In this document: piece by piece, positions 1-31,421 of the stretch | Layout of the letters: each line of letters opens with the position of its first letter | How positions within the stretch are numbered: position 1 is the stretch's first letter | Source of the DNA: Candidatus Velthaea sp. | GTDB taxonomy: Bacteria > Vulcanimicrobiota > Vulcanimicrobiia > Vulcanimicrobiales > Vulcanimicrobiaceae | DNA length: 31,421 bases | Reading direction: 5' to 3' | Assembly: GCA_050012475.1 (NCBI GenBank) | Contig: JBEKHC010000061.1 | Span: 1-31,421 of the forward strand | Translations under genes and position numbers: made by a program | The notes under the pieces: generated by a model | Told to the model about the DNA's origin: nothing | Databases searched by the model: none | The model's input: the letters and a program-made list of their open reading frames with translations, nothing else

Positions 1-107
1 TCGTCGGGTCGAAAACTCTAGCGTCGCGCGGCGTTTGAGCCGGACCGCGCGGGAAAGCCTCACGTCGCCGGGGAGAACGAATAGGCGCTTGCGAAGCGCA
101 CCGCGAC

Positions 108-1133
108 ATGGCTGCGTCCGTCATCCTGTTCGATCCGCATCCGCGCTCGGCCGCCGAGATCTTCGATGCGCCGACGCGTCGCCGATTCGAGGCCCTCGGC
201 ACGATTATCGCGCCCGGCGACGGCGCCCTGGCCTCGTCGATGGTCGATGAATATTTACCCGAGACCGCGCTGCTGATCGGTCAAACAGACATGCCGGCCG
301 CGCGGCTCGCACGCGCGGTCAAGTTGCGCGCGATCATCAACGTCGAAACGAACTTTCTCCCCAATGTCGATTACGACGCGTGCTTCGAGCGCGGCATCCA
401 CGTCTTGACGCCGGGCAGCGCGTTCGCACCCGTCGTCGCGGAGACGGCACTCGGGTTGGCGATCGATTTGGCGCGCGGCATTACCGCCGCCGATCGGGCC
501 TTTCGCGCCGGCCGCGAAAAGTATGGACTCGAAGGCAATGCCGGCTGCTTCACGCTGGCGGGCGCGCCGGTCGGCCTCATCGGCTTCGGCGACCTGGCCC
601 GGTCGCTGCTCAAACTGCTTGCGCCGTTCGCCTGCCGCGTGCGCGCCTACGATCCGTGGCTGCCCGATGAGTTTCTCAGCCGCAGCGGCGTGGAGCCTGC
701 GACGCTCGACGAACTGCTGCAAACGTCGCGCGTGGTGTTCGTTTTCGCCGGCGTGTCGACGGAAAACCAGGGCTTCCTTGGGGCCGAGGAGTTCGCGCGC
801 ATGCAGCCCGGATCGGCATTCATTCTCATGAGCCGTGCGGCGGTCGTCGACTTCCCCGCGATGTTGCACGAGGCCGCGTCCGGGCGGCTCAAGATCGCGA
901 CGGATGTCTTTCCCGAAGAGCCGGTCGCTGCCGGCGATCCGCTGCGCAGCAACGAACAGGTCGTCTTGTCCGCGCACCGGGCGGGGGCGATGGTTGAAGC
1001 GCTGCACGACATCGGCCGGCAGACCGTGGCCGATGCGGAGATGATCTTGCGCGGTTTGCCGCCGGTCCTGTGCCGGCGCGCGCAGCGCGAGACCGTCGCT
1101 CGGTCGCGCTCGAAACCGATCGCGCGAACCTGA
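108..1133 (+). CDS. D-isomer-specific 2-hydroxyacid dehydrogenase family protein
   Basis: Rossmann motif GLIGFGDLA, (M)SRAAVVD, DVFPEEP and SAHRAG catalytic motifs typical of the D-2-hydroxyacid dehydrogenase family. Confidence 0.9.
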   Translation: MAASVILFDPHPRSAAEIFDAPTRRRFEALGTIIAPGDGALASSMVDEYLPETALLIGQTDMPAARLARAVKLRAIINVETNFLPNVDYDACFERGIHVLTPGSAFAPVVAETALGLAIDLARGITAADRAFRAGREKYGLEGNAGCFTLAGAPVGLIGFGDLARSLLKLLAPFACRVRAYDPWLPDEFLSRSGVEPATLDELLQTSRVVFVFAGVSTENQGFLGAEEFARMQPGSAFILMSRAAVVDFPAMLHEAASGRLKIATDVFPEEPVAAGDPLRSNEQVVLSAHRAGAMVEALHDIGRQTVADAEMILRGLPPVLCRRAQRETVARSRSKPIART

Positions 1134-1174
1134 TCGACGGTCGCAATCCACCATCGGAAAGTTAAGGAGACCAG

Positions 1175-2170
1175 ATGCCCATCACGAGTGTCAAGTTGTC
1201 GAAGTTCGCCGGCACGGCGTCGCTCGCCGCGCTGCTCGGCGTCGTTCCGCTGACCGCCGGCACCGCGGATGCGCAGCAAAAGCCGGTGTTCGGCGTCCTG
1301 TTGAAAACGCTGTCGAATCCGTATTGGGGATCGGTCGCCAAAGGGGTGAACGATGGTGCCGCGCAGGCCGGCGTCGAGGCGTTCGTCCAAGCTGCCGAAT
1401 CGGATCAGGCGGCGGAGCCGCAACTCAACGCGTGCAACACGATGCTCGAACGCAAACCGGCGGTGATGCTGGTGGCTGCGATCAATTCGACCAATCTGCT
1501 GCCATGTCTCACGCGGGCCGCCGAGCAGCATATCCCGGTCGTCAATCTCGATAACAATCTCGATCCCGCAACGACGAAACAGGCCGGCGTGCCGCTTGCC
1601 TTCGGCATCGGATCGGATAACGAGAAGGCCGGTGCAAAGGCTGCCGACTTCATCGCCAAAGCGCTGGGCGGAAGCAGCGCGAAAAGCACGGCGCTGGTCA
1701 TCGAGGGAATTGCGGGAAACACCACCAGCGCCGCGCGAGCGCGCGGTTTCAGCGACGAACTGGCGAAAGCTGCGCCCGGCGTGAAGATCATCGCTTCGCT
1801 GCCAGGCGATTGGGATCGCCAGAAAGCCGCCAACATCACCAACGACACGCTGCAGCGTCAGCCGGACTTGGGCGCTATCTTCGCCTGCAACGACGGCATG
1901 GTGCTCGGCGCGACCGAAGCCGCGCGCGGTGCCGGGAATACGAAGCTGGTGCTCGTCGGCGTCGACGGCGATGCGGACGCGATTCGTGCCATCAAGGCCG
2001 GCCGGCTCAACGCGACCGTCGCCCAGTTGCCGTATCTGATGGGCCGCGACGCGGTCATCGACGCAAAGGAAATGCTGGCCGGCAAGCAAGTCAGCGCGAA
2101 CATCGCGGTGCCGACGCTGCTCATCACGCAGGTGCCTGGCAACGATAAGCTGTTGCAATACTTGCGTTAG
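1175..2170 (+). CDS. Sugar ABC transporter substrate-binding protein (RbsB/AlsB-like)
   Basis: RBS AAGGAG; signal peptide ending ADA-Q; motifs LKTLSNPYW, GDWDR, ACNDGM, VGVDG, ATVAQ. Confidence 0.92.
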   Translation: MPITSVKLSKFAGTASLAALLGVVPLTAGTADAQQKPVFGVLLKTLSNPYWGSVAKGVNDGAAQAGVEAFVQAAESDQAAEPQLNACNTMLERKPAVMLVAAINSTNLLPCLTRAAEQHIPVVNLDNNLDPATTKQAGVPLAFGIGSDNEKAGAKAADFIAKALGGSSAKSTALVIEGIAGNTTSAARARGFSDELAKAAPGVKIIASLPGDWDRQKAANITNDTLQRQPDLGAIFACNDGMVLGATEAARGAGNTKLVLVGVDGDADAIRAIKAGRLNATVAQLPYLMGRDAVIDAKEMLAGKQVSANIAVPTLLITQVPGNDKLLQYLR

Positions 2171-2186
2171 GCTTCGGTCGACGAAC

Positions 2187-3197
2187 ATGGAGGCGAGGGG
2201 AGCGCCGCCGGCGGTGCCGGACACGCGTGAAGCGCGTGCCGGCGGCTTCTCGCTGCGTGCCCGGCTCGACGGACTTTCCGTTCGGCTCGAATCGCTCGTC
2301 GTTCTGCTGCTTCTGGTCGTCGCGCTGACCGTTCTCTCGCGCTATTTTTTCAGCGTCTCGAATTTTCTCAACATTCTGTTGGCGACGTCGGTCATCGGCG
2401 TGCTCGCGATCGGCGAAACATTCGTCATCAGCGCGGCGGGAATCGATCTATCGATCGGCTCGCTGCTCGCGTTCTCAGGCGCCGTCGGTGCGCAGACGGT
2501 CATCGCGCTGGGCTGGCCCTGGCCGCTGGGGATTCTCGCGTGTCTGGGAGCCGGGACGCTGGCCGGATCGGTAAACGGCGTTCTGATCGCGCGCGCCGGC
2601 ATCCCGCCGTTTATCGTCACGCTCGGGATGCTCGGCGTGGCGCGCGGCGCGGGGCTTGTGCTGACCGGCGGCCAGTCCATCTACGGATTGCCGCCGCCGA
2701 TCGTCTTTCTGGGCCAGGGTCGGCTGCTCGGTATTCCGGTTCCGGTCGTCGTGTTTTTGCTGCTCGCGGTCTGCGCGCACATCTGTCTGGCGCGGACGCC
2801 GTTCGGCCGGCACATCCAGGTGATCGGCGACAATGAATTTGCCGCGCGCGCGATGGGCATCGCCGTCGACCGGCTGCGGATCATCTTGTACGCGCTTTCC
2901 GGTCTGCTTGCCGGTCTTGCGGGCTTGCTGTTTGCCGCGCGCGTCAACGCGGCCGATCCGACCGCCGGCATCAGTTACGAATTGACCGCGATCACCGCAA
3001 CGATCATCGGCGGTACCAACTTGTTCGGCGGCCGCGGCAGCGTTCTGGGCACGATCATCGGCGCGCTCATCATGGGTGTGCTTCAGAACGGACTTAACCT
3101 GCTCGCAGTGCAGTCGTTCTATCAGCAAATGGCGATCGGTGCCGTGCTCATCGCGGCGGTGTGGCTCGATCAAGCCAGCCGCCAGCGGAGGACGTGA
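2187..3197 (+). CDS. Sugar ABC transporter permease (RbsC-like)
   Basis: Multiple hydrophobic helices; GIDLSIGS, IPPFIVTLG, YELTAITATIIGGT..GGRG motifs. Confidence 0.93.
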   Translation: MEARGAPPAVPDTREARAGGFSLRARLDGLSVRLESLVVLLLLVVALTVLSRYFFSVSNFLNILLATSVIGVLAIGETFVISAAGIDLSIGSLLAFSGAVGAQTVIALGWPWPLGILACLGAGTLAGSVNGVLIARAGIPPFIVTLGMLGVARGAGLVLTGGQSIYGLPPPIVFLGQGRLLGIPVPVVVFLLLAVCAHICLARTPFGRHIQVIGDNEFAARAMGIAVDRLRIILYALSGLLAGLAGLLFAARVNAADPTAGISYELTAITATIIGGTNLFGGRGSVLGTIIGALIMGVLQNGLNLLAVQSFYQQMAIGAVLIAAVWLDQASRQRRT

Positions 3198-3940
3198 TGA
3201 GCGTGCCGCTGCTTTCGCTCGAGAACGTCACCAAACGCTTCGGCGCAGTGGAGGTCTTGCGCGGCATTACGCTGCAGGTCAGCGCGGGCGAAGCGGTTGC
3301 GATCGTCGGCGATAACGGCGCCGGCAAGTCGACGCTGATGAAGACAATCACCGGCGTGCACCGCCCGAACTCGGGACGGATCGTTTTCGACGGCACCGAC
3401 GTCACGGAGATGAGCACCGGGAACTCGCGCGAGCTTGGGATCGAGATGATCTATCAAGATCTCGCGCTGGCCAAGATGCAGGACGTCGCGTCGAATATCT
3501 TTCTCGGCCGCGAGCCGACGCACCGGTTGTTCGGCATCGTTCCGATCATCGATCGCGCGCGCATCGAGCGCGAATCCGAGGAGATGATTCGCCGGCTCGG
3601 TGCGCGCGTGCCGTCGGTACGCCAGCAAGTCGGACTCATGTCGGGCGGGCAGCAGCAGTCGGTCGCGATCGCCCGCGCGTTGACCTTCGACCCCAAACTC
3701 GTGATCATGGACGAGCCGACCGCGGCGCTGGCCGTCAAAGAGATCGAGCACGTTCTGGAACTCATTCGCACGTTGAGTGCGCGCGGGATCGCGGTCATCC
3801 TCATCAGCCACCGGCTCACCGACGTCTTTGCCGTCTGCGATCGGATCATCGCGCTGCGTCAGGGAACGGTCATCGCCGACGAACGAACGTCCCAAACGAG
3901 CATGAACGCGGTCGTCAGCCACATCGTCGGCGCGAGCTGA
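3197..3940 (+). CDS. Sugar ABC transporter ATP-binding protein (single ABC domain)
   Basis: Walker A GDNGAGKST, signature MSGGQQQ, Walker B LVIMDE, ISH switch; the ATG at 3197 overlaps the permease stop (TGATG). Confidence 0.93.
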   Translation: MSVPLLSLENVTKRFGAVEVLRGITLQVSAGEAVAIVGDNGAGKSTLMKTITGVHRPNSGRIVFDGTDVTEMSTGNSRELGIEMIYQDLALAKMQDVASNIFLGREPTHRLFGIVPIIDRARIERESEEMIRRLGARVPSVRQQVGLMSGGQQQSVAIARALTFDPKLVIMDEPTAALAVKEIEHVLELIRTLSARGIAVILISHRLTDVFAVCDRIIALRQGTVIADERTSQTSMNAVVSHIVGAS

Positions 3941-3973
3941 CGTCGCGCGACTGGCCGGCGCGCATCGCTGCCG

Positions 3974-4402
3974 TCAGCTCAGCGGAAACTCGATGCGAAC
4001 GCCCTCGAATCGCGAGTAATCGCGGTCATGCGTGCACAGCGTTGCGCCGTGTTCGATGGCGCTTGCAGCAAGATCTGCATCCGGCGCAAGTGGACCGCGT
4101 GCCTGTGCCGCAATCGCGAGCTGCCTGAACAACTCCCAGTGGCGCTCGGTCGGTGCGAGCAAGACCACGTTGTCGCAAGCGAGCCATTCTTGAACTACGG
4201 TACATGCGTCGGCAACTGACAGCGGTTGCGGGAATATGCGGACGTTCGTCGTGATACGGACGTAAGCGAGAGCGGTCGAGAGCGCGATGCCGATCCGCTC
4301 CGGACCGTTGAACGCAGCGGTGAGCCAACGGCATGCGCGGCCATGGAGCGGATCGGCGTTGTTGTAAGCATAGATCAGCAAGTTGACGTCGACGATCTTC
4401 AT
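3974..4402 (-). CDS. vapC: VapC PIN-domain toxin
   Basis: N-terminal IVDVNLLIYA, DADLAASAIEHGATLCTHDRDY; ATGA overlap with the upstream antitoxin. Confidence 0.92.
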   Translation of the reverse strand: MKIVDVNLLIYAYNNADPLHGRACRWLTAAFNGPERIGIALSTALAYVRITTNVRIFPQPLSVADACTVVQEWLACDNVVLLAPTERHWELFRQLAIAAQARGPLAPDADLAASAIEHGATLCTHDRDYSRFEGVRIEFPLS

Positions 4403-4647
4403 CGTCGCGAACCGCCCTCCGCCTCATCGAGGAGTTCCTCGATATTGTCGTACGAAAGCCCGGGTCGAATCCCAAGGGAACGAGGTCGCACCTCGAAACG
4501 CTCGCCCTTTTTCGAGCGTTGGCTGATCTGCACCAAGCCCAAACGTAAGGTCTCGTTTACCACTACGCGGAAGGGCCGGCCGCTGCGCGCAGTTTCCGCG
4601 GCAAGCTTTGCCGCCACATCGTCGTCGAGAGTTAGGGTTGTTCGCAC
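4399..4647 (-). CDS. vapB: VapB-type ribbon-helix-helix antitoxin
   Basis: Starts (GTG)RTTLTLDDDV, typical of RHH VapB; acidic C-terminus; GTG at 4647 lies 6 nt after a -10 box, so the longer ORF-track start at 4884 is not used. Confidence 0.88.
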   Translation of the reverse strand: MRTTLTLDDDVAAKLAAETARSGRPFRVVVNETLRLGLVQISQRSKKGERFEVRPRSLGIRPGLSYDNIEELLDEAEGGSRR

Positions 4648-4682
4648 ATCTTGATGATAAAAAAGCAACATCAAGATGTCAA
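4646..4682 (-). promoter_or_regulatory. vapBC sigma70 promoter overlapped by an 11-bp inverted repeat (likely VapBC operator)
   Basis: Minus strand TTGACA (4682-4677), 17 bp spacer, TATCAT (4659-4654); perfect inverted repeat ACATCTTGATG (4646-4656) / CATCAAGATGT (4669-4679). Confidence 0.85.
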
Positions 4683-4811
4683 GAGAACGACTCGTTTCCT
4701 CTTTAACAAGTGCGCCGCGTCGTAGGCGGCGCGCAGTCGCTGCCGGAAGGCTCGACGGTCGACGGCGGCAAGGTTCGCGCGCGGATGCGTTTCCGTCGCA
4801 CGTTTGCGGCA

Positions 4812-4841
4812 TTGACGCTGGCGGTCTGCACGTGCTACAGT
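4812..4841 (+). promoter_or_regulatory. sigma70-type promoter of Cys leader 1
   Basis: TTGACG (4812-4817), 18 bp spacer, extended -10 TGc-TACAGT (4836-4841); the ATG follows after 7 nt. Confidence 0.75.
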
Positions 4842-4848
4842 CCTTGCG

Positions 4849-4917
4849 ATGTCCCACCGAGCTTTCGCATGTCGATGCTGTCACTGTCTGGCGCTCACCC
4901 GAAGCCGGTCGAGTTAG
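4849..4917 (+). CDS. Putative leaderless Cys-rich leader peptide 1 (MSHRAFACRCCHCLALTRSRSS)
   Basis: 22-codon ORF starting at the predicted +1; four Cys in six codons (TGT CGA TGC TGT CAC TGT); followed by a terminator; paralogous element at 9668-9739. Confidence 0.8.
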   Translation: MSHRAFACRCCHCLALTRSRSS

Positions 4918-4944
4918 GCGCGTCCTCGTGTAGTAACGGTTCGC

Positions 4945-4982
4945 CAGCGCCTCTCGTCCGCCGACGAGGGGCGTTGTTCTTT
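4945..4982 (+). terminator. Attenuator terminator 1
   Basis: Stem CAGCGCCTCTCGTC, loop CGCC, stem GACGAGGGGCGTTG (14 bp including 2 G-U), followed by TTCTTT. Confidence 0.8.
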
Positions 4983-4999
4983 ATGTGATGTCGATTGGC

Positions 5000-5070
5000 G
5001 GCCATATAGCCAAGTGGTAAGGCTGGAGCCTGCAAAGCTCCGATCGCGGGTTCGACTCCCTCTATGGCCT
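5000..5070 (+). tRNA. tRNA-Cys (GCA), CCA not encoded
   Basis: Cloverleaf: acceptor GGCCATA/TATGGCC plus U73, D-arm GCC-AAGTGGTAA-GGC, anticodon arm GGAGC-CTGCAAA-GCTCC, T-arm GCGGG-TTCGACT-CCCTC (one C-U mismatch). Confidence 0.93.
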
Positions 5071-5146
5071 TTTCTCGATCATCGTCGTGCAACATCGATC
5101 CGACGCCGTCGCGGGCACGGTGCATCCGACAAGAAGCAAAGTACGT

Positions 5147-6925
5147 ATGAGTTTTCGCGCCAACGCACGTTTCAAAGCTGATTGGAGTACGGTGCGCAGC
5201 GACGTCATCGCGGGTGCGACGGTCGCCGCGATCGCGGTCCCGCAGGCGATTGCCTATGCGCTCATTGCGGGCGTCGATCCGCGTTACGGTCTGTATTCGG
5301 CCGTGGTGATAACGATCGTCGCTTCACTGCTGGGCTCGTCGTCGCACCTCATCAACGGGCCGACAAACGCGATCTCGCTCTTGGTCTTCGGCGCACTGGC
5401 TTCTTTTGCGGGGCACGTCGATGCCTACGAGGCATTGTTTCTGCTCGGAATCATCGCGGGATCCATCCAGATCCTCATCGCGGTATTCAAACTCGGCGAT
5501 TTGACGCGCTACGTCTCGGAATCGGTGATTCTCGGCTTCATGGCGGGCGCCGGACTGCTGATCGCGGTAGGGCAAATCGGGAACTTCGTCGGTGCCGCGA
5601 AGAAGGGAACCGGGGATCAGTCGGTTCTCATGAATACGTGGTTGACGCTCAGCGGCGGGACGTTCGATCCGCGTTCGATCGGTTTGGGCATCGGGACGAT
5701 CGTGGTCGTGCTGCTGCTGCACAAGCTGATAGTCAAACACAAGCTTCCGCGCGTCGATATGCTCGCAGGCTTGATCCTCGCTTCATTGGCGGCAGCGTAT
5801 TTCGGCTGGTCGTCTCCGGCATCCAGCGGCAAGACGCTCGTTTCGGTGGTGGGGACGGTTCCCGCCGCGCTGCCGGCATTTCACATCCCGCGAATCGATT
5901 TGGCCTGGTTTGGGCGGTTGATCACGGGAGCCGTTGCGATTGCTCTCCTCGGTTTGCTCGAGGCGCTGGCGGTAGCCAAGTCGATCGCCACCTACACGCG
6001 CCAACCCCTCGACTATAACCGCCAATGCCTTGCCGAGGGCGTCGGCAATCTCGTCGGCGGCTTCTTTCAGGCCTTGCCCGGTTCGGGATCGTTGACGCGT
6101 TCGGCAATCAACTATCAGGCCGGTGCGGTGACGCGCGCGTCCGGCATCTACTCAGGAATCATCGTCGCGGTGGTCGTCCTCTTGCTCGGACCCTACGCCC
6201 GTTTCATCCCGAAATCCGTGTTGGCCGGACTGCTGTTCATTACCGCGGCGCGGTTGATCGACTGGAAAAGACTCGCGTACGCGATTCGGGCCTCCCGGTT
6301 TGATGCAATCCTCGTAGCCGCCACGGCTTTCACCGCTATTTTCATCGATGTCGAGGATTCGATCCTCGTCGGCGTGGCGCTGTCGATTCTGCTCTTCGTT
6401 CCGCGAGCTTCGAAACCCGGAATGCGTGAACTCATCGTCACCCCGGAAGGGGTGGTGCGCGAACGCAGGCCCGGCGAGGAGCGTGTGAAAGCGTTGCTCA
6501 TTTACGACTTGGAAGGTGAGCTGTTTTTCGGAGCGGCGCCCGAACTGTCGCGCTATTTGCGCGAGATTGTCGAAAATGCCGATCGCGCGAGCATCCGGTA
6601 CGTCGTGCTGCGCTTGCGGCGGGCTCGGCATCCGGACGTCGTGGCGGTCGAGCTGCTGGAGCACTTCCTGCGCGATGCGGAGAGCCACGGCGTTACTGTC
6701 CTGCTTGCTGGGGTTCGTCCCGACTTCGTTCGAATCTTGAAGAACGTTCGTCTCGACCGCTGGTTTCCGGCGGATCGAATTTTTCCCGAAGAAGATGAGC
6801 CCTTCTCAGCGACGCTGCATGCCGTTCGTCGCGCCAACGAGCTGGCAAACAAGGCTGATTCGGAACACCAAAGCGATTCTCGGATTCCCGGCGACGAAAG
6901 GGATCCAGTCTACTATCTGGTTTAA
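5147..6925 (+). CDS. SulP/SLC26 family anion (sulfate) transporter with STAS domain
   Basis: D..AGATVAAIAVPQAIAYALIAGV.PRYGLYS, GSSSHLINGPT, GSGSLTRSAIN, C-terminal STAS (GELFFGAA). ATG at 5147 preferred over GTG at 5087. Confidence 0.92.
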   Translation: MSFRANARFKADWSTVRSDVIAGATVAAIAVPQAIAYALIAGVDPRYGLYSAVVITIVASLLGSSSHLINGPTNAISLLVFGALASFAGHVDAYEALFLLGIIAGSIQILIAVFKLGDLTRYVSESVILGFMAGAGLLIAVGQIGNFVGAAKKGTGDQSVLMNTWLTLSGGTFDPRSIGLGIGTIVVVLLLHKLIVKHKLPRVDMLAGLILASLAAAYFGWSSPASSGKTLVSVVGTVPAALPAFHIPRIDLAWFGRLITGAVAIALLGLLEALAVAKSIATYTRQPLDYNRQCLAEGVGNLVGGFFQALPGSGSLTRSAINYQAGAVTRASGIYSGIIVAVVVLLLGPYARFIPKSVLAGLLFITAARLIDWKRLAYAIRASRFDAILVAATAFTAIFIDVEDSILVGVALSILLFVPRASKPGMRELIVTPEGVVRERRPGEERVKALLIYDLEGELFFGAAPELSRYLREIVENADRASIRYVVLRLRRARHPDVVAVELLEHFLRDAESHGVTVLLAGVRPDFVRILKNVRLDRWFPADRIFPEEDEPFSATLHAVRRANELANKADSEHQSDSRIPGDERDPVYYLV

Positions 6926-6941
6926 AAAAGCGATTGCTGCA

Positions 6942-7298
6942 TTACGTGCGGTAGGTTTGGGACGCAGCGATCGCTTGCAGCAATCCGTCGAGCAGCCCGG
7001 GGAACAACTCGTCGATGAGATCGCGGCGCAGCCACATGATCTTCTTGCGCCCCTCGTAGCGCGCTTTGATCAAGCCCGCCTCGCGCAGCACCTTGAAGTG
7101 ATGGGTGAGGTTCTGCTTGCTGCCCATGCCCAAGAAATCGAAGGGACACTGCTCGTTCTGTTCGGCCAGCCGCCGGACGATCTCGAGTCGCGTCGGATCA
7201 CTGAGCGCCGAAAGGATCCCGTAGATGGTGATGTCTTCGCGCTCCGGGTACCAAAGCGCACGTGGGGTGAGGTCGGAAGAATCGTTCTCGGCAGCCAT
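6942..7298 (-). CDS. ArsR/SmtB family transcriptional regulator
   Basis: LSALSDPTRLEIV...SKQNLTHHFKVLREAGLI...EGR winged-helix motif. Confidence 0.9.
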   Translation of the reverse strand: MAAENDSSDLTPRALWYPEREDITIYGILSALSDPTRLEIVRRLAEQNEQCPFDFLGMGSKQNLTHHFKVLREAGLIKARYEGRKKIMWLRRDLIDELFPGLLDGLLQAIAASQTYRT

Positions 7299-7351
7299 TG
7301 ACAGTAAAACATCCCTTGTACTATAATTAGTACAAGATGTATTGTACTATA
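7298..7351 (+). promoter_or_regulatory. Consensus sigma70 promoter with a palindromic operator over the -10 box
   Basis: TTGACA (7298-7303), 18 bp spacer, TATAAT (7322-7327); inverted repeat CTTGTACTA-taat-TAGTACAAG (7315-7336); extra half-site TTGTACTATA (7342-7351). Confidence 0.8.
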
Positions 7352-7723
7352 TCTGCCGGGACGGTGTCCACCGGCCTCGACGACGACGCGCGTTCGGCCT
7401 ATCAGCATTTTCGGCGCCAAGCTCGGGCGCTCGGCACGATTTCGAGTTCGTTCGACGCGCTCGCGCTGGTCGTGACGGCGGCCTATTTGGAAGCGCTGGC
7501 GCGCCCGAGTTACGCGGCCTGGGCGATGCTCGTTCGGCGCGCCGCTGTGTTCGCGCAGCGGGCACGCGCGCTGCGCACGATCGTTGCTTTCGACGTCCGG
7601 GAGCGCGAAGCGCTGGATTTCTTCGAGGCAATCGTGCGCGAAAACGCCGACTTGCTGATCGTGCACCAAACGCTCGCGACCCCGAGTAACTTGGACGCGC
7701 CGCAGCGTGCGTTGGTCTCATAG
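7337..7723 (+). CDS. Hypothetical protein, divergent from arsR
   Basis: 128-aa helical-looking ORF filling the gap between the consensus promoter and the convergent desaturase gene; no family recognised; start uncertain. Confidence 0.55.
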   Translation: MYCTISAGTVSTGLDDDARSAYQHFRRQARALGTISSSFDALALVVTAAYLEALARPSYAAWAMLVRRAAVFAQRARALRTIVAFDVREREALDFFEAIVRENADLLIVHQTLATPSNLDAPQRALVS

Positions 7724-7733
7724 CTGGCGGTTG

Positions 7734-8693
7734 TCAACGTGCGGTGAGCTGTTCTGCGGCCGGCGTGCCGCAAGCAGCGTCCGCGTTGGGGTCGAAGCGC
7801 GCACCGCTGGCCGCTGTCCGTACCAGCCGATCGAAAGGGCGCCAGAGCCACGAGCGCGCGATTTGCCGGTACCCGCCGGCGTACGTCACGCCCTGCCGGG
7901 GACGAGCGCTCTGACGGGCGTGCCAATAAGCCGGAATCTCATACCAGGGAAGGGTTGGGCGTTCGTGGTGCGTCGCGTGGAAATTGTTATTGAGAAAAAG
8001 CAGCGAAAGGGCGCTTCGGCTCACGACGGTGGCGGTGCGGTCAGCCGGATTTTCGGCGGCGCGATGTTCCACGAACGAACGAAGGAGGCTCAGTGACGCC
8101 GCGGGATACGCGATGACGACAAGGTACATGACGGGGGCCACGCCGGTGACTGCGTCGAGAAACCACAAAACGCACGCGCTTGCCGCGAGGTGCCGGATCC
8201 ACAACAGCGCGTGCGCGGTGTCGCCCGCGCAGATGAGGCGAAGCTCGCGCACGTAGGCCCGTCCCACGACGAGCGCCGGTCCGATGAGCAGGCGCCCGGC
8301 CAGCGTTTGGTTTGCCAGGTACAGTGCGCCCAGGGCGCTCGGCATCGCGGACCACGCTTCGGGCTCGACGTAAAAGCTTTCCGGATCTGCCGGCCCGGTA
8401 AGTTCGCGCACCGCGTGATGCCGGAGGTGCTCGCGCCGGTACAACTCGTAGGGAAACCAGATGCCCAGCGGCGGAGAGGCGATCAGCGTGCGCACCCGGC
8501 GCGGAACCCGCCGCATCGCGTGAATCGTCTCGTGCTGAAACGACGAGTGCCAAGCGGTGAGGTAGATTGCGAGCGGAACGGCGATCCACGGCGCCAATTG
8601 CCGATGCAAGAGCGCTACGACAAACCAGCCGCTGTAAATGAGCAGGGCAACGATCCAAGTCGGGCCTTCATACCGCTGCCAGCGAACCCTCAC
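7734..8693 (-). CDS. Membrane fatty acid desaturase-like (His-box di-iron) enzyme
   Basis: His boxes HSSFQHETIH, HLRHH, EH and HATHH, plus TM segments; the GTG overlaps the upstream stop (GTGA). Confidence 0.88.
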   Translation of the reverse strand: MRVRWQRYEGPTWIVALLIYSGWFVVALLHRQLAPWIAVPLAIYLTAWHSSFQHETIHAMRRVPRRVRTLIASPPLGIWFPYELYRREHLRHHAVRELTGPADPESFYVEPEAWSAMPSALGALYLANQTLAGRLLIGPALVVGRAYVRELRLICAGDTAHALLWIRHLAASACVLWFLDAVTGVAPVMYLVVIAYPAASLSLLRSFVEHRAAENPADRTATVVSRSALSLLFLNNNFHATHHERPTLPWYEIPAYWHARQSARPRQGVTYAGGYRQIARSWLWRPFDRLVRTAASGARFDPNADAACGTPAAEQLTAR

Positions 8694-9448
8694 GCGAGCA
8701 CCGCGTAGCCGAGCGCAGCCGCTTCGTTCTCGTGCTCCAAAAGCGCGCTATACCAGTCGGGTCTCGCGTGAGCGATGCTTGTGAGGTGCAGCGCGCGCCG
8801 CGCGTCGGCAAGCCTCGGATCCTCGCCGGCCGCGGCGAGCGCATCGTAGAGCAGCGTCTTGGCCCGCGAACCCGCCGCGCGCGGGACCACGAAGGGCGGC
8901 GTGGGGCTAGGCGCGGTAACCGCGAGGGTCCGAACGCGCGCTACGGCGTGCGGCCGGTGTTCGGCGAGCAATCGGAACGTGACGCAATCGATCGACGCAG
9001 CATCGGCGTTGCCGTTCGCGACGGCTTCAAGGCTTGCCGCGTGGCTGCCAGTGATGACGACCTGGCGAAAGAAGCGGCCGCGGCGCGCAAGCGGTGCAAC
9101 GAGGCGGCGCGGCAGGTTCATCCCGGTATTCGAGTCGCGTGCGTTTACGGCGAAACACGTGTCCCGCAAATCGTCCAGCCGGGCGTGTTTCGATTCCGAA
9201 GTCACCACGATGATCGCCCGGTGCGTCGTCCCCTCGCAGAACGGCACGTCATACTGCGGGGCCGCCACGACGTCGTGCGCCGTTCCCAGCGAGCGGATGA
9301 GCGGGTAGCCGCAGATCTGCGTCAACGGCACCTCGCCGTTAAAGCCGGCCGCGCGGGCGTTCGCGACCACGGCGCGCCAAAACCGCTCGTGCGCCTTGGC
9401 AAGCTCGGGAAAATCGTACATCGGAAAAGCAGCGTGCGTCGCAATCAT
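8690..9448 (-). CDS. PhnD/SsuA-fold substrate-binding-like protein without a signal peptide
   Basis: PMYD, QICGYP, N..DSNTG, TGSHAASL.AV..G.ADAASID motifs of the phosphonate-binding-like family; ATG at 9448 chosen because the ORF-track extension runs into the terminator/leader region. Confidence 0.82.
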   Translation of the reverse strand: MIATHAAFPMYDFPELAKAHERFWRAVVANARAAGFNGEVPLTQICGYPLIRSLGTAHDVVAAPQYDVPFCEGTTHRAIIVVTSESKHARLDDLRDTCFAVNARDSNTGMNLPRRLVAPLARRGRFFRQVVITGSHAASLEAVANGNADAASIDCVTFRLLAEHRPHAVARVRTLAVTAPSPTPPFVVPRAAGSRAKTLLYDALAAAGEDPRLADARRALHLTSIAHARPDWYSALLEHENEAAALGYAVLA

Positions 9449-9597
9449 CGGTGGCGTTGTCTTTCTTTGCCTTCGGAAAACGTCGCGTGGCAGATGACGC
9501 AGCTTGCACCGACGAGCTAAGGCAGCTCGTCGACGCGCGAATGCATCGCAAAACACAGCCCGGTCATGAGACCGAAATCTCGCGTGCCCGGACTCGG

Positions 9598-9638
9598 ACA
9601 AAAACAAAACGCCCCTCGTCGAGTCGACGAGGGACGTT
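9598..9638 (-). terminator. Attenuator terminator 2
   Basis: Minus strand AACGTCCCTCGTC-gactc-GACGAGGGGCGTT followed by TTGTTTTTGT; 3' arm identical to that of terminator 1. Confidence 0.85.
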
Positions 9639-9667
9639 ACGCAGACCGCTGCGCTACGAGCGCGGGA

Positions 9668-9739
9668 TCACGTGTCGAAGTCGACGGACTTTCGGAGAGG
9701 CCCGGTACAGCGACAGCAACGACATGACGGCGCGAACAT
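9668..9739 (-). CDS. Putative leaderless Cys-rich leader peptide 2 (MFAPSCRCCRCTGPLRKSVDFDT)
   Basis: 23-codon ORF starting 7 nt after the -10 box; TGT CGT TGC TGT CGC TGT; followed by terminator 2. Confidence 0.82.
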   Translation of the reverse strand: MFAPSCRCCRCTGPLRKSVDFDT

Positions 9740-9746
9740 CCGTCAA

Positions 9747-9776
9747 ACTTTAGCACAGGCCGAGCCGGTCAGTCAA
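9747..9776 (-). promoter_or_regulatory. sigma70-type promoter of Cys leader 2
   Basis: Minus strand TTGACT (9776-9771), 18 bp spacer, extended -10 TGc-TAAAGT (9752-9747); geometry identical to promoter 1. Confidence 0.78.
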
Positions 9777-9894
9777 CGACACGAAGTGCGGAAGGCCTCG
9801 GCACGGGCTTGGCAAACCCTCCCCGCACGCTCTACCGCCCGGGGCCGGTCTCGGCCCGGGAACGTTGCCTGCAGCCGCAATGCCGGAGGGTCCA

Positions 9895-10440
9895 ATGCCC
9901 CGAATTCCGCCGCTCGAACTCAGCGCCGCGCCGCCGGAGATACGCAAGCGCTACGCCGGCCAAATTCGCAAATATGGCCGCGTCACCAATATGAAGCGAA
10001 CGCTCGCGCACGAAGTGCCGGCGTACGACGCGCTGTTGACGTGGTACCCGCTGCGCGATCGGGTCGCGTCCTTTCTCGGCAATCGCGACGCCGATATCTT
10101 CGCCCATGCGATCTCGACCGAAAACGAGTGCGTCATCTGCTCGACGTTCTTCCGGCGGAGTTTTATCGAGGCCGGTGAGGATCCCGACCGTTGGACGCTC
10201 AACGATCGGCAAACGCTGCTCGTCGAGTATGGACGGCAGCTCGCGCGCGATCCCAAAGGCGTGAGCGATGCGCTCTATGAATCGCTGGCACGCGAATTCA
10301 CTCAGCCCCAGATCGTCGTGCTGACCGCTTTCGGCGGCTTGATGATTGCGACCAACGTCGTCAACGACGCGCTGCGCATCGATCTGGACGAAGAACTCGA
10401 CGCGTTTCGCGCGCCGTCCGTCGAGGCGGAACGCGCCTGA
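9895..10440 (+). CDS. AhpD/carboxymuconolactone decarboxylase-like protein with CxxC
   Basis: RBS GGAGG before the ATG at 9895; MPRIPPL start, ENECVIC motif, C-terminal DALYESLAREFTQPQIV.L.....M...N..NDAL.ID pattern. Confidence 0.78.
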   Translation: MPRIPPLELSAAPPEIRKRYAGQIRKYGRVTNMKRTLAHEVPAYDALLTWYPLRDRVASFLGNRDADIFAHAISTENECVICSTFFRRSFIEAGEDPDRWTLNDRQTLLVEYGRQLARDPKGVSDALYESLAREFTQPQIVVLTAFGGLMIATNVVNDALRIDLDEELDAFRAPSVEAERA

Positions 10441-10458
10441 GGACGCCGCGCGGCGTAG

Positions 10459-10755
10459 TTACCAGTGAAAAATGCACCAGTTGACGATGGCCACCGAGAG
10501 CATCACGCAGATGAGCATCACCAGCGTGGTTGCCAGGGCGGATCCTTCGTCGGGTCGCGCGCAACCGCGCGCGAAGGAGCCGCCGTGCCGGCGCAGCGCG
10601 TTGAGCGAGAAAGCCCGCTCATCGATGTCGAGTTCGTTCATCATCGTAACGATCTCGGACTTCGCGCTTTGGTGCGCCCTGCAGCATTCGCTGGTGAGGT
10701 GATCGAGAACGATCAGACGGGCGCGATCAACCGGGTCGAGTCTTGCCTGTTCCAT
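10459..10755 (-). CDS. Small hypothetical protein with a C-terminal TM helix
   Basis: RBS GAGGA before the ATG; 98 aa; hydrophobic C-terminus LATTLVMLICVMLSVAIVNWCIF. Confidence 0.6.
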   Translation of the reverse strand: MEQARLDPVDRARLIVLDHLTSECCRAHQSAKSEIVTMMNELDIDERAFSLNALRRHGGSFARGCARPDEGSALATTLVMLICVMLSVAIVNWCIFHW

Positions 10756-11122
10756 GATTCCTCAGGAAAATAGTCATTTGAGCCCCGCTTAGAACCCTTG
10801 CCTCCGAAAGCGAGCCGGCGACCCCATGCCGGTTTCTCAATTGGCCAAAATGTCGCAGCAATTCGCTGCGCCATGTGCCGAGCATGACCGAGCGGGTTGA
10901 ATCCCGTGCGAAGAATCTGAGAAGGCGAAGCGGCTAATATTCTTGTCCGGCTCGACCCTTGCGGCAGCGCCGGTCGAGAAACGTCTGGTGCCGGTTAACG
11001 TTTGCGGCAACGGCGCGGCGAGCGTTGTATCGGTGATGCCGTTTGCCGAAAATGAAAGGTGAGTCCACTGCCGTTTGCTTGCGGCGCGTCAACTGCACCT
11101 ACGTGCGAGAAGGACCTCATCC

Positions 11123-11611
11123 GTGTCGATTACGGCCGAAGTAGCCACGCCCCGAGCGGCGACCAATGAATTCTTGAGTTTCCGTCTGGGCGACGCAGAG
11201 TACGGAATCGACATCCTCAAAGTCCAGGAGATCCGCGGGTGCGATCCGGTCAGCCGGATTGCGAACACGCCCGATTTCATCAAGGGTGTCATCGACTTGC
11301 GCGGCATCATCGTTCCGATCATCGATATGCGGCTCAAATTCCGGCTCGAGCGCGCGGACTACAACGATTTCACCGTGGTTATCATCCTCAATGTCGCGCA
11401 ACGCGTCGTCGGCATGGTCGTCGACGGCGTTTCCGACGTTATCACCCTGATGCCCGACCAGGTCAAACCGGTTCCCCCATTTGGGTCGGCGCTCGACACG
11501 AAATACATCACCGGCATCGGTACGGTCGATGGACGCATGCTCATTCTCGTCGACATCGAGCGGCTCATGACCAGCCGCGATATGGAACTCGTCGACGAAG
11601 CCGCTCTCTGA
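11123..11611 (+). CDS. cheW: Chemotaxis coupling protein CheW
   Basis: [67 protein letters not shown] before the GTG at 11123. Confidence 0.95.
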
Positions 11612-11646
11612 CAAACGCCCCCAAAAGCAAAAGGAACTCATCGCAC

Positions 11647-13527
11647 ATGTCCATCCGGATCGACTGGAACAACACTCTCGAACACCAAGCCAACGAGATC
11701 AAACAGCTCCGCGGGGAGCTGGCGGAAGCCACCGCGCATCGCGCGGCGCTTGCCGCCGCCATCGCCAAGATGTCCGGGGCGCATGCCGCCGGCGCGATCG
11801 ACGAAATGATTCCGCTCGACGCTTTCACTGGCGTTCACCGGGAGATGGCGCACGAGATCAACGAACTCGTCGCCTCGCACATTGCCGTCAAGATGAAAAT
11901 CGTCGACGTCGTGACGCGTTATGCCGAAGGCGATTTCTCGGTCGACATGGATCGGCTGCCGGGGAAAAAAGCCCAGATCACCGCAGCCATCGACCGCGCG
12001 AAGGCTTCATTCAAGGCGGTGACCGACGACAAAGCAGCTGCGGCGCACTTCCTGTCCGCACTCGAGGTCATGTCCAAACAGCACGGTCTGGGCTGGATCG
12101 ACGATCGCATCCCGGCCGACCAGATGCGCGGCGCGTATGCGACGGCCGCGGAATTGGTGAACGATCTCGTGGCCAGCCACATCGCGGTCAAGATGAAGAT
12201 CGTCGAAGTGGTGAGCAAATATGCCCGCGGTGATTTCTCGCTCGACATGGATCGGCTGCCCGGCAAAAAGGCGCTCATTACCGAGGCCATCGACCACGTC
12301 AAGGCCAGCTTCGTGGCCATCTCCGCCGAGGTCGTTTCACTGGTCGCCTCGGCCGGACGCGGCGACTTCTCAGCTCGCGGCGATGCCTCGAAGTTCGAGC
12401 ACGATTTCAAAGCGATGATCGAAGGGCTCAATACGCTCATGGCCACCAGCGACGTGGGCCTCGGCGAAGTCGTGCGGGTTTTGAGCGCGCTGGCCAAAGG
12501 CGATCTGACCGAGTCGATCCACGGCGAGTATTTCGGAACGTTCGGCCAACTCAAAGAAGACTCGAACCTCACGGTCGAGAGTCTGACCCACACCATCACC
12601 CAAATCATCGAGGCGGTGAACGCGGTGACGACGTCGGCACGCGAGATCGCGGTCGGCAACAGCGACCTCTCGCAACGGACCGAAGAACAAGCCTCGAGTT
12701 TGGAAGAGACCGCTTCGAGCATGGAAGAATTGACTTCGACGGTCAAACAAAACGCCGAGAACGCCAAACAAGCCAATCAATTGGCGATCGGAGCAAGCGC
12801 GATCGCGGTCAAGGGCGGCGATGTGGTGAGCGACGTCGTGAAAACCATGGCCTCGATCACCGAGTCGTCCAAGAAGATCGAAGACATCATCAGCGTCATC
12901 GACGGCATCGCGTTTCAAACCAATATTTTGGCACTCAATGCCGCGGTCGAAGCGGCGCGCGCCGGCGAACAAGGTCGCGGGTTTGCGGTCGTGGCCGGCG
13001 AGGTGCGCAGCTTGGCGCAGCGCTCCGCGGGCGCGGCCAAAGAGATCAAGGCGCTCATCGTCGATTCCGTCGAACGCGCGAGCGCCGGCAGCAAGCTCGC
13101 GGACCATGCCGGAGAGACCATGGACGAGATCGTTTCCGCAGTCAAACGCGTTACGGATATCATGGCTGAGATCTCGGCGGCTTCGATCGAACAAGGGGCG
13201 GGAATCGGTCAGGTCAATACGGCGATCTCGCAGATGGACAAAGTGACGCAGCAGAACGCGGCGCTCGTGGAGGAAGTCGCGGCCGCGGCCGGCTCGCTGC
13301 AGGATCTCGCGGAAACGCTGGTGTCGTCGACCCGGGCGTTCACGCTCAAGAACAGCCCGCGTACGTCGGCTGCCGGGTCCGCCAAAACTGCTGCCCGCGG
13401 CGCCTCCCCCTCACGCCCGGCCGGACCTCGCGAGCGCAAGCCGAATCCGGCGCCGCGGGCGGCGGTCGCGACCAAGTCCAAGTCCAGCGCGGCAGCGGCC
13501 GCCGACGAGGACTGGCAAACGTTCTAA
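11647..13527 (+). CDS. Soluble poly-HAMP methyl-accepting chemotaxis protein (Aer2-like, no PAS)
   Basis: Signalling hairpin [38 protein letters not shown] repeats ...[28 protein letters not shown]; no TM; C-terminal pentapeptide DWQTF. Confidence 0.92.
11760..12310 (+). repeat. Intragenic tandem duplication (~300 nt period) of a di-HAMP unit
   Basis: GACATGGATCGGCTGCC occurs at 11944 and 12244; flanking protein sequence is repeated with a 100-aa period. Confidence 0.85.
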
Positions 13528-13610
13528 TTAGCGCTCTCGTTGTTGGCGCTCTCGTTGCGGGCTCGACCGTTCCACGGCCGGGCCCGTAACGCATTCCGGC
13601 GGCGGGCAGC

Positions 13611-13775
13611 GTGCACTCGCGCCGCCGCGACCGAAGAAGCACGCCGCCGTTTCGCACCTCGGGCGCGGATTTCACTCGTTGCACGATCCGCGGGGGTCAC
13701 TACCTGCAACTCGACCGCGAAGCCGCGGTCACTGCCGAACTCGAGCGCTTCGTCGCGGCGCTCGAAGCGCGTTAG
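13611..13775 (+). pseudogene. Possible C-terminal remnant of an alpha/beta hydrolase
   Basis: Frame reads ...ADFTRCTIRGGHYLQLDREAAVTAELERFVAALEAR*, resembling the catalytic-His C-terminus of alpha/beta hydrolases; in-frame TAA upstream at 13587. Confidence 0.45.
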
Positions 13776-13776
13776 A

Positions 13777-14646
13777 TTAGAAGCCGTGCACGACGCGGGT
13801 CGGTGAGCGCTCGAAGACTGCGTCGGGGATGAAGAAATCGGCGTTGAGGGGTTCGTCGCCGGCGCCCGCGGCGTACGGTGAAAAGTCGGTCACGCCTTCG
13901 TCGCGCAAGACCTCTTCGTCGATGAAGAAATTTCCCGTGCAGGTTCGTGCCGGCCGGCGCATGACGGCATAAGCGGCGTCGGCCATGATCTCCGGCGCAC
14001 GGCTGCGCTGCGCCATCGGCGATCCGCCCAAGGCGAAGCGGATCGCGGCGGTGTCGATCGTCGTGAGCGGCCACAACGAGTTGACCGCAACGCCTTGCGC
14101 GCGGAACTCGGCCGCCATGCCCAGCGTGCACAAGCTCATGCCGTATTTTGCGATCGTATAGGCGGTATGACCGGCGAACCACCGGGGATCGAGATCGAGC
14201 GGCGGCGCGATATTGAGGATGTGCGGATTGTCTGCCCGCAACAAGTACGGCAGCGTCAGCTTCGAACAGAGAAAGGTCCCGCGTGCGTTCACCCCGTTCA
14301 TCAAGTCGTAGCGCTTCATGTCCGTCTGCAGCGTGCCCGTGAGCGCGATCGCGCTGGCGTTGTTGATGCAGATGTCGATGCCGCCGAAGGCCGCGACCGT
14401 TCGGTCGACCGCGCTGCGCACGTCTTCCTCGCTGCGGATATCGCAGACCAGCGGCAGCGCATTGCCGCCGGCCGCAGTGATCTCCGCTGCGGCGGTGTGG
14501 ATGGTGCCGGGCAATTTCGGGTGCGGTTCCGCCGTCTTGGCGGCAATGGCGACGTTTGCGCCGTCTCGCGCGGCCCGCACGGCGATGGCTAGGCCGATGC
14601 CACGGCTCGCCCCCGAGATGAACAACGTCTTGCCGTGCAGCGTCAT
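13777..14646 (-). CDS. SDR family oxidoreductase (HSDL2-like)
   Basis: SGASRGIG, AKTAEPHPKLPGTI, NNASAI, YTIAK catalytic YxxxK; RBS AGGAG before the ATG at 14646. Confidence 0.92.
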   Translation of the reverse strand: MTLHGKTLFISGASRGIGLAIAVRAARDGANVAIAAKTAEPHPKLPGTIHTAAAEITAAGGNALPLVCDIRSEEDVRSAVDRTVAAFGGIDICINNASAIALTGTLQTDMKRYDLMNGVNARGTFLCSKLTLPYLLRADNPHILNIAPPLDLDPRWFAGHTAYTIAKYGMSLCTLGMAAEFRAQGVAVNSLWPLTTIDTAAIRFALGGSPMAQRSRAPEIMADAAYAVMRRPARTCTGNFFIDEEVLRDEGVTDFSPYAAGAGDEPLNADFFIPDAVFERSPTRVVHGF

Positions 14647-14901
14647 CGTTTGCTCCTGCTTCCACCGAACGATCTGGGGCGGCAGCGAATTCGTTTTCAT
14701 TGACGGACGGCGAGCGCAAGCCGCTCGCTGCCACGCCGGCCGAGCAGCACCTTTTCGCAGCCGCCGGTGAGCCCCCTCGGCGACCCTTCACCAGCGACCG
14801 CCGGGATTGCACGGCAAAATTGACAAGCGGACGGTCCGGCTCTAGATTGAGGAGACCATGCAGCGAAACCCGAGGCTTCACGCACGGAGCGGCAGCGCCT
14901 A

Positions 14902-15780
14902 GTGCCGCACGAGATTTCGCTGTACGAAGTTCTCGGCGTCGACCCTGCGTCCGACCCGCAAGAAATCAAGGCCGCCTACTACGCGGTCATCAAGACCTGC
15001 CACCCCGACGTCGACCAAAGCGGGGCGGCGCCCGAACTCGCGCTCGCCGTGATCGGTGCGTATAGCGTCTTGAGCGACCCCGAACGGCGCAAAGCGTACA
15101 ATGCGCGCTTGGGGTTCAGTCTGGTGCCCCATTCATCGCCGTCGCCGTCGACCTCGGCCGGGCCCGCGGCGCCCGTGCCCGCGGAACCGCCGGTTTTCGT
15201 CCGCGAACCTGAGATTACCGCCGATCCGCCGCTCCAAGCGATGCCGGCGGGTCCGATTGCGGCGCGGTATCGGCTCTGGCGCAGCAATGTGGTGCGCGGC
15301 GTCGTCGCCGGAGCCGGATTTGTTTTGGGCTTTGCTCTCCTGCTGTTAATCGTCTACAACTTCCGATCGCGTACGAACCCCGCCACGGCTGAGGCGGCCG
15401 CGCCGGTTGCGTTCGTGGCGGCGACCGCTCGCCCCGAGCCGGCCGTGGTTCCGCCGTGTCTTGACGTGGGCAGCGGGCTCCAAGGCGACAAGCTGTACCG
15501 CGAGTGCGTCAAGACGCGCGTCAAGCTGCATTTGCGGATGATGCGCTTGACGTCGGGCGCGGAAATGGAGCGCGACGAGCTGCAAGACGCCATGGCTGAG
15601 ATTCGCCAAGCCGTCGGCGCCGCTCAAGTCAAGATGAGCAGCACCAGGGGATTCATCGAGGAGTCCGTCGCCACGTTTGCCGAGATCAAAAATACCGCGA
15701 AGGACAAGCAAGTTCGGCGCATCGCCGAAAACTATTATTACTACTACGATTGCGAAGCGCTCAAGCACTGCGCGCAGTGA
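14902..15780 (+). CDS. J-domain (DnaJ-like) single-pass membrane protein
   Basis: YEVLGV...EIKAAY....CHPD...AYSVLSDPERRKAYN; Pro-rich linker; one TM helix; Cys-containing C-terminal domain. Confidence 0.85.
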   Translation: MPHEISLYEVLGVDPASDPQEIKAAYYAVIKTCHPDVDQSGAAPELALAVIGAYSVLSDPERRKAYNARLGFSLVPHSSPSPSTSAGPAAPVPAEPPVFVREPEITADPPLQAMPAGPIAARYRLWRSNVVRGVVAGAGFVLGFALLLLIVYNFRSRTNPATAEAAAPVAFVAATARPEPAVVPPCLDVGSGLQGDKLYRECVKTRVKLHLRMMRLTSGAEMERDELQDAMAEIRQAVGAAQVKMSSTRGFIEESVATFAEIKNTAKDKQVRRIAENYYYYYDCEALKHCAQ

Positions 15781-15787
15781 GGCAGCG

Positions 15788-16189
15788 TTAGTTCGCGTCC
15801 TTTGCGGCGGCGTTGCGCGGGCTCTCGAGGGCTGCGGTGAGCGTGCGCGCTGAGAGCATTCCGATTGGGTTGCCGTTCGCTTCCAGGACCGGCAGATGGC
15901 GGATGCCCAAGGCGATCATGCGCATCGCGACGACCGCGACGTCGTCGTCAGGGCTGACGGTCATCGGATCTGCCGACATGGTGAGGCCGGCCGTCGTTTT
16001 CCGCGGATCGATGCCGTCAGCGATGGCCTGAACGAGGTCGCGCTCGGTGATGATGCCGAGCAGGCGGTTTCCGCTCATGACCGCAGCCGATCCGCAGTCT
16101 TCGAGGCGCATGCGGCGCGCAACGTCGGCAAGCGTGGCTTCCGGCTCGACTGAGAGCAGCGGGCTGATCGGCAAGTCACTGACGCGCAT
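15788..16189 (-). CDS. CBS domain pair protein
   Basis: LLGIITERDL, IRHLPV..G.PIGMLS; the ATG at 16189 overlaps the ppk2 stop (TGATG). Confidence 0.88.
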   Translation of the reverse strand: MRVSDLPISPLLSVEPEATLADVARRMRLEDCGSAAVMSGNRLLGIITERDLVQAIADGIDPRKTTAGLTMSADPMTVSPDDDVAVVAMRMIALGIRHLPVLEANGNPIGMLSARTLTAALESPRNAAAKDAN

Positions 16190-17028
16190 CACTCCACCTC
16201 GTAAGCGATCGGCACCATCGTTTGCAGTGCTTTGGGCGGACGTTCGTAGGCCCGCTTCTGACGCACCGGAACTTCGATGTGCTCGTGCGGTACCGACTCG
16301 TACGGAATGAGCGACAGCAGGTGCCGGATCAAATTGAGGTGCGCGCTTTTCTTGTTGTCGGTCTCGACCACGTACCACGGCGATTCTTTGATATCGGTAT
16401 AGGAGAACATCTGGTCTTTGGCCTCGGAGTAATCGACCCAGCGCGCGCGAGCCTGGAGATCCATCGGGCTGAGTTTCCAGCGCTTGCGCGGATCGTTGAT
16501 CCGCGACTGGAACCGCCGCTCTTGTTCCTCATCGCTGACCGACAGCCAATACTTGATCAAGATGATTCCCGAGCGAATCAACATGCGCTCGAACTGCGGA
16601 CAGGTGCGCATGAACTCTTCGTATTCGTCGTCGGTGCAGAAGCCCATGACGTGCTCCACGCCGGCGCGGTTGTACCAGCTGCGGTCGAAGAGCACCATTT
16701 CACCCGCCGACGGCAAGTGCGCGACATACCGTTGAAAATACCACTGGGTGCGTTCGCGTTCGGTCGGAGCGGGCAAAGCCGCGACGTGACACAGGCGCGG
16801 ATTGAGCATCGCGGTGATGCGTTTGATCATTCCGCCCTTGCCCGCCGTGTCGCGCCCTTCGAAGATGACGACGACCCGCAAGCCCTGGTGCCGCACCCAC
16901 TCCTCGAACCGCAAGAGTTCGATCTGCAAGCGCCGCAGTTCTTTCTCGTACTCTTTGCGCGAAAAGCGAGCCGGCGATCCAGCCGACTCGTCGGCGCTTG
17001 CTGTTTTATCGTTTTTGTGTGCAGCCAT
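16189..17028 (-). CDS. ppk2: Polyphosphate kinase 2
   Basis: FEGRDTAGKGG, WYFQRY, FDRSWYNRAGVEHVMGF, WKLSPMD motifs. Confidence 0.95.
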   Translation of the reverse strand: MAAHKNDKTASADESAGSPARFSRKEYEKELRRLQIELLRFEEWVRHQGLRVVVIFEGRDTAGKGGMIKRITAMLNPRLCHVAALPAPTERERTQWYFQRYVAHLPSAGEMVLFDRSWYNRAGVEHVMGFCTDDEYEEFMRTCPQFERMLIRSGIILIKYWLSVSDEEQERRFQSRINDPRKRWKLSPMDLQARARWVDYSEAKDQMFSYTDIKESPWYVVETDNKKSAHLNLIRHLLSLIPYESVPHEHIEVPVRQKRAYERPPKALQTMVPIAYEVE

Positions 17029-17198
17029 CGACCTAGCGTCGGTATGCCACACACGCGTTGGAAATTCCGCCGCGGCACCGCGGCTGTCGCCGGCGTCCGC
17101 ACGGAGCCCCGGCCGCGGGCGCCGGGACAAGCGAGCGGTCCAAAACGCGCCGCGATTTCTCCCTGGTTCGGTTTTGCGGCCTGCGGTACGATGACGCC

Positions 17199-18176
17199 AT
17201 GCAAACGCGAACGCTTGGAACCCAGGGGCTCAAAGTCGGCGCGATCGGGCTCGGCTGCATGGGCATGAGTTTCGCCTACGGCACGCCCAACGACCCGGAA
17301 TCGATCGCGACGATCCACCGCGCACTCGAACTCGGCGTGACGCTGCTCGACACGGCGGAGGTCTACGGCCCCTACACCAACGAACGCCTCGTCGGCCAAG
17401 CGATCAAAGGCCGGCGCGAAGGTGTTGTGATCGCGACCAAATTCGGCTTCCGCTTGGGCGCGAATCAGCCGCGCGGCGTCGACGGCACGCCGGCCAACGT
17501 CAAAAAAGTCGCCGACGAGTCGCTGCAGCGGCTGGGCATCGACGTCATCGATCTCTACTACCAGCATCGCCGCGATCCGGGCGTGCCGATCGAAGAAACG
17601 GTCGGCGCGATGAAGGAGCTGGTGCAAGCGGGGAAGGTTCGCTATCTGGGGTTGTCCGAGGTCGGGCCGGAAACGCTGACCCGGGCGAACGCGGTGCATC
17701 CGATCAGCGCGCTGCAAACCGAATACTCGCTGTGGGAACGCGGCGTCGAAGTCAGGGTTTTTCCGGTGTTGCGGGAACTGGGCATCGGCTTCGTTCCCTA
17801 TAGTCCGCTGGGGCGCGGCTTTCTCACCGGAGCGTTCGCGAATTCGAGCGAACTCGAAGGGGACGATTGGCGGCGCACCGTTCCGCGCTTCGATGAGGCG
17901 AATGCCGAAGCCAACGGGCGCGTCGTCGCCGTCGTCAAGCGCGTCGCCGGCAAGTACGCCGCGACGCCTGCTCAAATCGCGCTCGCGTGGGTGCTTGCCC
18001 AGGGCGACGACCTGGTTCCCATCCCCGGCACGAAGCGGCGCACGTATCTCGAGGAAAACCTGCGCGCGCAGGACGTGCACCTCGACACGGACGATCTCGC
18101 CGACCTCGACGGCGTCGCGGCGCTGGCCAGCGGCGCGCGCTATTCCGCGGAGATGATGGCGCTCAGCGAATCCTGA
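17199..18176 (+). CDS. Aldo/keto reductase
   Basis: [41 protein letters not shown]; the ATG lies 6 nt after TACGAT (likely leaderless). Confidence 0.95.
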
Positions 18177-18738
18177 GCGGCTCTGGGCGCTCGCGGAAGC
18201 CGGTCGGAAGGCCGTCGATGCTGCGCGCGTTCTTCTCGCGCCGATAGGCGCGCAGCCCGGCTTCGCCTTTGGTCGCGGCCCAGCGCTGCAGCGTATCGCG
18301 TTCGCCCGTATACGCGAAGCACGGAACGCCGAAGCCGCACGACGTTTGCACGCGCTCGACGTCGAGCACGATCAGCTGCCGGGCTCCGGGCGGTTCGGCG
18401 CCGCCGAAATGCTCGGCCAACAATGCGTCGTAACGCGGGTCGTCGCGCAGCACGACGCGGCCGGCGCCGTACAGTCGAAGGATCAACGGCGGTCCGTCGA
18501 ACGCGCAGAACATCAGGGTGAGGCGCCCGTCGGCGCAGAGATGCGCGGCGGTTTCGTTGCCGCTGCCGGTGAGGTCGAGATACGCGACGGCGTTCGCGCC
18601 GAGGATGCGCAGCGCCGCGGTCGGCTTGGGCGAGACATTGATGCGAGCGCCCGCGGCCGCCGAGGCGATAAAGAAGATGCGCTGACGAGCGATGAATTCG
18701 CGATGCGCGGGCTCGAGCGCCGAAAAGGACTTCCCCAT
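18163..18738 (-). CDS. Pyridoxamine 5'-phosphate oxidase-like protein
   Basis: [56 protein letters not shown] motifs. Confidence 0.88.
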
Positions 18739-19152
18739 CCGGCTTCATTCGCGCCTGGGCGGGCGACGGACTTCAAACCGGGCAACTGCGCCGAACGACT
18801 GCGGCGCGACCTTCGGCGCGGATTCGAGACGACGCGCCGCGTCGTGGCGGCGCCCGCTAAACGTCGATCCCGGCACGACCCTGCCTGCAATGGGGTCGCT
18901 TGCTCGTTCCGGCTCGCCGTCGCGAACCTCGAGGCCGCTTCGCGCATGCAGCGCAACGCGGCCCTCGAGGCGGCGCCCCCTCCACGTCTTTGCCGATGTC
19001 TGCGAGCGATATCGGCGTGAAACGCGAACGCTTCGATCACGATGCCGTTAAGCGCACCAAGCATTTACTCATAACCTTAAGCAAATGCACAACGGAACGT
19101 TAATCGGCGGATATGATGAAGTTGAGAAGAGTTCATGAAGACGCGGCGCTGC

Positions 19153-19170
19153 ATGTGAATCACCGCACAA
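19153..19170. promoter_or_regulatory. CRP/FNR- or Rex-like palindrome in a long AT-richer intergenic region
   Basis: aTGTGAatcaccGCACAa matches TGTGA-N6-TCACA at 9 of 10 positions. Confidence 0.35.
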
Positions 19171-19716
19171 GGTGCGTTGTCATTCCTCAAAACGCGCGTA
19201 CGGCTGCGTGAGGTACAGGGGCATCAATCACCGGTCGAGAAACCACGCGTCGTAACGGCCGTCATTTCATCGTGGCGAATATTTGCGTCTCCGCAGTTTG
19301 ATTCTCAATTTACCGCACATCTGTCGCCTGTCCTTATGAACGCGGCACGCAGCCGGACGTAGAAACGATTTAAGGTTGGAACACGCAGTCCCGTTCGATC
19401 GCCGAAGCGCTTCGGCGCCTAGTGAGTCGGAACCCGATATAACCGTCGACCGCGGCCGGCTGACATTTCTGACCTTCGTCTCGCGAACTTTGCGCCGTTG
19501 CACGGCGAATTTTTTTGTCACCCGATATGACGCCCCGGTACGTCGCCCGAGGCGCGCGCACGCATCCAAAGGAACAGTGCGACCAAGCGGACCATTTTGA
19601 GAGATCACCTGAGAGTTGTAATGTATGCCGATACACCCGCCCCGAGCCGCCGAACACGAACCGCGCATCAGCCATCGCCCGCGTCGGCGGCGCTCACGCC
19701 AGCTGAGGAATAAATC

Positions 19717-21351
19717 ATGATCGAGCACGAGCTAGACATCACCCCGATCGTCGATCTTACCAGCGAAAAAGGGGCGGGCCCGGTACGCGTGCAGCGTCCG
19801 GTGTATCTGGAGCATCTCCCGCCGTGCAACGTCGCCTGCCCCGCCGGCGAAGACATTCAAGGCTGGCTCGCGTTCGCGCAGGCCGGTGACTTCAAAGCGG
19901 CCTGGGAGCGGCTGGTGACGGACAATCCGATGCCCGCCGTGCATGGTCGCGTGTGCTACCATCCGTGCGAGACGAGCTGCAACCGCGCCGAATTCGACGG
20001 GGCGGTCAGCATCCACGCCGTCGAGCGTTTCCTGGGCGACATGGCGCTGCGTGAAGGCTGGCGGGTTCCCGTCACCGCGCCGCCGAGCGGGAAACGCGTC
20101 CTCGTCGTGGGCGCCGGCCCCAGCGGCCTCTCCGCAGCATATCATCTCACCCGCATGGGGCATCAGGTCGAAGTCTTCGAGGCCGGCCCGTTGCCCGGCG
20201 GGATGCTCCACTTCGGCATCCCTGCGTACCGGCTGCCGCGCGCCGACCTGATGGCGGAGATCAAACGCATCGAGGACCTGGGCGTGAAAATCGTCCTCAA
20301 CAAAAAGGTTGAGAACGTGCTCGAGGAGATGACGGCCGGTAAATTCGATGCCGTGTTCATCGCCATCGGCGCGCATCTGTCCAAACATGTCGATATACCG
20401 GCCCGCGACGCGGTCAAGATGCTCGACGCGGTCAAGCTTTTGCGCGACGTCGAGACCGGCGACGCGCCGGTGCTCGGCCGCCGCGTGGTCATTTACGGCG
20501 GCGGAAACACCGCGATGGACGCCGCGCGAACGGCGAAACGCCTGGGCGCGACCGAAGCGCTCATCGTCTACCGCCGCGACCGCGCCCACATGCCGGCACA
20601 TGAATTCGAGGCCGACGAGGCATTGTCCGAAGGCGTGAAAATCAAATGGCTGACGTCGATCAAACAGATCGACGGCGCCGATCTCACCGTCGAAGTCATG
20701 GAACTCGACGAAAAGGGCTGGCCGCAGCCCACCGGACAGTTCGAGACGCTGCAAGCCGACGCGGTCGTGCTCGCGCTCGGTCAAGACGCCGAGAGCGGCT
20801 TCCTCAAGACCATTCCCGAGATCGAGTTTCAGAAAGACGGAACCGTCATCGTCGCGCCCAACATGATGACCGGTCGCGCGGGAATCTTTGCCGGCGGCGA
20901 CATGGTGCCTAGCCAGCGCACGGTGACGATCGCCACGGGCCACGGGAAGAAGGCCGCTCGCAACATCGATACGTGGCTGCGCGGCCTAGCGTATGAAGCG
21001 CCGCCCAAGCATCCGACGGTCGCTTTTCACCAGCTCAATCTGCCGATCTTCAGCGACGTGCTGGCGTCCGCGCAGCGTGAATTGGCGGTCGACGTTCGGA
21101 CGGCCGGCTTCGATGAAGTGGTTGCCGGTTTGACCGAGCATCAGGCGCTGCGCGAAGCTCAGCGGTGCTTGTCGTGCGGCAATTGCTTCGAGTGCGACAA
21201 CTGTTTTGCCGCGTGTCCCGAAGATGCCATCGTCAAGCTCGGCAAAGGAAAGGGCTACGACGTCGACTTCAAACTGTGCACGGGCTGCGCAACGTGTTTC
21301 GGCGTTTGTCCGTGCCACGCCATCGAAATGATCAAGGAGCCGGTATCATGA
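19717..21351 (+). CDS. GltD/NfnB-like Fe-S flavoprotein NAD(P)H oxidoreductase with a C-terminal 2x[4Fe-4S] ferredoxin domain
   Basis: PPCNVACP, GRVCYHPCETSC, VVGAGPSG, GIPAYRLP, GGGNTAMD, YRR, FAGGD, then CxxCxxCxxxCP twice; RBS GAGGA. Confidence 0.9.
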   Translation: MIEHELDITPIVDLTSEKGAGPVRVQRPVYLEHLPPCNVACPAGEDIQGWLAFAQAGDFKAAWERLVTDNPMPAVHGRVCYHPCETSCNRAEFDGAVSIHAVERFLGDMALREGWRVPVTAPPSGKRVLVVGAGPSGLSAAYHLTRMGHQVEVFEAGPLPGGMLHFGIPAYRLPRADLMAEIKRIEDLGVKIVLNKKVENVLEEMTAGKFDAVFIAIGAHLSKHVDIPARDAVKMLDAVKLLRDVETGDAPVLGRRVVIYGGGNTAMDAARTAKRLGATEALIVYRRDRAHMPAHEFEADEALSEGVKIKWLTSIKQIDGADLTVEVMELDEKGWPQPTGQFETLQADAVVLALGQDAESGFLKTIPEIEFQKDGTVIVAPNMMTGRAGIFAGGDMVPSQRTVTIATGHGKKAARNIDTWLRGLAYEAPPKHPTVAFHQLNLPIFSDVLASAQRELAVDVRTAGFDEVVAGLTEHQALREAQRCLSCGNCFECDNCFAACPEDAIVKLGKGKGYDVDFKLCTGCATCFGVCPCHAIEMIKEPVS

Positions 21352-24300
21352 GTAATCGCGTAACGATGGACGGTAACACCGGCGTCGCACACGTCGCCTA
21401 TCGGGTCAGCGAGATCTGTGCGATCTACCCGATCACGCCGTCGTCGACGATGGCCGAGCTTGCGGACGAATGGGTGTCGCAGGGCGTCAAAAACATCTGG
21501 GGCCGGTTGCCGGTCGTCCAGGAGATGCAAAGCGAAGGCGGCGCGGCAGGTGTGCTGCACGGTGCGCTGCAGTCCGGCGCACTCACGACGACCTTTACGG
21601 CGTCGCAAGGCCTCATGTTGATGATCCCCAACATGTTCAAGATCGCCGGCGAACTCACGCCGTGCGTCTTCCATGTCGCGGCCCGCGCGCTGGCGACGTC
21701 GGCCCTGTCGATCTTCGGCGATCACTCCGACGTGATGGCCGTGCGCGGCACGGGTTTTGCCCTGCTGTCGTCGGCGAACGTCCAAGAAGCACACGATGCG
21801 GCGCTGATCGCGCACACGGCGACGCTCGAGTCGCGCGTCCCCTTCCTTCACTTCTTCGACGGCTTCCGCACCTCGCACGAACTCAATACCCTCGATCTGA
21901 TGCCCGACGACGTCATCCGCGCGATGATCGACGACAATCTCGTGCGCGCGCATCGCGAGCGCGCGCTCAATCCCGAACATCCGTTCATCCGCGGCACGGC
22001 ACACAATCCGGACACGTACTTCCAGGCACGCGAAGCGGGCAATAACTACTACACGGAGACCCCAGCGATCGTGCAAGCAGCAATGGATCGCTTCGCCAAG
22101 CTGACCGGCCGCCAATACAGTCTCTTCGAGTACGAAGGCGCGCCGGATGCCGAACGGATCGTCATCCTCATGGGCTCGGGCGCCGAGACCGCGCGCACGA
22201 CCGTCAAGGCGCTCACCGAAGCGGGCGAAAAAGTCGGCGTGCTGCAAGTTCGCCTGTACCGGCCGTTCTCGGCCAAGGACTTCTTGGCCGCGATCCCGCA
22301 ATCGGTGCGCGCCGTCGCCGTGCTCGAGGAAACCAAAGAGCCGGGTTCGGCCGGCGAACCGCTGTATCTCGACGTCACGACGACGCTCGCGCAGAGCGTT
22401 GCGCGCAACGAACGCGTGCTCATGCCGCGCGTGATCGGCGGCCGCTACGGCATTTCGTCCAAAGACTTCACGCCCGCGATGGTCAAGGCCGTCTTGGACG
22501 AGATCAAAAAGCCCGAGCCCAAGAACAGCTTCACGGTCGGCATCAACGACGACGTGTCGCACACCAGCTTGGCGATCGATCTCAACTACACGATCGAAAC
22601 CGAAAAAGTCACGCGCTGCGTCTTCTACGGTTTGGGCGCCGACGGAACGGTCGGTGCGAATAAGAACAGTGTCAAGATCATCGCCCAGGACGCCGGCTTG
22701 TACGCGCAGGGCTACTTCGTCTACGACTCGCACAAATCGGGTGCGCAAACGATCTCGCATCTGCGCTTCGGTCCCGAGCCGATCCGGGCACCGTTTTTGA
22801 TCTCCTCGGCGAGTTTCGTCGCGTGTCATCAATTCGGGTTCATCGCCCGTGCCGACGTGCTGCGGCTGGCCGCGCCCGGCGCCGTCTTCCTCTTGAACAG
22901 CCCCTTCGGGCCGGACGAAGTCTGGGACCATCTGCCGCGCGCCGTGCAGCAGCCGATCATCGACAAGAAACTGCGCTTCTACGTCATCGACGCCTCGAAA
23001 GTGGCGCGCGACGTCGGCCTGGGCGCCCGCACGAATACCATTCTGCAAACCTGCTTCTTCGCGATCTCGGGCGTGCTGCCGCGCGACGAGGCGATCCACC
23101 ACATCAAGGAATCGATCCGCAAGACGTATTCGCGTAAGGGCGACGCTGTCGTCCAGCAGAACTACGCGGCCGTCGACGGAACGCTGGCCAACCTCTTCGA
23201 GGTGAAAGTTCCCGCCAGCGTCACGAGCACGTTCGATCGTCCGTTGATCGTCCCCGCGGATGCCCCGCAGTTCGTCCAAGACGTGACGGCGCGGATGATG
23301 GAAGGCTACGGCGACGAAATCCCGGTTAGCAAAATGCCCGTCGACGGAACGTTCCTCTCGGGCACGAGCGCCTTCGAGAAGCGGAATGTCGGCGACGACG
23401 TTCCGGTCTGGGAAGCCGATACGTGCATCCAATGCGGACAATGCAGTTTCGTTTGCCCGCACAGCGTCATCCGGGCCAAATACTATAACGAAGAACAGCT
23501 CGAGAAGGCGCCCCAAGGGTTCAAGTCTGCGCCGATCAACGTGCGCGGATTCCCCGAAGTGCGCTTCAGCATGGAGTTCTACCTCGAGGACTGCACGAGT
23601 TGCGGCCTGTGCGTTGAGGCCTGCCCGGCCGTCGATCCGTTCGACATCAACCGCCGCGCGATCAACCTCGCCGACAAGCTGCCGCTCATCGAGCCCGGCC
23701 GCACCAACATCAAGTTCTTCGAGAGCTTGCCGATGAACGACCGCGCCCGCGTCGACTTCGCCAACGTGCGCGGCGTCCAATTCCTCCAGCCGCTCTTCGA
23801 GTTCCCGGGCGCGTGCGCGGGTTGCGGCGAGACGCCGTACATCAAACTGCTCTCGCAACTCTTCGGCGACCGGCTCCAAATCGCCAACGCCACGGGCTGC
23901 TCGTCGATCTACGGCGGAAACCTGCCGGTGACGCCCTGGACGAAGGATGCCGAGGGCCGCGGTCCGGCTTGGTCCAACTCGCTCTTCGAGGACAATGCAG
24001 AGTTCGGGCTCGGTTTCCGGCTCGCTGCCGACGAACACGTCGATCTCGCCCACTCATTGCTGCGCAAACTGGCGCCCGAGGTCGGCCAGGATTTGGTCGA
24101 TGAGATCATCAAGGCGCCGCAGATTCGCGAGTCGGAGATTCGCGCGCAGCGCGTTCGGGTCGCGGAACTGAAAGTCAAACTGCTCCTGCTCGATGATGAG
24201 CGCGCCCGCGATCTGCTCTCGGTCGTCGACCATCTCGTGCGCCGGAGCGTCTGGCTCATCGGCGGTGACGGTTGGGCCTACGACATCGGCTACGGTGGTC

Positions 24301-24995
24301 TCGACCACGTGCTGGCGTCGGGGCGCAACGTCAACGTCCTGGTGCTCGACACCGAAGTGTACTCCAACACCGGCGGTCAATCGTCGAAAGCGACGCCGCT
24401 GGGTGCGGTCGCCAAATTCGCTGCGGCGGGCAAACGAACCGCACGCAAGGATCTGGCGATGCAGGCGATCGCCTACGGGAATGTCTACGTCGCAACCGTC
24501 GCTCTCGGCGCGAACTCGCAGCAAACGCTCGATGCGTTCCGCGAAGCCGAGGCGTACGATGGCCCGTCGCTCATCCTCGCGTACAGCCACTGCATCGCGC
24601 AGGGCATCGACATGCGGTTGGGCATGCGCCAACAGGATCTCGCGGTCGCCAGTGGACACTGGCCGCTGATCCGCTTCAACCCCGCACGGCGGACGGTTGG
24701 CGCCAATCCGTTCCAACTCGATTCGCCGCGGCCGACGATCACGCTCAAGGAGTACGCCTACAACGAGTTGCGCTACAAGTCGTTGTCGGTAGCAAGGCCC
24801 GAAGAAGCGGCGGAGCTCGTCGAAATGGCGCAGGCCGTTGCGACCGAGCGCTATCGATCGTACGAGGAATTCGCCCGACGCGACGGGAGTCGCTTCCACC
24901 CGGCTGCCGAAGCGGTCGATCGCGAATCGATCGTCGATCACCCCGAGGCGGATGACGCGCACCACAACGGCGCGGAGCCGTTCCGCAAGACCTAA
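21348..24995 (+). CDS. nifJ: Pyruvate:ferredoxin (flavodoxin) oxidoreductase
   Basis: YPITPSS, EMQSEGGAAG, GLGADGTVGANKNS, two 4Fe-4S motifs, GACAGCGET, NATGCSSIYGG, GGDGWAYDIG; ATGA overlap with the upstream gene. Confidence 0.96.
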   Translation: MSNRVTMDGNTGVAHVAYRVSEICAIYPITPSSTMAELADEWVSQGVKNIWGRLPVVQEMQSEGGAAGVLHGALQSGALTTTFTASQGLMLMIPNMFKIAGELTPCVFHVAARALATSALSIFGDHSDVMAVRGTGFALLSSANVQEAHDAALIAHTATLESRVPFLHFFDGFRTSHELNTLDLMPDDVIRAMIDDNLVRAHRERALNPEHPFIRGTAHNPDTYFQAREAGNNYYTETPAIVQAAMDRFAKLTGRQYSLFEYEGAPDAERIVILMGSGAETARTTVKALTEAGEKVGVLQVRLYRPFSAKDFLAAIPQSVRAVAVLEETKEPGSAGEPLYLDVTTTLAQSVARNERVLMPRVIGGRYGISSKDFTPAMVKAVLDEIKKPEPKNSFTVGINDDVSHTSLAIDLNYTIETEKVTRCVFYGLGADGTVGANKNSVKIIAQDAGLYAQGYFVYDSHKSGAQTISHLRFGPEPIRAPFLISSASFVACHQFGFIARADVLRLAAPGAVFLLNSPFGPDEVWDHLPRAVQQPIIDKKLRFYVIDASKVARDVGLGARTNTILQTCFFAISGVLPRDEAIHHIKESIRKTYSRKGDAVVQQNYAAVDGTLANLFEVKVPASVTSTFDRPLIVPADAPQFVQDVTARMMEGYGDEIPVSKMPVDGTFLSGTSAFEKRNVGDDVPVWEADTCIQCGQCSFVCPHSVIRAKYYNEEQLEKAPQGFKSAPINVRGFPEVRFSMEFYLEDCTSCGLCVEACPAVDPFDINRRAINLADKLPLIEPGRTNIKFFESLPMNDRARVDFANVRGVQFLQPLFEFPGACAGCGETPYIKLLSQLFGDRLQIANATGCSSIYGGNLPVTPWTKDAEGRGPAWSNSLFEDNAEFGLGFRLAADEHVDLAHSLLRKLAPEVGQDLVDEIIKAPQIRESEIRAQRVRVAELKVKLLLLDDERARDLLSVVDHLVRRSVWLIGGDGWAYDIGYGGLDHVLASGRNVNVLVLDTEVYSNTGGQSSKATPLGAVAKFAAAGKRTARKDLAMQAIAYGNVYVATVALGANSQQTLDAFREAEAYDGPSLILAYSHCIAQGIDMRLGMRQQDLAVASGHWPLIRFNPARRTVGANPFQLDSPRPTITLKEYAYNELRYKSLSVARPEEAAELVEMAQAVATERYRSYEEFARRDGSRFHPAAEAVDRESIVDHPEADDAHHNGAEPFRKT

Positions 24996-25041
24996 TTCGC
25001 TAACCGCTCCGGCGGGTCAGGCGAAGCTCCCGCGGCTCGCT

Positions 25042-25935
25042 CTACGATATCGTAGGGCGAGCCGTTTGATTTTCTCGATTGTCGTTCGACGCGGTTTGGA
25101 GCGGCGAGCCGTCGCCGACGCGAACGGTAACCGAGTCGCCGACGTGGATCATGCGTCCGGCTTGCGACGCTGCGGGGCGCGTGTTCACCGCAAGGCGATA
25201 GAAATGATCGAAACGGGTGCGTTGGGCCCACGCCGGCAGCGTCGCCGCGCGCTGCTCGGCGACGCGCTTGGCGAACCCCGCGATGGGCTGGCCGGAGTCG
25301 GGATCGCGTGTCGGAACCACGCAGCGCTGACACGGATTCGTGCCTTCGAGCCAAGCCTCACCCACGCAAAACGGCACGCCCATCCCGGCCTTCGCGAACA
25401 GATGGTCCTCCCAGAATGGCGGAACGCCGCCGATCTCGACGTTCGTACGCAGCCGCGCACGCATGCCGTTGATGTCCAATCCGGGAAACCAGGTCGCGAT
25501 CGCGGCCAGCGACGCGGTCGAGACGATCGTCGGACCGGGGGCATCCGTGTCGTCCGGAAATCCGCCGTTACTTTCGCGCCGCACGCCGATTCGCTGCCCG
25601 AAGTGCCGCTCGAGCCATGCCTCGAGTTTGCGCGGGCTCGCTTCGAGATCGTAGACAAAGCGCTCCCCCGTGAGCGCGCTGGTGAATGCTGCGCTGCTCA
25701 AGCCCTCGTCGTACCGGACGCGCAAAGCATGGACGCCAGGATTGCGTTTGCCGTTGACGCAGGTGCCGCTCTCATCGAAGAGCGCGAATTCACGGTCGCG
25801 CCGGAAGCCGCCCCGGTGCGTCAGTGTCGCGGCCGAAACGTCCGCACCGGGCAACGATTTGAACGGAAACACGGAAAGTCGCGCGACGACGGCGCTGTTG
25901 AGGCAAACGGGTTCACCGTTGTCATGTGTTGGCAC
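25042..25935 (-). CDS. MOSC domain protein (N-terminal beta-barrel plus MOSC)
   Basis: LSVFPFKSLPG, DREFAL.D, RLRTNVEI.G.PPFWED, PCQRC.VPTRDP, GRMIHVGD; start uncertain. Confidence 0.88.
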   Translation of the reverse strand: MPTHDNGEPVCLNSAVVARLSVFPFKSLPGADVSAATLTHRGGFRRDREFALFDESGTCVNGKRNPGVHALRVRYDEGLSSAAFTSALTGERFVYDLEASPRKLEAWLERHFGQRIGVRRESNGGFPDDTDAPGPTIVSTASLAAIATWFPGLDINGMRARLRTNVEIGGVPPFWEDHLFAKAGMGVPFCVGEAWLEGTNPCQRCVVPTRDPDSGQPIAGFAKRVAEQRAATLPAWAQRTRFDHFYRLAVNTRPAASQAGRMIHVGDSVTVRVGDGSPLQTASNDNRENQTARPTIS

Positions 25936-25997
25936 TCGCCGCGTGGGGTTTGCTCAGGCGGGGCCCGGTTCCTCGATCCAACGATTCCCGTGTTTCA

Positions 25998-27218
25998 CTA
26001 GAAACTCACCGGCGCGTCGTCTTGCGGGTAGTCGTCGGTGCGCGGCGCGAGCGGCGTGAAGCCGGTGAAAGAGAGCGTTCCATCCGGGTCCGTATGCACC
26101 ACCGCGGTCGTACCGGCAGAAAACGCGTTCATTTCATACGGGATACCTTGCGCGGCTAGGAACGACGGTCCGTTCACGATGTGAAAATGCAAATGCGGCT
26201 CGGTTGAAGACCCGGTGTTGCCGACCTGGCCCAGCACCTGACCAGCGCTGACGAACGCGCCGACCTTGATCGCCGGCGGCATCGAATGCGGCTTCATGTG
26301 CGCGTAGAAGGCGTAGTGTCCGTTGCCGATGTCGACGATCACGTGGTTGCCGCCCGCATTGACGAAGTTGAGCGCGTAGGCCGGCTTTTGATGCGGGATG
26401 TTGTCGAGCAATTCGTCGTAGACTTCGATGACGCGCCCGGGCGCGACGTTGTAGATGGATTCGCCGTAGCAGAAATAACTGGAATTCTGGCTGGCCGGTC
26501 CGGCAAACGTTTCGCCCCGACCGTTGACGATCTTATACTTGAGGTAATCGATGGCGTAGCGCTGGGCCAGAAATGCTTGGCCGAAATTCGAGAGAACGGT
26601 GCGCCGGTGCGCTGCGTCGATGGTTCCGTCGACGTCGTCGAAAGGGGCTCCGTTGTGAGACGCATCGCCTGCCAGCCAATTGGAGCCGCGCAGCGGCGGC
26701 GCTACGATCGGAGGCAAGGCCGGATTCACCGCGATCGCGGGAACTTGCAGCGTGTGAAGGCTGCCGTCAGCGGACAGCACGTGCAGCACATGCACAATCT
26801 GGCTCGGGATCTGAGCCGGCGCGCTGAAGGCCAAGGTGAAGTACACGACGAGCGTTTGGCCGGGCTCGACGATCGTATTCGTGCCGACGAACACCGGCTG
26901 GCCAACGGGTTTGAGCAGATTTCTCAACGCTGTGCCGCTGTATGAAAAGACATTCGAACCCGCGATCGCGTCGATCGATTCGAGCGTCGACGCGTTCGGC
27001 GCGTAATTCGTCAGCCGCATCTCGTAGACGAGGTTGTAGCTGTCGTGCTGGATGAGGATGCTGGGTGAGAAGATGTAGTCGGCCGTCAATTGCGGTGGCG
27101 TCGGATCAACCGCCCAGGCTCCCGCCGGAGCGGCGACGAGCAGGAAGCCTGCCAGCAAAGCGATGGCGCTGCGCGGCCGCAGCAACGTGAACCCAGGGCT
27201 GCAACGAAAGTAACGCAT
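25998..27218 (-). CDS. Secreted M23 family metallopeptidase
   Basis: Signal peptide ending AWA-V; QRYAID, GNHVIVD, YAHM, GQVGNTGSSTEPHLHFHI; RBS GGAGG before the ATG at 27218. Confidence 0.88.
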   Translation of the reverse strand: MRYFRCSPGFTLLRPRSAIALLAGFLLVAAPAGAWAVDPTPPQLTADYIFSPSILIQHDSYNLVYEMRLTNYAPNASTLESIDAIAGSNVFSYSGTALRNLLKPVGQPVFVGTNTIVEPGQTLVVYFTLAFSAPAQIPSQIVHVLHVLSADGSLHTLQVPAIAVNPALPPIVAPPLRGSNWLAGDASHNGAPFDDVDGTIDAAHRRTVLSNFGQAFLAQRYAIDYLKYKIVNGRGETFAGPASQNSSYFCYGESIYNVAPGRVIEVYDELLDNIPHQKPAYALNFVNAGGNHVIVDIGNGHYAFYAHMKPHSMPPAIKVGAFVSAGQVLGQVGNTGSSTEPHLHFHIVNGPSFLAAQGIPYEMNAFSAGTTAVVHTDPDGTLSFTGFTPLAPRTDDYPQDDAPVSF

Positions 27219-27704
27219 TTTCGAGCCTCCAAGCAGGGAGCGGATGTCGACGCGGGCCGGCGGAGAAACAACAACGCCCAATCCGAATGCAGTCGTCATT
27301 CGGATTGGATACTATTCGTGTGAGGTGTATGTTCTATGCGCGCGGGTTGCTCCTTCGACTACGTTAGCGGCTACGCAGCGCGAGAACTCGGAATCGGTCG
27401 AGCGCTCACCGGTCAGCCGAGGCGATTAGCACACACGGGCCTTTCTGTGCGAGTTATCGTCGGATCGGCTCTGCGCGGTCTTCGTTCGCCCGACGCTCGC
27501 AACATGAAAGCGATTGAGCCACAGCCGCCAGCTACCGTACCTACAAGCTCGCATCTCTTTCACGTGAGAAGCGCTCCCTTTCTCAACAGCCGTTTCCGCC
27601 GCAGGTAACGGACGCGGAAGCTCATCGTGTGCTGAGGGAAATGGGGAAGGATCGAAGTAGTCAATCGGCGCGCGGTCCTGACGTTTCAAGTGCTGGAGGA
27701 GCCG

Positions 27705-28037
27705 ATGTCGTACTTTGTCGTCGTTCGGGAACGGAGTTCGGGCTGGAACTGGTCGGTACCAATGCGCCGTCAGGCGGAATGGGAGGCGCACGCCGCGTTC
27801 ATGGATGCGCTCGTCGCGGAAGGCTTCATGCTTGCCGGCGGTCCGCTCGGTGACGAAGATGCCGCCGCGCGCGTGATGCACGTTGTGAGCGCACCCGATA
27901 GCGACGCGATCGAAACGCGCCTGGCTGAAGATCCGTGGACGCCGATGCACCTGTTGAGGACCGTCAGCATCGAACCGTGGATCGTCCTGCTCGGCGGCTT
28001 TCGCGCAGGCGCCCGATCCAGCGATGCTCTGATTTAG
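27705..28037 (+). CDS. YciI-like protein
   Basis: RBS GGAGGAG; W.AHAAFMDALVAEGF.LAGGPL...LAEDPW motif. Confidence 0.8.
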   Translation: MSYFVVVRERSSGWNWSVPMRRQAEWEAHAAFMDALVAEGFMLAGGPLGDEDAAARVMHVVSAPDSDAIETRLAEDPWTPMHLLRTVSIEPWIVLLGGFRAGARSSDALI

Positions 28038-28120
28038 CCCTGGACGTCGTCGTTACGCGCCTCATTTGCTCGAGCAAACTTCGCCGCTATGCTCCTCGCC
28101 AGGGCGAAATCAGAGCATCC

Positions 28121-28630
28121 TTAGGGCGAAACCGGCTGGACGTGAACTTCGCGCAGGTGGCCGGATTCGACTTCGTAGATGAAGCCGCGGACGCGGTCGC
28201 GATGCGGGAGAAACGGATGCTCGCGCACGCGCACGATCGCGCTGCTCACCGCGGCGTCGATGTCGTTGAATGCGCCGAACCCGTAGGGCGGCAGCTGACC
28301 GGTATCGGCGCTGATGGCGGCGCGCAGCGCCGGCTCATCCGCTCCGTGCAGCCCGCAATTCGTGTGGTGCATCAAGATGATTTCACGCGTTTGGAGCAGC
28401 CGCTGAGAAAGCACGAGCGAGCGCAGCATATCCTGCGTGACGAGGCCGCCCGCGTTGCGCAAGATGTGTGCTTCGCCCGAATCCAGCCCGAAAATCCGAA
28501 AGAGATCGATACGCGAGTCCATGCAGGTCACGATCGCGACGTGTTTCGCGGGGATGACTGCCCGCAAGCCTTCAAAATCGGCTTCACGCGCGATGGCGTT
28601 GCCGACGAGTTCATCGATTGCCCAGTTCAC
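28121..28630 (-). CDS. Beta-class carbonic anhydrase (clade D / Rv1284-like)
   Basis: TCMDSRI, LRNAGGLVT, RSLVLSQRLL.T.EI..MHHTNCG zinc ligands; GTG start at 28630. Confidence 0.9.
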   Translation of the reverse strand: MNWAIDELVGNAIAREADFEGLRAVIPAKHVAIVTCMDSRIDLFRIFGLDSGEAHILRNAGGLVTQDMLRSLVLSQRLLQTREIILMHHTNCGLHGADEPALRAAISADTGQLPPYGFGAFNDIDAAVSSAIVRVREHPFLPHRDRVRGFIYEVESGHLREVHVQPVSP

Positions 28631-28747
28631 GATGCGCTTCGTTGGCGAACGGGCCGACGCAGCCCTCGGGGCTGGACGCGCCGAGCGCGCTTGCTCGGTG
28701 GTCGGTGGTGCCGAATCCTTTGTTTCGCGGGGCGGGTTGAAGCGAAC

Positions 28748-29662
28748 ATGTCCGTCTCCACGATCGAATCCACCGCCGCGCGTACGGCGCGCACGATTGA
28801 TACCATCTACACGCCGCCGCCCGTTCATTGGGTCGGCGACGGTTTTCGCGTGTTGGGCTACTTCGGGCGGCACGCCGAACTCGTGCGCAAGCTCAGCCCG
28901 TTCGTGCTGCTCGATTATCACGAACCGTTCGTGTATCCGCCGACGACGAATTTGCGGCGCGGCGTGGGCCCGCATCCTCATCGCGGGTTCGAGACGGTGA
29001 CGGTCGCTTTTGAAGGCAGTGTCGCGCATCATGACAGCACGGGTGCGGGCGGAGCCATCGGGCCGGGTGACGTTCAGTGGATGACGGCCGGCGCGGGAAT
29101 TCTCCACCGCGAGTATCACGAGGAGCGTTTCGCGCGCTCCGGCGGGCGACTGCACCTTGCGCAGATTTGGGTGAATCTGCCCGCTGCCGACAAGATGACC
29201 GAGCCGGGTTACCAGCTCTTAGAGCGGGACGCGATTGGTGTCGCTGCGTTGCCCGGCGACGGCGGTATGGTGCGGGTGATTGCCGGCGAGTACGCCGGCG
29301 TCAAGGGTGCGGCGCGAACCTTCACGCCGATCGACATGTACGACGCGCGGCTCAACGCGAACGGTCGATTGGAACTCGATTTTCCTGCGCATCATAATAC
29401 CGCGGTGCTGGTGATGAAGGGCGAGATCGCCGTCAACGGCGAGCGAAACGCGGCAGCGAACGATTTCGTCCTGTTCGGCCATCACGGCGAGCATATCGTC
29501 CTTGAAGCGACGAGCGGCGACGTCCACCTCATGGTGCTCAGCGGCGAACCAATCGACGAACCGGTCGCGCAATACGGTCCGTTCGTGATGAATACCGAAG
29601 GGGAGCTGCGCCAAGCCGTCAACGACTACAATCGCGGTTTGTTCGGGAACCTGAGCGATTAG
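28748..29662 (+). CDS. Pirin family protein
   Basis: HWVGDGF.V, HPHRGFETVT, WMTAGAGILHRE, QIWVNLP, GPFVMNT. Confidence 0.94.
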   Translation: MSVSTIESTAARTARTIDTIYTPPPVHWVGDGFRVLGYFGRHAELVRKLSPFVLLDYHEPFVYPPTTNLRRGVGPHPHRGFETVTVAFEGSVAHHDSTGAGGAIGPGDVQWMTAGAGILHREYHEERFARSGGRLHLAQIWVNLPAADKMTEPGYQLLERDAIGVAALPGDGGMVRVIAGEYAGVKGAARTFTPIDMYDARLNANGRLELDFPAHHNTAVLVMKGEIAVNGERNAAANDFVLFGHHGEHIVLEATSGDVHLMVLSGEPIDEPVAQYGPFVMNTEGELRQAVNDYNRGLFGNLSD

Positions 29663-29663
29663 C

Positions 29664-30233
29664 GTGGATCGTCGTCCGGCGAGCGGCATCGAATCGTCGG
29701 ACGACCTGCGCCGGGCGTTGGCTGCGCGCGCCGGGCAAGGGCGGGCGGGTACGCTTTGCGCGCAGCCCGGCGAACCGTTCGCGGCGACCGTTGCCGCGTT
29801 CGATGAAGCCGACGCGGCCTATCGCACGGCGATCGGCGCGATGCTGCCCTCCGGCAAGGCGCGTGCGGTGCTGACGGCCCTGGCGGAATTCCGCCAGCAG
29901 GTCGCCCAGATTCGTGCGCGGGTTCGGAGCACGGTCGGCTGCGGCGATTTCGATCCGCTCGACACCTACGCTCCGCAGCTGCCGGGTTCACACGGCGATA
30001 GCGTCCGACGTTCGAGCGCCACCGATGCTGCGCGCAGCGAAGCGGCGGCGTTGCGCGCCCGCGTCAACGAAGAGATCGCCGCACATCTCGACCGGGATGA
30101 AATCGAACGGCTGATCGAAGCGAAGCGGACGCGCAACGCGGCCTTCGACCGGAGCCTGCGGGCGGCGCTAACCGACGCCGCCGGCGATAAACTAGCCACG
30201 CAACTGCTGCTGCTCGTCGACGGTTGGTACTGA
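29664..30233 (+). CDS. Hypothetical protein
   Basis: 189-aa helical ORF directly after pirin; no family recognised; start uncertain. Confidence 0.5.
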   Translation: MDRRPASGIESSDDLRRALAARAGQGRAGTLCAQPGEPFAATVAAFDEADAAYRTAIGAMLPSGKARAVLTALAEFRQQVAQIRARVRSTVGCGDFDPLDTYAPQLPGSHGDSVRRSSATDAARSEAAALRARVNEEIAAHLDRDEIERLIEAKRTRNAAFDRSLRAALTDAAGDKLATQLLLLVDGWY

Positions 30234-30442
30234 ACCGCCGCGGAGAAACGGTATCGCGGGGAGGGTAGCGGGCAGCGCAAGGTTCGAGCCGCCAAGCGCT
30301 GTACTGCTGAGGCATTCCTTCGGCTCGTTCCACGTTGCAGGCGGATACGAGCGGGCGGCTAAGGAGCAGTTCCGGTTACCAACATTCTTCTTAACGTTCA
30401 TCGGCCCGCAGAGTCGGACCATCTATTTTTGGGAGAACGATC

Positions 30443-31027
30443 GTGGCGGAGCTTGTGATCATCGCGTTCGATAACGAGAGCGCGGCGGAAAAATTAATGG
30501 CGGAAGTCGCGACCCTTGAAAGCCAATATGTCGTGCAGCTTCAGGACGCTGCGGTCATCACGCGTTCGACCGACGGGCGATACAACGTGAAGCCGGCGGT
30601 CAACGTCGTCGGTGCGGGTTTGCTGGGAGGAACGTTCTGGGGACTGCTCGTGGGCTTTCTCTTTCTGATGCCGTTCGTCGGTGCCGCGATCGGAGCCGCC
30701 GGCGGCGCGCTTTCGGGAAAACTCGCCGAACTCGGCATCGATCAGCGCTTCATCGAGATCCTGGCCGACAAGTTGCCGCCGGGCAAGTCGGCAGCGGTCC
30801 TCATCGTCGAGAAAGCAACGCCGGACAAAGTCCTCGACGCGATCCGCGGCTACGGCGGAACGATCGTGCAGTCGTCGCTGACCGCTGAGGCGCAGGCGCG
30901 GTTGCAGGCTGCGCTGAGCAGTGCGCCCGCGCCGGAAGCCGCCCCGGCATCGGCAAGGCCTCCCGCCGCCTCGGCCGTGACGTATGATTCGGCGCCGATC
31001 TCCGACACCGCGCCGGCAAAAACGTAG
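30443..31027 (+). CDS. DUF1269-like membrane protein
   Basis: RBS GGAG; LVIIAFD, glycine zipper G.LGG.FWGLLVG.LF..P..GAAIGAAGGAL.G, GID..FI, TPDKV. Confidence 0.85.
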   Translation: MAELVIIAFDNESAAEKLMAEVATLESQYVVQLQDAAVITRSTDGRYNVKPAVNVVGAGLLGGTFWGLLVGFLFLMPFVGAAIGAAGGALSGKLAELGIDQRFIEILADKLPPGKSAAVLIVEKATPDKVLDAIRGYGGTIVQSSLTAEAQARLQAALSSAPAPEAAPASARPPAASAVTYDSAPISDTAPAKT

Positions 31028-31033
31028 CGCACG

Positions 31034-31414
31034 ATGTGGCGGTCGCTACGGTCGCGGGCCGGACTCGCGCTGGGCATCGTGCTGCTGGCCTTCGCGGCGG
31101 CAGGATGCGGCGGCTCGAGCTCGCCGGCCACGCCGACCAATCCGTCGTCGACGGCCGTTACGGTCTCGAACGCCGCGGGCTTACCGCTCAACGGGATCAC
31201 CGTAACGCTTTCGACCGGCCTCAACGGACAAACGCCCACCGGCGTCATCGCGACGGTCACCACCGGCACCAACGGTCAGGTGACGTTTTCGCTCCCGTCG
31301 ACGGGGTTGTTGTGCGTGAGCGCGACCGTGACGTTGGGTGGTTCGACCACGTTCAGCGGCAGCTGTCATTCGCCGCCGTTCCCGTCGACGACCACGATCA
31401 CGCTCAACGTGTAG
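31034..31414 (+). CDS. Putative lipoprotein with a small beta-sandwich domain
   Basis: Lipobox AAGC followed by a GGSSS linker and a Thr/Ser-rich beta domain with two Cys. Confidence 0.7.
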   Translation: MWRSLRSRAGLALGIVLLAFAAAGCGGSSSPATPTNPSSTAVTVSNAAGLPLNGITVTLSTGLNGQTPTGVIATVTTGTNGQVTFSLPSTGLLCVSATVTLGGSTTFSGSCHSPPFPSTTTITLNV

Positions 31415-31421
31415 CTTCCCT

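Follow-up and report, generated by a model that had tools for sequence, protein, structure and literature searches.

A Cys-codon leader and a terminator precede a spare tRNA-Cys gene in Vulcanimicrobiota: a probable ribosome-mediated transcription attenuator

The window, that is the whole stretch of 31,421 nt analyzed here from Candidatus Velthaea sp., carries on its forward strand a promoter, a short Cys-rich ORF, a terminator hairpin, and a tRNA-Cys gene. The promoter scan located a -35 hexamer, TTGACG, at 4812..4817 and, after a spacer of 18 nt, the TACAGT hexamer of an extended -10 element (TG-n-TACAGT, 4833..4841, with TG at 4833-4834 and TACAGT at 4836-4841). Two promoter-like sites were observed in the region 4400-5600, against 0.3 ± 0.6 in shuffled sequences; one is the divergent vapBC promoter, and the leader promoter is the sole forward one. 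Transcription is predicted, from spacing only, to start at 4849 or just before. The ATG at 4849, 7 nt past the -10 hexamer, opens a leaderless ORF of 22 codons (4849..4917, +), which was assigned from its translation and from the Cys enrichment across orthologous leaders. Its peptide, MSHRAFACRCCHCLALTRSRSS, ends at a UAG stop codon (4915-4917), and its Cys codons at 4870, 4876, 4879, and 4885 are UGU, UGC, UGU, and UGU (span 4870-4887). Next comes an intrinsic terminator (4945..4984, +), detected by the terminator scan and by folding, with a 14-bp stem (4945-4958/4963-4976, -25.5 kcal/mol), a 4-nt loop, and a U-rich tail at 4977-4984, UUCUUUAU, in which U occupies six of the eight positions and is interrupted. 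The region 4930-4990 folds with z = -3.95, and none of 200 shuffles was equally stable. The hairpin sits between the leader ORF and the tRNA but failed a stricter terminator rule, and its U tail is weak, like those of two related loci (L034 and L037). The tRNA-Cys(GCA) gene lies at 5000..5070 (+), as found by ARAGORN and by Rfam (RF00005, 59.7 bits). The original prediction had described a TTGACG-18-TGcTACAGT promoter, a leaderless 22-aa ORF with CRCCHC, a GC-rich hairpin with a U tract, and a tRNA-Cys 17 nt past that tract; each of these elements was recovered, the 17 nt being counted from the UUCUUU run. The Rfam scan of the window found no riboswitch, T-box, or leader family, its sole match being RF00005 (tRNA), and the scan of 10 related loci gave RF00005 alone and no curated cis-regulatory RNA.

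The window tRNA is of a second, non-housekeeping type, with a U73 discriminator, no encoded CCA, and a T stem with a single mismatch (C50/U64). ARAGORN reported it as the single tRNA of the window, with no array of many tRNAs. The host genome (G000; 5.36 Mb, 64% GC, 94% complete) holds three tRNA-Cys genes, namely the housekeeping gene behind tRNA-Gly(CCC) on contig C49, the window copy, and an odd copy on contig C39. The spare type differs from the housekeeping copy in the anticodon stem, the variable loop, and the T stem; in the last, G51-C63 of the window tRNA corresponds to C51-G63 in the housekeeping copy (G000:C49:32258-32331). The T-stem pair 51-63 tunes the affinity for EF-Tu, G51-C63 being an EF-Tu-friendly pair. 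The attenuated tRNAs that were scanned all score 59.7-69.6 bits, and the housekeeping copy 65.6. The third gene (G000:C39:65828-65900 (-), 830-901 in L149) has C33, an altered D loop, and a score of 58 bits, and lies about 115 nt past tauD, where an ABC-tauD (ssu/tauD) operon with a Cys attenuator ends. Because this copy trails a Cys-attenuated operon, both extra tRNA-Cys genes of G000 appear tied to Cys leaders.

Regarding the promoter of the tRNA itself, none had been noticed originally, and the search agreed: a -35/-10 pair whose -10 is at most 60 nt from the tRNA was found neither in the window nor at the loci of G003, G350, and G403. At the remaining loci, the best tRNA-proximal match reaches 4-7 of 12 positions. 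The leader promoter matches at 9-12 of 12 in eight of the 11 loci scored, the leader -10 being atypical in G007 and G161. Metatranscriptome contigs (four runs of one study, contigs only, shares 0.05-0.19) gave pieces on vapBC and on parts of sulP; these contigs have no coverage of 4732-4999, and the one tRNA piece has a foreign upstream end.

Folding of the leader RNA predicts a set of mutually exclusive helices. Segment 1 (4867..4892, +), which contains the Cys codons, would pair with 4904-4931 and act as an anti-antiterminator, as in the fold of 4849-4940 with no ribosome on it (-30.8 kcal/mol); the fold of 4849-4935 is no more stable than those of shuffles (z -0.3). Segment 2 (4906..4921, +), the putative antiterminator strand, runs across the stop codon of the leader and is predicted to pair with 4947-4960, which is the terminator 5' arm, in the RNA as it stands before the terminator 3' arm is made. 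In this model the layout is the 1:2, 2:3, and 3:4 scheme of classical attenuators. The modelled antiterminator gain in the window is -12.5 kcal/mol with a ribosome at Cys13, -2.0 with a ribosome at the stop codon, and -2.4 for the free RNA, and the value of -12.5 was matched by six of 200 dinucleotide shuffles. In all 12 loci modelled, the gain with the ribosome stalled at the Cys cluster is more negative than that at the stop, a comparison biased by the fact that the RNA of the at-stop state has less sequence left for pairing. The numbers of shuffles as good, out of 200, are 6, 11, 3, 5, 0, 2, 52, 115, 16, 13, 116, and 19, so that nine of the 12 loci have at most 19, and the antiterminators of L034 (52/200), L037 (115/200), and L065 (116/200) do not outperform the shuffled sequences. 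Over nine loci, leaving out the kin L021, L032, and L076, the Fisher combination gives p = 4.5e-4.

Relatives differ in these helices as follows. Between G000 and G003, an antiterminator G-C pair is replaced by A-U and the terminator retains a G.U pair. G007 and G161 have nearly identical versions of the two complementary segments, whereas the spacer has diverged. In equilibrium folding of the full leader, the terminator is the most stable fold in most of the stalled models, and therefore the switch must be kinetic. The untranslated window RNA likewise sequesters the terminator arm in the model, with P 0.70 versus 0.78 when stalled and a much smaller gain (given above). Under the strict terminator rule, which was passed by four of the 12 tRNA-locus terminators (p = 0.012), the window's not among them, eight Cys-leader terminators have a gain of -9.4 kcal/mol compared to -6.9 for 80 others of the genome (p = 0.03), i.e., a modest modelled excess over natural terminators.

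The cassette recurs within the family. A selection-free pattern (TTGAC-N30-37-ATG-N125-180-tRNA-Cys), which demands no Cys codon, has matches in nine of 348 family genomes (Vulcanimicrobiota), belonging to six of 78 genera. All nine, which come from uncultured bacteria, have between three and seven Cys codons in frame and, ahead of the tRNA, a GC hairpin, and TTGAC(A/G) occupies the equivalent position in each, TTGAC itself being part of the search pattern. Cys accounts for 37 of the 221 codons in the nine leader frames; the two alternative frames have 13 and 6, and the Cys share of the genome is 0.88%. UGU makes up 23 of the 37 leader Cys codons versus 18% in 1498 long ORFs. In seven loci chosen by tRNA type alone, the counts of Cys by frame are 29/10/6 (p = 2e-5). 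The leader peptides are 18-27 aa long and, across genera, have in common Cys alone; thus, the Cys codons, on whose conservation in orthologous leaders the original prediction depended, are the only conserved feature of those leaders. The ATG lies 7-11 nt past the -10 at Cys leaders, the start sites being predicted. A Gly(CCC)-Cys housekeeping pair devoid of a leader is present in all nine genomes, so the second, constitutive-type tRNA-Cys that had been proposed as a check exists throughout this set, G000 included.

A pattern for the tRNA only, applied to 401 genomes of the phylum, showed that 10 further genomes of the family have the second tRNA-Cys type. In seven of them it is preceded by a promoter, a leaderless Cys-rich ORF, and a hairpin; the three without a leader are L031 (G231), L036 (G291), and L035 (G348), where no Cys leader was found upstream within the contig stretches examined. 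Two of these three tRNAs come after genes with a link to sulfur (PF03601 plus TauE in one case, an NMT1-type binding protein in the other), and the G231 copy has a C at position 8. Among the 16 f3 matches of the tRNA-pattern search, the leader is absent from all eight that were read. When 40 relatives were searched at the DNA level, the leader and the tRNA turned up in G003, whose sulP is on another contig. The distribution is patchy, at less than 3% of the genomes sampled in the family, and kin genomes do not count as independent cases. Four unpublished genomes (G024, G036, G247, and G347) enter only the tallies of the selection-free pattern, the tRNA pattern, and the DNA search of relatives, G036 also contributing one negative locus.

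In the window, the tRNA is followed after 76 nt by a gene for a SulP-family permease with a STAS domain (5147..6925, +; TIGR00815, 343 bits, below the cut-off of 380), and no promoter-like site was found between the tRNA and the ATG of sulP. Hence, sulP is probably cotranscribed after the tRNA and shares the switch, among the family loci in G000 only. At four of the nine loci (G007, G152, G155, and G161), the gene that follows points toward the tRNA, i.e., is convergent (an acyltransferase, an HAD hydrolase, a PEP carboxylase, and a nitrogenase-component-like gene) and not related to sulfur, so that the tRNA is the sole possible read-through product there. In G003, leader and tRNA are kept in the absence of sulP, the next same-strand gene being about 570-600 nt away; sulP is located elsewhere, downstream of another Cys leader. 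An ORF of 165 aa comes next in G350 (L076) and G403, and a contig edge in G358. This ORF, which comes straight after the attenuated tRNA in each of two lineages (L066:2804-3295 (+) and L076:2294-2776 (+)), gave no Pfam match at 1e-6, its one faint resemblance being to leuB (E 4e-4). As the downstream genes are not conserved and the tRNA is, the tRNA appears as the conserved target and sulP as a local addition. Of the synteny leader-terminator-tRNA-Cys-sulP expected in relatives, the part up to the tRNA held; its extension to sulP was rejected, because sulP is elsewhere in G003 and the neighbors differ at the other loci.

On the other side of the leader, divergent from it, the window encodes a VapC (TIGR00028, above the cut-off) and a likely VapB at 3974-4402 and 4399-4647 (-), with a promoter at 4654-4682. 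The consulted part of one source reports that Mycobacterium tuberculosis VapC4 cleaves tRNA-Cys (PMC13096801). A functional link with the adjoining VapBC was considered and found unsupported; no PIN gene lies beside the other loci read, and the adjacency may therefore be due to chance.

The window leader has many counterparts in its genome. Among 81 promoter-anchored short ORFs of G000, 13 have at least three Cys codons; in 10 cases, that of the window being one, a GC hairpin and a U run come next, and the other three look like chance. Looser rules add three leaders, giving about 13 Cys leaders with terminators, i.e., about 12 besides that of the window; they include C18:25178+ and 25037- and C39:12607+, 27092+, 36727+, 38538+, 55652+, 69792-, 71163-, 79486+, and 85786-. 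Annotated targets are a sulfite reductase (PF01077), a PAPS reductase (PF01507), and the ABC-TauD/ssu operon (PF02668), together with a 2OG dioxygenase, binding proteins, and transporters, and one leader precedes an ORF that resembles the serine acetyltransferase scanned in G003. Since many of these leaders stand ahead of sulfur genes, the window tRNA belongs to a putative Cys attenuation regulon. Nine of them cluster on C39 in what looks like a sulfur-scavenging island, and the two on C18 are back to back. A similar back-to-back arrangement occurs in G003 (L023, 3031 (-) and 3476 (+)), before the serine acetyltransferase and upstream of sulP. The window contains a second leaderless Cys leader at 9668-9739 (-), with its -35 at 9776, 23 codons, four Cys, and a terminator, which leads into a gene for a phosphonate-type binding protein (PF12974) and a fatty-acid-desaturase-like one (PF00487). 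By the promoter-anchored rule, none of the other tRNA genes of G000 has a leader with its cognate codons.

Broader scans required TTGAC, adjacent Cys-Cys codons, fixed spacing, and one tRNA pattern; consequently, SD-led or otherwise spaced leaders are missed, as those of G152 and G155 were. Species genomes gave 25 loci, seven with the architecture and 18 by chance, and metagenomes gave 24, of which four are clear (two of them near-identical to the window), one is the candidate L085, and 19 are chance; viral contigs gave none. Outside the family, Flexilinea G402 (Chloroflexota) has TTGACA-TATAAT, a leaderless frame of 25 codons with four Cys, a terminator, and then a tRNA-Cys whose type is the one usual in Anaerolineaceae, a separate housekeeping copy being present elsewhere. 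Seventeen nucleotides past this tRNA comes an SD-led frame of 35 codons, four of them for Cys, then a second terminator, and then metA, cystathionine-lyase-like, and PLP cysteine-synthase-like genes. The predicted antiterminator of G402 is weak (116/200 shuffles as good). The different type of its tRNA argues for an independent origin. The design was found in none of 30 loci read among 74 matches in 121 Anaerolineaceae-family genomes, in none of 18 complete loci of other Flexilinea-genus genomes, and, across the phylum Chloroflexota (251 genomes, 28 loci), in no genome besides G402. On the metagenome contig L085 (tRNA at 1327-1397 (-)), a frame of 30 codons with CLCC, a weaker promoter, and a weaker terminator precede the tRNA, and the next gene apparently has its own promoter; this contig is a weaker candidate for a third lineage.

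The original prediction proposed that ribosome stalling controls the tRNA gene, and we consider it quite probable, from sequence and modelling, that the Cys-codon ORF and the terminator ahead of the spare tRNA-Cys constitute a ribosome-mediated transcription attenuator. This reading agrees with the observed anatomy and its recurrence, and is supported by the conserved Cys codons, the spare status of the tRNA, the negative search for a tRNA-proximal promoter, and the predicted antiterminator. With charged tRNA-Cys plentiful, the ribosome would reach the UAG at 4915-4917 and cover segment 2, or leave and let segment 1 pair with it; with segment 2 so occupied, the terminator would form and the RNA would end near 4982. 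With Cys-tRNA-Cys scarce, the ribosome would wait at 4870-4887, segment 2 (4906-4921) would capture the terminator 5' arm, and the polymerase would read into tRNA-Cys and, in G000, into sulP. RNase P and 3' nucleases would then cut the precursor to size, and the CCA would presumably be added enzymatically.

The purpose may be to top up the tRNA-Cys pool within the sulfur-starvation response. Such a loop senses decoding speed and hence cannot distinguish a lack of cysteine from a lack of, or damage to, the tRNA; where cysteine alone is missing, additional uncharged tRNA would be no remedy, so what the cell would gain is not obvious. True negative feedback would arise when the tRNA rather than cysteine is limiting, that is with cleaved or under-thiolated tRNA. 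Sulfur-dependent (thiolation) modifications of tRNA exist, and sulfur shortage could yield a tRNA-limited state through under-thiolated tRNA. Extra tRNA-Cys would then also damp every other Cys leader of the genome. The earlier interpretation carries the qualification that the tRNA is a spare copy and a member of a regulon and that in G000 sulP is probably co-controlled. The chances seem slightly better than even that transcription of tRNA-Cys is set by the reading speed of its own codons, in a self-correcting loop with at least two origins (Vulcanimicrobiota, Chloroflexota, and perhaps a third lineage), in which UGU wobble reading would probe for tRNA damage or lost sulfur-dependent modification and the tRNA would brake the Cys regulon.

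Other explanations were weighed against this one. The leader could be a constitutively terminated small RNA or encode a Cys-rich metal-binding peptide, the tRNA being made by leak-through or from an unrecognized promoter and no ribosome-dependent switch being involved. The CxCC motifs could indeed bind metal, but the leader peptides have nothing but Cys in common and are enriched in rare UGU codons; and although the terminator is favored at equilibrium and three of the 12 antiterminators are unremarkable, sulfur operons are headed by the identical design. A tRNA-proximal promoter-like match of 7/12 exists at L032, yet the proximal matches are none or 4-7/12 against 9-12/12 for the leader promoter (8/11 loci), and this explanation is very improbable. 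A little less probable still is that the attenuator is real and serves the downstream sulfur gene, sulP or metA-lyase-synthase in Flexilinea, the tRNA being carried along as a passenger or surviving as an integration relic, without a selected function. The unrelated, convergent next gene in four of the nine family loci already contradicts it. The retention of leader and tRNA in G003, the separate second attenuator of the Flexilinea protein genes, and the scores of the attenuated tRNAs, which resemble that of the housekeeping copy, also speak against it. In its favor stand the 76 nt to sulP with no promoter between, the sister Cys leaders ahead of sulfur genes, the T-stem mismatch of the window tRNA, and the odd C33 copy that trails the attenuated ssu/tauD operon.

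It could also be that the switch is real and that the spare tRNA, a sequence type distinct from the housekeeping copy, feeds a nonribosomal Cys-tRNA-dependent pathway and not translation. However, no neighbor recurs as a user, the flanking genes differing at almost every locus, Flexilinea uses its ordinary tRNA type, and the G51-C63 pair is friendly to EF-Tu; moreover, inducing a competing sink while ribosomes need Cys-tRNA would make little sense. Of the three alternatives, this is the least probable.

Besides the trp and his systems, pheM-pheST is another classical leader-peptide attenuator. In the model for trp and his, as outlined in the accessible part of the source, an ORF with cognate codons and competing antiterminator and terminator sense the charged tRNA (10.1101/834739). 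The window shares the cognate-codon ORF, the antiterminator/terminator competition (predicted), and presumably the sensing of charged tRNA. In contrast, its leader is leaderless, its amino acid is Cys, and the first, often sole, controlled gene is a tRNA rather than an enzyme or a synthetase: the tRNA comes first at all loci, and control of a protein gene (biosynthetic, transport, or synthetase) is seen only in the case of sulP in G000, where it is probable. According to the portion available, mycobacterial polycysteine leaderless sORFs form a 'Cys ribulon', whose tested member Ms5788A hides a Shine-Dalgarno sequence and acts on translation (10.1101/834739). As far as that portion goes, the ribulon and G000 are alike in having many leaderless Cys-rich sORFs per genome and a coordinated sulfur response; the tested ribulon member works by SD hiding and the ribulon targets are protein genes, whereas the window has an intrinsic terminator and a tRNA target. 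As the target is a noncoding RNA, an intrinsic terminator is the only way of control.

For the uORFC-8-2 motif before cysS in Rhodobacterales, the source, seen in excerpt, gives a Cys-Cys uORF and a terminator with predicted read-through at Cys-tRNA-Cys shortage (PMC8632094); by that excerpt, both have a Cys uORF and a terminator, uORFC-8-2 raises the synthetase and the window leader would raise the tRNA, and uORFC-8-2 is an alignable conserved RNA motif, whereas window-type leaders are not alignable across genera. Actinobacterial cys leaders are described as lacking terminators in the relevant section of another report (PMC1262725). The cryptic trn operon of Anabaena, in the text extracts at hand, comprises 26 spare tRNA genes that are silent until translation stress (PMC8421152) and is controlled at initiation by the TrcR repressor on direct repeats (PMC10272220). 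Judged from these extracts, it resembles the window in its spare, stress-linked tRNAs and differs in being repressor-controlled and not codon-specific; the strings 'attenuat' and 'leader' occur zero times in the main text of PMC8421152. Finally, tRNA levels change with trp attenuation in a study whose available part leaves the cause open (PMC13434334). A literature search, with most subscription papers outside it, returned Cys attenuators before protein genes only and none on a tRNA gene. Thus, the mechanism is known and the target, a tRNA gene, is unusual.

In textbook attenuation the tRNA is the sensor and the enzymes are the output, and tRNA genes are viewed as growth-rate-controlled or as repressed under starvation. 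Here, the tRNA appears to be what the switch puts out, and the codons that the switch reads are those of this very tRNA. A cassette of 260 nt makes it testable whether bacteria regulate single tRNA species on demand and whether extra tRNA helps when the amino acid or sulfur-dependent tRNA modifications run short, and it would represent a compact Cys-decoding biosensor. The finding also widens the reach of Cys attenuation, adding a putative regulon with terminators and about 13 loci in this poorly studied phylum.

Follow-up and report, generated by a model that had tools for sequence, protein, structure and literature searches.

Two short elements of one layout lie on opposite strands of the window (the whole 31,421-nucleotide stretch of Candidatus Velthaea sp. 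DNA analyzed here), each with a promoter-like site, a short open reading frame (ORF) carrying four clustered Cys codons, and an intrinsic-terminator-like hairpin (Table 1). Element 1 is followed by an extra tRNA-Cys gene and a gene for a SulP-family permease, and element 2 by genes for a PhnD/SsuA-like substrate-binding protein and a fatty-acid-desaturase-like membrane protein. Both elements were found where the initial annotation had placed them, and its ORF lengths and its 7-nt distance from the -10 box to the ATG were correct. Of its description of the promoters, TTGAC(G/T), the 18-nt spacing, and the -10 box stood, whereas the TGC listed as a separate part falls inside the spacer; the distance from stop codon to hairpin, given as 28 to 29 nt, measured 29 nt in element 2 but 27 nt in element 1, and the U tract reported after both hairpins is present but interrupted in element 1. 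The two units, which had been called convergent, do not face each other directly: an ArsR-like gene and a 128-aa ORF, each with its own promoters, lie between them.

The space upstream from leader ORF 1 is too small for a Shine-Dalgarno site, and the distance from the promoter suggests that both ORFs are leaderless. Five promoter-like sites, that of element 1 among them, fall within positions 3900 to 10500, against 1.2 in shuffles; genome-wide, ATG counts past 155 consensus promoters peak at 6 to 10 nt (12, 8, 8, 9, and 6), other distances giving mostly 0 to 5 and, at one distance, 7. DNA runs, with partial cover, list no variant inside element 1, and they show one change immediately ahead of the start of element 2. 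Contigs assembled from two RNA runs of one study cover parts of the sulP, desaturase-like, and PhnD-like genes and not the leaders; being silent on transcript start, end, strand, and level, they were not used as expression evidence. The initial annotation read the elements as cysteine-responsive transcription attenuators, an interpretation that the genome scan, held-out test, codon bias, and folding described below, all of them computational, favor.

Table 1. Features of the two elements and of the genes that follow them (positions in the window)
Feature	Position	Strand	Details
Promoter-like site, element 1	4812..4841	+	TTGACG 4812-4817, 18-nt spacer, extended -10 TACAGT 4836-4841; putative function
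Leader ORF 1	4849..4917	+	ATG 4849, 7 nt past -10; 22 codons, MSHRAFACRCCHCLALTRSRSS; Cys codons at 4870-4887; stop ends at 4917
Predicted antiterminator, element 1	4910..4956	+	4910-4921, across the stop codon, paired to the terminator 5' arm at 4947-4956
Intrinsic-terminator-like hairpin and U-tract, element 1	4945..4984	+	14-bp hairpin 4945-4976, -24.9 kcal/mol
Extra tRNA-Cys(GCA) gene	5000..5070	+	First cargo of element 1; 59.7 bits
SulP-family anion permease with STAS domain	5147..6925	+	PF00916, PF01740; putative start codon
Fatty-acid-desaturase-like membrane protein	7734..8693	-	Second gene of unit 2; PF00487
PhnD/SsuA-like substrate-binding protein	8690..9448	-	First gene of unit 2; PF12974; putative start codon
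Intrinsic-terminator-like hairpin and U-tract, element 2	9598..9638	-	14-bp hairpin 9638-9608, about -24 kcal/mol
Leader ORF 2	9668..9739	-	ATG 9739, 7 nt past -10; 23 codons, MFAPSCRCCRCTGPLRKSVDFDT; Cys codons at 9724-9707; stop ends at 9668
Promoter-like site, element 2	9747..9776	-	TTGACT 9776-9771, 18-nt spacer, extended -10 TAAAGT 9752-9747; putative function

A genome-wide set of 23 elements

The regulon had been described as local, which is the wrong scale: the pair belongs to a set of 23 elements in the 5.36-Mb genome, 17 of them on a different contig (C39), that share a promoter, a start codon 5 to 10 nt farther on, a Cys-containing frame of 19 to 31 codons, and a terminator. A Met-rich ORF of 43 codons (C39) and two matches with Cys (contigs C95 and C157) were left out, for mismatched geometry or lack of a -35 box. 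The initial annotation had named further copies upstream of unrelated genes as an observation that would refute it; the scan gave no such pattern. Of the 23 elements, 16 lie upstream from recognizable sulfur genes, and six, unit 2 among them, precede genes without a shown sulfur role. The cargo includes cysE, cysH, cysI/sir, metY, sbp, ssuA, ssuC, sfnG, tauA-, tauC-, metQ-, and metN-like genes, a cystine ABC transporter, and an encapsulin with cysteine desulfurase. Versions of this layout with amino acids other than Cys stand upstream from leuA, ilvB, ilvC, and pheA-aroF. When promoter-adjacent short ORFs were picked regardless of Cys, at least three Cys were present in 15 of 33 with a -35 box and a terminator, versus 76 of 1781 in a comparison set with neither. 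TGT, a rare codon, makes up 48 of 69 Cys codons in the leaders versus 1272 of 7719 in genes; within these leaders, the corresponding figure for the remaining codons that end in a pyrimidine is 24 of 64.

An untranslated RNA switch that binds a protein, a ligand, or uncharged tRNA, with the reading frame as a by-product, could use the TGY-rich sequence as its binding motif, and translation of the leaders is itself a prediction. Apart from tRNA, however, the window has no match to any Rfam family, and in the genome (94% complete) Rfam models found no T-box and no SAM-I riboswitch (150 of 252 candidates scored for the latter), so that both were rejected; in addition, the distance from promoter to start codon is fixed and codon content follows the pathway in four amino-acid groups. 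Such a switch is extremely unlikely.

The two elements as paralogues

The CRCC(H/R)C pattern, with its consecutive Cys codons, and the identical 13-nt 3' arm of the hairpin each occur exactly twice in the genome, at these two elements. The claim of the initial annotation that conservation is confined to functional parts did not hold, since 24 of 36 bases beyond the Cys core match without a gap, which none of 20,000 shuffles equaled; the peptides differ because a 1-nt indel between the elements shifts the reading frame. The term paralogous proved apt: the pairwise score of the two elements is 76, against a median of 24 among the genome's elements, and, as judged from the match beyond the Cys core, they are true paralogues, a pair born by duplication within the genome-wide set. 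A dispersed repeat or mobile element was rejected, given that the exact motifs occur only twice, that the median score is far below that of the pair, and that copies sit at operon heads.

Could the ORFs make working Cys-rich peptides (for metal binding, sulfur storage, or as precursors of modified peptides) on short transcripts of their own, the cargo being read by leak-through or from other promoters? Each ORF has a promoter and a terminator, as a stand-alone gene would, and the CxCCxC clusters presumably resemble metal-binding motifs. However, leader peptides of paralogues and orthologues alike retain nothing but Cys (and Met) and withstand frameshifts; in other leaders of this layout, runs of Ile/Leu/Val, aromatic residues, or Met fit the downstream pathway; rare TGT codons are preferred; and the stretch from leader to cargo showed no second consensus promoter. 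We consider working peptides very unlikely.

The extra tRNA-Cys gene and the protein-coding cargo

The extra tRNA-Cys brings the genome's tRNA-Cys genes to three. It folds into a cloverleaf with one T-stem mismatch, has no encoded CCA, and carries the GCA anticodon and U73, both established tRNA-Cys identity elements. Because the gene is full length and its differences from the housekeeping copy run along the whole sequence, an integration-site duplicate is unlikely. In relatives, a leader stands directly ahead of 5 of 10 extra copies versus none of nine housekeeping copies, and three of the 10 extra copies have no leader at all. With an untranslated tRNA as the first cargo of element 1, control must act on RNA. 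This bears on occlusion of a Shine-Dalgarno site without transcription termination, the control described for the mycobacterial Cys ribulon and, in the accessible text of that report, the sole mechanism that has been tested in leaderless ORFs of the poly-Cys type (10.1101/834739). Weak, bulged duplexes in which the Cys tracts pair with the start regions that come next (-8.4 and -11.3 kcal/mol, with no control set) can be drawn and would suit it. Against it, element 1 has a tRNA as its first cargo, the next long ORF past the tRNA-Cys gene in relatives G033 and G091 is on the opposite strand, a U-tailed hairpin with covariation stands behind every element, and the start codons of both units lie about 160 to 170 nt past the hairpin. 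Occlusion as the output is highly improbable here.

Among the protein-coding cargo, the best match of the permease, TIGR00815, falls below its cut-off, and the PhnD-like protein falls below NCBIfam cut-offs. A strict scan found no leaders ahead of SulP homologues in four named records from other phyla. Homologues of the PhnD-like protein (in relative L036) and of the desaturase-like protein (in G003 and G101) stand behind Cys leaders, and desaturase-like homologues adjoin sulfur-related genes in four of five plasmid records examined; the gene neighborhood makes this unit a candidate for a role in sulfur metabolism. The desaturase homologue of relative G002 has no leader nearby. A TauD-family gene was observed near it.

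Folding of predicted terminators and antiterminators

Folding z-scores are -3.1 for element 1 and -3.8 for element 2, and across the family 10 of 11 pairs of the terminator stem have changes on both sides. Pairing of the predicted antiterminator stands out strongly from shuffles in element 1 (z, -2.4; 2 of 100 shuffles as good; direct duplex folding, -16.2 kcal/mol), where a paired change is kept in relative G003; in element 2 the predicted pairing is weak (z, -1.3; 12 of 100 shuffles as good; direct duplex folding, -6.5 kcal/mol). The mean antiterminator z was -1.75 for the genome's elements (12 of 21 below -1.5), -2.37 for held-out leaders (19 of 25), and -0.24 for control terminators (12 of 80); three of the 21 genome elements scored no better than shuffles. 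In absolute terms, the terminator arm does not pair with upstream RNA more strongly than in controls (-9.5 versus -9.3 kcal/mol), the difference between elements and control terminators being confined to the shuffle-relative score. With a ribosome masked codon by codon along element 1, pairing of the arm is kept until about five codons from the stop and then collapses. At equilibrium, the terminator is still favored in two of three computed elements, so the attenuation model needs kinetics.

Leaders in related genomes

A search of 60 relatives for the promoter-plus-Cys pattern was unspecific, with matches near the control count except in a few genomes, and was replaced by a covariance model, which in a blind test gave 55 held-out matches in 37 relatives. 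Of these, 28 have at least two Cys, and 25 of the 28 lie upstream from sulfur, Cys, or Met genes, in genomes that are kin and with several matches orthologous to training sequences. Leaders of branched-chain operons had at least seven Ile/Leu/Val and fewer than two Cys in 18 of 18 cases, leaders of aromatic operons at least four Phe/Tyr/Trp in four of four (none among the leaders with at least two Cys), and all six homoserine dehydrogenase leaders contain both Met and Cys.

Leader composition (14% Arg, 16% Cys) and the redox-related cargo of some elements (OsmC-like, 1-Cys peroxiredoxin) would also suit a nascent Cys/Arg-rich peptide that arrests the ribosome in response to a ligand (metal, oxidant, or sulfide) rather than to tRNA charging. 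Yet no conserved peptide motif or spacing was found across 47 leaders, and the synonymous TGT bias points to decoding speed; ligand-dependent arrest is exceedingly improbable.

Discussion

Our results suggest, with a probability of roughly 85%, that elements 1 and 2 are trp-style, ribosome-read transcription attenuators that sense charged tRNA-Cys, element 1 controlling the extra tRNA-Cys and the sulfate-type permease. The transcript would begin at the ATG or a few bases off and be translated without a leader. When Cys-tRNA is ample, a ribosome at the last codons would cover the stop region, allowing the terminator to form and the transcript to end at about 135 nt; when it is scarce, the ribosome would stall on the Cys cluster, about 35 to 45 nt ahead of the stop, the stop-codon region would pair with the emerging 5' arm of the terminator, and the polymerase would read through. 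The switch would be kinetic, because a completed terminator is in most cases more stable than the alternative fold. The set of 23 would coordinate sulfate assimilation, organosulfur scavenging, and Cys/Met synthesis, and starvation would yield more tRNA-Cys, feeding back on the sensor. It also seems fairly probable that amino-acid regulation in this lineage relies on a single portable cassette, made up of a promoter, a leaderless sensor ORF, an antiterminator, and a terminator, the Cys version of which multiplied to a 23-operon sulfur regulon, with a spare tRNA-Cys, often the sole cargo, under the same sensor as a closed feedback loop.

In classical attenuators, such as Escherichia coli trpL and Salmonella hisL, a 5' leader that includes a Shine-Dalgarno site precedes the ORF, and each amino acid has one or two operons under such control. 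The elements described here differ in having the ORF 5 to 10 nt past the -10 box, in the proposed sensing of Cys, and in being repeated 23 times; shared features, going by Fig. 1 of 10.1101/834739, are a short ORF rich in the end product, a competing antiterminator (here predicted), and a terminator with a U-tract. The sensing principle is already established, in the mycobacterial Cys ribulon and in single cysS leaders. The former, polycysteine leaderless short ORFs described by Canestrari et al. (10.1101/834739), comprises in the accessible text six loci with Cys at the 3' end of the ORF and acts on translation by Shine-Dalgarno occlusion, a transcriptional reporter being insensitive to cysteine. 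Common to both systems, as far as that text goes, are a leaderless short ORF (putatively so here), clustered Cys codons, several sulfur operons, and ribosome stalling as the signal (here proposed), whereas only our elements have a terminator-like hairpin everywhere, Cys 7 to 17 codons before the stop, 23 loci, and tRNA cargo; they appear to resemble the Cys ribulon in sensing, not in output.

For Rhodobacterales, the uORFC-8-2 motif upstream from cysS (PMC8632094) combines a predicted upstream ORF, tandem Cys codons, and an intrinsic terminator; compared by description, not sequence, it has the same proposed mechanism but a single target in another phylum, is a prediction only, and in the accessible text carries no mention of leaderless ORFs. 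In Deinococcus deserti, 14 peptides are putative attenuators whose mapped starts lie at or beside the ATG (PMC4007540); they include a peptide with two Cys ahead of cysS and, as here, leaders of ilvB, leuA, and DAHP synthase. In contrast to our set, Cys leaders account for just one of the 14, the targets are synthetase and biosynthetic genes, and the accessible tables show no sulfur-scavenging regulon or tRNA gene. Actinobacteria have short Cys-run ORFs before cys operons (Seliverstov et al., PMC1262725), which, unlike ours, are stated in the accessible text to be without conserved terminator hairpins. Literature searches found no paper combining attenuation with Eremiobacterota, T-boxes with a position before tRNA genes, or the desaturase/PhnD pair with sulfur starvation.

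If true, the proposed attenuation would represent a terminator-type cysteine attenuator at the scale of a regulon, for which the literature searched, in its accessible text, has only single-cysS predictions, and a tRNA gene under the control of ribosomes that stall at the codons read by that tRNA. At about 170 nt, the cassettes are self-contained and thus amenable to tests in a laboratory host. The amino acid of a leader would also predict the pathway of unannotated cargo, making the PhnD-like/desaturase-like pair, a DUF3034 protein, and a FadL-like porin candidate sulfur-scavenging proteins.

A genome-wide set of cysteine leaders

Scanning the 5.36-Mb genome that contains the window (G000) for short ORFs beginning 4 to 10 nt after a -10-like box returned 2107 ORFs, 33 of which have a -35 box and a terminator as well; at least three Cys residues were encoded by 15 of these 33 versus 76 of the 1781 ORFs with neither feature, and at least two by 21 of 33 versus 257 of 1781. 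Two elements contributed by a covariance model bring the genome total to 23 that encode one Cys or more, 21 of them at least two. The initial annotation had proposed a local regulon; the set instead spans the genome, with 21 of the 23 elements outside the window (17 on contig C39, 2 on C18, and 1 each on C20 and C24) and 2 inside it.

Operons with recognizable sulfur genes stand behind 16 of the 23 elements. Their cargo comprises cysE, cysH, cysI/sir, a sulfate-binding protein, sulP, ssuA (twice), ssuC with a TauD-family gene, sfnG, tauA- and tauC-like genes, metQ- and metN-like genes, metY, a cystine ABC transporter, and an encapsulin with a cysteine desulfurase; the names tauA, tauC, ssuC, metQ, metN, and sulP come from best hits that score under the curated cut-off. 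One element precedes a protein resembling cysteine/cystathionine synthase, judged by eye only, and six head genes without a shown sulfur role: the PhnD-like and desaturase-like genes of the window (unit 2), a branched-chain-type ABC transporter, a corrinoid protein, an XRE regulator, a 2OG-Fe(II) oxygenase, and a FadL-like porin. Frames rich in Leu, Ile/Leu/Val, or Phe occur in this layout ahead of leuA, ilvC, ilvB, and pheA-aroF, and neither a T-box nor a SAM-I riboswitch was found in this genome, which is 94% complete. At locus L022 (17847-17978; C39:53847), a 43-codon ORF that encodes 16 Met and 4 Cys has a hairpin behind it; it fits a small protein better than a leader.

Coordinates of the leader elements, the third tRNA-Cys gene, and the non-Cys leaders
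Feature	Location	Strand	Remark
Element 1 promoter-like site	4812-4841	+	
Element 1 ORF	4849-4917	+	
Element 1 hairpin	4945-4976	+	
Element 2 promoter-like site	9776-9747	-	
Element 2 ORF	9739-9668	-	
Element 2 hairpin	9638-9608	-	
Third tRNA-Cys	L024 3828-3900 (G000 C39)	-	C instead of U at position 33
G000 non-Cys leaders (leuA, ilvC, ilvB, pheA-aroF)	C21:44920, C18:54337, C45 near 11010, C36:42979		

The two elements of the window

Both elements were found as first described, with small corrections. Their hairpins are the two longest terminator-like stems within 3900-10500, and the two leader regions folded better than 199/200 and 200/200 shuffles. The same interval holds five promoter-like sites versus 1.2 expected in shuffles, two of which are followed by elements 1 and 2. 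A tRNA-Cys(GCA) gene and a SulP/STAS permease gene lie downstream of element 1, and genes for a PhnD-like binding protein and a desaturase-like protein downstream of element 2; between the two units are an ArsR-like gene and a 128-aa ORF, each with its own promoter. The latter two (6942-7723) are divergent, and the 128-aa ORF gave no family hits. A palindrome (7315-7336) is overlapped by a perfect consensus promoter (7298-7327), and the 128-aa ORF begins 9 nt past the -10 box.

The middles of the two elements had been called unrelated, yet 24 of 36 bases 3' of the Cys core match without gaps at the DNA level, a value reached by 0 of 20000 shuffles, and a one-base indel sets the two peptides in different frames. 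The pair ranks third among the 210 pairs formed by 21 genome elements (score 76; median 24). Judged by sequence, elements 1 and 2 are true paralogues; since the leader survives a frameshift, a function as a peptide is unlikely.

Immediately upstream of element 1, and divergent from it, lies a vapBC-type toxin-antitoxin pair (3974-4647, minus strand) with a palindromic promoter region, whose VapC scores above the TIGR00028 cut-off; in the relative G003 a tRNA-Thr occupies the corresponding position. VapC4 of Mycobacterium tuberculosis cleaves tRNA-Cys (PMC13096801). One study has two DNA runs in which a contig match begins at 4807, shortly ahead of the -35 box of element 1, with a different upstream flank, as if the element 1 cassette stood in another context. 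Seven runs that contain at least half of the window are labeled soil or peat metagenome (six studies), and one of them may be the source sample. The seven named records with the closest SulP include three labeled Vulcanimicrobiota (Eremiobacterota), at 74 to 75% identity, and a Terriglobia record at 73%; leaders were seen only in those labeled Vulcanimicrobiota (Eremiobacterota). The organism of the window therefore probably belongs to this phylum, a placement that relies on a gene open to transfer.

For unit 2, desaturase homologues occur in 3 of 120 relatives, two of them downstream of Cys leaders and one close to a TauD-family gene. Homologues in plasmid records reach 39 to 43% identity or less; sulfur-related neighbors (encapsulin cysteine desulfurase, rhodanese-like proteins, soxC, and msuE) were present in four of the five plasmid records examined, and the PhnD-like partner was retained in two. 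It is a reasonable guess that unit 2 serves sulfur scavenging. A peroxidase-related gene (AhpD-like, below cut-off; 9886-10440, plus strand) is divergent from element 2, and a CMD-domain gene is also found near the desaturase homologue in Variovorax.

Signs of translation and of a switch

TGT makes up 48 of 69 Cys codons in the G000 leaders versus 1272 of 7719 in 1553 long genes; within these leaders, the other two-codon sets end in T in 24 of 64 cases (Fisher p 0.00025). The ribosome was modeled as a mask on the Cys cluster, with z scores taken against dinucleotide shuffles. Under the mask, the terminator 5' arm pairs with the stop-codon region at a mean z of -1.75 in 21 G000 elements (12 below -1.5, 3 above 0) and of -2.37 in the 25 held-out leaders with a located terminator (19 below -1.5), versus -0.24 in 80 other terminators (12 below -1.5). 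Shifting the mask to the stop lowered mean arm pairing from 0.68 to 0.30. Against such a switch, the absolute pairing energy is the same in the elements (-9.5 kcal/mol) and the control terminators (-9.3 kcal/mol), and element 2 reaches a z of only -1.3. The finished terminator also wins at equilibrium in two of the three elements computed, so that a switch would have to be kinetic. The antiterminator energies of element 1 and its G003 orthologue are equal (-16.2); an A-U pair replaces a G-C pair of the antiterminator, and the terminator 3' arm is altered to match, in a single event. Across the family the terminator stem covaries at 10 of 11 pairs of a structure drawn from the same sequences.

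Leaders recovered in relatives

Within the same family, 68 of 72 genomes were matched by a model trained on 46 elements; so were 4 of 5 in the same order and, mostly weakly, 7 of 32 in another family of the class. These tallies include genomes flagged unpublished, which carry none of the specific claims made here. The held-out set comprised 55 of 338 matches, outside the training set and in 37 published genomes; 19 were returned as loci and 36 were hand-picked among 150 matches listed, and start codons were assigned by a fixed rule. At least two Cys occur in 28 of the 55, ahead of genes for PAPS reductase (6), sulfite reductase (3), Cys/Met PLP enzymes (3), SsuA-family proteins (4), a MetQ-like protein (1), CysA-like ATPases (2), homoserine dehydrogenase (6, all also Met-rich), and unknown products (3). 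The other 27 precede branched-chain operons (18, all with at least seven Ile/Leu/Val), aromatic operons (4, all with at least four Phe/Tyr/Trp), lysA, a cystathionine synthase gene (single Cys), and three unknowns. By these counts, the Cys-trained model recovered leaders fitting four different pathways, in genomes that are kin and with some matches orthologous to training rows.

Single loci include a ten-Thr-codon leader ahead of an unknown gene (L217, G098), a Thr/Met leader ahead of a regulator-like gene (L194, G076), and a two-Lys leader ahead of lysA (L205, G086). Unknown proteins behind Cys leaders (L199 in G007, L202 in G091, L134 4294-5763, and L210 in G100) are DUF3034 twice and 489-aa and 476-aa proteins without family hits; they are candidate sulfur-uptake proteins.

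Relation to known systems

The Cys-sensing principle is established in mycobacteria, where the output is translational and a transcriptional reporter was unresponsive (10.1101/834739); a Cys uORF with a terminator has been predicted ahead of cysS in Rhodobacterales (PMC8632094); one of 14 leaderless leader peptides in Deinococcus deserti is a Cys leader ahead of cysS (PMC4007540); Cys leaders in Actinobacteria were reported without terminators (PMC1262725); and passages of PMC13236596 and PMC13096801 equate Cys attenuation with the mycobacterial system. Strictly speaking, the G000 elements do not belong to the mycobacterial ribulon. All features of a classical attenuator that can be tested by sequence are seen here, with a weak score for the predicted antiterminator of element 2 (z -1.3), and we put the probability that the elements work in this way at roughly 0.85. 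A literature search that covered few subscription journals turned up neither a terminator-type regulon for Cys nor a tRNA gene controlled by a leader-peptide attenuator.

tRNA-Cys as cargo

G000 has three tRNA-Cys genes. Besides that of element 1, the housekeeping copy follows tRNA-Gly, and the third lies 115 nt beyond the final gene of the ssuC operon that a Cys leader heads and may, with its C33, be impaired. Among 120 relatives, tRNA-Cys matches numbered one in 89, two in 11, and none in 20; the extra copy was examined in ten of the genomes with two, an unpublished one being omitted. A Cys leader and terminator stand directly upstream of the extra copy in five of ten (G003, G007, G033, G091, and G100), which represent five genera, G007 and G033 being closely similar and three of the five having one imperfect promoter box; in two (G093 and G101) one gene intervenes. 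No Cys leader was found near the extra copy in the other three: G023 (short gapped contig), G068, and G075, whose copy was not called by ARAGORN. Such a leader was found ahead of none of nine housekeeping copies; at four of these, Cys-containing ORFs occur by chance and lack both promoter and terminator. The long ORF that comes next in G033 and G091 runs on the opposite strand, and the tRNA therefore looks like the only cargo. The named record L036, which like other such records was kept out of the counts of relatives, has both a leader-tRNA-Cys-sulP unit and a leader-PhnD-like unit. T-boxes have been predicted ahead of tRNA genes in some Firmicutes, a point that our literature search did not confirm.

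Since a tRNA cargo is untranslated, the switch has to operate at the level of transcription or RNA stability. The extra tRNA-Cys would ease stalling and might thereby damp the sensor.
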